A stretch of DNA of 43,068 bases from a virus (taxonomy: Duplodnaviria; Caudoviricetes), in IMG/VR virus record IMGVR_UViG_3300043173_000374, positions 1 through 43,068 of that record. One strand, 5' to 3'. The notes under the pieces are model-generated. The model saw nothing but the letters and a program-made list of their open reading frames with translations, did no database searches and was not told the origin of the DNA. Numbering within the stretch: the first letter of the stretch is position 1; every line of letters begins with the position of its first letter. The position numbers and the translations under genes were made by a program. Positions 1-43,068 of the stretch are shown in pieces.

Positions 1-127
1 CGGTATCTGTTAACCCCTGCGTCCTTACCCTTTAAATCCATAAATTTAAAATTAACTTCTTTCATCTCTGTGTAAAACTGAACGCCCTTTTTCATCTCTC
101 AATCCCTCCCGGTTAAAGTGTTTACCT
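1..127. repeat. Terminal overlap, identical to 42942-43068 (circular contig, unit length ~42,941 bp)
   Basis: The first 127 nt match the last 127 nt exactly; 127 is a common assembler k-mer size. Confidence 0.95.
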
Positions 128-140
128 CATCTTGTATATA

Positions 141-169
141 ACTATACCATTGTATATAAATAGTGTCAA
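141..169 (-). promoter_or_regulatory. Leftward sigma70-type promoter driving the early-gene array across the circular junction
   Basis: Minus strand reads TTGACA-17 nt-TATAGT with a TG extended -10. A TTGTATATAA direct repeat (132-141, 150-159) overlaps it. Confidence 0.75.
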
Positions 170-215
170 GCATAAATCTGCAAATAAATCACTTTTATTG
201 CATTATTTTTTGATA

Positions 216-262
216 CCACTACATCTTGTGCCACTATTTTCTTGACATACTATATGTAGTAT
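216..262. promoter_or_regulatory. Tandem NrdR-like boxes overlapping a rightward promoter (-35 TTGACA at 242-247)
   Basis: CCACTACATCTTGTGC (216-231) and ATACTATATGTAGTAT (247-262) resemble acaCwAtATaTwGtgt; their starts are 31 bp apart. Confidence 0.65.
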
Positions 263-278
263 GTTATTGCTTATCACT

Positions 279-710
279 ATGGGACATATACAGCCAGTTG
301 CAAAGATAGACTTAGATAAGGCCGTTAAATTAAAGTTCTTACACGGCAACACCGACGAGAATATTGCAAAGATATTCGGCACGTCACGCCAGGCAGTCAC
401 CAAACGACTCAAACCTTTCCATGACATACTTACGGATCAAGGCACGCTTGACACGTTCCGCGGCAACTATACAAACATATTAAGAAATTCCAGCTTTACG
501 TTAATGCAGGCCCTGCATGATCCTGATAAAATCGAAGCAGCAAGCCTCAACAATGTAGCTTACGCATTTAATACAGTAGCGAACCACTTAAGGCTGGAAG
601 AGAACAAGACAACCGACAATGTTGGTTTTCAAGGACTCGTTGCGCATATTCAAAAGAGCGCCGATGATTTGGACAATATGAAGGACGCACTCTTCGAAGC
701 TATGGACTAG
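279..710 (+). CDS. HTH protein, putative terminase small subunit (ORF track starts at 261; ATG 279 more likely)
   Basis: N-terminal HTH (TDENIAKIFGTSRQAVTKRL), helical C-terminus, first gene of the packaging operon upstream of terL. Confidence 0.6.
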   Translation: MGHIQPVAKIDLDKAVKLKFLHGNTDENIAKIFGTSRQAVTKRLKPFHDILTDQGTLDTFRGNYTNILRNSSFTLMQALHDPDKIEAASLNNVAYAFNTVANHLRLEENKTTDNVGFQGLVAHIQKSADDLDNMKDALFEAMD

Positions 711-713
711 CAG

Positions 714-755
714 CCTGTGGATAACCTGGCAGCAACCCCTGTGGATAACCTGGCA
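714..755. promoter_or_regulatory. Two perfect DnaA boxes within an 18-bp direct repeat
   Basis: CCTGTGGATAACCTGGCA at 714-731 and 738-755; TGTGGATAA is the reverse complement of TTATCCACA (716-724, 740-748). Confidence 0.7.
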
Positions 756-825
756 TGGGGGTGGGGCCATTAGCTAATAGCTCAATGTTATTAGCTACTT
801 AGCCCCGATACTTAATGTTTTACCT

Positions 826-853
826 AGGTCTGATAAGGTTTATTATGTTAACT
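826..853 (+). other. dif-like XerC/XerD recombination site
   Basis: AGGTCTGATAA-GGTTTA-TTATGTTAACT: 11-6-11 layout, XerD arm 10/11 identical to TTATGTTAAAT, XerC arm ending ATAA. Confidence 0.75.
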
Positions 854-880
854 CTTAGGTAAAGTAAGTAGCTTACTTAC

Positions 881-916
881 GGGGGTACGGGGGGAGGGGG
901 AGAACCGATTGGGGGG
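881..916 (+). other. G-rich tract (four runs of 5-6 G) with G-quadruplex potential; candidate packaging-region element
   Basis: GGGGG tac GGGGGG a GGGGG agaaccgatt GGGGGG. Confidence 0.5.
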
Positions 917-941
917 TGATTAAAGTTACTACCCTGTTCAG

Positions 942-960
942 GAAAAAATTTTACTAAAAG
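942..960 (+). repeat. 19-bp direct repeat, copy 1 (GAAAAAATTTTACTAAAAG)
   Basis: Identical to 1707-1725; both copies lie just upstream of an RBS and ATG. Confidence 0.8.
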
Positions 961-975
961 CCGAAAGGGGTAAGC

Positions 976-1242
976 ATGTCACTAAAAGCCATAAGCCATC
1001 TGCATAAAGCTGCGAACACAGGGCACAGAACTGTAAAGCAACTGCTCGAAGACGAACTTGAGCGCCATAACAACGCTGAGTGGCCAGAAGAGGAAAGATA
1101 CAACAAAGCGGTGATCCTCTACCTGGACGACACTAAAGAGGAATACCATACAGGATTTGCTCAAGCGGGAATGAAGATGTCGGAATGCGTGGCATTATGC
1201 AGTATAAGTGAAAGTCGATTTGAAAAAGAAATGAATTACTAA
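976..1242 (+). CDS. Hypothetical protein
   Basis: 88-aa ORF with AAGGGG RBS, co-oriented with the operon. Confidence 0.7.
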   Translation: MSLKAISHLHKAANTGHRTVKQLLEDELERHNNAEWPEEERYNKAVILYLDDTKEEYHTGFAQAGMKMSECVALCSISESRFEKEMNY

Positions 1243-1268
1243 AAGCGATTAGCGGAAAGAGCATTGTT

Positions 1269-1448
1269 ATGGGATTATTTGATATTTTAGAAGATGTAAT
1301 AGATGCGGCAATTGAGCTACCGGGCAAGGTGCTTGAGACTACAGTGGAGACTGTAGTGAGAATCCCTGAAGTGGGCATTAAAGCAGTAGAGGGGGTCGTA
1401 ACCGGTGTTGAAAAAGGTATTGAAAAGGTAGATAAGGCGATTAGCTAA
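1269..1448 (+). CDS. Small amphipathic hypothetical protein (59 aa, MGLFDILEDV...KVDKAIS)
   Basis: Read directly from sequence; below the ORF-track cutoff and fills the gap. Confidence 0.65.
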   Translation: MGLFDILEDVIDAAIELPGKVLETTVETVVRIPEVGIKAVEGVVTGVEKGIEKVDKAIS

Positions 1449-1452
1449 AAGC

Positions 1453-1600
1453 GCTTTGTGTATTGGCCGAGGCAGCTGTGCCTTGTAACAGGTGAGGTGT
1501 GCCAGTGAATCAGGTTTGACGCCCTGATATGATCGGCACTAAAAGGGAGTTGTCGCTCCAAGCGGTGGAATACCGCACTGCCTCGGCGAGTACATAAAGC
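1453..1600 (+). ncRNA. Multibranched structured RNA of unknown family
   Basis: Closing helix 1453-1475/1578-1600 (22 bp with G-U pairs, one mismatch) encloses four hairpins. Confidence 0.6.
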
Positions 1601-1611
1601 TAACAACCAAA

Positions 1612-1692
1612 AGCCCCATGCCCTAAGCTACCAGCTATACGCCACGAGCGTACAACTAAAGCGCAGAGCTAAGAGCAAGACGGGACGGGGCT
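1612..1692 (+). ncRNA. Second smaller multibranched RNA element
   Basis: AGCCCC/GGGGCT and CCC/GGG closing stems; internal TACGC/GCGTA and AGCT/AGCT hairpins. Confidence 0.4.
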
Positions 1693-1706
1693 ACACATTT
1701 TAAAAA

Positions 1707-1725
1707 GAAAAAATTTTACTAAAAG
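1707..1725 (+). repeat. 19-bp direct repeat, copy 2
   Basis: Identical to 942-960. Confidence 0.8.
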
Positions 1726-1733
1726 GGGATGAT

Positions 1734-1892
1734 ATGCCAAAGGGAAAGGGGTACGGTAGATCCAGAAGGGTAAAAGCACCAGCAAAGCCAAAGCCAAAGG
1801 TCAAGAAGGTGTCTTTGGGCGCGAAGGTGGGTAAGGGCGCGACCTCTGCCATAGCTAAACGTAAAGCCGCTATGAAGGCGTTAGGCTTTTAA
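1734..1892 (+). CDS. Small highly basic protein (52 aa, MPKGKGYGRSRRVK...), possibly DNA-condensing
   Basis: AGGGG RBS; Lys/Arg-rich with no acidic residues. Confidence 0.7.
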   Translation: MPKGKGYGRSRRVKAPAKPKPKVKKVSLGAKVGKGATSAIAKRKAAMKALGF

Positions 1893-1893
1893 G

Positions 1894-2055
1894 GTGTTCG
1901 ATTACAACCAAAGGCCAATAGACGATAAGGCCAGGGACAACTACGATAAAATCTTTAAGCATGGGGCGTACGCTAATAGCGTACAAAAAACCGAGGATAA
2001 GAAAGAGCAAGAACTATCCCCGGTAGAAAAGCCCATACGGAGGAGTAAAGCATGA
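1894..2055 (+). CDS. Small hypothetical protein (53 aa, GTG start, RDNYDKIF motif)
   Basis: Fills the gap; its stop overlaps the next start (ATGA). Confidence 0.5.
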   Translation: MFDYNQRPIDDKARDNYDKIFKHGAYANSVQKTEDKKEQELSPVEKPIRRSKA

Positions 2056-2465
2056 TGAAAAGAATTTTATTTACGCTCGTATTTATAGGCATGGCGCTTG
2101 GGGCTGTGCATCCTGCGACGGCTATTGAGGCGACGCTACTCAACCCGGCGAACCGCCCGGCGCATACGCAAGCCATTCCCATATTCACCAATGAATCGAC
2201 GATAGCTGCCAGTACGGTGTATGACATTGGCTTTCTGGCGTCGGAGCATACGTGGATGTTGGACTTTACGGGATCGCCGACGAGCGTGAGCATAGCCTTT
2301 CAGGGCACCATAGATGGGGCGAATTGGTTCGCCCTGGACACGTATACCGGGACGACAGACACGATGAGGCATGTAGTGAACAAGCCTGTGAGGAAGATAA
2401 GAGTGGACCTGGCCACGCTTGATACAGGGGATGTGACGGTAAAGACTATACATGGCGGGAACTAA
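2052..2465 (+). CDS. Signal-peptide-bearing beta-rich protein
   Basis: MKRILFTLVFIGMALGAVHPATA signal-like N-terminus; FQGTIDGANWF beta-sandwich-like motif; GGAGGAG RBS. Confidence 0.75.
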   Translation: MMKRILFTLVFIGMALGAVHPATAIEATLLNPANRPAHTQAIPIFTNESTIAASTVYDIGFLASEHTWMLDFTGSPTSVSIAFQGTIDGANWFALDTYTGTTDTMRHVVNKPVRKIRVDLATLDTGDVTVKTIHGGN

Positions 2466-4110
2466 AAAGAAACCGAAGTTCAGCAAGGAGGCGCTGGAGC
2501 AGCTACCTCCTGAGCTTAGAAAGGCGATGGTCAATCCTAACAGGACCAAAGAGGAAACCCTCGCCATCATAGCTAAGATCGAAGAGCTACAAGCTAAGAA
2601 CGCTGAGGTTTTAGAAGAAGCGATTAACGCGGACCCTTTCTGGTACTTTGAGCCCTCCACCGGGGATATACCGGAGAAGGGGAGGGAGCTGCTTCGTAAG
2701 TACCTGAAGGAAGAAGACATACCGCAGAAGCTATGCGGGCAGACCGACACCTTCGCGAGTGAAGCATCCAAGATAGGGGTCTTCGGAGGGAACCAGAGTG
2801 GTAAGAGCACGACCGGCGCGATAAACGCTTTCATCTGGACGACAGGGGAAGTGCCGGAGAAGCTGCAAGGCATTGTGCCTGAGAGCATGATCCCTAAGAA
2901 GTTCCCGCAGCATATAAGGGTAATAGCGGTAGACCACAAGCAGTTTAAGAATACGGTACTTGAAACGTACCGCAAGTGGGTGCCGAGAAAGTACCTGAAG
3001 GGTGGCAAGTGGAAGGACAGTTACTCAGCGGAGGACAGACTGTTAACGCTGTACGACCCTAAGACCAACCACCAGACGGTCAAAGGGACTATCGAGTTCA
3101 TGACCAACGCGCAGGACAAGGAGAGCTTTCAGGGGCCTCCTAAGCACGGCATGATCTACGACGAAGAACCAAGGTACGAGATATACAAAGAGAACCTGGC
3201 GCGTTTCACGACGGCTGATAAGATTAAGATTCTCTTTGGTATGACCCCCACTAAGGGGATGAGTTGGGTATCGGACCTGTTCATAAGCGACGATGAGATT
3301 GATAATGTAGAATCTTTTCAGCTTACGTCGGTTACAAACAGGAAAGCCGACCTCGATGTGCTCGATGAGATTTGCGCTGAGTATTCAGACGACTACGAAG
3401 CACTTAAAATGCGTTTGCTCGGCTCGTTCGTGTCGCTGTCCGGGCTTGTCTATGGAAAATTATTCGATAGGAGTTTACATGTCATTGAGCCGTTCCCGAT
3501 TACGAAAGACTACCTGTGCATCACTGGCATGGATCCCCACCTCGTTACTCCTTCTGCTATGGTCTTCTTGTTACTCGACAGGGAAGGTAATGCTTATTTG
3601 GATAGGAGCTACGCCCTCGACATGGACACCGACGAGATTAAAAAGCACTTCCATGAGGTAGTAGCTGATAATGGGTATCGTACAGGTTGGTCGGTGGCGG
3701 ATAAGTCTTCTAACTCGACGATAATAGCGTTTGGCGGCAGGAACATCTTTAAGGAATTATCCAGCGGGCCGGGCGCCATTCCCGCCATGAGAACATCGGA
3801 AAAGTACGAAGGTTCTATCAAGGCAGGCGTGGATGATATCAAGAAGAGGCTTAAAGTTAACGAGAAATCAGGGAAGCCGAGATTTTTTATAGTAAATCGC
3901 CCTGAGAACAAAGATATCATCCATAGTTTTAGGACTTTAGAGCGAGATACTTATGCGAATGAGGAAGTCCAAGGGCCAAAAGATAGAATCAAGGAAGGAA
4001 AGCATCACAAACACGCATCATTGAGGTACATTTTTCAGTATCCGCTTAATTGGTATCCTGAAATAGACTACATACCGCAGCCAGAGTATCTTGACGAGGC
4101 TTGTGGTTAA
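2452..4110 (+). CDS. terL: Terminase large subunit
   Basis: Walker A GGNQSGKST, Walker B MIYDEEP, motif III GMTP, nuclease GMDPH; lies upstream of the portal. Confidence 0.92.
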   Translation: MAGTKKKPKFSKEALEQLPPELRKAMVNPNRTKEETLAIIAKIEELQAKNAEVLEEAINADPFWYFEPSTGDIPEKGRELLRKYLKEEDIPQKLCGQTDTFASEASKIGVFGGNQSGKSTTGAINAFIWTTGEVPEKLQGIVPESMIPKKFPQHIRVIAVDHKQFKNTVLETYRKWVPRKYLKGGKWKDSYSAEDRLLTLYDPKTNHQTVKGTIEFMTNAQDKESFQGPPKHGMIYDEEPRYEIYKENLARFTTADKIKILFGMTPTKGMSWVSDLFISDDEIDNVESFQLTSVTNRKADLDVLDEICAEYSDDYEALKMRLLGSFVSLSGLVYGKLFDRSLHVIEPFPITKDYLCITGMDPHLVTPSAMVFLLLDREGNAYLDRSYALDMDTDEIKKHFHEVVADNGYRTGWSVADKSSNSTIIAFGGRNIFKELSSGPGAIPAMRTSEKYEGSIKAGVDDIKKRLKVNEKSGKPRFFIVNRPENKDIIHSFRTLERDTYANEEVQGPKDRIKEGKHHKHASLRYIFQYPLNWYPEIDYIPQPEYLDEACG

Positions 4111-4310
4111 GGAGGATTACGATGATCTCAGAAAAATTAAAAGCCAGAATTAGAGAAATACCTTTGAAAGAGAGAGCAAAGATGTGCCGTAAAATGATAG
4201 GAGGCATGTGCGCTAAGGGGAGGCCTCCTAAAATGACAGTACCTGTCCAATGGGACGATGAGGACTTTTTTATTACCACGACATTATCGGACTTAGAAGA
4301 GGCTTTATAA
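4101..4310 (+). CDS. Hypothetical protein (start probably ATG 4122)
   Basis: AGGAGG RBS before MISEKL; between terL and portal. Confidence 0.6.
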   Translation: MWLRRITMISEKLKARIREIPLKERAKMCRKMIGGMCAKGRPPKMTVPVQWDDEDFFITTTLSDLEEAL

Positions 4311-4321
4311 CAAAGGGGCTT

Positions 4322-6193
4322 ATGGCTACTAAAATAGAAAAAGAACCTACATTAACACCTGATTTTCTGATAAAACACGCGCAAGATGCTTTTGAGAAGT
4401 CAAAATCGTGGCGGGAAGAGGAGATAGTACCCAGATGGAAGAAGTCTAACGACCTCTACAACGCTGTTTTTGATGTTAAAGAGAGATCGAAGTCCGATGT
4501 GCTGAAAAGCCAGGGGCGTTTGTTTGTCCCTAAGACGTACTCGCACTTACAGCGCATCCTGGTCGATATTATGGAGACTTTTTTCTTCGACCCGGAAGAA
4601 ATTGTCAATATCACCGCCTGGAAGTCCATACCGGCGGAGACTCGGCTGATCGTAAAGGCTATACTCAACTATAGGCTCAACGGGCATCCTATTAACTTCT
4701 ATCAGGAAGCTTTTGAGGCATGTCTTGACGCACTGAAGAACAAAGTAGGCATTCTTAAGGTATATCCTGAGACAAATCTGAAAAAACCTGTAGATGGAGA
4801 GTCTTGGCGGCCTATCATTGAGGCCGTGCCCTATGAGGATGTGTTTTTCGATGCGGAGGCCACTTGGAAAGACTACTATAAGTTCCCCATAACCCACCGC
4901 ATGAGGCGAAGCCTTGACTATCTCAAGAAAAGAGGGTATAAGAACCTCGAATTGCTTGAGAGTGCAACGCACATGGACCCTACAGGTGGCGATGAGATCA
5001 AAGAACAGCGCTCAGAAGATCAGGGCTCGCCTTTCAACGCAAATACAGACAGTACGCCTCTGAACGAGGGGGTGTTCGTGTACGAGACATGGACATTCCT
5101 CGATGTAGACGGCGACGGGCTTCTTGAGAGCTGTTCGTACCTAAGTGGTGGGGATGCACAAGGTCCGAAGGTTTTAATCAGGGATGTTGAAAAGAATGAC
5201 TTACCTTATGACAATGACAGGGCACCATTTGTCGTTGGTTCGGCGTTTCCAGAGCCCCATAAGATGTATGGGAAGGATTTACCGGAAGTTGTAGAGGATC
5301 TTCAGAAAGAAATCAACGCTATCCGTAATCAGAACAGGGAAGCGGTAGCGATAGGCATTAGAAAGCCGCTTCTCGTTAACCGGGGGGCAAATGTTGATCT
5401 TATGAGCTTGGTGAACAGGCGCATAGGGGGCGTCGTAATGGGGGATGACATATCACCGTCCTCTATTCGTGAATTGGAAACAGGCGGGCTTACGGCGGGG
5501 TCTATACAAGAACAGGCCAGAAACGATGCCGACTTCTTCGAGGCCACTTCTCAGTCTCCAACGCAATTCGGGGTATCTACGCCGGGGGAAGAGAGCGCGA
5601 CAGAGAACAGCAACATCCAAGCCAACGCCAATAAGAAAGTTAGCATGATAATAGCCAACCTGGCGCAGACCATGTTTATCCCGGCGTTCAATATGCTCTT
5701 ACAACTTGAGCAAAAACATGAAACAGATAGTTTCATCGAGAAAGTTACGGGCAGAATGCTTGGTATGGCTTTTGAGAAGACGGGGGATGAAGGTGCAGAG
5801 GATGTTGAAGTTATTAAAGGGTTTCCGAAGAAAATAATTCAAGGAGATTTTGAGCTATCAGCTAACACCGGAGTCAGTAAGCAACAACAGTTAAATAAGT
5901 TCTTCCTGCTCATCGACAGGGGCAACATGGTTAACCAGACAACAGCGCAGATGGTACAGACAGGGGTTATAGACCCGACAAAGGCTGAATACTTCGATCT
6001 GATGGCTATGTTCAGAAGGATACTGCCGATTGTCGGTGAGAAGAATGTAGATGATTTCGTATTGCCCGCTCAAGCGCCTCCGCCCCCGCCTTCAGGCGAA
6101 GGGCCCGGTATTCCTTCTCAAAGGGCACCAGCGGCGAGTGAGGGCAATCTAATGGCTGAAATTATGAACAGGAACCCGGAAGGAGGGGCGTAG
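4322..6193 (+). CDS. Portal protein
   Basis: 623 aa after terL; helical, with YGKDLPEVVEDLQKEINAIRNQ and a Pro-rich tail typical of podoviral portals. Confidence 0.88.
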   Translation: MATKIEKEPTLTPDFLIKHAQDAFEKSKSWREEEIVPRWKKSNDLYNAVFDVKERSKSDVLKSQGRLFVPKTYSHLQRILVDIMETFFFDPEEIVNITAWKSIPAETRLIVKAILNYRLNGHPINFYQEAFEACLDALKNKVGILKVYPETNLKKPVDGESWRPIIEAVPYEDVFFDAEATWKDYYKFPITHRMRRSLDYLKKRGYKNLELLESATHMDPTGGDEIKEQRSEDQGSPFNANTDSTPLNEGVFVYETWTFLDVDGDGLLESCSYLSGGDAQGPKVLIRDVEKNDLPYDNDRAPFVVGSAFPEPHKMYGKDLPEVVEDLQKEINAIRNQNREAVAIGIRKPLLVNRGANVDLMSLVNRRIGGVVMGDDISPSSIRELETGGLTAGSIQEQARNDADFFEATSQSPTQFGVSTPGEESATENSNIQANANKKVSMIIANLAQTMFIPAFNMLLQLEQKHETDSFIEKVTGRMLGMAFEKTGDEGAEDVEVIKGFPKKIIQGDFELSANTGVSKQQQLNKFFLLIDRGNMVNQTTAQMVQTGVIDPTKAEYFDLMAMFRRILPIVGEKNVDDFVLPAQAPPPPPSGEGPGIPSQRAPAASEGNLMAEIMNRNPEGGA

Positions 6194-6194
6194 T

Positions 6195-6497
6195 TTGATA
6201 CCAAACGAGGAGATGAACAGACTTCTTGAGATATCCAAGATAGGGGATGACCTCAAGAACTTCAAAGAGGAAGGCGGGTATGCTATTTTGCAGAAGTATA
6301 TACTCGACCCGTTTGAGAAGGAAGCGTTTGAGGCATTTCAAGACGTGATTGCTACAGATGTGGACAGCGTTATTGAAACACAAATGATGGGTAAGATCGT
6401 CAGGAGAATACGACAGGCGATTGAAATTAAGATCAATGAAGGAATGCTGGCAAAAAGTCAGCTAAAAAACAATAGCGAAGGAGAATATGATACATGA
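6195..6497 (+). CDS. Hypothetical protein between portal and scaffold
   Basis: Size and position match the small helical genes found at this locus. Confidence 0.65.
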   Translation: MIPNEEMNRLLEISKIGDDLKNFKEEGGYAILQKYILDPFEKEAFEAFQDVIATDVDSVIETQMMGKIVRRIRQAIEIKINEGMLAKSQLKNNSEGEYDT

Positions 6498-7474
6498 AAA
6501 ATAAAAAAGGAGCAGCTACCCCGGAAGGGACGCCAGCTTCGGAAGAAATTGCAGCGTCAGCTACCCCCGAAGGGGCGCAAGATGATGCACAAGAGCAGCC
6601 CGTAGGCACAACAGATACCCTTTTCCCTGGACACAATACTGCGGAGGAAGCAGTGGAGCCAGCGGCGGAGGATTCCAGTTCGGTCGATGAGGTTGTTGAT
6701 GAGACACCAGAGAAAACAGTAGAACCAGCGAATCCAACTGCGGAAATAAGCGGCGACCGGATGGTGAAAACTGTAATTGATGGTGTTGAGAAAGAGATTC
6801 CTTATTCCGAAGTTCTGAAAGGCTATCAAACGTCAAATCATTTATACAGCGAAAGCCTGAAGCTCGGAGAAGAGAGGAAATCCCTTGAAACTTTAAAAGC
6901 GGAAATAATTGACGCAGCCAAGCAACCAGGGGCGCCGGAACCTACGGTAGAAGACATCGATCCCGAAGGGGTGTACGTTGATCCTGCGGTCATAGCACTG
7001 CGGGACCAGGTAAAAACCCTCACGGAACTTGTCACAAGCCAAGGTAAGAATATCGCAGACACCTCGAAGGTGACAGCGCCTATCGCTTACCAGAACAGTC
7101 TTAAAAGCCTTGATGCAAATTTAATAGCGCAAGGCCATACGGACTTCATGGATTATGTACCTCGGATTGAGGAAGCTATTGCGCTTCTTCCTGAAGAGAG
7201 CCGGAAGCAGGCATACTCTGAGGATTTTTTCTCGCATGAGTTTGCCATGATGAAGCTGAAGGACATGGCAAATCCAGTTAAAGAAGTGATAGCGCCTGTA
7301 AATGCCGATGCAAGGCCGGACCCGAAGGTTGTACCCATTGAGAGTGCGAACTCCAGTGGTTCTCAGGTTGACGACAGTGAAGCCGCGTACAATAAAGCTA
7401 AGGAATTAGCAAAAGAAACCGGCGATTGGTCGAAAGTCTTTAAGATGAAGAAAATCGTCGGGTTTGAACACTAA
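6494..7474 (+). CDS. Capsid scaffolding protein
   Basis: Acidic disordered N-terminus, KTVIDGVEKEIPYSEVLKGYQ motif, AKETGDW C-terminus; directly upstream of the capsid gene. Confidence 0.8.
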   Translation: MKNKKGAATPEGTPASEEIAASATPEGAQDDAQEQPVGTTDTLFPGHNTAEEAVEPAAEDSSSVDEVVDETPEKTVEPANPTAEISGDRMVKTVIDGVEKEIPYSEVLKGYQTSNHLYSESLKLGEERKSLETLKAEIIDAAKQPGAPEPTVEDIDPEGVYVDPAVIALRDQVKTLTELVTSQGKNIADTSKVTAPIAYQNSLKSLDANLIAQGHTDFMDYVPRIEEAIALLPEESRKQAYSEDFFSHEFAMMKLKDMANPVKEVIAPVNADARPDPKVVPIESANSSGSQVDDSEAAYNKAKELAKETGDWSKVFKMKKIVGFEH

Positions 7475-7492
7475 ACTCGGAGGTAATATCAA

Positions 7493-8401
7493 ATGGCAAT
7501 ACCTACTAATGCATTTACGACTTATGAATCCATAGGTCAAAGGGAAGATCTGATCGATGTTATTACGAACATTTCTCCCGTGGACACATGGTTCACATCA
7601 AACAGCGGAACCGTCAAGGCTAGTGGACGATTCCACGAATGGCAGACTGATGCTCTTGCAGCCGCAGCCGCCAACGCTGTAATAGAGGGCGACGAGGCAT
7701 CTGCGACGGCTATCACGCCATCTGAAAGGCTTGGCAACTACACGCAGATCCTCAGAAAGACCTTCTCTGTTACCGATACTGCCGACATGGTGGACAAGGC
7801 TGGCAGAGATTCTGAACTGAGCTATCAGGTACAGAAGAACCTTAAAGAGCTTGCGAGAGATATTGAGTACGCGCTCATCATCAACTCTGCGAGTGCTTCA
7901 GGTGCTTCCGGTACTGCAAGGCAGCTCAAGGGTGTTCTCGGCTACATAGCCACAACCAACACCACTGGTTCTGCTACAGGTACTCAAGTTCTTACAGAAG
8001 CCATGTTGAATGATAACCTGGCAGCTCTGTGGGCGCAAGGCGGTATGCCTTCCAATGTTCTTTGTGGAGCCTTCCAGAAACGGAAGATCAGTAACTTCTC
8101 AGTTAACACCAGGGACGTTGCCGCTGACGAGAAGAAGGTAACAAGGGCGATTGACATATATCAGTCCGACTTCGGCACTCTCGCTATCAGGCTCCACCAC
8201 CAGATGAACACCACTGCCGCTGACACGCTTATCGTACTCGGCGATATGGGTTTGTGGAAGAAGGCATGGTTGAGGCCGGTTGTCCAGCAGAAGCTTGCTA
8301 AGACAGGGGCTTCTACGAAGATGATGATCGAAGCAGAACTTTCTCTTGAGTCACGCCAGGAGAAAGGTTCAAGTAAGATCACGCTGCTTACAGTAACTTA
8401 A
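7493..8401 (+). CDS. Major capsid protein (DUF5309/SU10-like)
   Basis: GQREDLIDVITNISP, HEWQTD, NYTQILRK, KELARDIE and YQSDFG motifs; GGAGG RBS. Confidence 0.92.
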   Translation: MAIPTNAFTTYESIGQREDLIDVITNISPVDTWFTSNSGTVKASGRFHEWQTDALAAAAANAVIEGDEASATAITPSERLGNYTQILRKTFSVTDTADMVDKAGRDSELSYQVQKNLKELARDIEYALIINSASASGASGTARQLKGVLGYIATTNTTGSATGTQVLTEAMLNDNLAALWAQGGMPSNVLCGAFQKRKISNFSVNTRDVAADEKKVTRAIDIYQSDFGTLAIRLHHQMNTTAADTLIVLGDMGLWKKAWLRPVVQQKLAKTGASTKMMIEAELSLESRQEKGSSKITLLTVT

Positions 8402-8412
8402 ACCTTTAACTG

Positions 8413-8437
8413 AGGGGCCTTCGGGCCCCTTTACTTA
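8413..8437 (+). terminator. Intrinsic terminator after the capsid gene
   Basis: AGGGGCC-TTCG-GGCCCCT stem with a UUCG loop and a short T tail. Confidence 0.8.
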
Positions 8438-8442
8438 AAATT

Positions 8443-8745
8443 ATGATTATACAATCAAATAAAGTACAAGAGGGTTTGCAAAACATAATAGATCGAGGTG
8501 ATAAGCGTATTTTTCAGCACCTTGAGAACGTAACTCCTATGATGAAAACTGCTCAGGAGATGCGCGAACACTCTAATAACGGATGGACTGAGAAAAAGAG
8601 CATGAGGCATATTGCATCACTACCCAACATGATAGTGTTGAAATACCCTGAATTGCTTCAAGATCAGACAGGCGCACTTTTGAGGAAGTTTTTGCAAACT
8701 GAAGAAGGCATGAGATACGCCTGTGTAAGTCCAAGTACAATTTAA
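8443..8745 (+). CDS. Hypothetical protein
   Basis: 100-aa ORF after the capsid gene; MRHIASLP motif seen in small post-capsid proteins. Confidence 0.7.
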   Translation: MIIQSNKVQEGLQNIIDRGDKRIFQHLENVTPMMKTAQEMREHSNNGWTEKKSMRHIASLPNMIVLKYPELLQDQTGALLRKFLQTEEGMRYACVSPSTI

Positions 8746-8758
8746 GAAAGGGGAGAGT

Positions 8759-9553
8759 ATGAAAAGGGAACCAAGGAAGAGAACCGGCAGAAGAGATGTG
8801 AAGAGGAGAGCGGTACAAGAGGCACCAAAGCCCGTAGTTGAAGGCTCGGAAGCTTCGGTTGAGGAAGAGAAAGCACCGGCGCCAAAAGTGCCTGTCAAAA
8901 AGTCAAAAGAGGCGGACCCGTTTTTAGACGAGATATACGTCAAGAAGAGGATCGACATGGATTTGGACCATAGAAAGTATGTTGGTCCTAAAGATAAATT
9001 CGAAGTCGTAGGTAAGCATCAATTCGAGGTGATGATAGAATCCGGGCTCAAAGCTTCAAGCTCATTGCTAGACATAGGCTGTGGCGCTATGCGAGGCGGT
9101 AAGTTCTTCCTGGAGTTTCTTGATGAAGGAAACTATTGTGGCATTGACCCAAACAAGGCCCTTCTTAGGAAGGGGCTGTTTGCGGAAGTTGAAGAGGAAG
9201 TTGCAAGAAGCAAAAAACCTTCTTTTAAACACAACGACAATTTCAATCTGTCCATATTTGACAGGGAATTTGACTTCATAGTAGCGCAGGCTATTTTCGC
9301 CCATGCAGCAGAAGATCAGATTGTTGCTTGCTTGAAGTCTGCACATGACGTACTGGCACCGGGAGGGAAGTTTGTTTTCAACTACTTTCTCGGCGAGAGT
9401 GACTATGCAGGCAAAGAGTGGGTGTACCCATGCTGCACCAAGTATACCGAGCTAAAGATGCTTGAGTTCGTAAGAAAGGCGGGTTTTGATATCGAAAGTA
9501 ATGTTTTTAAACACCCGGTCGGGCTGGTATGGATAGTAGCAAGAAAACAATAG
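8759..9553 (+). CDS. Class I SAM-dependent methyltransferase with charged N-terminal extension
   Basis: LLDIGCGAMRGG motif I, FDFIVAQAIFAH, VLAPGGKF. Confidence 0.88.
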   Translation: MKREPRKRTGRRDVKRRAVQEAPKPVVEGSEASVEEEKAPAPKVPVKKSKEADPFLDEIYVKKRIDMDLDHRKYVGPKDKFEVVGKHQFEVMIESGLKASSSLLDIGCGAMRGGKFFLEFLDEGNYCGIDPNKALLRKGLFAEVEEEVARSKKPSFKHNDNFNLSIFDREFDFIVAQAIFAHAAEDQIVACLKSAHDVLAPGGKFVFNYFLGESDYAGKEWVYPCCTKYTELKMLEFVRKAGFDIESNVFKHPVGLVWIVARKQ

Positions 9554-10101
9554 TCGTTCTCGGCTGCTATCGCGGAGGCACCTCGATGGTGGCAGGAGTG
9601 CTTCGCTGCCTCGGCATCTTTATGGGACACCGTTTTGGCGAAGAAGCCGGGGGTAGCAATCATGAGGACCTGGACTTTCAACAGTCCGGACCACCAAGAC
9701 TGAGAAAGCTCATCGATGGGCGTAATGCCGAACTAGACGTATGGGGGTGGAAAGACCCCGGCGCTATTTTTAACATCGAAGAGGTATGCAAAGATTTGAG
9801 AAATCCGTACTTCATTACTGTTTTCAGAGATCCGTATGCCATAGCTCTCAGCGAAGAGAAGCATAACCAAAGAGACATCGCTACCGGCCTGAGAGTGGCC
9901 GTAGGGCATCTGAGTAAGCTTGCGTACTTCAAGGTCAGTTATCCACAGTATAAGAACATGGCTGTGAGCTATGAGAAGGCTATTGCTAACAAGACCAAAA
10001 CAGTCGATGACCTGATAATGTACCTCGGCATATCAGTATCGTCGGACCAAAGGCAAAAGGCTATTGATTTTATACAGCCGGAAAGGTATGTAAAACTATG
10101 A
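9529..10101 (+). CDS. Sulfotransferase-family protein
   Basis: IVVLGCYRGGTS (5'-PSB-like loop), WGWKDP, VFRDP, VSYE. Confidence 0.8.
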   Translation: MDSSKKTIVVLGCYRGGTSMVAGVLRCLGIFMGHRFGEEAGGSNHEDLDFQQSGPPRLRKLIDGRNAELDVWGWKDPGAIFNIEEVCKDLRNPYFITVFRDPYAIALSEEKHNQRDIATGLRVAVGHLSKLAYFKVSYPQYKNMAVSYEKAIANKTKTVDDLIMYLGISVSSDQRQKAIDFIQPERYVKL

Positions 10102-11198
10102 ACATCACTTATTTCGGAGCAGACGACGGAGCTTGCGGGTATTACCGTGCGCAGCTTCCTATGAGTAAGTTAGCAGAGAAAAAAGCATCTAAGATCTTTA
10201 AGATCGAGAAAGCAAGTACGATTGAACAACTTGATTTCGGGCTCACAAATGGTGAGGTTATCTTTTGTCCACATCTTTCTGATGAGCGTATCATAAGCGT
10301 GATGAAAGAAGTGCAGAAAGACGGCAAGAAGATGGTCGTTGATTTTGATGATGATATATTCAACATATCTCCACTGTCGCCGCATTACGAAGAGTGCGGT
10401 ATTGAGAATGTACAAATTGGAACCCCCGACGGGAAGGCGATACCCCTTTGGGTAGATGGCGAGAAAGGTTTTGATATTCAGCGGAACAAAGACCACCTTG
10501 AAAGGATCAAAGAAGCTATATCTATGGCTGATATGGTAACAACCACTACGGACCTCCTGGCGGATCGATTCAGAGAGTTCAATGATAAAGTAGAGGTGCT
10601 ACCAAACTGTGTTGATACTGACCTCTGGCAGCCCCTTGACATAAAGCGTAAGAATGACGAGATCCGTCTGTATTGGTCGGGTGGTAGCAGTCATTACGAA
10701 GATTGGCTTCTTCTGCAAGATGTATTGCCTGAGATCATGCATAAGTATAAGAACGTGAAGCTGGTCTTAATGGGGCACCACTTTAAAGGCACCACGAAAG
10801 GCATCCCGGAGAAAAGAATCGAGTACCACCCTTGGGTTTCTATGGCGGCGTACCCGTACAAGTCGGCTATTCTCAATCCAGATATAGCGATCATACCTTT
10901 GCAGGATAATGCTTTCAACAGGCATAAGTCAGCTATTAAATGGACAGAGATGGGCGCCTTGGGAGTGCCTTCGGTTGTGAGCTATGTCAGCCCTTACAAA
11001 GAGGTAGACAATGGTGAGAATGCGGTATTCATAGAGGCCAATGATCCCGAAGGATGGATAGCGGGCATCTCTATGCTCATAGAGGACAGCATTTTGCGAA
11101 ATAAGATCGGAGGAGAGGCAAGACAAACCGTTTTCAGTAAATTTGACATTAACAAGCGCTGTTACGATTGGGTACGCGCTTATAGGAGTATACGCTAA
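10098..11198 (+). CDS. Glycosyltransferase (GT-B fold, GT4-like)
   Basis: YYRAQLP, VDFDDD, VLPNCVD and DIAIIPL..NAFNRHKSAIKWTEMGALGVPSVVS. Confidence 0.9.
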   Translation: MNITYFGADDGACGYYRAQLPMSKLAEKKASKIFKIEKASTIEQLDFGLTNGEVIFCPHLSDERIISVMKEVQKDGKKMVVDFDDDIFNISPLSPHYEECGIENVQIGTPDGKAIPLWVDGEKGFDIQRNKDHLERIKEAISMADMVTTTTDLLADRFREFNDKVEVLPNCVDTDLWQPLDIKRKNDEIRLYWSGGSSHYEDWLLLQDVLPEIMHKYKNVKLVLMGHHFKGTTKGIPEKRIEYHPWVSMAAYPYKSAILNPDIAIIPLQDNAFNRHKSAIKWTEMGALGVPSVVSYVSPYKEVDNGENAVFIEANDPEGWIAGISMLIEDSILRNKIGGEARQTVFSKFDINKRCYDWVRAYRSIR

Positions 11199-12103
11199 TG
11201 GCCGCACCGACTATGCCTACGTCTGCTACGATCATCGAAGAAGGCGCTAAAAAGGCACTCAGAGATAGTATTCCAGCAGACGTAACTACAAGAGGTACTT
11301 TATGGCTTGAAGAGATAAAGAATGATCTCGTAGCCATATTCGGAGCGAAAAAACTTGAGTTCTTACAAAGCTCAAGGGTGTTAGCGTTGACAGACGGACT
11401 TTCGACGTATTCGCAGCCTGCCGATTTCTATTCAAATATGTCGATGGTTTTGATCGATGGCGAGGAGCAAGGTACAGCGCAGGCCGGGGATACCAACAAA
11501 CTCACACTTGCTTCGGCATCGACGATAAGCGCTGCGGACATGATTGGCAAAAAGATATACACAACAGGAGGTACAGGCCCTAATCAGGTAGGGCAATGCA
11601 TTGCGTATGACTTCTCAACGAAAGTGGCTATAATAAGCGGCACCTGGGGCGCCACTCCTGATAATACTACAACTTACCTGGTGGCTAACTCGTACCGACC
11701 GCTAACTGAGACACCTTTATGGGAGTTTAAATACCTCGAAAATCCTACGATTAAAGATAGACCTCGACTCTATTCACCAAAGGGCTCCGCAGATAACGGT
11801 GAATTTGAACTGTATCCCGTACCTTACAGGAATGTGACGGGGTTTGTATACGTGATTGAGCAAAAATATTACGCCGATTTAATGGAGCTGGACCTGTCGG
11901 GAACGCTCATAGGTACTTTGTATAAAAGATGGCGCAATATGTGGGTGCAGGGAGTGTTTGCCAAAACACTTGAAAGCACAGAAGATGCAAGAGCTGACCG
12001 CGAAATGCAAAATTATCGAGGCATGGTGCAGGCTATCGCTGTGCGGGAAACGTATGGCGGCGATCTTTCGAACATGAACATAACTGTATCGGACTATAGT
12101 TAA
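11198..12103 (+). CDS. Head-tail adaptor / tail tubular protein A-like, with inserted beta domain
   Basis: YSQPADF and FELYPVP motifs typical of adaptors; central GGTGPNQVG insert. Confidence 0.7.
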   Translation: MAAPTMPTSATIIEEGAKKALRDSIPADVTTRGTLWLEEIKNDLVAIFGAKKLEFLQSSRVLALTDGLSTYSQPADFYSNMSMVLIDGEEQGTAQAGDTNKLTLASASTISAADMIGKKIYTTGGTGPNQVGQCIAYDFSTKVAIISGTWGATPDNTTTYLVANSYRPLTETPLWEFKYLENPTIKDRPRLYSPKGSADNGEFELYPVPYRNVTGFVYVIEQKYYADLMELDLSGTLIGTLYKRWRNMWVQGVFAKTLESTEDARADREMQNYRGMVQAIAVRETYGGDLSNMNITVSDYS

Positions 12104-12104
12104 T

Positions 12105-14570
12105 ATGGCTGTAAAAGTAATACCCATAAAAACGATACCCTTTGTAGGGGGCATAGATTTAAACCATGAGCCTGTAGCTCTCCCTAATGGCGGTATCTCG
12201 GAAGAAAAGAATCTTCGCCCTCGAAGGCCAGGGAAAGAGTCTCGGTTAGGGCAAGCGAAGCACCATACTACGACAGCTTATAGCGCTAAAGATATAGTCA
12301 GCGCCTATGGCTTTTCTAAATCGAGGCTCACTGAAAACCATCTTTTTGCTCAGTATAGCGATGGCAGTGTAGACATAGCGACGGACAACCCACCTACGGT
12401 GACGACAGGGGATTTCGGGACTTCCGCGCTTTCTGCAAGAACGAATCCTTGGCCCGCGAGTTGGGCTAAGTTTGAGGACATGCTGGTATACGCTGATGGC
12501 TCTAGCACATCTGGCGCAGGCATGGCTCAGATATACACAGGTCAGAACATGAAGCCTGTATTCTTCAACGTATATAGGGGGGTGGCCCTCACTATACCTG
12601 ACATACCAGAAGAAGGAGCCGACTACACTCAAGAGGTGACAGACGGCCTGGGCTCAACTACCGCTGATTTAAGTAGTTTAGGCATATTTACCGATGAGGA
12701 TGCTCTTTTTATTGGGTTTGACACCCCTATTAATAAGTTAACATTTACGGTTGTAGACACTAATAATTGGATTACTACTGCCGCAGTAGCTTATAGGAAA
12801 GACGACAGCACATGGGCTAATGTGTCCGGGTTTAGCGATGGGACTTCGGCGGCCAGTAAGTCTTTAGCACAGTCCGGAGATATGGTATGGACTGCGCCAA
12901 CAGATGAAATCCCGCACTATTCCTTCGGGCGGAGCTGTTTTATATATAGAATTGTTTTCGACAATGTGGGATTGGATGCCGCAGTTAGCTTGTCCGCAAT
13001 AACAGGAGAATACACCGGCGGTTTTCAGCCTATTCAAAACGTATGGGACGGCATAATGCCTGATGCTACGGTAGCCTTAGTAAACGATACCTCAGCAGGG
13101 ACCTTTGCTACATATTCATCGCAAGCTATTTTATGCGGGGATCTTGCGGCGGCTGACTTTATATACATAAGCTCTCCTGATAGGCTCTTTGGCCTGTATT
13201 TAGATGTAGGCGGTACGCCAAACACAACACCTACGACTGTCATAAATGGGGTTGCAACATGGACAGGGGAAGCGTTTACAGCGTTATCAACGCTAAATGA
13301 TGGTTCTAATGGCGGTGCGAATACAGCTTTTGTAACATGGCAAAGAAATGATAACATCAGAAAACTTAACTTTAATGGAACGGTTGAACACGCGTACTGG
13401 TATAAGATAAGTTTTGACAAAGCGTTAACCAGTAGTCTTTCATGGGCGATAGCTGTTTTGCCTTATTTTGAAATAGATGAGATATTCCCTATAGTGCAAG
13501 CTGTCGCGTCGTGGGACAATAGACTGTGGTACTGTTTTAACGATAATCAACTCCACGGGACTGACATAAGAAAACCCATGTCTTTAAACGGCGACAACTA
13601 TGTGCTGATAGAGGCAGCAAAGCACTCTAAGAACAAAGTTATATGCATGAGGCGATTCTACCAGTATCTCCTCACATGGGGGGAGGAGAAAGGGGAAGAC
13701 GGGGGGTTTTTCAGCATAATACAACCCGGAGCTACAGCCGCAGGATATGACTCACAGGTTGTGTCTGAAAGAATCGGCATTGTGAACAACAAATGTGCTG
13801 TTATAATTGAAGATGCTAAAATGCAAGATTTGAACACACTAACGCCAGTAAGAAAAGGTGTGTACTTTCTATCAAAAGAAGGGGTGTTTAAATCCGACGG
13901 CGCTACTCTTATCAATCTTTCCGGGGGAATACAAAACTATTTCGATCCTACCAGGAGTGAGGTCATACGTAGAGGGTACGAGAAAGAACATTTTCTCGCA
14001 TGGGATTCAGCATATAGGATTTTGAGATTAGGATTAGTAAGTGGGGGGAGCGCTATAGTACCTAATGTTTTCTTTACTTTTGACCCGTCTAACGACACCT
14101 GGCACCAAGACGTTCTTGGCCAGCCGTTATCCTGCATGATTGAAGTAGATGGGGCGTCAGGGGATCTCCCCGTACTTCAGTACGGAGGTGGACAGGATGG
14201 CTTCATGTATAGGCTCAACACAACCGATGACGATGTTTCGATAGCCATAGATAAATCTATAAAGATTGAACTTGATGGTGAAGGGCATAAGCTGATGCTA
14301 CGCGAGATGGTCGTTATTATGAAAGACCAAACCGCAGGGGATTTAATAGTGGATATCTTTCGCAAGGGGGAAACCGCCGCAGCGTTCACCAAAACACTTG
14401 CGATGCAGAACGCAAGTTCTGACTATAAAGGGCATAGATTTAAGTGCGAAAGTGTAACAGGAGATCATTTAACAGTACGTTTTAGAAACAATACGATCAG
14501 CCAGCCAGTGAATTTGCTCAAGTACGGCTTTGACATCGTTAGATCTGAAAACGGCGTGGTGTATGATTAA
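12105..14570 (+). CDS. Tail nozzle / stabilisation protein (tubular B, P22 gp10-like)
   Basis: FVGGID N-terminus and beta-propeller-like motifs (WDNRLW, GVYFLSKEGVF); follows the adaptor. Confidence 0.72.
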   Translation: MAVKVIPIKTIPFVGGIDLNHEPVALPNGGISEEKNLRPRRPGKESRLGQAKHHTTTAYSAKDIVSAYGFSKSRLTENHLFAQYSDGSVDIATDNPPTVTTGDFGTSALSARTNPWPASWAKFEDMLVYADGSSTSGAGMAQIYTGQNMKPVFFNVYRGVALTIPDIPEEGADYTQEVTDGLGSTTADLSSLGIFTDEDALFIGFDTPINKLTFTVVDTNNWITTAAVAYRKDDSTWANVSGFSDGTSAASKSLAQSGDMVWTAPTDEIPHYSFGRSCFIYRIVFDNVGLDAAVSLSAITGEYTGGFQPIQNVWDGIMPDATVALVNDTSAGTFATYSSQAILCGDLAAADFIYISSPDRLFGLYLDVGGTPNTTPTTVINGVATWTGEAFTALSTLNDGSNGGANTAFVTWQRNDNIRKLNFNGTVEHAYWYKISFDKALTSSLSWAIAVLPYFEIDEIFPIVQAVASWDNRLWYCFNDNQLHGTDIRKPMSLNGDNYVLIEAAKHSKNKVICMRRFYQYLLTWGEEKGEDGGFFSIIQPGATAAGYDSQVVSERIGIVNNKCAVIIEDAKMQDLNTLTPVRKGVYFLSKEGVFKSDGATLINLSGGIQNYFDPTRSEVIRRGYEKEHFLAWDSAYRILRLGLVSGGSAIVPNVFFTFDPSNDTWHQDVLGQPLSCMIEVDGASGDLPVLQYGGGQDGFMYRLNTTDDDVSIAIDKSIKIELDGEGHKLMLREMVVIMKDQTAGDLIVDIFRKGETAAAFTKTLAMQNASSDYKGHRFKCESVTGDHLTVRFRNNTISQPVNLLKYGFDIVRSENGVVYD

Positions 14571-15531
14571 CCCATGGATCTCAAGAAACTTCTCACAACG
14601 TATGCGGTGGAGCAGTGCCAGAGACTATCCACCTAAGAGAAAGAAGCCTTGGAGAAACCTGGGGTTTTTGGAAATGGAAGGTATACATTTCCTGCATTTT
14701 GAGGAGCCCTGGACAGACCCGTTAACTGATCCGGCATTGCCGCCTGATCCGGGCATACCGCAAGGACCTGTGCCGGACCCTGAATGCGCGGGGCCAAGAA
14801 ATCTGTGGGTGCTTGCCAACCCGTCGAGTATTGATTGCGATGTGGACCAGGGCTTTACCTTGATTATTAGCCCTGATTTCAAATGTATCGAGATTACACA
14901 ATTAAACCAATTCGACGGGCCGGGGATTGATGACCCACCAACGGAAATAGAAAGAGGGTGCGACGATGCGGCATTTATAACGATAGCGGTAACTGACTGC
15001 TTATGCGGCGGCGTGGCTACGGTAGATATATTTACAGAGAATTGTGATGTTGATTGTGCGGGGTACGCGGTAGACGGCCCTGATAGAATAGGAGGGGCGG
15101 GTTTTTACGATTATTCGGTAAACGTCGGTGGCGAAACTACCTGGTCTGTAAGCGGAACGGGAGTCACTATCGACAGCAAATCAGGGCGAGTCACCGCTAC
15201 TGGCAATGTTTGCGGAGTGATAACGATAACTGCCAGTAATAAATGCTGTGGCGAGGCATCATTCCTTGCTCAAGCAGCCAGTGGCTTTTACGATGTGGTT
15301 ACAAGGGGCAGAGGGTCTTGTGACGCTTGCAACCCTTATAACGGAATTGTGAAGGATTGGAGTACAGCCGATGATTATTTTCCTTTGCAATATACAATCG
15401 CTTTAGGCCCTTGCGATGTAAGCGGTCTAGTAAGCTGTGTACCTCAAGGTACTCATGAAATTGGGTCGGCATTTTATTCCGGCGATTTCTGGGAGCATCA
15501 TACTAAATCAATATGGAAGTGTCCACCATGA
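14563..15531 (+). CDS. Cys-rich protein with Ig-like segment, probably virion-associated
   Basis: About 16 Cys; WSVSGTGVTIDSKSGRVTA Ig-like motif; Pro-rich linker. Confidence 0.65.
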   Translation: MINPWISRNFSQRMRWSSARDYPPKRKKPWRNLGFLEMEGIHFLHFEEPWTDPLTDPALPPDPGIPQGPVPDPECAGPRNLWVLANPSSIDCDVDQGFTLIISPDFKCIEITQLNQFDGPGIDDPPTEIERGCDDAAFITIAVTDCLCGGVATVDIFTENCDVDCAGYAVDGPDRIGGAGFYDYSVNVGGETTWSVSGTGVTIDSKSGRVTATGNVCGVITITASNKCCGEASFLAQAASGFYDVVTRGRGSCDACNPYNGIVKDWSTADDYFPLQYTIALGPCDVSGLVSCVPQGTHEIGSAFYSGDFWEHHTKSIWKCPP

Positions 15532-16013
15532 TTAATAATAATATGAATATGCTGAAAAGCATGGTTAATATTTTTGACTATGAAGAGTATTCAGCTAAAT
15601 GCAAAGAGAAACAAGTCCCTATTAATTACATGCAACAATTCTGTGTGGGAATAGGAGTATTATTAGTCGGGAGGGATAAATACCCTGATTTAGATTGGCA
15701 GGAAGCCTACACCCGAATGTTTGATGATATGAACGAGGCAGAGGAAAAGGCGCCCGAGGGGGGCTGTGAAAGGAAAGAAAGTCATTTGCCCTCGCATTTA
15801 CAACAAGCAAAGAACTTGATAGGTGCGACAGTTCGCCATGTTAGGGCAGGGCTACCGATGGTCGATGATGCCGAATATAGCAGAAGATTAAAGATATGCA
15901 GTAGTAACGAATGTGGCAAACTTGTTAAAAACTTCAGGTGTTTAGCCTGTGGCTGTTATATGAAAACTAAAGCCCGATGGGCCGAAGAAAAATGTAAATT
16001 AAATAAATGGTAG
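15513..16013 (+). CDS. Cys-motif protein (DUF6171-like C-terminus)
   Basis: RRLKIC..C...RCLACGCYMKTKA...CKLNKW. Confidence 0.6.
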   Translation: MEVSTMINNNMNMLKSMVNIFDYEEYSAKCKEKQVPINYMQQFCVGIGVLLVGRDKYPDLDWQEAYTRMFDDMNEAEEKAPEGGCERKESHLPSHLQQAKNLIGATVRHVRAGLPMVDDAEYSRRLKICSSNECGKLVKNFRCLACGCYMKTKARWAEEKCKLNKW

Positions 16014-16022
16014 GAGGTTAAC

Positions 16023-16679
16023 ATGGCATCATTTACAGGGGCACTTATAAAAAATGCAGCTCCTAAAACTTTAGGTGCAGACGTAAGAGATCCTTCGAGC
16101 ATAAATGTGAGCGCGGGGAGTTCAGGCGGAGCTACATTCACCCCCCAGGCATTTGATTCTGGAAAGCTAAAAGCTTTTCAGCAGGAAGCTTTGGCACCTG
16201 GAGTGAGCCAGATAAGGCGACAGATCCGAGAGATACAAGCGGGAAGGTTTTCAAGTCCTACGGCAAGAGCCGAAGCGTTAAGGGCGGCGGTCAGAGGCGG
16301 CGGGGAGGCACTTGCTCCTTTACAGGCTTCAGCAGCGCAGATGGCTATGGCAAGATTTCTTCCTGAATTTGAACAAAAGGTTTTGATGGAGAAATTAAGG
16401 TTCGCGGAAGAGCAGAGGCAGTCAGAGGAAGAAGAGGCGCAGATAGCGGAAGTTGTCGCGGGGTACACCCCAGGGCCGTTTGACCCCGCCGGGGCCTCGG
16501 CCAACAGAGAGCGTATCGCCAACGCCCTCGGAGGCGGCGGGCCTCTCACTAAAGTAACGGGGCTGACAGAGGCAAGTAGAAGGCCGATAACTGATGCAGT
16601 AAGCGAACCTTCACTACTTGAGGAAACCGCTTCTGGAGGAACCTCTCTCGGCTTTAATCCAAATTGGGCGACTATATAA
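16023..16679 (+). CDS. Putative ejection / internal virion protein
   Basis: Ala/Gly/Gln-rich and helical; GGAGG RBS; position after the nozzle. Confidence 0.6.
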   Translation: MASFTGALIKNAAPKTLGADVRDPSSINVSAGSSGGATFTPQAFDSGKLKAFQQEALAPGVSQIRRQIREIQAGRFSSPTARAEALRAAVRGGGEALAPLQASAAQMAMARFLPEFEQKVLMEKLRFAEEQRQSEEEEAQIAEVVAGYTPGPFDPAGASANRERIANALGGGGPLTKVTGLTEASRRPITDAVSEPSLLEETASGGTSLGFNPNWATI

Positions 16680-16689
16680 GGAGAACGAT

Positions 16690-17766
16690 ATGGCTGAGTT
16701 AGATAGACAACCCTTAACGCTATCCTTTTCGAGAGGTGAACGCGCCGGAGAGATCGTACCTCCAGGCGCTTTGCAAAAAGGTGCAGGGGAGATTGCAGGA
16801 AGGCTGGAGGACGACGACACCGCACTTGCAGAAGCGCGATTCGATGCTGTCTCAAGAGGGATACGCCCTGCCACAACGCCTGAAGAGAAGGCAAGAAGAC
16901 GGCAGAGTTTAGTACAAAGGGGCCAGAGGTTCAGTGTACCTCCTGAAGAAGTGATGAAACAGATGCAGTTAGAAGGCGTACTGGAAGAGAAAAAAGCGCC
17001 ACAAGTGACTAAAGGCGATGTCGTAGAGACAGGGGAAGGCTTCTTTCAATTTAACGTCGAATCGGGCCGATACGATATAAAAGTGGGGGGCCCAAAAGCG
17101 GGGAAAGGGGCTAAAAGGCTAACTGATACCAAAACACTTAAAGACGGCTCTGTGCAAAAACTTGAGTCTTTTGACGGCGGGAAAACTTGGAAGCCTTTTG
17201 GGGCTCCTACCAAAGATAAAGGAGCCGCGAAGCAGAAGGTTTTGGATGTTAAATCGGCGAAGCGGGTGGCCTCTGCCAAAGTAAAGATATCAACTGCCTT
17301 GAACAAAGTCGATGAGGCTATGGGGCAAGCAGAAGGCCTGTTCGCTACAGGGCCGATAGGTCAGTTTACGAGTTGGCTTGATTCCGCCCAATCGGGGCAA
17401 TTAGCGAACACTCTACTGACTATCAAAGGGATCATAGGCTTTGCAGAATTGCGAGAACTGAAAGAGAGCTCTCCCACTGGCGGCGCACTAGGTCAGGTAT
17501 CTACTTTCGAATTGGAAAACTTACAGTCTGTGATTGCTTCGTTGAAAGTAGGTATGCCAGAAGACCAACTTAAGCAGAATTTAACGGAAGTAAAGAACCA
17601 CTTTGATAACTTACGAGCAAACTTGAACCTTGGGGATGCCATACTGAAAAACCCTGAACTTGAAAAGATAGTGAATGAAGCTAAAGCTTCGGTGGATGAG
17701 GACGGAGTTCCTGAGTTCACTCCAGCGGAGATATTTCAGGAGCTTAAAGCTGCGGGGATGATATAA
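16690..17766 (+). CDS. Putative ejection / internal virion protein
   Basis: AAGGAG RBS before MAELD; SPTGGALGQVSTFELENL motif seen in podoviral DNA-transfer proteins. Confidence 0.65.
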   Translation: MAELDRQPLTLSFSRGERAGEIVPPGALQKGAGEIAGRLEDDDTALAEARFDAVSRGIRPATTPEEKARRRQSLVQRGQRFSVPPEEVMKQMQLEGVLEEKKAPQVTKGDVVETGEGFFQFNVESGRYDIKVGGPKAGKGAKRLTDTKTLKDGSVQKLESFDGGKTWKPFGAPTKDKGAAKQKVLDVKSAKRVASAKVKISTALNKVDEAMGQAEGLFATGPIGQFTSWLDSAQSGQLANTLLTIKGIIGFAELRELKESSPTGGALGQVSTFELENLQSVIASLKVGMPEDQLKQNLTEVKNHFDNLRANLNLGDAILKNPELEKIVNEAKASVDEDGVPEFTPAEIFQELKAAGMI

Positions 17767-20261
17767 TGGCTGCTAATTTAGCAAAATTGCGTAGCATATT
17801 GGGCGTAGAACAAGCAGAAGCGCCTTTAGCGGATGACGCGGAGCAACCTTCTAAGAGAGTAAAACTGAGGGGTATCCTCGGCATAGAGGGGGCTCTGGAG
17901 CCCGTAGCAGAAGCCCCTCCTGAGCCCGAAGTAGCGCCAAGTGCCGATATATCGGTCTTTGACCCCTTCGGCGCTGCCTTTGCCGAAGAACCGCAAGCAG
18001 CTCCGAGAACTGAGATACTGAAAGAACTCGCAAAACCCGAGGTGTTTAGACCAACGCTTGAAGCTACCGGCTTGGCTGTAGGAGGGGCCTTAGCGGTTCC
18101 CGCCGCTGTCGCAGCAGGGCCTTTTGCTCCCGCAGTAGAAGTGCTTGGTGCAGGATTAGGTTTCACCGCCGGTAAAAACCTTGCTGATTTCTTAGAGTCG
18201 ATATCAGGTGTTAGAGAACCGAAGACTGTTATCGAAGAACTTAAAGAGGTGCCTTTAGAGCTTATACATGGCGCTGAGTTCGAGATGGGCGGTCGGGCTA
18301 TAGTTCCTGCGATTAGGTATCTTGTACAAGGTGCGAAAACCATTCGCAACATAGTCCCTGCTTTCTCACGTAAAAGGCTTGAGGCTAAGGCCGGTGAAAC
18401 GCTACTGGCGCATACGAGCGAAGGGCGCATATACGCGGAGAACGTTGCACAGGCGAAAGCGATTGAGAAGAGGATACCAGGTATAAAGTTTACCAAGGCG
18501 CAGCTTACTAAAGACGCTCGTTTAGTGCAGCTTGAAAGAAATATTGAGCTGACGCATCCTAACTTACTGAATCAGCAAAGAGCAGACGCCGCTGAAGCTC
18601 TTGGCCAAAAGCTTGATGAGGTGTTCCCTGCGCGAGTAGGCTTTGAGGGCGCCGTGGACGCAGCTACAGCGCAGAAGGTATCTCTCCAAACTGCACAACA
18701 ATCGGCGCGGACAGTTGTGGATGCCGAAGTAGCTAATCTCAGCCGAGGGATGGACATACAAGAATCCGGCAGGGTGTTACATGCAAATCTGCAAGGGCTG
18801 AAAGCAATAGCTAAAGGGAAAGCGACAGAGCTGTACGATAAAGTGCCTAATGTGCAGATTGACATAAAAGATCTCCGAACCTCTTTTATAAGTATTCTAA
18901 AGCCTAAAGTGAAGGGCGAGCCCCTTGAGAACATGCCTGATATTATGCGGAGGGCTATCAAGGATACCTTTGGTGACGACCCCACTCTTGGCTTCAAAGA
19001 CTTGAGAGGGCTCAGGACTGTCATACTTAATGAAAAGCGAAAGCTGAGTGGCATTGCGGCCCCCAACCCTTCCGCAGTAAAGCGCCTGGAAGAAGCACAA
19101 TCGGCTGTCGAGGCTACCATAAACTCCCTTGACGGAGTGGAAGGTGAAGCGGCAAACGCTTTCAGGGAAGCTTCGGCGTTTTATAAGACCTTTTCGCAGC
19201 AGTTTAAGCAGGGCACCGTAGCAGATGTGTTGCGCAGGGGCTCTCAGGGAGAAGACATTCGTATAGGCGCGGCTAACGTAGCGGGCCAATTCTTCAAGGG
19301 CCTTGATAGCGCAGACGACTTCATAAGGGCTGCCGGAGGCGACGACGCCGCCAGAATAGCCTTAAAAGACTTCGCCTCGCAGGATCTCCTTAAAACTTTA
19401 AGCCCATCGACAGGGGAGATAGTGCCCGCAGCGTTCCATAGGTGGTTTGGCAAGAATAAGGCTGTATTAGAGCGCTTGGGCTTAACGCGAGAGTTTGCGG
19501 GCATCAAACAAGCACAACGCATGGCCGATAGCGCTAAAGGCTTCACGGATAACTTCAATAAATCTGTAGCTTCAGAGATAATAGGCGTAGATGCAGAGCG
19601 AGCTTTCGCGCAAGCTTTCGCCGGAAAGAGAGGAAAACAGACAGGCCAAGTAGCTCAAGAGCTTTTAGCGATGGTTAAAGGTGATAAACAGGCCGTAGAG
19701 GGCCTTAAAAAAGCGTTGAAGGACCACATATCCTCTGCGGCGGAGTTGGCCTCTATCGATCTTAATAATAACCCCATACGGAGTGCGTCTAAGATCGCTC
19801 AACTCTTTAAGCAATTCGAACCGGCGATGAACGTCTTGTACCGGAATGACCCTAAGAAGATGCAAGCATTAAGAGACATGAGGCAAGTGTACTTGACTCT
19901 TGAGCGAAATATTAAATCGCCCATAAACTCAGGGTCGGATACTTTAGAGAAAGTGATAACCACAGGGGCTCTAGGAACCTTCGGCGTTGTCACTAAAAAG
20001 TTTGCTTTAACAAACCTATTACGGGCGGTTGCCGGGGTAACGCACAAATATAGTCAGGAGCAAGTGCAACATATCGTAGCTAAAGCGCTTATAGACCCTG
20101 AATACGCGCACGTACTGATGCAAATATCCAGGGGCAAGATGGCTCCTAAAGCAATCGAAAGCCTTTTAGACAACCGGCTATTAACAGTCCCAGGGCTATA
20201 TGGCTTAAAGAAATTATCAGAAGACGAACCTGAAGAACAATTCGAATTAGAAGGATATTAA
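17766..20261 (+). CDS. Large ejection / DNA-transfer protein
   Basis: 831 aa, Ala-rich and helical with a Gly/Ala hydrophobic segment; third gene of the ejection trio. Confidence 0.7.
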   Translation: MAANLAKLRSILGVEQAEAPLADDAEQPSKRVKLRGILGIEGALEPVAEAPPEPEVAPSADISVFDPFGAAFAEEPQAAPRTEILKELAKPEVFRPTLEATGLAVGGALAVPAAVAAGPFAPAVEVLGAGLGFTAGKNLADFLESISGVREPKTVIEELKEVPLELIHGAEFEMGGRAIVPAIRYLVQGAKTIRNIVPAFSRKRLEAKAGETLLAHTSEGRIYAENVAQAKAIEKRIPGIKFTKAQLTKDARLVQLERNIELTHPNLLNQQRADAAEALGQKLDEVFPARVGFEGAVDAATAQKVSLQTAQQSARTVVDAEVANLSRGMDIQESGRVLHANLQGLKAIAKGKATELYDKVPNVQIDIKDLRTSFISILKPKVKGEPLENMPDIMRRAIKDTFGDDPTLGFKDLRGLRTVILNEKRKLSGIAAPNPSAVKRLEEAQSAVEATINSLDGVEGEAANAFREASAFYKTFSQQFKQGTVADVLRRGSQGEDIRIGAANVAGQFFKGLDSADDFIRAAGGDDAARIALKDFASQDLLKTLSPSTGEIVPAAFHRWFGKNKAVLERLGLTREFAGIKQAQRMADSAKGFTDNFNKSVASEIIGVDAERAFAQAFAGKRGKQTGQVAQELLAMVKGDKQAVEGLKKALKDHISSAAELASIDLNNNPIRSASKIAQLFKQFEPAMNVLYRNDPKKMQALRDMRQVYLTLERNIKSPINSGSDTLEKVITTGALGTFGVVTKKFALTNLLRAVAGVTHKYSQEQVQHIVAKALIDPEYAHVLMQISRGKMAPKAIESLLDNRLLTVPGLYGLKKLSEDEPEEQFELEGY

Positions 20262-20273
20262 AAGGAGGCAACA

Positions 20274-21605
20274 ATGAAGATGAAGAATATTTTAGCGGGG
20301 GTACTGGCAACCATACTGGCGATTAGTTCGCCTGTATATGCGGCAGATACCGTGGTAGTAGGGGCTGGTGAGGCTGTTTCAGGGGAAGATATAACTCCTA
20401 ACAGTATATTAGTAGGCGCTGGGAGCGCAGCAGACCCTTCGGTAGCAATAGGCGCAGTTGATACAGGGCTTTATTCAGCAGGGGCAAGCAACTTAGATGT
20501 TACAATAAGCGGTGTTGTAAAAGCGGCATGGATAGGTGATCAGTTTATAGGAGCTACTGGAGGGGGTTGGGGTTTGCAGAATGAAGTTTCTAGCGCAACT
20601 AATCCAGTGCATGTTTTTTCGACTGATGATACTTCAGGTTTGGGTGGCATGGCCGGTAGTTATGTTTCCATCATAGTGAATAGTATTGAGGGTGCAAGAG
20701 TCACAGAGTCGGGCGGAGACACCCTTAATACCTTTAAATCTAATGCCGCTAATACGGCGCCGATAGCTGCCTTCGATAATTTGTCGGGAGACATACAAAT
20801 CTTCAGAGTAGATGCTTCTCCAGAAGGCTCTATTACTGGTTCAAGGGGTGATATCGCTGTAGGTATAAATGGCAATAGTGAAGGAGCGCTATTCATTAAG
20901 CATACGGGGGATGCTTCTAATACAGGATGGAAGTCAGTAACGCTCTCGCATGAAGGGAATATGCACATTCATGATAATACTGTAGATACGGTGATATATA
21001 CGGGAGATACGCTGCATTATATATTTGGTTTGTTTTCAAGTGTCGTAGAAGAAGGGTATACTTTTAGCGCCGGTTTTGACGGAGTAGTAGCCTCGTTTTC
21101 TGACTATAGTTCTACAGTTCCGGGTGCGGTACTTGCCACAGATGTTTCACATGGCCTTTCCACAGATCAAGGTATTACGATTAACAATTCCGCAGACTAC
21201 AATGCCGCCTTCAACGTTACTGTTGTCAATAGCGATACCTTTTATTTCATGGACACCTTTGTTGGAGATGAGACAGCCAGCTGGCAAAAAGGAGATTGTT
21301 TAAAAGCAGATACGGGGGCAGCCGGACGCTATAATGTATTTATGGCGGGCTTTGGTTTGGGAACAACTGGTGGGACGGATGCTTTTGAATGGGAGACTAC
21401 GCGACATACTCCGGGGAGTGACCCCGTTCCGATAGAAAATGCGGAAGTTAAAGAAACCTTTACCGGATCAACAAACCCGACGAGCTTCACCGGAATTGGA
21501 AGCGTAACCGTGGCTGATGGTGATGAACTATGCCTTGCTATGATAGGCTTGACAGGTACGGACGATTTCGAAAATAGTCATATAAGTTTTATAGTGAGAA
21601 ATTAA
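20274..21605 (+). CDS. Tail-fibre-like protein with N-terminal signal peptide
   Basis: MKNILAGVLATILAISSPVYA signal; fibre-type motifs GSAADPS..DTGLYS and SPEGSITGSRGD...LFIKHTG..NTGW. Confidence 0.7.
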   Translation: MKMKNILAGVLATILAISSPVYAADTVVVGAGEAVSGEDITPNSILVGAGSAADPSVAIGAVDTGLYSAGASNLDVTISGVVKAAWIGDQFIGATGGGWGLQNEVSSATNPVHVFSTDDTSGLGGMAGSYVSIIVNSIEGARVTESGGDTLNTFKSNAANTAPIAAFDNLSGDIQIFRVDASPEGSITGSRGDIAVGINGNSEGALFIKHTGDASNTGWKSVTLSHEGNMHIHDNTVDTVIYTGDTLHYIFGLFSSVVEEGYTFSAGFDGVVASFSDYSSTVPGAVLATDVSHGLSTDQGITINNSADYNAAFNVTVVNSDTFYFMDTFVGDETASWQKGDCLKADTGAAGRYNVFMAGFGLGTTGGTDAFEWETTRHTPGSDPVPIENAEVKETFTGSTNPTSFTGIGSVTVADGDELCLAMIGLTGTDDFENSHISFIVRN

Positions 21606-21632
21606 ATGAGAATAAGATAAAGAAAACGTCTA

Positions 21633-21935
21633 ATGTTAAGATTATTTTTTCTTATACTATTAATATCTGGTTGTACTACATATATCCCACAGAAGATAAG
21701 ATATTGTGCTGACTATTATCTTTATACCGAGAAAAGTAAATTAGACGCAGTTTATCATAACTATGGAGGAACAAAAAAAATGGGAGGCGGTTTTTATGCT
21801 CCTATAGATAACTCAATACATGTTATGAAATGGCGTCTTGACGTCTTGGGGCATGAAGTATTTCACGGCATGGCCTATAAAGGTAGTCCTCGTTTAATAG
21901 TAGAAGATAGGTTCGATCACTTTAAAGTACAGTAA
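21633..21935 (+). CDS. Lipoprotein with HExxH motif (putative metallopeptidase)
   Basis: Lipobox LISGC; GHEVFHG. Confidence 0.65.
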   Translation: MLRLFFLILLISGCTTYIPQKIRYCADYYLYTEKSKLDAVYHNYGGTKKMGGGFYAPIDNSIHVMKWRLDVLGHEVFHGMAYKGSPRLIVEDRFDHFKVQ

Positions 21936-21947
21936 AGGAAACTTTTA

Positions 21948-22211
21948 ATGGGAGACAAGTGTGCTATGTGTGACAAGGCAGTAATTCAAACAGCTGTTAA
22001 GGATGCATTAGCAGAGGCACATAAAGACTTTTGGGTAGACCCTGAGACGCATTATGTTCACCATGTCTGGGTAGAGAAATGGACTAAGGTTTCTGATTGG
22101 GTAGGAAAGAGTTTTGTCAAGACATTTATATCGGGGATAGTTATTGGACTTTTTGCCCTTATTGTATTGGGCGCTGTTGCTTATGTTAAAATAAAAGGAG
22201 GCTCTAGCTGA
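21948..22211 (+). CDS. Single-TM membrane protein (holin/antiholin-like)
   Basis: C-terminal hydrophobic helix; immediately upstream of the endolysin. Confidence 0.55.
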   Translation: MGDKCAMCDKAVIQTAVKDALAEAHKDFWVDPETHYVHHVWVEKWTKVSDWVGKSFVKTFISGIVIGLFALIVLGAVAYVKIKGGSS

Positions 22212-22675
22212 TGTACGAAGAAATATTACTTCCAAGAGGTGCGAAGCACCAAGAGCCGGATAGGGTTATCGTTCACGCTATGGGTGAGTACATAGACGGG
22301 GTGCATGCTTCCAGTTTTTTGATGAATGTTGGTCTTTCTGCACATATCCTGGTTTGCCCCGATGGGAAAATAATAAGATGCAGGCAAGACAATCAAGGGG
22401 CTTACCATGCCCGAAAGCATAATGTGAACTCATTGGGCATTGAGTTCTTGGTAGTAGGCAATCATGGTTACGCCAGCTTTAAAGAAATGATAAAGGAGCC
22501 TTATTTAACATCCGAGCAATACGAAGCAGGCATGGAGTTTGTCAGGGATGAGTGGTTCATTAAGAAAGGTATCAGGATGGTGGATAGGCACAGCGATGTA
22601 AGCCCTGAGCGAAAAGTAGATCCCGGTGAGGGTTTCCCCTGGGAGCGTTTTAAAAGAGAGGTAGGTATATTATGA
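22211..22675 (+). CDS. Endolysin, N-acetylmuramoyl-L-alanine amidase (Amidase_2/AmpD-like)
   Basis: VIVH, SAH, AYHA, NSLGIE and RHSDVSPERKVDPG motifs. Confidence 0.9.
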   Translation: MYEEILLPRGAKHQEPDRVIVHAMGEYIDGVHASSFLMNVGLSAHILVCPDGKIIRCRQDNQGAYHARKHNVNSLGIEFLVVGNHGYASFKEMIKEPYLTSEQYEAGMEFVRDEWFIKKGIRMVDRHSDVSPERKVDPGEGFPWERFKREVGIL

Positions 22676-23301
22676 AAAAATATTGGGCTGTACTGTTAAT
22701 GCTGAGTTCATGTGTTGAGCCTGCGTATGCCGGAGAGATAAAAGGCGGCATGTCCCATGAACAGGGCGTCTTAACTACGAACTCATACTTTATCGAGATG
22801 GCCGACCAGGTAGATTACATCGACTTGTCAGCTTATTACGGTTATGGTAAGACAGACGATACTGTGACACAAGACGAGGGCCGACTATCAATAGGGTATG
22901 ATCCGGTGATAAACGATAGCTGGTCATTGTGGATGGATGAGACTGTCGGCTATAGAGAAGGTATTAAACTTGAAAACTTCTTCGGCGCCGGGCCCAAATA
23001 TAAATTTAATGATAAGACATCTTTGAGTTTTGGTGTATTGTACTACTTTAAAGACTCGATGGACGAAGGAGAGGGACTATACTCATTCCGGCTAAAAACG
23101 AAGGCGCGAGGATTGGTTCTAACGGCTTTTTATCAGCCGTACATGCTAGGAGCAGGGCACATCTTGAAAGGTGACGCCTCCTATGCGCTAGGTAAGTACT
23201 TTGAGTATTTCTTTAAAGGTGAATACCGTAGTCGAGAGGACTACCAGAAGACACTACAGGGGTTACAATTTAAAGTGAGGTACGGAGATGAAACTAACTG
23301 A
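22672..23301 (+). CDS. Putative outer-membrane beta-barrel (DUF481-like)
   Basis: Signal peptide ending AYA; alternating aromatic beta strands (LSAYYGYG, FFGAGPKYKF, LSFGVLYY). Confidence 0.6.
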   Translation: MKKYWAVLLMLSSCVEPAYAGEIKGGMSHEQGVLTTNSYFIEMADQVDYIDLSAYYGYGKTDDTVTQDEGRLSIGYDPVINDSWSLWMDETVGYREGIKLENFFGAGPKYKFNDKTSLSFGVLYYFKDSMDEGEGLYSFRLKTKARGLVLTAFYQPYMLGAGHILKGDASYALGKYFEYFFKGEYRSREDYQKTLQGLQFKVRYGDETN

Positions 23302-23542
23302 GATGCATAAAAACGTAGTGGCTGTAATATTTTTTATGACCTTAGCAGTAGGGGGTACAACCTTCTTTGCCAGGCAGTCTGCTTTCGCGGCGCATGAGAG
23401 GAGTCACAAAGAGAAAGAGCTTTTAGAGGTTTTGTATGACTGCGAAACAAAATATGCAGATACTAAAAAAGGATTTATATTCGAAAGATGCAAAGATGCA
23501 AAAGTCGAATACGAACAACTAAAAGAGAAAGGAGAAAAGTAA
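23288..23542 (+). CDS. Membrane-anchored hypothetical protein
   Basis: N-terminal TM segment and a Cys pair. Confidence 0.6.
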   Translation: MKLTEMHKNVVAVIFFMTLAVGGTTFFARQSAFAAHERSHKEKELLEVLYDCETKYADTKKGFIFERCKDAKVEYEQLKEKGEK

Positions 23543-23733
23543 TGAAAGCAGTAATAAAAGTATGGGAATTTTTCAACAGTAAGAAAACTGCCATAGGCGC
23601 CTTCATGTTCGCCGCCGCAGACTTGGCTATGGCATTGGGCTATCCCGACATAGCAGGGCCTCTGAAGAACGTAGCTTACGTATTCACAGGCACCGGTCTT
23701 AGTCATAAGGTTGTTAAGAAAGTCGCATTTTGA
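23542..23733 (+). CDS. Putative holin
   Basis: AAGGAG RBS; FFNSKKTAIG followed by two hydrophobic segments and a basic tail. Confidence 0.55.
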   Translation: MKAVIKVWEFFNSKKTAIGAFMFAAADLAMALGYPDIAGPLKNVAYVFTGTGLSHKVVKKVAF

Positions 23734-23942
23734 TAAATGCGGTACTCGCAATATTGGCAGCGCTGATAGGCATCGTCGGGGGTATACTAGAAAGGAGGTA
23801 CGCCAAAGATGCAGTTAACAAAAGAAACGCAGAAGATCGGGATAAGGCAATCGCCGAAGGCGATACTGAGAAGCTTAACACTCATCTCATTGATCTTCAT
23901 AGCCGGGTGCGGAGGCAAAACCGTCGTAATTCCCGACAGTAA
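23730..23942 (+). CDS. Putative i-spanin (Rz-like)
   Basis: N-terminal TM followed by a charged helix. Confidence 0.6.
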   Translation: MINAVLAILAALIGIVGGILERRYAKDAVNKRNAEDRDKAIAEGDTEKLNTHLIDLHSRVRRQNRRNSRQ

Positions 23943-24042
23943 AAAATTAATCCCGCACCCAACTATGGAAGGCTATCAATGTTTGTCGCCGGGGTTTCTT
24001 AAAGAGATAATGGACGAGTACGCTATTTGCCTTGACAAATAG
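23809..24042 (+). CDS. Putative o-spanin lipoprotein (Rz1-like), overlapping the i-spanin; true start uncertain
   Basis: Lipobox FIAGC in a frame overlapping the i-spanin; Pro and Cys residues. Confidence 0.65.
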   Translation: MQLTKETQKIGIRQSPKAILRSLTLISLIFIAGCGGKTVVIPDSKKLIPHPTMEGYQCLSPGFLKEIMDEYAICLDK

Positions 24043-24060
24043 TTTATGATTTGATAAGAT
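24032..24060 (+). promoter_or_regulatory. Sigma70-type promoter
   Basis: TTGACA-17 nt-TAAGAT with TG extension. Confidence 0.7.
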
Positions 24061-24066
24061 ATCATT

Positions 24067-24131
24067 TTATTCATTGATAACTCCCTCCTCCTCATTATGC
24101 CCCTGGACTAATCCACCAGGGGCAGTTTTTT
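24067..24131 (+). ncRNA. Candidate ~65-nt small RNA carrying an anti-Shine-Dalgarno segment
   Basis: Bounded by the promoter and terminator; contains TCAT-7 nt-TCCCTCCTCC; no plus-strand ORF. Confidence 0.55.
24098..24131 (+). terminator. Intrinsic terminator at the convergence of the two genome arms
   Basis: TGCCCCTGG/CCAGGGGCA stem followed by TTTTTT. Confidence 0.85.
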
Positions 24132-24143
24132 GTCTACCAAGTT

Positions 24144-24305
24144 TTAACGTCTATCCTCTTTGTCTCTCACTTTCACTGGTATTTTAACGCCGAACAAAAC
24201 ACTACAAGTGTCATGCATAGAGCAAGCGGGCCTACAATGCTTGTCGTAGGTTGCCGCAGCTTCGTGTAACTCTTTTTGCTCACCTCTGCAATTTACAGTC
24301 TCCAT
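24144..24305 (-). CDS. Small Cys/His-containing hypothetical protein (53 aa)
   Basis: GAGGAGG RBS; read from sequence. Confidence 0.5.
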   Translation of the reverse strand: METVNCRGEQKELHEAAATYDKHCRPACSMHDTCSVLFGVKIPVKVRDKEDRR

Positions 24306-24411
24306 TGTGCTGCCTCCTCTCATCTCTCGACATATTCAATACCGCCGCCACCATAGCCCCTGTAAAACCACTTATGAAGCAAAGCAGAAATACTGTTGTC
24401 CAATGAAACAT
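24280..24411 (-). CDS. Small membrane peptide (43 aa)
   Basis: AAGGAG RBS; hydrophobic N-terminal half. Confidence 0.45.
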   Translation of the reverse strand: MFHWTTVFLLCFISGFTGAMVAAVLNMSRDERRQHNGDCKLQR

Positions 24412-24413
24412 AA

Positions 24414-24692
24414 TTAATTCTCCTTGTTTATTAATGAAAATGATTTATTAAATTGCAGTGTCTCTTTTTTATTTAACCAACCTATAACTCGTCCATCGGA
24501 ACCAGTTATCTTTCCTTTGCTAGATATACTAAAAATTACTTCACCTCCTGCAACCATTTGTACTTTATTGCCCCATCCTGCTAGTCCAGTATTTACATCA
24601 GAGCTTGTTATAGGAGAAGGTGCTCCGATAAGAGCAGGGACTATTCCTATATTTAAAATAAGTACTAATGCAATTATCAATCTAAGTTTCAT
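24414..24692 (-). CDS. Secreted or membrane hypothetical protein
   Basis: Hydrophobic N-terminus; AGGAGG RBS. Confidence 0.6.
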   Translation of the reverse strand: MKLRLIIALVLILNIGIVPALIGAPSPITSSDVNTGLAGWGNKVQMVAGGEVIFSISSKGKITGSDGRVIGWLNKKETLQFNKSFSLINKEN

Positions 24693-24693
24693 C

Positions 24694-25077
24694 TTAATCC
24701 TCCTTTTTCATAGCTTGAACTCTTTTCGCCACCTTTTTGAGAATGTAATACCCTACGAAGTCGAACTCAGGGTCTTCGTCGTCGTCACACTGGCCGGACA
24801 TTATGCGAGAGAGCTTATCGTCCTGTCTTACTTTGATCTGTTCAATCGGGTCCGCTTTTGACATTATCCTGACAGGGTTAACAGCCGAGTCTCCGTATTT
24901 TCGGTTCTTCTCTAAAAGCACGTCCCTCAGTATCTCACATTCATGCACTATTATCTGCTGCGTTAAGGACAAGGTATCGGGGGTGCGCTTTGGCTTACAG
25001 TTACATGGCTCATAAAAGCACCGGCTACAAGGGGTGCCGCTGAAAGTTATCTTACCCATTACTGTGTCTCTTTCCAT
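24694..25077 (-). CDS. DUF1599 / nucleotide-modification-associated domain-like protein
   Basis: LLEKNRKYGDS...IKVRQDDKLSRI...DFVGY. Confidence 0.7.
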   Translation of the reverse strand: MERDTVMGKITFSGTPCSRCFYEPCNCKPKRTPDTLSLTQQIIVHECEILRDVLLEKNRKYGDSAVNPVRIMSKADPIEQIKVRQDDKLSRIMSGQCDDDEDPEFDFVGYYILKKVAKRVQAMKKED

Positions 25078-25080
25078 ACA

Positions 25081-26091
25081 TCACCTCACTTTCCCTTTTA
25101 TGATTCTGTGATTCACTACTTCGAAATCGTTCTTCTCGACGAGCATTGTGGCGAAGCCATGGTTCCAATTATTGATAGGAGCGTAGGGCGGTTTGAGATC
25201 GCACAAAGTTCCAAGTGACCAGCATGAAACTATTCGCCCTCGGATATCAGACGCAGTGTGTTCACTTGACTGATGGAGATGTCCTACAATGCAACTGTCT
25301 TTAGCTTTGAGGTAAGCGCCCCTGGCAGCGTTTACCGGGTTAAAGAAACTTCTCCCGAACTCATGGCCATGTAGAATAGTCAGGTGTTTACCAACGAGCA
25401 TAATCTGTTGGGGCTGTACCATTTCAATACCGATCTCAAATGCTTTGAACAAAGACTCAAAGGTGAGGCAAGGAAGGTTGGCGATCTCAGGGGCTTTAGC
25501 GAATAGGTATGCCATCCAGCGCCTCTCATGATTCCCTAATTTGAATATGACTCTTTTATAGTGCTTCGTCAGATCCTTCAGAAAGGCCCCAACCATTTCA
25601 AGTTCTCCGGCTAAGTCCCTTGTATTCGGGTTGGAGCAGAAGCTACTCCCTTGGTAGAAGTCCATTATATCGCCATTGAGCAATATCCAATCAGTCGCAC
25701 CTATCTTTTCTGAATGCTCTAAGGCTCCCTTTAAAGCATCTTCATCATGGTACGGAAAATGTATGTCACTTAGGATAGTGCCGTGACCTTCCAGCTTTAA
25801 GTTAACTGGCTCTACCTTTTCAGGCGCATCATCACTTGGAGGAACGATGTTCCCGATTGGGGTGTTGACTTGTCTTTTCTCCGCAGGGCTGACGATCTTC
25901 GCCGCCTTCCTGTTTTTATTACCGGACTCCCCCCGGCGGTATCTAACCAGCCGTCGAGTTTGCTCTACTGACGAGAAGCAATCGTGTGCCTTGAACAGCA
26001 TCTTCGCCAGGGTTAGGGATGGTATCTCCGGGTCCTTATTTAACGCGGTTTCAATTACCTCTTTTCTTATTGCTATTAGCTCTTTGCTCAT
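25081..26091 (-). CDS. Calcineurin-like metallophosphoesterase
   Basis: SDIH, NGDIMD, GNHE, HGH and GHLH motifs. Confidence 0.9.
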   Translation of the reverse strand: MSKELIAIRKEVIETALNKDPEIPSLTLAKMLFKAHDCFSSVEQTRRLVRYRRGESGNKNRKAAKIVSPAEKRQVNTPIGNIVPPSDDAPEKVEPVNLKLEGHGTILSDIHFPYHDEDALKGALEHSEKIGATDWILLNGDIMDFYQGSSFCSNPNTRDLAGELEMVGAFLKDLTKHYKRVIFKLGNHERRWMAYLFAKAPEIANLPCLTFESLFKAFEIGIEMVQPQQIMLVGKHLTILHGHEFGRSFFNPVNAARGAYLKAKDSCIVGHLHQSSEHTASDIRGRIVSCWSLGTLCDLKPPYAPINNWNHGFATMLVEKNDFEVVNHRIIKGKVR

Positions 26092-26106
26092 CTCTTCATA
26101 GCCTCC

Positions 26107-26733
26107 TTATATTAAGTCTAAAGCGCCCCATTGGAGCGCCATTGCGTCCGCCCACCCATCATAAGTTTCACTTCTAAGCCTTTTGCGATCATCCCCTGGC
26201 GACATATACCATATTTTTTGCCTTTCTTTTACTGGCAACAGCATCATCTCGTCATAAACATCGTCTGTCACAGTCAGCGGCGGCAATCTGTCTAACCATA
26301 AGCATGTCTTCTTTTGCTCTTTATGCCCAAATTGCCAAGGGTGAATATACGTTGGTTTGCCCATTCGTTTTCTTGGTAGAACACCAACAGGGTTTTCCAG
26401 TGCGGCCCCTATCCTTGCCTCTTTCTTGGCGGTGTCCCACAATTTAACAGTCCACTCTATTGCCTCAATCCTTTCGTGATGCCTTTCTTTTGGGGATTCA
26501 TCTTTATTTATCCCATAAGTCCCATTGCCAGCAACAGTTAACGTAGTGCAATCAGGATGCAGTATGATAACATCCCAAGGGCCGTAAGCCATCAATGCCT
26601 CATAAATATCCATCTGCAAATGTTGTCCCGGCAAGCGCGTTGGGAGAATATCACAACTCCAAGCGTCGTGCCCGCGTGCGGCAAAAGCCTCTCTAACTTT
26701 CCCGTTTTCTTCACAACCTGCAAGGACCCTCAT
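26107..26733 (-). CDS. Short phage DNA cytosine methyltransferase-like protein
   Basis: MRVLAGCEENG, SCD, HPDCT, LENP, KKTCLWL and RSETY motifs. Confidence 0.75.
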   Translation of the reverse strand: MRVLAGCEENGKVREAFAARGHDAWSCDILPTRLPGQHLQMDIYEALMAYGPWDVIILHPDCTTLTVAGNGTYGINKDESPKERHHERIEAIEWTVKLWDTAKKEARIGAALENPVGVLPRKRMGKPTYIHPWQFGHKEQKKTCLWLDRLPPLTVTDDVYDEMMLLPVKERQKIWYMSPGDDRKRLRSETYDGWADAMALQWGALDLI

Positions 26734-28085
26734 CTCTTCATAGCCTCCATTAATAGGTCTTGAACACTTCGCTTAGTTTTTAACCGGGCCAACATGACCT
26801 GATCCGTTGTGTTCTCTGCCATTATATGATATATAAACACCGGTCTTTCATAACCGGATTGTAGCTGTCTTACCGGGCCAATACGCTCTATGATCTGATC
26901 ATACTTCTCAAGGTCCCAAGTGAGGGAGAAGAAGGCGATTATATTGCCGCCATCCTGTAAGTTAAGGCCATGCCCTGCGCTTGCGGGATGGGCGAACAGT
27001 ATTGGTATCTTGCCTTTGTTCCAATCGCTGATAGTTTTGTCTTCATCATCAAGCACCCTACCCTTTGGAAAATGTTTTTGAAGCCTTGCGAGATCAGACT
27101 TGAACCAATAAGATACGAGCACGGGCATCCCCCCGGCCTCGTTGATTATAGATTCAAGCGCTTCCAGCTTGGCTTTATGCACCTCCTTCCAGTTTTGTTT
27201 ATCATCTATATACACAGCGCCATTGGCTAACTGCGAACACTTATTGGATAACGCCGCTGCGTTGAATGCTTCTATCTCATGCTCTCCAAGATCAGCGTAC
27301 ATCTGTTGTTCGAACTGATCGTACAACTCACGAGCTTTCTTCGGGAGTTCTACTTCGATGTTGGTTACAATAGGCTCTTCAAGGTCGAAATAGTCCTTCG
27401 CTTTGAGCGTAAGGCATACGTCCGATATCTTCTGTTGTATCTCTTTTTCGGAGCCCTTACAGAGCGAATATGAGAACCCGTTCCAATCCTGTTTGAACCA
27501 CCTGTCCTTAAAAGCTGTGAACGTAGCACCCAGGCGTTCCCCGAAGTCCATGAACCACATCGGCCCCCACAGGCAGAGGTACCCGTTTGGTGCAGGGGTC
27601 CCGGTAAGATTAATCCATCGCTCTGTGCAACGAGCTACTTTCTTAAGAGATTTTGCTCTTTGCGCCCCGCCCCTAGATCTAAACCCTTTGAGCTTTGTCG
27701 ATTCATCTACAACAACAGTATCGAAAGGCCATCCCTTCTTACACTGATCGACGAGCCATACGAGGTTATCATAATTAATAGCATAGATGTCCGCTTTCGT
27801 CTTCAGGGCCCGTAGCCTTTCGTCGGGCTTGCCTAAGATCACTGAGACTGTAAGGTGCCTCGTATGCGCCCATTTGATGACTTCCTTTGGCCATACGCTC
27901 CTCGCTACTCGCTTCGGGGCGATGACGAGCATTCTGTCGGCTTCGCCTAGTAGCTTTAATGTGATGAAAGCATCCAGCACAGATACCGTCTTACCAAGGC
28001 CCATGTCCACGAACAGACTTGACCGGGGGTGTTGTATCAAGTGGCTGATAGCTATTTGCTGGTAGTCTCTAGGGGTGAAGTTCAC
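26730..28085 (-). CDS. SNF2-like / DEAD-box helicase
   Basis: DMGLGKT, VVDES, LTGTP, SAGHGLNLQ, QIIERIG. Confidence 0.93.
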   Translation of the reverse strand: MNFTPRDYQQIAISHLIQHPRSSLFVDMGLGKTVSVLDAFITLKLLGEADRMLVIAPKRVARSVWPKEVIKWAHTRHLTVSVILGKPDERLRALKTKADIYAINYDNLVWLVDQCKKGWPFDTVVVDESTKLKGFRSRGGAQRAKSLKKVARCTERWINLTGTPAPNGYLCLWGPMWFMDFGERLGATFTAFKDRWFKQDWNGFSYSLCKGSEKEIQQKISDVCLTLKAKDYFDLEEPIVTNIEVELPKKARELYDQFEQQMYADLGEHEIEAFNAAALSNKCSQLANGAVYIDDKQNWKEVHKAKLEALESIINEAGGMPVLVSYWFKSDLARLQKHFPKGRVLDDEDKTISDWNKGKIPILFAHPASAGHGLNLQDGGNIIAFFSLTWDLEKYDQIIERIGPVRQLQSGYERPVFIYHIMAENTTDQVMLARLKTKRSVQDLLMEAMKR

Positions 28086-28459
28086 TCAGTAAACTCCGGG
28101 CATTTTTCATCTAAAGGGACCTCTTGGCGCTGCTCATGTTCGCAATTATTACACGCGCGCACCCATCTCGTAATGGGAGTCCACACTTTGCCTAAGAAGT
28201 TTTCAGCATTATACCCATCACAAGTTGCCTGCGACCGATCCCTGCGTATTGGTACTGTATAGATGTGTTCTTTACCGCCCTCGATACAGTCTAATCGCGC
28301 AGTAGAATACGTCACCGCAATATCTACTTCTAACGCAAAAGTTTCGTCGCAATGGTGGCAATCAATATTGCGCCCATTATCCTCGTTATATTCCCAACTA
28401 TCAGAAAATTTATGTTGGCAATACGGGCAAGTTATTTCTCTTTCGTAGTCTGTACCCAT
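28082..28459 (-). CDS. Zinc-ribbon protein
   Basis: CPYC, CHHC and CNNC motifs. Confidence 0.7.
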   Translation of the reverse strand: MGTDYEREITCPYCQHKFSDSWEYNEDNGRNIDCHHCDETFALEVDIAVTYSTARLDCIEGGKEHIYTVPIRRDRSQATCDGYNAENFLGKVWTPITRWVRACNNCEHEQRQEVPLDEKCPEFTE

Positions 28460-28719
28460 CCATCCACTCCTTCCTTACTGTCAATTATATCAACCTGAAA
28501 GCCCAATGCTCTCAAGCGCCCATGTTCTCTTAACTGCCCTTCTGTCGGCTTCTTGCCGGGAGCTTTCAGCTCTACGAAAAAAACTCTGTCCATAGGGAGT
28601 AGCACTAAGCGATCTGGTACACTCCTTCGGCCCGGAGATGTGAACTTATAAGCTAAGCCTTTCAGCTTCTCCTTCACCTGACGGACGAAGTATGCCTCGA
28701 TGTGTTTTTCTAACCTCAA
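28432..28719 (-). CDS. VRR-NUC nuclease (probable TTG start at 28719)
   Basis: EKHIE, SPGRRSVPDRL, FVELKAPG. Confidence 0.88.
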   Translation of the reverse strand: MRLEKHIEAYFVRQVKEKLKGLAYKFTSPGRRSVPDRLVLLPMDRVFFVELKAPGKKPTEGQLREHGRLRALGFQVDIIDSKEGVDGWVQTTKEK

Positions 28720-28892
28720 TTTGCCCCAAAACCATATTTGAAATAGAACCAATTTGCTACTCTACTCTTAGCGTCGGGATCAAATTCCTTAGCGTCAGGA
28801 GAATCCATGACCGCCTTGAGAAGAGCCAGGCAATCTATTTCTTTATCTCCTGTAACGTTCGCCGATACGGTTTTTACTAACTGTTCAGTCAT
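28716..28892 (-). CDS. Hypothetical protein (58 aa)
   Basis: AAGGAG RBS before MTEQ; fills the gap after the polymerase. Confidence 0.55.
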   Translation of the reverse strand: MTEQLVKTVSANVTGDKEIDCLALLKAVMDSPDAKEFDPDAKSRVANWFYFKYGFGAN

Positions 28893-28896
28893 AGCC

Positions 28897-30837
28897 CTAC
28901 TCCTTCCTATACCTATAAGTTTCAAAGCCCGCAGCCGCAAGCGGCAAGCCTTCAGCCCAATCGGGGTTTGTTGCAAGGATCTTACTAAGCTCTTTTTCGC
29001 TGTACTCGTCTGTATCAGGGACTTCTGTAACCAACTCATCGTGAACTGTGAGAACTATATCATATCCCAACTGCTCCGTTTCAAGCATAGCGTGAGCCAT
29101 AATATCTCTGCTCAAGCTCTGAGTTACATTCTCTGCGAACTTCCCGCCCCAAGTTGATATCCTTTCCCATTTGCGGGTATACTGATTGTTACCCATGTAC
29201 GTTACGTTATTGTCGAAGTCTACCTCCGGCCTGAAGTAGCAGAGCACTTGGCCCGACGGCATCCTCATTAAGAGCCATTGCTTTACTCGGCGGAACGCAA
29301 GGCGCTCTACGGGGAAATTTACACCAGGGTTTTTGATCGCCTTGATCGCTGCCTTTTCCAGCTCGTACCACAACGATACTATCTTAGGGTTGGCCTTGCG
29401 CCATGCTTTGACATTAGCCAATACCTGTTCTTCCGGTAGCTCTACGCCATAAGCTGAAGACATAGCGTTGAACGCTCCAACCGAGCCCCCATAGCCGCAG
29501 CTTAATTCGAGTACCTTCCCGATCTGCCTGTCGGCTTTTGTTACCTTCTCAACGGGTACCTTAAACGCTTTGGCGTATGTCAGGTTATACATATCGTGCC
29601 CGAAGCCTTTATCAAAAGCCTCAAACGCCGCTACCTTCCAATGTTCATTGGCGAGCCACGCGAGTACCCTTCCCTCAATATTACTAAGGTCAGAGACAAC
29701 CAGCTTTTTACCTGGAGAAGCTACAATCGACCCCCGGACCGCACTGGCCGCAAGCTCCATGATATTATCGAATAGCAGATCCTCACACCCGGCCTTCATC
29801 GCCGCTATGCCTAACGCTAAATCCTCATTGCTGAAAGATGATCTCTTTAAGTTTTGAGGCTGAAATATGCGTCCACTCCAACGCCTTGTGCGACTTGCCC
29901 CGTCCATCTGCAACGTGCCCTTGAGTCTGCCGTCAGACGCTACCGCGTTCATGAGGGAGGTGTATTTCGCAGCGGAGGTCTTGCTTGCCTTCTGTCGTAT
30001 GCTGAGTAATCTTTTAACAGGATCAAGGATATCGTCATTATCCAGGGCCTCTTCGACATCTGCCTTTGTGAGCCCATCCATCTTTAAGCCATACTCATCA
30101 TAGATATGAGCTAATAGCTTATCGCGCTGTGTCGCCTTGGTGACAGCACCTTCTGTTAACTGTGTTATCTCCATAGCTAACTGCTCTTGGCATCTGTCCG
30201 TAGCTCTGATAGCCGCCTCAGCAAGCTCGGTGTCTACAGCAAACCCTCTGTCATTAATCACTTGGTCTAAATGGTATAGTTCAAGTTCTCTGCCTGAATA
30301 ATTCCAATCGGGTAATAGCTTCCAGATGTGGCGCATGGTCGCGACGTCCTGCCTTGCGTACTCAATAAAACGCGCCCACTCTTCGGGGTGGGTATGTCGG
30401 TCATAGCGATTAGCTTTGTGGTTCTTCGGTGCGGGCTTACAAAAGCGCTGTATGAGCTTCTTACCATCTTTGAGCTTCGCCATGTCTGATGAAAGCCCTA
30501 TGGCGCTGCCGAGATCAGCTAATGCGCCGGGAAGAGAAAGGCTGTAAGCTTTGACCATAGAACATCGCCATCTCTTAATGGCAGTATCGATACCGAGAGC
30601 GTACTTGAGAACATTGCGGTCGAACATTGCGTTATGAGCTAGGGTAGCATCGCCACCATGTTCTAACCATTTTGTAAATTCTTTAGGGATATGCTCGCAA
30701 GTTGCATCCCAAACCTCTACCGGATCATCGCCTATCGCATAAGCCATAAGCAATACCTCACAGTTCTCCGCGTATCGGTACGTGCCTGCCTTCCTGATAT
30801 CCAGTTCGCTATACGTTTCGAAGTCGAGGTAAATCAT
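28897..30837 (-). CDS. Family A DNA polymerase with 3'-5' exonuclease (APSE-like)
   Basis: DFET, AHNAMFD, DLSNIEGR (motif A), RQIGKVLELSCGYGG (motif B), VHDE (motif C). Confidence 0.95.
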   Translation of the reverse strand: MIYLDFETYSELDIRKAGTYRYAENCEVLLMAYAIGDDPVEVWDATCEHIPKEFTKWLEHGGDATLAHNAMFDRNVLKYALGIDTAIKRWRCSMVKAYSLSLPGALADLGSAIGLSSDMAKLKDGKKLIQRFCKPAPKNHKANRYDRHTHPEEWARFIEYARQDVATMRHIWKLLPDWNYSGRELELYHLDQVINDRGFAVDTELAEAAIRATDRCQEQLAMEITQLTEGAVTKATQRDKLLAHIYDEYGLKMDGLTKADVEEALDNDDILDPVKRLLSIRQKASKTSAAKYTSLMNAVASDGRLKGTLQMDGASRTRRWSGRIFQPQNLKRSSFSNEDLALGIAAMKAGCEDLLFDNIMELAASAVRGSIVASPGKKLVVSDLSNIEGRVLAWLANEHWKVAAFEAFDKGFGHDMYNLTYAKAFKVPVEKVTKADRQIGKVLELSCGYGGSVGAFNAMSSAYGVELPEEQVLANVKAWRKANPKIVSLWYELEKAAIKAIKNPGVNFPVERLAFRRVKQWLLMRMPSGQVLCYFRPEVDFDNNVTYMGNNQYTRKWERISTWGGKFAENVTQSLSRDIMAHAMLETEQLGYDIVLTVHDELVTEVPDTDEYSEKELSKILATNPDWAEGLPLAAAGFETYRYRKE

Positions 30838-31091
30838 CTTTTATATATCTCTTTCCATTTGTAAAGCCTTTTGAGCCGCGTTGAAACTTCATGTGCCCAA
30901 TACTTTAATATCATGCAACTATCCCCTTCAATTACTACCCAAGGGCATGTCCCACACTCTTGAAGTTTGTCCCTGCTCTCCATAATTTCGCATAAAGGAC
31001 ATTCCTCAGGCTCGTGATCCTGTTTTTCATACGATCTTATCAGCTCGTTTATCGCTACAAGATACTGCCTTTTATATTTGATTTTTCCCAT
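30834..31091 (-). CDS. Cys-motif hypothetical protein
   Basis: CPLC and CGTCPW motifs. Confidence 0.65.
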   Translation of the reverse strand: MGKIKYKRQYLVAINELIRSYEKQDHEPEECPLCEIMESRDKLQECGTCPWVVIEGDSCMILKYWAHEVSTRLKRLYKWKEIYKR

Positions 31092-31101
31092 AATCCCCTC
31101 C

Positions 31102-31359
31102 TTATATTATCTTCTGCCCGTTAAGAACCAACAGCTTCAAGCTAAATGGCGCTCTCTTTAATGTTTCGATTGCTTCACGGCAGCCAGCTTTAGCCCTGTC
31201 GATTAAAGCTTTTCTATCCTTCGCCTCGTCGTCCGTGATAACAGGGTCGCTCTCCCAGGATTGCTTATCCGTAAACTTCCTCTTTTTGCTGTGAGGCTTT
31301 CCCTTGTACCTGTCTCTCATATGCTTATCCAAAGCTGTGAAGTTAAAATCATAACCCAT
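31102..31359 (-). CDS. Hypothetical protein
   Basis: GGAGG RBS; co-oriented. Confidence 0.65.
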   Translation of the reverse strand: MGYDFNFTALDKHMRDRYKGKPHSKKRKFTDKQSWESDPVITDDEAKDRKALIDRAKAGCREAIETLKRAPFSLKLLVLNGQKII

Positions 31360-31399
31360 GTGCGCCTCCTCCTATTTTAGTTTTTGTCTTTAAACTAAA

Positions 31400-31636
31400 T
31401 TAAGCCGCCTGTTTTTTATACATTATGAACTCGCTTTGATCGTCCTTTACCAATAGCATCTTCCACCCGGCACCCCTGAACTTCTTGACCCGGAATACTT
31501 CAACCCCTCTTAGCGGAGTATCTATTGGTAAACCTTTCTTCTTCAAAGCTTTCTTGATGTCAGCTTTGGTAGTCCAAGTAAGGTCGCACCCTTGCCACTG
31601 TTCTTTTCCTTTTAACGCCGCGAAAGCTCCTACCAT
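31400..31636 (-). CDS. Hypothetical protein
   Basis: AGGAGG RBS. Confidence 0.6.
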   Translation of the reverse strand: MVGAFAALKGKEQWQGCDLTWTTKADIKKALKKKGLPIDTPLRGVEVFRVKKFRGAGWKMLLVKDDQSEFIMYKKQAA

Positions 31637-31663
31637 TTTTTCCTCCTATCAAATAAAATTAGT

Positions 31664-31927
31664 TGCCGGTTCCCCTGATTGTTATATTTCTCCCTCTCCT
31701 CCATCCTGTTCGCCTCTCCCCGTCCGATAAATGTCGCCGTGAAATTGGTGCGACGATGTTGGTGTTATGTTGTGCATTACACTATCATGAAAATGCACAT
31801 ACTCTTCTCTTGTTTCAAACGTTAACGTAACAGAAAACGGCCTGAACTTATCTTTCTGCTTTTCTACTTCAATTTTGTATTTCATATATCCTCCATGTTT
31901 AAAGTTAATATGCCGGTTCCCCTGATT
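31664..31927. repeat. 17-bp direct repeats (TGCCGGTTCCCCTGATT) at 31664-31680 and 31911-31927, flanking one gene
   Basis: Exact match of the two copies. Confidence 0.8.
31682..31885 (-). CDS. Hypothetical protein
   Basis: GGAGG RBS; lies between the repeats. Confidence 0.65.
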   Translation of the reverse strand: MKYKIEVEKQKDKFRPFSVTLTFETREEYVHFHDSVMHNITPTSSHQFHGDIYRTGRGEQDGGEGEI

Positions 31928-31987
31928 TATTGGTACAAGGGGGCATTTCGTACCGGCTGACCCGTCTAGCCCCGTATTATGTTAACT

Positions 31988-32551
31988 TTAGAAAAGTTCG
32001 TTCACATCACCCTCGACAGCTTCGAGCTCCTCGAACTCATCCGCTGTGGCCGGTGCGCTGCCGCTGAACGCATCGCCGTCAGCTACAAACTGAACGCCTC
32101 TGAGCTGTGCATTCATACGCTTACCGAACTTATTGTCCTGAGCCCATATCTCGATGCTTGCGTTCACCACGCAGCCTCCGTAAGGCTTACCGCTATCGGC
32201 TGTGAGATCGGCTCTGTTCCTGTCGATAACCTTGGGAGGACCGTCTTTAGCGTTCCGGCCAGCGGTAATGTACATCATGTTCTCAAAGCCGTCATACTCA
32301 GTCTTGTCGTTACCGTCGCGCAGACAGAGCTTACCCGTAGACGCAAGAGTTTTCATGATGCCGTCTGCTTTGGCGCCCCACTTCTCCTTGGCTACTACAG
32401 CCATGTTCGCCTTGATCTCAGCTATGAGATCCTTGCTCTTTTCCGGGTCGAGGATGAAGGTGGCGCCAAAGCGGGGATTCCCGCCTTCAAACGCCTTCGC
32501 CTCGTATAAATCGGGAAAAGCTATCCTTGCATTTGTTATTGCTTGTTTCAT
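31988..32551 (-). CDS. ssDNA-binding protein (DUF2815-like)
   Basis: LRDG, YGGCVVNASI, LRGVQFVADGDAF and an acidic tail ending in F. Confidence 0.88.
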   Translation of the reverse strand: MKQAITNARIAFPDLYEAKAFEGGNPRFGATFILDPEKSKDLIAEIKANMAVVAKEKWGAKADGIMKTLASTGKLCLRDGNDKTEYDGFENMMYITAGRNAKDGPPKVIDRNRADLTADSGKPYGGCVVNASIEIWAQDNKFGKRMNAQLRGVQFVADGDAFSGSAPATADEFEELEAVEGDVNELF

Positions 32552-32581
32552 AGTTCTACTCCTTTTCTTTCGTTTAAGGGT

Positions 32582-33109
32582 TTATTGTTTGTTTTCGCAA
32601 TCTTCAAGCCGTTTCTTCTCGATATCATTGCATTCTTTAGCAATCTCCTTGTGATTCGCTTTCATCACATAACGCCTTATCATGGCATCGTCAAGATGAT
32701 CACTCACGTTAATAAGTGTATCACCTTCCTCTTTTCCGAACTCTGCCTTAACATCTTTATCAATTATTGTCTTTCCCATTTTGTCCTCCTGTTTAAGTGT
32801 TAAGTTATTATCTTCTAGATACATATCCAGAGCCTCGTCACACGGGCCGCTGCCTTCACAATGACTGCTTGTTTCAAAATGCGATCTGCAAAAATCGCAG
32901 ACATCTTCGTGTATATCATCAATATCTACCTCTGTTTCTGCCATCTCCTCCTCTTTTCGTTTTATTGGTTTATTTGATATTGGTCTGTACCATCCAGATG
33001 ATTTGCCACCATGTTTTTCACATCTCCCTGTGAAGCTCTTGACTAGACAGCCATTAGCATTATCATTAACTCGATGTGCACAATCATCTATCCTACATTT
33101 TTCTTCCAC
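32582..33109 (-). CDS. Cys-rich hypothetical protein with internal in-frame starts
   Basis: RBS at the start plus two internal GGAGG+ATG sites. Confidence 0.55.
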   Translation of the reverse strand: MEEKCRIDDCAHRVNDNANGCLVKSFTGRCEKHGGKSSGWYRPISNKPIKRKEEEMAETEVDIDDIHEDVCDFCRSHFETSSHCEGSGPCDEALDMYLEDNNLTLKQEDKMGKTIIDKDVKAEFGKEEGDTLINVSDHLDDAMIRRYVMKANHKEIAKECNDIEKKRLEDCENKQ

Positions 33110-33126
33110 CTATTCTCGCCTCCTCT

Positions 33127-34296
33127 CTATCCTAAATCTTCAAAGTCTTCAGCTACATCGCTAATAGCTATTCGCTTATCGTCTATTGGCGCTATAACTG
33201 CTTTGCCCTCAGCCTGTACGATTAGAGAGGCTACCCTCCCCCACTGCTTGTCTCTACCTTTCAGTATCTTTGCAATCTTAGAGGGAGATTTGAGCTTCTT
33301 ATCGTACATCTCATCGATCTTGAGGCGCATCTTTTTCATAAGCTTGATAGCCTCGCCCTCATCTCTGAAAGCCCGGTTCCCTTTCTTACCTGTTACCAGC
33401 TTATGCGTTTCAGTCTTACCGCCTTGAACCAGCTCGAACATCCTTGATCTCACTTCAGAGCAAAAGCTCTTCATGTAGTTCTCGGCGTACTCAAGTTGGC
33501 TGTAGATCTCAGGTATCCTCTCATCGGATATTAAGAAAGAGCCTTCAGTTATTAGCACTTCGCTTTTGGTAAGGTCCTCAAAGTCTGCGCCGATGATCTC
33601 ATCCATGTGCTTCTTAGCGGCAGGGCAATCGTTCTTTGCCTTGCACCAACAGCATTGTTTTTCTCCAGCTATGAGCCCTGCGTCGGGAAGCATGGTTATC
33701 TCAGCGCAGGTCTTGGCTCTCCCTGCGAAGTCCATAAGGTCTTCGATTAAAAGCTCTGCCTCAGAGATATGACCGAGCCTCGGCTGATGGATTACCATTT
33801 TAACTGAATGGTAATCGTCAAGAGCTGAGAACTGATGGTACGCGCCAAGAGCATACAATAGAAGCTGCTCGTTACCTGGGGCCTCTACTTTCTTCATGCC
33901 GTACTTGAGGTCATGTATCTCTATGACACCATCACCAAGTAGTACGACATCCGACGTACCAAAACCCTCCGGGACCCACCTTGAGAAGTCCACCCTGCAC
34001 TCGACAAGAAGCTCTTTGCCTTTAGCTCTGCGCCTTATCTCATCAATATATACTTGAGTGTAATCGATCATCTCATTATCGATGGTGATATGCTCGTACT
34101 CAGGCATTACCGAGTGCAGGAAGTCTATCGAATCTTTGTCAAACTCAAGACACTTCGCAGAGACATCGTGCGCCACTGTACCCTGATCTGCATTAGGGTT
34201 TGATGTATCGGGGTAGGGTGCCTCCATCCGTGGCGACCCAGGGCAATGCATCCACCTGTGCGCTGAGGACGGCGACCGCTTCGCGTGATTAGCCAT
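33127..34296 (-). CDS. DUF2800 Cas4-like / PD-(D/E)xK exonuclease
   Basis: HAKRSPSSAHRW, GTVAH, GTSD, DLKYG, QLLLYA, CCWC...C. Confidence 0.9.
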   Translation of the reverse strand: MANHAKRSPSSAHRWMHCPGSPRMEAPYPDTSNPNADQGTVAHDVSAKCLEFDKDSIDFLHSVMPEYEHITIDNEMIDYTQVYIDEIRRRAKGKELLVECRVDFSRWVPEGFGTSDVVLLGDGVIEIHDLKYGMKKVEAPGNEQLLLYALGAYHQFSALDDYHSVKMVIHQPRLGHISEAELLIEDLMDFAGRAKTCAEITMLPDAGLIAGEKQCCWCKAKNDCPAAKKHMDEIIGADFEDLTKSEVLITEGSFLISDERIPEIYSQLEYAENYMKSFCSEVRSRMFELVQGGKTETHKLVTGKKGNRAFRDEGEAIKLMKKMRLKIDEMYDKKLKSPSKIAKILKGRDKQWGRVASLIVQAEGKAVIAPIDDKRIAISDVAEDFEDLG

Positions 34297-34657
34297 TGAG
34301 CGCCACCTCTAATTTCTCCAACAAAGCAGGATAGTCCGCCTCAGAGACTTCCGTAACTTTCGCAGCGTCAAACCCACCCAGGATGTCCAGCACCTTGTCC
34401 CGACCCTTTGGCGATGCGGAGGCCAGTTTTACTACCACAGCCTTAATCTCATCAAAGGTGTCTGAGGTAGGTTTCGCGGCCTCCTCTTTAACCTCCTTCT
34501 GCTCTTTCTCAGGCTCTTTCTTCTTGGTTGTTGCCTTTTTCTTCACCTCCTTTTCCGGCTTGCAGCAATCCGCTTTATCGCTTGACTGCCCTTTCATTAC
34601 ATCTGCTAACATTTTGATATTAGCTGATAGCGCGTCGATCTTATCTTCTAATGACAT
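34289..34657 (-). CDS. Hypothetical protein typical of the position upstream of DUF2800
   Basis: MSLE...Lys-rich linker...AAKVTEVSEADY. Confidence 0.75.
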   Translation of the reverse strand: MSLEDKIDALSANIKMLADVMKGQSSDKADCCKPEKEVKKKATTKKKEPEKEQKEVKEEAAKPTSDTFDEIKAVVVKLASASPKGRDKVLDILGGFDAAKVTEVSEADYPALLEKLEVALNG

Positions 34658-34708
34658 CTTTTCTCTCCTCTCTATTATTTGTTTGACTTCTAATCACGAC
34701 TGAGCAAT

Positions 34709-34738
34709 ACTTTATTACAAGTTAAAACTTGTTGTCAA
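34709..34738 (-). promoter_or_regulatory. Leftward promoter with a palindromic operator in the spacer
   Basis: TTGACA-18 nt-TAAAGT on the minus strand; ACAAGT-TAAA-ACTTGT at 34717-34732. Confidence 0.65.
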
Positions 34739-34794
34739 GAGAAAAGTGTGTTAGTATGCATTTTATTTTAAATAGAAAGGAGGGAGAAGACGAA

Positions 34795-34986
34795 ATGGAT
34801 GAGAAAAAAGCAAGAGAGATATTAGTGGATGATATTATGGGTGACAATAGTTTGGGCAATGGCTACAGGTATTTGTCTTGGGTTGTTGGCGAGGATGAAG
34901 TGACTCTTGATGCTGAGTTTTCAGCTGATGAATTAGAGGCTATTGCTTGGTGGATGAGGAATATGAAAGCGCCAAAGGAGGGCTAG
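34795..34986 (+). CDS. Hypothetical protein
   Basis: GGAGGGAG RBS before MDEKK; LEAIAWWM motif. Confidence 0.65.
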   Translation: MDEKKAREILVDDIMGDNSLGNGYRYLSWVVGEDEVTLDAEFSADELEAIAWWMRNMKAPKEG

Positions 34987-35142
34987 ATGCAAAAAGCTCA
35001 GATAGAACTGATTAAAAGAAGCACAGGGATTCACCCGGACCATGAGGAGTTAACTTTTAGGGATCTGCTCATAGAGGCTGCCCGACAGCTTAGAACTGTT
35101 TGCTTTACGCTGATAGCTTTGTGGCTTTTGGGGATAATATAA
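34987..35142 (+). CDS. Small protein with C-terminal hydrophobic segment (51 aa)
   Basis: AAGGAGG RBS; read from sequence. Confidence 0.5.
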   Translation: MQKAQIELIKRSTGIHPDHEELTFRDLLIEAARQLRTVCFTLIALWLLGII

Positions 35143-35165
35143 CGATTGAATTGAGGAGCAAGCGG

Positions 35166-35414
35166 ATGAATGAACTTGATACAAAGATAAATGAAATAGT
35201 AGGTGAGGTAGCAAATGGGGGTGGGGCTATTGATGGGACTATTAAAATAATGGCCCTTATAACCACAACAGACGGTGAAAGGATAAAAGAGTTGGAAGCA
35301 TGGATAGTAGATTGCCGAGATAAACTACTTTACCCACTAGCGTTTGAAAACAGTGCTAATGGGAGACTTGCAGAAGAATTTGGGGCGAGCACAGTTAAAA
35401 TATTAAGTGCATAA
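35166..35414 (+). CDS. Hypothetical protein
   Basis: GAGGAG RBS before MNELD. Confidence 0.6.
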   Translation: MNELDTKINEIVGEVANGGGAIDGTIKIMALITTTDGERIKELEAWIVDCRDKLLYPLAFENSANGRLAEEFGASTVKILSA

Positions 35415-35490
35415 CCGTTACTATGTTCCCGAAGATTGTTTCGGAGACATAGCCTAAGTACTTGATTAAAAAAGGAGGTATTAAAGTTAA

Positions 35491-35742
35491 ATGGAAGAGA
35501 CAGGTATAGACAAGGCTGTGCAGTTAGCTGGTAGCCAGAGGAGGCTCGCTAAGTTACTGCGCATTACTCAACAGGCTGTGCAGCAATGGGTTGAGACAGG
35601 TTACGTGCCGCAGGGGAGGGTAGATGATGTCCTTGATGCGGTAGATCCTGGCTGTGAGCATGTACGACCGAGGGACCTCATGGACCCTATGGTTGTGGAG
35701 ATGGTAGACAGAGCTTTTGGCGAGGAGGATGAAGCTAATTAA
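35491..35742 (+). CDS. Cro/YdaS-like HTH regulator
   Basis: AGSQRRLAKLLRITQQAVQQW; AGGAGG RBS. Confidence 0.85.
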   Translation: MEETGIDKAVQLAGSQRRLAKLLRITQQAVQQWVETGYVPQGRVDDVLDAVDPGCEHVRPRDLMDPMVVEMVDRAFGEEDEAN

Positions 35743-35840
35743 GGGAGTCCATAAGTACAAAGATGATGACTTGTGGCGAATGATGGGGAATAGAGGATAA
35801 TAAATAAACTAAGGCGGCTTTGCCTGGAAAGGATGGGGAG

Positions 35841-36152
35841 ATGGCAATAGATATTACAGAATGCGTACATTGCGGGAATAAACAGAAGACTGTAAAACCT
35901 TGGAAAAGTATTCCAACATGCAGACTTTGCAAGAAACCAATGCACCTTACAGCCAACAAAGATGCCGGGGCGAAGCTCGCTTGTAGTGACGGGCTAGTTG
36001 TGTGGCCTAATAATTGCCTGAATGAAGCTATAGGGGCATTGCGTTACTTGGCGGGCAACAAAAGACCCGAGGGAGGGCAAAATATATTTAATAGCGAGCA
36101 TCTTCTACAGATTGCAAATGAGTTGGAAGCCGTTGGAGAGAAGAACAACTAA
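35841..36152 (+). CDS. Zn-binding hypothetical protein
   Basis: CVHC and CRLC motifs; GGGGAG RBS. Confidence 0.6.
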   Translation: MAIDITECVHCGNKQKTVKPWKSIPTCRLCKKPMHLTANKDAGAKLACSDGLVVWPNNCLNEAIGALRYLAGNKRPEGGQNIFNSEHLLQIANELEAVGEKNN

Positions 36153-36219
36153 CCATTACTATGTAGCAAAACAGGCACATAACACAGAATTAGTAGTTTG
36201 ATAATTAAGGGAGGGAGAG

Positions 36220-36513
36220 ATGGCTTGTGAATATGTAAGGGAATATTATGGAGTTCAGGCTTGTATTGGGAGGAGAATAACTTATAAAAAACGCGAGGGT
36301 GTAATCGCTGCCGACAGGGGAAACTATATAGGTGTAAATTTTGATGATTGTAAGCCCAATGTGATTCTTAATTTTCATCCGAAAACAGAAGGGCTTGAAT
36401 ATGGAGAAATGGGGGAAGTACGAAAAATGACGAGATCACAAAAAAAGTATCAAGCTTATTTGGATTCGGAAATTAGTTGTACTTTTGCTGAATATTTAGG
36501 AATAAGAATATAG
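36220..36513 (+). CDS. Hypothetical phage protein
   Basis: EYVREYYGV...GRR...NFHP...MTRSQKKYQAYL motif pattern. Confidence 0.75.
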   Translation: MACEYVREYYGVQACIGRRITYKKREGVIAADRGNYIGVNFDDCKPNVILNFHPKTEGLEYGEMGEVRKMTRSQKKYQAYLDSEISCTFAEYLGIRI

Positions 36514-36523
36514 GGAGGGAGAG

Positions 36524-36700
36524 ATGGTGAAGTCATTATATATAATTTGTGCCAAGTGTGGGTCTGATGAGATAAGGTTTAATTTAGATAAGCCAGTGAA
36601 GCCAGAGGGAGAAGATTGGGACAGAGGGGTATCTATTCGTTGTCAAGATTGTGGAGAACTTACAAGTCCTGAAGAATATAACGATTGGATGAATAGATAG
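36524..36700 (+). CDS. Small zinc-ribbon protein (58 aa)
   Basis: CAKC and CQDC motifs; GGGAGGGAG RBS. Confidence 0.65.
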   Translation: MVKSLYIICAKCGSDEIRFNLDKPVKPEGEDWDRGVSIRCQDCGELTSPEEYNDWMNR

Positions 36701-36721
36701 GAGAACATAGGAGGGTAACTA

Positions 36722-37276
36722 ATGGACATTAAGAAAGCACTGGAAGAGACAGGAAAGGCAATAGGGCCTTATGAAGATGCAAAATGCTATGCTAAAATAT
36801 CACCAGATGGGCCTCTCCAATGGTTTTATTTTGAAGATGATAAGCCAGCTTGTGATGTAGGTTTTAGCCGGATCATGAAGGACGAGTGGCAACCATATCA
36901 CCCTAAAGAGGGAATCAGGCCTGAGGATGCAGGGGAGTTGTGGGCTTTTAATGCTAGATTATGCTTCACTATTGAAAAAAATGGGGAAATATATAGAGTG
37001 TGGCAGAATGGTCACGATTCCCCCAATTTACTAGAAATAAATTTAGCTTATTGCGGATCGACTAAAGGCATAATCCACAATCAAAACGGATGGAAACGCC
37101 TATCCCCTGTTGTTGAAGAGGAAGATATTGAGAGGATTGTGATTGAAGAGGTAAAGTGGTGTAAAAGTCATGGGGTAATATTTCCCGCTGCCGATACAGA
37201 CGAAGACTGGGAAGATTTAATAGGAAAACGGAGATGGAAGATGGTTCTGGAAAGGCCAAAGGAGGTCGCTACGTGA
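36722..37276 (+). CDS. Hypothetical protein
   Basis: GGAGG RBS; 184 aa. Confidence 0.7.
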   Translation: MDIKKALEETGKAIGPYEDAKCYAKISPDGPLQWFYFEDDKPACDVGFSRIMKDEWQPYHPKEGIRPEDAGELWAFNARLCFTIEKNGEIYRVWQNGHDSPNLLEINLAYCGSTKGIIHNQNGWKRLSPVVEEEDIERIVIEEVKWCKSHGVIFPAADTDEDWEDLIGKRRWKMVLERPKEVAT

Positions 37277-39762
37277 GTAATATCCAAAAGCTAATAGATA
37301 ATGGCTATTACATCATCCCGATCAAGAAAGGCGAAAAGCGACCGGCTGTTAGCAAATGGCAGGACTTGAGGATTACTGATGCCTCTGAGATCAAGTCTTT
37401 TACTGACAAGGGCTGCGGTATAGGTATCCTTACCGGTGTCGGGGAACATCCTGTCTGTGGTGTGGACATCGATTCTATGGATGAAGGGCTGGTGGATGAT
37501 TTCGTAGATTGGTTTGAGAATGAAGTATACGTAACAATTTCTAGAGAAGGCAAACCTCCTAAGCGTTTGCTGATGTGTCAAACGGAAAATCCTTATGCTA
37601 AAATTGTAAGTCGAAAATTTGAAGATTCTGAAGGCAATACACACCAGCTTGAGCTTTTAGGGACTGGCCAACAGTTCGTTGCCTATGGCGTTCATCCCGC
37701 TACTGGCGGGAAATACCAATGGGGCGATAGTGGTACTCCGACTGATACTCCTCTTAAGGAACTACCTCCCGTACATGAGATTGCTCTGAAAGGATTAGTT
37801 AACTATTTTGAACACCTTGCTCTCGATCGGGGATACACCCCTGTAACATCGGCCAAGACGGCATCAACCAAGCCGTCACCAACAGGCGATGAGGCCCTGG
37901 ACGTTCTGATGAGCTACGAGCCCGGAGTCGGTATGTCTAATGGCGACGCCGAGGCTTTGCTTGTGGCTCTCGACTGTGAGGACTACGACTTATGGATCAG
38001 GGTCGGCATGGCGCTGCACCATGAGTTTAGCGGCAGCGACGATGGCTTGGAGCTATGGGACGGATGGAGCAGTCAGGGTCTTACTTATAAGGGTAGGGGT
38101 GAGCTTACAGACCGTTGGCGAAGCTTCAACGCTGTGGGCCGGACCCCCATCACCATGCGGTCCGTACTGCATGAGGTGGAGGTGGTTAAGAAGGAAGAGG
38201 TCATAGCTGTCAAGAGGGATACCGCCGGGAAGATGTACGCCACGGTGAGAGCTTGTAGCGATCAGTTCACCCTTCTCGACCATATAGCAGGAGAGCTTGG
38301 CTCTATGGCTAATAGCGATGCGGGCCTGGTCACTGAGGCTGAGAAGCTTATCAAGCAGCGCTATAAGGAGCTGACTGATGGCGCGGTGGCTATTGGCGCT
38401 GTGCGTAAGGCTATGCGCTCAGGGCTTGGAGCTTCAAAGCTTCCGGTTAAAGCGGATGGTGTGCTTAGTTGGGCCAATCCGTGGGTCTATGTCGCCGGAG
38501 ACAATCAGTTCTTCAACACTGACACCGGCGTTGTATTCGACCCTGCCGGTTTTCGTGGTAAGTTCGGCAGTGAGATTATGGGTGAAGAGAGCGAAGGCAT
38601 GGACGTGTCCAGATGGGCGCTTGATAATCGGCTCATCCCTAAAGCTGATCGCGCTATCTACATGCCAGGCGCCGGTCGCCTATTCAAGATGGATGGAGTT
38701 GACTGCGTTAATACATATTGCCAGAGTGATGTTTGGGACCCTGAAGAAGAGAGAGCTTTGGCTAAGAACTTAGGGCATTGCACTGAGGGTTATCCAGAAG
38801 GTGACAGCGCTGAGATCTTCAAGCAACATATCCAACTGCTGATAGGTGGTGGCACATGGACCAGAGAGGCGCAGCTCTTCACCAACTTCTTACGATATAT
38901 TATTGAGAGGCCAGGTCGTAAGCTCACATGGGCCACTCTGCTTCAAGGGTCCTATGGTGATGGCAAGAGCGAACCGATTACAAGGCTTATGGGCGCCTTG
39001 CTTGGGGCGCACAATACTAATGTTATCCAGGCGCAGACCATTGAGGGGAGTATCTTCAATGATTGGGCTGAGGGGCACTGCTTTGCTATTATCGAGGAGA
39101 TAAAACTTCATGGCCATAATCGCTATGATATTCTCAATAGGATGAACGCGATCATCTCCAATGATATCGTCGAGATACACCCGAAAGGGTCGAGGACTTA
39201 CTCCACCAAGAATACAGGTAACTACTACATCACCACGAACTTTACGGACGCCGTACCTATTGTCAGCCAGGACAGGAGGTACTTCGTACTGTTTAGCAAG
39301 TTCCCGGAAGAGTACACCAACAATACGGCGTACTTTGACGCGCTGTTCAAGGCCCTTGGTGATCCTGAAGGGGTCAAAGCTGTTGGCAGATGGCTTCTTA
39401 GTGTGTCCTACCATGAGGACTTCAAGCCAAACGGCCACGCGCCCCACACTCTTGATAAGGATAGTATAGTGGAACTCTCCAGGGATATATGTGTTGATAT
39501 GATTGAAGAGTCTTTAGAAGATAGTGATAACCTTTATTTTTGCGAGGACTACATTATATACGGCCCTTTCCACGATTACATAAGCCATATTGACGGGCAA
39601 GTGACAAACCGGATGTTGAATAAATACGTCCAGGATTTAGGTTACAAATTTGTGCAGCGCCATCTCATAAATGGCAAAAGAGAACGGATTTGGGTGCGAG
39701 GTAAGACGGCAACTTACGACGATTTTGCAAAAAAATACGAGTTGAGAAAACTGATTTACTAA
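37273..39762 (+). CDS. Primase-polymerase / PriCT_2 / SF3-like helicase fusion (GTG start at 37273 probable)
   Basis: GYYIIPIKKGEKRP, GVDID, VAYGVHP; DYDLWIRVGMAL..WDGWS; GSYGDGKS, IIEEI, TTN. Confidence 0.9.
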   Translation: MSNIQKLIDNGYYIIPIKKGEKRPAVSKWQDLRITDASEIKSFTDKGCGIGILTGVGEHPVCGVDIDSMDEGLVDDFVDWFENEVYVTISREGKPPKRLLMCQTENPYAKIVSRKFEDSEGNTHQLELLGTGQQFVAYGVHPATGGKYQWGDSGTPTDTPLKELPPVHEIALKGLVNYFEHLALDRGYTPVTSAKTASTKPSPTGDEALDVLMSYEPGVGMSNGDAEALLVALDCEDYDLWIRVGMALHHEFSGSDDGLELWDGWSSQGLTYKGRGELTDRWRSFNAVGRTPITMRSVLHEVEVVKKEEVIAVKRDTAGKMYATVRACSDQFTLLDHIAGELGSMANSDAGLVTEAEKLIKQRYKELTDGAVAIGAVRKAMRSGLGASKLPVKADGVLSWANPWVYVAGDNQFFNTDTGVVFDPAGFRGKFGSEIMGEESEGMDVSRWALDNRLIPKADRAIYMPGAGRLFKMDGVDCVNTYCQSDVWDPEEERALAKNLGHCTEGYPEGDSAEIFKQHIQLLIGGGTWTREAQLFTNFLRYIIERPGRKLTWATLLQGSYGDGKSEPITRLMGALLGAHNTNVIQAQTIEGSIFNDWAEGHCFAIIEEIKLHGHNRYDILNRMNAIISNDIVEIHPKGSRTYSTKNTGNYYITTNFTDAVPIVSQDRRYFVLFSKFPEEYTNNTAYFDALFKALGDPEGVKAVGRWLLSVSYHEDFKPNGHAPHTLDKDSIVELSRDICVDMIEESLEDSDNLYFCEDYIIYGPFHDYISHIDGQVTNRMLNKYVQDLGYKFVQRHLINGKRERIWVRGKTATYDDFAKKYELRKLIY

Positions 39763-39764
39763 AA

Positions 39765-40256
39765 CTTGCAAAGAAATGCAGATTTCTAAAACGGATTTGG
39801 GGAGTGAAAAACCCGAATCCGTTTTTTTTGCAGAGTTTTTGCAAGTTTTATTTTCTGCATTTCTTTGCAGGTTTTTCTGCAATTCTTTGCAGTTCTGCAT
39901 TTCTTTGCGAGTTTTCTGCAATTCTTTGCAGTTTTACCACGGTGGATCGGCCCGATTAGGTCGAAAAGGGGCTAAAAAGGGGTCTAATCGGGCCGATTCG
40001 CTAATCGGGCAGCTAATCGGGCCACACTTAAGTTATTGTTTTATATATCTTATTCTTTATACTAACCCGATTACCCGATTAAAGTAAGTATATAGAGAGT
40101 ATAGAAAATAGAAAACGCGTTTTTCTTTCCTTCTCTGAGCTGAACGACTTGGAAACTACTCGGGTCGGGCAATCGGGCCGATGGCGAAAAACCTGCAAGA
40201 AAATGCAGAAACAGTTTTTTAAGCCATTTCTGCATTTTCTGCAATTCTTTGCAAGT
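39765..40256. repeat. Iterated, symmetric origin-like region
   Basis: Four tandem TTCTGCAWTTCTTTGC copies at 39853-39931 with related copies near 39766 and 40192-40255; AATCGGGC/CCCGATT repeats flank an AT-rich core. Confidence 0.7.
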
Positions 40257-40433
40257 TTATATTTCGGTGTTTAATTGGTCGTCTTCGAACATATCATTTT
40301 CGTATGGTAAGATGGATTCATTCAGAACTTTCCCCTGGTCGATTTGAATGGTAATTGTCACACAACCTGGAAGCAGCCAGAAAATGAAAATGATTAAGAG
40401 GATGGCGCCAATAGTTTTGATTATGTCTATCAT
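40257..40433 (-). CDS. Small lipoprotein (58 aa)
   Basis: MIDIIKTIGAILLIIFIFWLLPGC lipobox; acidic tail. Confidence 0.55.
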   Translation of the reverse strand: MIDIIKTIGAILLIIFIFWLLPGCVTITIQIDQGKVLNESILPYENDMFEDDQLNTEI

Positions 40434-40606
40434 AATAATTTCCCCTGGTCTACACAGTCCCGGATATAATCTTCAAGAGCTGCTTGCATGGAAGTCTCTT
40501 CCTTAGCGCAAAGAGCTTTAAACTGTGCCCGTTTGGACCTTTCCAAGAATATACGTACAAGTGCGGTTTTGTGTGCGGTTTTGTGTTCGATTATTTTTTT
40601 AGTCAT
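40430..40606 (-). CDS. Ribbon-helix-helix (ParG/CopG-like) protein (58 aa)
   Basis: LVRIFLERSKRAQFKALCAKEETSMQAALEDYIRDCV; GGAGGA RBS. Confidence 0.65.
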   Translation of the reverse strand: MTKKIIEHKTAHKTALVRIFLERSKRAQFKALCAKEETSMQAALEDYIRDCVDQGKLL

Positions 40607-40772
40607 TTTTCAGTTCCTCCTCGATTTCTTTTATCGCCTGTTCAATTTCATCCTCTGGCATTCCAGACCTTCTCAACCAACCTGGCAGACAGTCAGCACA
40701 TATCCCATGTGAAACAGGATGGTCCTCACCGGGCTTCATTACTAAGCTACAATCACAACATAGGGTTTTCAT
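40599..40772 (-). CDS. Small Zn-binding protein (57 aa)
   Basis: CCDC...SHGICADC. Confidence 0.6.
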   Translation of the reverse strand: MKTLCCDCSLVMKPGEDHPVSHGICADCLPGWLRRSGMPEDEIEQAIKEIEEELKND

Positions 40773-40804
40773 GTTAAAGCCCCTTAGAATTGATTTATGG
40801 GCGT

Positions 40805-40999
40805 TTAGTCGTCAGCTTCAAGCATTGTTTCTGCCTTGAAATGCGTTTCAAGATAATCCGATAATGCATTCTTGTTCTTTGATAGGTTTTCCGCCTCGCA
40901 AAGAGATAGAAACAATTTGCTGATGGCTATGTCTATGTTCTGTTGTCTCACATTCTCTTTGCCCTGGTTGATCTGCTCTTGGTTTCCGAACTGTAACAT
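40805..40999 (-). CDS. Early hypothetical protein
   Basis: GGAGGGA RBS. Confidence 0.6.
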   Translation of the reverse strand: MLQFGNQEQINQGKENVRQQNIDIAISKLFLSLCEAENLSKNKNALSDYLETHFKAETMLEADD

Positions 41000-41002
41000 T
41001 TT

Positions 41003-41287
41003 TTAATCCCTCCCTTCTGCTTTGTTGATGGCGTTTTCGAGTAGATCAGACATTTTACTTTTGCCCATGTTAAGATCGGGCCACAGTATAGAGGGAGATT
41101 CTGTAAAGTGTTTATACACATATTTGCAAGCCTCCAACAGCTCAGGGCTTGTAGCTATTAGCTGTGCGTTTGCTTTTGACTCTTCTTCCCCTCCATTTTG
41201 CCTAATAAGCGCGATTGTTGCGCCGTCTTCTTCACCGTAAACCATCCCTTCTTTACCATACCAAGGCCCTTTTGTATGTTCACTCAT
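41003..41287 (-). CDS. Early phage protein (HTxGPW...ANAxLIAxxPELLEA type)
   Basis: Characteristic motif pair. Confidence 0.8.
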   Translation of the reverse strand: MSEHTKGPWYGKEGMVYGEEDGATIALIRQNGGEEESKANAQLIATSPELLEACKYVYKHFTESPSILWPDLNMGKSKMSDLLENAINKAEGRD

Positions 41288-41303
41288 TTTTCAATACCTC
41301 CTG

Positions 41304-41678
41304 TTAATGGTTTAATTCAACCTGTTTCTTTTGTTCGTTGTAGGCTTTCCGGCCCTCTTTCAATACTGTATGGATCATATCAGAAAAATAGCTTCCATGC
41401 TTTTCGTTTTTGACCCCTAGATTATCCCGGAACGCCTCATAAGATTCATAGATGCATTGCCCTAAATAGTCAGACGCTAATTCTTGCCCTGTCTGCTTAT
41501 CGATTAACAATGCCTTAGCACAAAAAACAACAAGCTCTCCTGATTCAAGGCTTCTTATAGTGGCGCGCTTGCAGTCCTCATCAAACATATCAAAATTTAC
41601 ATCATACTCTTCCAGGGCGTTCATTTCTAACTTGAAGTTTTCCGTTTCAAACTTGTATATCGTCGCTAATTTTTCCAT
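41304..41678 (-). CDS. Early hypothetical protein
   Basis: AGGAGG RBS; LASDYLGQCIY and YFSDMI motifs. Confidence 0.7.
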   Translation of the reverse strand: MEKLATIYKFETENFKLEMNALEEYDVNFDMFDEDCKRATIRSLESGELVVFCAKALLIDKQTGQELASDYLGQCIYESYEAFRDNLGVKNEKHGSYFSDMIHTVLKEGRKAYNEQKKQVELNH

Positions 41679-41750
41679 TGTCTTTTCCTCCTCTTTTATT
41701 GTTTAACCGCTTAATCGGCCCACCTGGGAAGAGGTAGGCCTGTTAAATGG

Positions 41751-42635
41751 TTAATTAAGGTTTAACTGTTTTATGAGACTATCAATTTCAACCTGGTGGA
41801 ACATGTGACAGCCTATCTTTAACGCTTCTCCGTCATAGCTTATAACGGTGTAATGGCCCAAAGACAACCCTTTAACGCTCTTGCCTTGTGCGATGCGCTT
41901 CAAGGCAATTTTAACTTCTTTCAAAGGTGCGCTTGCGCTTCTCATGCTCTCGACATTATCACCATTAATCCGGCAAACGTCGTATACCTCACGGTGGGCG
42001 AAGCGGTTATGCCTCACGTTATAAGCTGAAGCGATTTTATTTGCTTTCCAAAGTTCGACGTCTTCCAGGAACTCGACATACTCAAGCTTATCTTGCTTTC
42101 TTTGTTTGGCCTCTTTTCTCTTCTTTGTGGCCTCAGCTTTCCTTTCCCTTTCCTTAATTGTTTTCATTACCTCTTCAGGGATGGAGAAGTCATATTTTGG
42201 GATCTTCCAGCCTTTGATTTTGAAGGTTGTTTTTAATTCGATAAGCTGATTATATACACTTTCTGCTGTGTTCATATAATCAAGCTTTCTTTGTCTCGCT
42301 TTGATTGCTTTCTTAAGGTTGTATTCAATTTCTCTTATGGCTGAAGATAAGTTTTCAGGGTCAGCGGGCCAGGACGGATTGTTACAATATAGTATCTCTT
42401 TATCATAAGGCAGCGCACTTCCCACATGGCTGCAATGCTGTGAAGTTGAAACACTATAGTCGCGATTAGTAAAGAGAACCAAGTTACTAAAGTAATGTTT
42501 TGCAATAGCGAAGTGCCTACCGTATGAATATATCGTTTTATCTTCAAAGAACATGTTTCCGCTCGTTCCCTCTGCCTGTACTTCATTAGCCCAAAAATGC
42601 GCCACCTCTTGATGATTTCTTAGTGTTCTTCTCAT
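41751..42635 (-). CDS. Early hypothetical protein
   Basis: YSYGRHFAIA, YSVSTSQH and KIGCH motifs; shared leader. Confidence 0.75.
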   Translation of the reverse strand: MRRTLRNHQEVAHFWANEVQAEGTSGNMFFEDKTIYSYGRHFAIAKHYFSNLVLFTNRDYSVSTSQHCSHVGSALPYDKEILYCNNPSWPADPENLSSAIREIEYNLKKAIKARQRKLDYMNTAESVYNQLIELKTTFKIKGWKIPKYDFSIPEEVMKTIKERERKAEATKKRKEAKQRKQDKLEYVEFLEDVELWKANKIASAYNVRHNRFAHREVYDVCRINGDNVESMRSASAPLKEVKIALKRIAQGKSVKGLSLGHYTVISYDGEALKIGCHMFHQVEIDSLIKQLNLN

Positions 42636-42724
42636 TTTTCAATCCCTCCTGTTAAAGTGTTTATGTTATGTTCTTAATCCCTTAGTCCTGCCCTCTATCC
42701 TCCAATAAAGGGCAGGGTGAAGGA

Positions 42725-43036
42725 TTAAAGCTGCTTGCTTAGTTCGTCAACTTCGTCTTTCAACTTCTTGATACTCCATTGTATCTTGTCAATATTTGTC
42801 TGTACCGCAGTCTTGCGGTCTTTGAACTCGTCATAAGTCTCGTAACAGTCTGCAATGTGTGAGGCTATGAACTCATAGTACTGTTTAGGTGTGTATGTGA
42901 AATGCGTGAACGCTTTACCATCTGCATAGTAACAGTCGATACGGTATCTGTTAACCCCTGCGTCCTTACCCTTTAAATCCATAAATTTAAAATTAACTTC
43001 TTTCATCTCTGTGTAAAACTGAACGCCCTTTTTCAT
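42725..43036 (-). CDS. First early gene, hypothetical protein
   Basis: Shared leader; downstream of the 141-169 promoter on the circle. Confidence 0.7.
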   Translation of the reverse strand: MKKGVQFYTEMKEVNFKFMDLKGKDAGVNRYRIDCYYADGKAFTHFTYTPKQYYEFIASHIADCYETYDEFKDRKTAVQTNIDKIQWSIKKLKDEVDELSKQL

Positions 43037-43068
43037 CTCTCAATCCCTCCCGGTTAAAGTGTTTACCT
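42942..43068. repeat. Terminal overlap identical to 1-127
   Basis: Exact match. Confidence 0.95.

Follow-up and report, generated by a model that had tools for sequence, protein, structure and literature searches.

Why does a tailed phage that encodes no recognizable recombinase carry, beside its terminase genes, a site built like the dif sites of bacterial chromosomes, and what might XerC and XerD, two recombinases of the host, do there? The window analysed here, that is, the whole stretch of 43,068 bases, is recorded as a complete, circular virus genome whose ends overlap by 127 nt, and an identical 42,971-nt single contig (depth 37, zero differences) is present in a marine-sediment run that may be its source run. 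Searches with PHROGs and Pfam identified genes for a large terminase (terL), an SU10-type portal, a capsid and an adaptor, together with replication-type genes for a family A polymerase, an SNF2 helicase and a primase-polymerase, and a Cro-like gene; the phage is podovirus-like. The terL gene (2452 to 4110, plus strand; phrog_2, E 6e-21; PF03237, E 9e-8) lies 1.6 kb 3′ of the dif-type site.

An earlier note on this DNA had recognized no tyrosine or serine recombinase gene, and our searches agree: none was found among the 68 ORFs of the window with PHROGs and Pfam, or in six-frame searches of the window with PF00589 and PF00239 at E ≤ 1. The window also yielded no resolvase and no cI-like repressor, with no cI-like gene opposite the Cro-like gene, and its 68 ORFs gave no XafT-like or FtsK-gamma Pfam match; no phage-coded activator was found. 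Directly 3′ of the primase gene, direct and inverted TTCTGCA..TTTGCAG repeats occupy positions 39761 to 40265, and this region is likely the replication origin. Methyltransferase, sulfotransferase and glycosyltransferase genes are embedded in the capsid operon (8759 to 11198), where they possibly serve virion or surface modification.

The dif-type core and its surroundings

The core comprises an XerC-type arm, AGGTCTGATAA (826 to 836), a 6-bp spacer, GGTTTA (837 to 842), and an XerD-type arm, TTATGTTAACT (843 to 853), all read on the plus strand in the 11-6-11 layout of XerC/XerD sites. The two 11-bp arms around the 6-bp spacer fit the dif consensus, the placement is intergenic (between ORF 261–710 and ORF 976–1242), and the core is a single copy. 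It is the sole match to ATAA-N6-TTATGTTAAMT in the window genome, even when two mismatches are allowed, and a dif matrix trained on 26 sites, the window's own arms among them, gives it a score of 33.8, with 10.8 for the runner-up place. The 22 arm bases are expected by chance about 1e-8 times in the window genome, and the pattern GTCTGATAA-N6-TTATGTTAAMT was found at 61 viral loci, as compared with 0 for the reversed control.

Related contigs from other sequencing runs were also compared with the window; in these comparisons, differences that fall within some 30 bases of the end of a contig are not listed. In an independent run, a contig spanning 715–870 has six differences, none listed within 826–839; two contigs spanning 841–950 keep the XerD arm unchanged; and a contig spanning 771–855 shows 13 differences, one of which changes T825 in the flank. 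A contig from a third run matches the window at 824–856 only, with two differences and dissimilar flanks. Among relatives, the arms are kept while flanks and spacers diverge. This retention, together with the 61 viral loci against none in the control and the minute chance expectation, makes it barely credible that the core is a chance match or a neutral relic of captured host DNA, even though several relatives lack the site. The XerCD dif-type core at 826–853 is thus confirmed as a genuine feature, as the earlier note had claimed.

The earlier note had drawn the site more widely, from 821 to 861, so as to include the inverted pair TACCTA (821–826) and TAGGTA (856–861). The pair is present, but its standing as a conserved part of the site did not hold up: its centre is 1.5 bp off that of the core, a 6-bp flank repeat of this kind is absent from all 45 other viral sites and all 18 family sites, and T825 is changed in the related contig described above. 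The flanks are probably incidental, even if chance alone would yield such a repeat in just about 1% of cases.

The gene immediately upstream (261 to 710, plus strand) encodes a helix-turn-helix protein with eight relatives at 59–76%, and its stop codon lies 115 bp 5′ of the core. Homologues of this ORF, 27 in the terL family, are found upstream of terL. Five of the 30 upstream ORFs and homologues match terS PHROGs; matches among the homologues are to PHROGs 2538, 2414 and 309, with a best E of 3.5e-6. The window protein itself reaches only E 0.022 against phrog_141, matched none of the solved terS structures, and has Atlas matches to viral helix-turn-helix clusters only. By its position and the weak profile matches, ORF 261–710 is likely the small terminase, and we refer to it as the terS-like gene.

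Between this gene and the core, two TGTGGATAA boxes, which we take to be the DnaA-box consensus, form a short direct repeat at 716 to 748 (716–724 and 740–748, plus strand). The repeat is also covered by related contigs in two other runs. Similar boxes directly 3′ of the terS-like gene were found in 3 of 24 family loci, with three boxes in L369 (after 5380) and one each in L308 (after 4216) and L313 (after 4522). Around the viral sites found by pattern, DnaA boxes show no enrichment (1 of 45). Downstream of the core, the segment at 881 to 960 (plus strand) contains G-runs, TTAAAGTTACTAC and an A-tract; it is conserved in L188, which is without the dif core, and a G or C run lies within 250–300 bp of 15 of the 18 family sites. 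We infer that 881–960 is a candidate for the start of packaging or for an end of the genome. At 891, a KOPS-like GGGGAGGG was considered and set aside as too weak, since such a motif occurs at 8 of 45 viral sites and the shuffle maximum is also 8.

No plus-strand sigma-70-like promoter was found 5′ of ORF 261; a strong one on the minus strand (169–141) faces small leftward genes. Between the dif-type site and terL, the heptamer CTAAAAG occurs six times in 770 bp (954–1725), out of ten copies on the plus strand of the genome. Several copies stand directly 5′ of small ORFs, and similar motifs follow the G-run in L183–L186; CTAAAAG is a possible late promoter or regulatory site. The earlier note had supposed that integration at the site would silence terL and the structural genes by parting them from terS and its promoter; should the CTAAAAG motifs be promoters, terL would be independent of that promoter. 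Intergenic inverted arms of 23 nt around 102 nt (1453–1600) are skipped in related contigs. No Rfam match was found in window positions 1–2500, and no tRNA was found near the dif-type site.

Recurrence beside terminase genes and divergence of the spacer

The terL family consists of 80 viral loci collected by a terL alignment search that was independent of the dif pattern (a single-protein terL search returned no relative), and 48 of them include 2,500 bases upstream. A strong dif-type site, scoring above 19 where the reversed control reached a maximum of 15.8, is present in 11 of the 80 loci, 10 of them distinct. All 11 strong sites lie 277–3886 bp upstream of terL, though upstream DNA makes up 35% of the loci, and both orientations relative to terL occur. 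Counted by the terS-like gene with a second matrix, whose training set held 11 of the 13 positive sites, 13 of 24 non-redundant genes have a dif-type site between −126 and +96 bp from the end of the ORF; the other 11 lack one. The arms vary across the family in ways resembling different hosts. L188, the closest IMG/VR relative (terL 58%), has no dif core, although it retains the terS-like gene as well as a DnaA-type box and the G-run motif; five distant terS-like loci are likewise without a dif-type site. The site is a family trait, common but optional.

One family record (L328/G609) has both a site, 96 bp after its terS match, and a full 328-aa tyrosine integrase; the XerD arm in this record (GTATGTTAAAA) is degenerate and may be undergoing decay. 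Across the family, PF00589 was matched in one of the 18 records with a site and in one of the 13 others; many of these records are fragments, and the counts give no sign that the dif-type site replaces an integrase. Just after position 5821, L187 has a different inverted repeat (GTACATAG ... CTATGTAAC) following its terS-like gene, and L369 has an XerD-type arm with a degenerate XerC side. Metagenome contigs gave no match to the terS alignment or to the exact 28-mer, and GenBank phages gave no informative match for the site or a close terL. Relatives found through the capsid (42–46% identity) showed chance-level site matches with the terS region mostly missing, and were left uncounted.

The link to terminase genes is not restricted to this family. 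Among 45 non-redundant viral loci found by the dif pattern, 26 have a PHROG terL match and 6 more a portal match in a scan of the 214 nearest ORFs. Because short IMG/VR fragments are enriched for genes of the terL and portal type, large records, mostly of unrelated phages, were tested separately: terL lies within 5 kb of the site in 12 of 14, where 3.6 are expected (P = 3.5e-6; 4 of 18 records were dropped for having no terL match, and two terL positions came from ORF calls). PF00589 was matched in 0 of 50 dif-bearing viral records and in 0 of 10 at 90% completeness or more, figures with no base rate for comparison. In L009, L010 and L060, a dif-like site lies just 3′ of terL beside HNH genes, and in L009 a partial second terL copy follows the site.

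Exact IHF boxes, scored with what we assume to be the IHF consensus motif, occur within 80 bp of the site at 10 of 45 viral loci (shuffle mean 0.6, maximum 3) versus 0 of 117 chromosomal ones, and all 11 of these boxes lie 7–24 bp from the viral core, on either side. In the window there is no exact IHF box, the best candidate (789–801) having two mismatches. Boxes so close to viral cores, the DnaA-type boxes just upstream in the window, near-perfect arms around an unconstrained spacer and a free orientation relative to terL would all suit XerCD binding without productive recombination, as a roadblock, a decoy, a packaging-initiation architecture with IHF or DnaA, or an FtsK stop. We regard this explanation as improbable: the 6-bp spacing is kept and the end positions of the spacer are biased like those of chromosomal sites, which fits cleavage (in part a circular argument, as the searches themselves were built on a 6-bp spacer), and the window is among the loci without an exact IHF box.

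The spacer itself is highly variable. The 47 viral 28-mers contain 46 distinct spacers, and 19 terL-family sites contain 18. L043 and L096 (terL 99.6%, DNA 94%) have identical arms and differ at three of six spacer positions, the XerC-side TGG being kept and the XerD side varying; between L038 and L057 (92.5%), the spacer difference is on the XerC side. Spacers change faster than the surrounding DNA. In a blunt test against 39 pooled chromosomal spacers, those of the phages lie no nearer than column-shuffled spacers, whichever half is considered, and the family sites of L318 and L350 have spacers identical to chromosomal ones.

Chromosomal counterparts and the search for an integrated copy

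The earlier note had called for a comparison with taxon-specific dif sequences, and the arms prove to fit delta-proteobacterial dif. They agree with the delta-proteobacterial rows printed in PMC2731167, where the XerC-type arm matches the printed Myxococcus xanthus dif at 10 of 11 positions and the XerD-type arm matches that of Desulfovibrio vulgaris at 11 of 11. The closest chromosomal site found (L393, class Desulfobacteria) is identical to the phage site at 26 of 28 positions, and most of the 20 loci fetched are identical at 25 of 28. The phage spacer GGTTTA is absent from all chromosomal sites examined. It is one base off GGTATA, which serves as spacer of the site in 24 genomes out of 301 of Desulfobacteria, with the whole XerC-side half identical, and AGGTCTGATAA-GGTATA-TTATGTAAACT is a candidate cognate dif. 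Only 10 of 64 phage spacers come as close as one base to a common Desulfobacteria spacer. Within one host species, according to PMC2731167, spacers are well conserved.

The exact AGGTCTGATAA arm is found in single-copy chromosomal sites of Desulfobacter vibrioformis, Desulfobacula and others; it occurs in Desulfobacter, Desulfobacula, Deferrisomatales, Nitrospira, some Acidobacteriota and other MAGs, and in 5 of 5 Desulfobacterota genomes checked the exact match is the only one per genome, as expected of dif. The pattern GGTCTGATAA-N6-TTATGTTAACT matches at least 120 loci in bacterial genomes, mostly Vicinamibacterales among the matches listed. The sequence likeness points to a Desulfobacterota-type bacterium as the likely host, and the best match of 26 of 28 in Desulfobacteria fits the marine-sediment source. 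Hence the site does help with host identification, as had been suggested, to the extent of a Desulfobacterota type; it does not single out one host, because the arms are shared with Acidobacteriota, Nitrospira and other MAGs.

Some bacterial genomes contain more than one such site. In a single-contig Desulfobacterales chromosome (L273, L303), a second dif-type site with spacer TAGGCC (G104:C1:4255164) lies 1.8 Mb from the first; it was rejected as the edge of a tailed prophage, since the island of some 12 kb that it borders, rich in repeats and low in GC, encodes an integrase, and no tailed-phage genes were found there. A MAG labelled Rickettsiales (G600, the genome of L141) has 18 dif-pattern matches; the spacers of most are related (GAGGCG, CAGGCG), and some of the matches form inverted pairs on a single contig, an arrangement resembling pdif modules.

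If the phage entered host chromosomes at dif, junctions or prophages bounded by dif half-sites might be expected, and the earlier note had proposed looking for both. In contigs of the presumed source run, no joint or loose end was seen at the dif-type site, and contigs of two other runs showed no joint there either. Beside 140 genomic dif-type loci (79 with at least 5 kb), terL or portal genes were found at 3, and all 3 align to viral contigs on both flanks of the site; no integrated copy was found beside 20 further genomic sites. The 120 terL homologues among the matches listed are all on contigs of at most 48,299 bases, and none was found in 401 Desulfobacterota genomes, in a search that had no positive control. 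Four Desulfobacterota genomes with a capsid homologue were rejected as prophage candidates, as the fetched stretches contain no dif-like site and dif-type sites are on other contigs or about 140 kb away. Little weight attaches to this absence of prophages: the source may be rich in particles, MAGs are broken at dif, and no positive control accompanied the 401-genome search.

These results bear on integration, as in an IMEX. The site would then be an attP, and the circular phage would enter dif of a Desulfobacteria host with spacer GGTATA through host XerCD, probably XerC-first and finished by replication as in VGJ-phi, giving a prophage that runs from near the packaging start to terS. The 26/28 identity to L393 with an identical XerC-side spacer half, the retention of the XerC-side TGG in L043 and L096, and the fully chromosomal spacers of L318 and L350 would all fit, as would the lack of an integrase in the window and of PF00589 matches in the 50 dif-bearing viral records. 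There is precedent as well: the short-tailed phage LME-1 enters dif through host XerL (PMC9765430, PMC12407071), and VGJ-phi and gokushoviruses integrate despite a spacer mismatch (PMC5357621, PMC7062461). Nevertheless, we consider integration rather unlikely, as no junction, prophage, repressor or activator was found, the XerC side of the spacer changes too (L038/L057), L328 has its own integrase besides the site, and the close link to terS in unrelated phages is not accounted for by integration.

A plasmid prophage that used the site only for dimer resolution in lysogeny, like psi or cer, is a very remote prospect. The circular assembly, the primase-polymerase with adjacent repeats, a weak ParG match in the window (E 0.004) and relatives that are phage-sized contigs in MAGs are consistent with it. 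However, no ParA, ParB or cI match was found in the window, and such a role leaves the position beside terS unexplained.

Proposed use of the site on the phage's own DNA

We propose, with about an even chance of being right, that host XerCD recombines phage genome with phage genome near the predicted packaging end, rather than integrating it. Host XerCD would bind and cut the core. If, as the terS-like gene and the G-runs suggest, the virion end lies near them, terminal redundancy would give the genome two cores in direct repeat, and XerCD could then circularize the DNA after injection or resolve the multimers made in replication into monomers. The exchange might be XerC-first, with the junction finished by replication, or might proceed with the FtsK of the host; PMC9226527 describes a pathway of each kind. 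Since exchange between copies of the same phage always has matching spacers, the spacer could change freely, and by diverging from the host's it would keep accidental integration in check.

Self-recombination is favoured by the tie of the site to terS and terL, the drifting spacers, the co-occurrence of site and integrase in L328, and the lack of an integrated copy and of cI, XafT and FtsK-gamma matches. Against it stand the 5/6 match of GGTTTA to GGTATA, the chromosomal spacers of L318 and L350, the optional nature of the site, and the fact that L328 is a single record with a degenerate arm. Thus, of the two XerCD uses offered in the earlier note, resolution of multimers, with circularization, fits better, whereas integration found no support in any junction or prophage, with drifting spacers and one relative that has a site and an integrase. 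The two uses are not mutually exclusive.

More tentatively, and with some doubt, we suggest that many tailed phages, of unrelated terminase families and with hosts of different phyla, have independently placed a private-spacer dif mimic, often flanked by IHF boxes, at their packaging end. XerCD would circularize or resolve their genomes there without the risk of integration, so that the site would serve lytic phages as a host-enzyme loxP with arms that barcode the host. If a dif mimic beside terS does act on the phage's own DNA, apparently lytic tailed phages would gain a host-dependent circularization or multimer-resolution step, xerC, xerD and ftsK would become candidate host-range factors, and a phage dif would not always be a sign of lysogeny. 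The arms may also offer a host-prediction signal for uncultured phages, pointing here towards Desulfobacterota-type hosts.

The proposed scheme would do with host enzymes what P1 Cre/loxP and plasmid cer/psi do. As in P1, the site is proposed to act self-on-self near the packaging start, but P1 encodes Cre and the window would use a host recombinase. P1 Cre/loxP circularizes the genome from its terminal redundancy near pac. It also resolves multimers (PMC10999674); the accessible text of PMC11769102 does not describe loxP circularization. Plasmid cer and psi likewise use host XerCD on the element's own DNA, but they depend on some 180 bp of accessory DNA beside the XerC arm, together with PepA and either ArgR or ArcA (PMC5357621), whereas many viral sites have IHF boxes instead. 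The phage site shares its 11-6-11 layout, intergenic position, single copy and 26 of 28 bases with chromosomal dif of delta-proteobacteria and Desulfobacterota, on which XerC, XerD and FtsK act (PMC2731167); unlike these, it adjoins terS and its spacer varies between close relatives.

Among elements that exploit dif, the Legionella phage LME-1 is likewise a short-tailed double-stranded DNA phage with a dif mimic used by a host recombinase. However, LME-1 depends on a single XerL, has a 22-bp att identical to the host site and was found integrated (PMC9765430, PMC12407071), whereas the window has a two-arm site of the XerCD type, a spacer mismatch and no integrated copy that we could find. VGJ-phi, enterogokushoviruses and dif-type double jelly-roll prophages (PMC5357621, PMC7062461, PMC12715192) similarly have no integrase, one dif-like site and a spacer unlike the host's, but these are non-tailed elements with small genomes, shown integration and no terminase link in the accessible descriptions. 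The window resembles IMEX in having no recombinase of its own. It differs from the CTX-phi type, in which two inverted dif-like sites form a hairpin attP, in having one site only, and from the TLC-phi type, with its degenerate XerD arm and XafT activator, in having an intact XerD arm and no XafT-like match. The oral-phage paper 10.1101/633727 concerns an inovirus. In the openly searchable literature, published phage use of dif (filamentous phages, microviruses, double jelly-roll viruses and LME-1) is always for integration, and we found there neither a dif mimic tied to terS and used by a phage on its own DNA nor IHF boxes at such sites.

Follow-up and report, generated by a model that had tools for sequence, protein, structure and literature searches.

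Genome organization

The window, that is, the whole stretch of DNA analysed here (43,068 nt), represents a phage genome in full and carries a terminal repeat of 127 bp. This DNA was present in two runs, both of them marine sediment metagenomes, one of which may be its source; no RNA run was listed among its holders, which has no bearing on expression. Late genes (terminase, portal, capsid and amidase) run along the plus strand from 261 to 24042, and the minus strand encodes the replication module (exonuclease, SSB, polymerase and helicase) between 34657 and 24144; the best matches of the polymerase (46–53%) are to Caulobacter phage RW, Bordetella BPP-1 and the APSE phages. The plus strand also bears a Cro-like gene and a primase, and the early genes occupy minus-strand positions 43036 to about 40250. 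The candidate RNA unit that is the subject of this report is placed at the meeting point of the late and replication operons.

The divergent promoter region (34657–34795 and 35491–35742) has no repressor gene and contains only a Cro/YdaS-like gene, as it does in G002, the closest relative of this phage. The stretch from the end of the primase to the early genes (39770–40250) is filled with many TGCAAAGAA/TGCAGAA repeats and with CCCGATT repeats, is origin-like in character and includes, at 39792, a strong terminator on the plus strand.

The end of the lysis operon

The late operon closes with two overlapping plus-strand genes. The first (23730–23942) encodes an i-spanin-like protein with an N-terminal hydrophobic segment, as judged by hydropathy. 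The second, which had been overlooked, is a 77-aa o-spanin-like lipoprotein gene (23809–24042) in the +1 frame and is the last gene of the operon. GGAGG stands 10 nt ahead of its ATG, its lipobox (IAGC) fits the pattern [LVI][ASTVI][GAS]C after a hydrophobic stretch, and it both overlaps and outruns the i-spanin-like gene, the two lying last in the lysis cassette. In X2, a 94%-identical relative, 8 of the 10 changes within the i-spanin-like gene fall on third codon positions, and all six changes downstream of the lipobox cysteine in the o-spanin-like frame are synonymous. In another phage (L300), the lysis cassette likewise ends with a homologous pair of overlapping genes, and the two i-spanin-like proteins share 34% identity.

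Overlapped two-component spanins are characterized, in the part of the source used here, by a lipobox, a +1 frame and an o-spanin that extends beyond the i-spanin, and the o-spanin often goes unannotated (PMC6139136). The pair described here has the same layout, although the o-spanin-like product has no Pfam or other profile match; 23730–23942/23809–24042 thus fits the overlapped i-/o-spanin arrangement, with a putative spanin function. The analysis adds an unannotated o-spanin-like gene to this genome, and the presence of the pair suggests that the host is Gram-negative. Elsewhere in the lysis cassette, a gene at 22672–23301 shows a weak DUF481 match (E 0.007, below the cut-off) and has no relative among viral contigs.

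Anatomy of the candidate RNA unit

A preliminary description of this DNA had proposed a stand-alone small RNA (sRNA) at 24032–24131, and the promoter, the unpaired CU-rich arm, the CAU-N7-UCCCUCC motif and the terminator on which it relied are all present where it had placed them. The predicted sigma-70-type promoter (24032–24060, plus strand) consists of a −35 TTGACA (24032–24037), a 17-nt spacer, a TG at 24052–24053 and a −10 TAAGAT (24055–24060). It would give rise to a 65-nt RNA (about 24067–24131, plus strand, with an estimated start accurate to ±2 nt), which is predicted to fold into 31 unpaired nucleotides in a CU-rich arm followed by a hairpin and six U. The arm carries an anti-start-codon motif, AUUCAUU (24069–24075, containing CAT at 24072–24074), and a CU-rich anti-Shine–Dalgarno (anti-SD) tract at 24081–24093, predicted to be unpaired and made up of UCCCUCC (24082–24088) and a second CCUCC. 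The intrinsic terminator (24098–24131, plus strand) has a 9-bp stem, a 9-nt loop and a U6 run, and would be shared with the late operon.

The motifs were therefore borne out as described, but the unit does not stand alone. The missed 77-aa ORF ends inside the promoter, with the −35 box lying in its final codons (L-D-K-stop), and some 25 nt separate its stop from the predicted start of the RNA; because of both features, we take the unit to be the lysis operon's 3′ end. The same two features lend weight to a rival reading. On that view, the locus is nothing more than the late operon's 3′ untranslated region (UTR) with its terminator; the unpaired segment is maintained because it stabilizes the mRNA or binds a protein, or else its conservation is a chance appearance, and the resemblance to a promoter is accidental. 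Neither the promoter nor the three-part unit exceeds chance, as that reading would have it. At 10/12, the promoter is the best of six promoter-like sites in 22500–26000, and shuffled sequences yield 6.3 such sites. Promoter, CCTCC and terminator come together at 1 of 523 terminator-like hairpins, against about 3.6 expected if they were independent (the set, drawn from 197 partly redundant sequences, has 22 hairpins with CCTCC and 85 with a promoter, and the single co-occurrence is this unit).

Of the unit's motifs, only the hairpin is strong on its own: 24098–24124 folds at −17.9 kcal/mol (z −3.57), and none of 200 shuffles was equally stable. Its 9-nt loop exceeds the 8-nt loop limit of the terminator listing, from which it was hence absent. 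A possible operator, the palindrome TGATA-N3-TATCA across the −10 region, was rejected, since a change at 24054 in X2 breaks it.

Conservation in two relatives

Record 6 of X2 covers 23767–24131 and differs from this phage at 21 positions, the list being complete. Ten of the differences lie in the spanin overlap, five in the part that is o-spanin-like only, six in 24043–24058 and none in 24059–24131. The step from 6/16 to 0/73 is sharp (Fisher p=1.4e-5), and all six UTR changes are confined to 16 of 89 nt (simulated p=4e-4), which argues against a plain 3′ UTR; a 73-nt gap anywhere in the contig among 21 randomly placed changes has p=0.17, a value that a plain 3′ UTR would accommodate. In the unpaired zone, 0 of 39 positions changed, corresponding to p=0.10 at the contig-wide rate and to 0.004–0.007 at third-position rates. 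AUUCAUU and the CU-rich tract are both unchanged, and none of the six UTR changes touches any of the promoter's six consensus positions (a post hoc test, p about 0.05), with the −35 box additionally constrained as protein code. Among the differences listed for two other X2 contigs, the T run is longer by 2 and 3.

The second, more distant relative was reached through the opposite strand. The preliminary description had allowed that the motif might simply be the ribosome-binding site (RBS) of a translated 32-aa minus-strand ORF (MNKMISYQ..., 23976–24074). Used as a query against 1.84 billion proteins, this ORF gave a single match, the 67-aa singleton P0048, which reads as a minus-strand shadow frame spanning the whole unit. 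P0048 is known through its protein translation alone, with third codon positions unreadable, and was mapped back at minimum cost. On this mapping, the hairpin differs at a minimum of 4 of its 30 nt. Two of these lie in the loop, and the two in the stem face third positions that cannot be read, so that compensation is possible; the hairpin is at most compatible with 9/9 pairs, and all three codon-fixed pairs are kept. P0048 is compatible with the −10 region at no cost, the promoter spacer differs at no fewer than 6 of 12 nt and the TG is lost; this portion lies inside the matched stretch that found P0048, which biases its lack of indels.

At least 9 of 21 nt have changed in the SD zone of P0048, a divergence that again suits a plain 3′ UTR. 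GGAGGAG can still be spelled there, as it can by 45 of 2,550 control 7-residue peptides, whereas GGAGGGA, corresponding to the UCCCUCC seed, cannot. The anti-AUG is kept at zero cost and, like the hairpin and the SD zone, lies outside the stretch by which P0048 was found. A plain 3′ UTR does not readily explain why P0048 retains the anti-AUG and a GGAGG-compatible core while the intervening letters change, and, given also the step in X2, we regard that reading as credible but unlikely.

The evidence for a real 32-aa protein gene is a very strong SD at good spacing and a frame that stays open in X2 with four synonymous codon changes. Three of these four changes, however, fall in the stretch that shares its third positions with the o-spanin-like gene, and in the free part of the ORF three of the four changed codons among codons 6–11 are non-synonymous (S6Y, I9A and N11S). 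In P0048, a 2-nt insertion after ATG AAT shifts the frame, so that the remainder of the ORF is no longer read from this ATG, and searches of PHROG and Pfam returned no family match. Because of this frameshift, the non-synonymous changes and the explanation of the synonymous ones by the o-spanin-like gene, the ORF does not appear to be a conserved protein; it is best listed as a shadow frame, and its ownership of the RBS is hardly tenable.

The minus strand could nevertheless function irrespective of the peptide. Read-through of the replication operon across the hairpin is proposed because no strong minus-strand terminator was found in 24200–23700, where the best hairpins before a T run reach −5 to −8 kcal/mol. 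Ribosomes would then load on the strong RBS and AUG and stabilize an RNA antisense to the spanins, delaying lysis, and any plus-strand RNA would act on it in cis. In line with this, the motif has the layout of the early leaders of this phage, and conservation stops at +16 relative to the AUG, as would a ribosome footprint. On the other hand, the U run lies on the plus strand and is longer in variants, the −10 positions are spared in both relatives, and the RBS-to-ATG spacing in P0048 differs from that in this phage, all of which makes a functional minus strand quite unlikely. The plus-strand RNA with anti-SD and anti-AUG features that the preliminary description had put forward is supported, as a predicted RNA, by both X2 and P0048, and the RNA element is probably under selection.

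Search for homologues

Rfam gave no match to the unit at gathering score, and E values of up to 5 yielded four weak, unrelated matches. In blastn searches of 50,697 phage records, a 3.5 kb query found no match and a 116 nt query found 11 short chance matches; two DNA patterns run against viral contigs produced 2 and 1 matches, all unrelated. Loci were also collected by protein anchors. The helicase gave 62 loci in viral contigs (best 67%, G002) and 80 in metagenome contigs (best near-full-length about 57–61%), the phosphoesterase gave 52 (best 45%), and for the capsid 80 of 407 were kept (best 71%, G001). Gene 42635 and the o-spanin-like stretch led to one locus each, G003 and L300, respectively, and primase and polymerase searches of genome contigs found no relatives.

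None of these protein-anchored loci carried the unit. Its best blastn match to all collected loci was 14 nt, and promoter, CCTCC and terminator coincided at 1 of 250 hairpins in 81 loci (L260, with a different layout) and at 0 of 14 in G003; the scan likewise did not detect the combination in G002. At the junction of G002 that matches the late/replication junction here (L208, G002:C1:16150-16372), a structured segment of 220 nt bears CAT-N7-CCTCCCC on its late strand, and no promoter-like site of 10/12 was found. A search of the open-access literature by title and start of abstract found no phage anti-SD sRNA of this kind.

Predicted targets

According to the preliminary description, the RNA is complementary to a leader shared by early genes. 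Four minus-strand early genes in 40985–43068 (starts 43036, 42635, 41287 and 40999) do have the repeated leader ...AAC-GGAGG(G/T)A-N7-ATG, and the three plus-strand GGAGGGAG sites also exist as claimed (34779–36524; starts 34795, 36220 and 36524), these last being among the best predicted targets. The complementarity itself held in part: the SD core of 7–8 nt and the AUG pair with the RNA, but the shared AAACACTTTAAC upstream of the SD does not, and the leader of 41287 (GGAGGTA) mismatches the UCCCUCC seed. When duplexes were ranked with accessibility taken into account, the four early leaders came 5, 7, 10 and 15 of 62 starts and were outranked by 34795, 33109, 41678 and 24305. When everything but UCCCUCC was shuffled, the actual arm bound no better than the shuffles, either on the four early leaders (p=0.26) or on the three GGAGGGAG leaders (p=0.36), and the four are best seen as possible non-specific targets.

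A wider preference was found when late and non-late genes were compared, with starts hand-picked in this phage and automatic in G002. Here, non-late leaders (n=34) bind the RNA better than late leaders (n=28; p=3e-5). Much of this bias recurs with a generic anti-SD motif (p=0.002) and among the leaders of G002 (p=0.003); the CU core prefers non-late leaders beyond the generic motif in this phage (p=0.008) and not in G002 (p=0.58). GGAGG is found in 23/34 early/middle (non-late) leaders vs 8/28 late ones, and all six GGAGGGA leaders are non-late. Among the top 25 duplex sites genome-wide, nine are start regions, every one of them non-late, and 16 lie outside start regions. Since GGAGG leaders sit mainly in front of early and middle genes, an effect of the RNA would fall mainly there. 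The seed is generic, predicted to block strong RBSs in general, and specific silencing of the early leaders, as first proposed, is unsupported.

The early leader has a wider distribution than the four genes named above. As the start-associated sequence AAACACTT(T)AAC..GGAGGGA-N7-ATG, it is repeated before early genes in 43068–40985 (minus strand) and occurs also before 32778. The same sequence precedes early genes in G002 (39900–42840), whose shared replication proteins are about 40–70% identical.

The preliminary description went on to suggest that the RNA substitutes for a missing CI repressor. The repressor does seem to be missing, as no CI gene was found in this phage or in G002. Families of integrase, resolvase, S24, HTH_3 and ParA were matched in 0/2 complete genomes (this phage and G002), including PF00589, PF00239 and PF13614, though distant forms could escape a profile search. 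With neither integrase nor CI found, no lysogenic state is evident that would have to be maintained, and a CI substitute is therefore unlikely. A dedicated early-gene silencer, standing in for CI and maintaining a state like that of a lysogen or carrier, would account for the register of CAU-N7-UCCCUCC with four early leaders, for the restriction of GGAGGGA to non-late genes and for the absence of a CI gene. It is at odds with the shuffle result on the early leaders, with a seed that is unspellable in P0048 and with the lack of integrase, resolvase and ParA. G002, moreover, is equally CI-less and has the same GGAGGGA-N7-ATG early leaders with no unit detected, and the early promoter-like site at 169 would have no RNA-level brake beyond the 7–8 bp seed. 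We consider such a silencer very improbable. What survives of the earlier interpretation is a predicted anti-SD/anti-AUG RNA that has been selected; its early-gene specificity and its role as a CI replacement do not.

Proposed function and comparison with known systems

Small RNAs of virulent phages are poorly characterized. The reading that we favour, with a probability of about one half, is that the unit encodes an anti-SD/anti-AUG sRNA of the 3′-UTR type, resembling the csRNAs discussed below, which would damp mRNAs with strong SDs, here mostly those of early and middle genes. A host-type promoter within the o-spanin-like gene would produce the 65-nt RNA, or it would be released or trimmed from the late mRNA, and sRNA and late mRNA would share one terminator. 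Its unpaired CCUCC tract and CAU would pair with strong RBSs and damp their translation, so that early/middle and host translation would be turned down and most late genes spared.

The cia-dependent small RNAs (csRNAs) of Streptococcus have unpaired anti-SD and CAU motifs and, in the part of the source used here, are proposed to block translation initiation (PMC3091779). In the predicted RNA, too, both motifs fall within an unpaired region. In csRNAs, two stem-loops flank that region and the promoters are controlled by CiaR (PMC3091779, same part), whereas here a single terminator hairpin is predicted, in a phage genome. They are also streptococcal and the host here, as judged from the spanin pair, would be Gram-negative; Rfam gave no match. 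The cuckoo, RSs0680 and alpha-r14 RNAs, in the part of the source used here (PMC4615179), have 2–4 hairpins each with CCUCCUCCC in the loop. A CU-rich, anti-SD-like motif is common to them and to the predicted RNA, which differs in having one hairpin, a linear tract and an inexact CCUCCUCCC. By predicted structure and by model, the unit is neither a csRNA nor a cuckoo RNA, and its functional design would be csRNA-like.

Among 3′-UTR sRNAs, those of the MicX type (PMC9438474) and MicL (PMC4102768) provide a parallel in layout in the sections of these papers drawn on, with a promoter in the upstream coding sequence and an RNA that matches the 3′ UTR. The unit has promoter elements inside the upstream ORF, a gene under purifying selection, with the promoter identified by consensus match only, and an RNA that would extend over the 3′ UTR. 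MicX and MicL are chromosomal and experimentally shown, whereas the present unit lies in a phage lysis operon and is predicted from sequence.

Phage sRNAs such as sar, OOP, aQ, 24B_1, VpdS, PreS and PAK_P4as15 are short and act on translation or stability, and PAK_P4as15 is linked to a lysis gene (PMC12197685, excerpted). Those reviewed in the excerpt are cis-antisense to one gene or Hfq-dependent and come mostly from temperate phages, and for none of them does it describe a lysis-operon end that encodes an RNA with generic anti-SD and anti-AUG action (PMC12197685). The cis-antisense arrangement of sar and OOP was not found here, as the opposite-strand 32-aa ORF is not conserved. The same 2025 review tabulates 38 uncharacterized phage sRNAs, which may bear on novelty (PMC12197685).

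If real, the unit would show that phages, too, can encode an RNA directed against translation initiation in general; being attached to the lysis operon, it could couple late transcription to the shut-down of early and host translation. A further step, which we put forward as speculative and unlikely, is that a lytic, CI-less phage uses the accumulating lysis-operon sRNA as a translational timer that masks early/middle and host GGAGG sites without a protein repressor. If true, ribosomes would shift to the virion and lysis mRNAs, whose genes largely avoid GGAGG. The RNA is short and easy to test on reporters.

Other features of the genome

Several observations concern regions away from the unit. 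The genes at 26733 (a methyltransferase) and 26091 have leaders identical to each other (region 26087–26750), and an X2 contig omits 642 nt between these genes, with 20 letters that fit either side; because the contig skips from one identical leader to the other, leader repeats appear to act as gene-swap points. A weak match to ParG-type ribbon-helix-helix proteins lies at 40430–40606. In the late region, the motif AAAAAATTTTACTAAAAG is repeated at 945–965 and 1706–1725, ahead of genes 976 and 1734, and 1449–1733, which has no plus-strand ORF of 50 aa and no Rfam match, may hold a non-coding RNA. Right after the capsid genes (8759–11198), methyltransferase-like and glycosyltransferase genes are found, and G001 carries a homologous glycosyltransferase at the equivalent place after its capsid genes.
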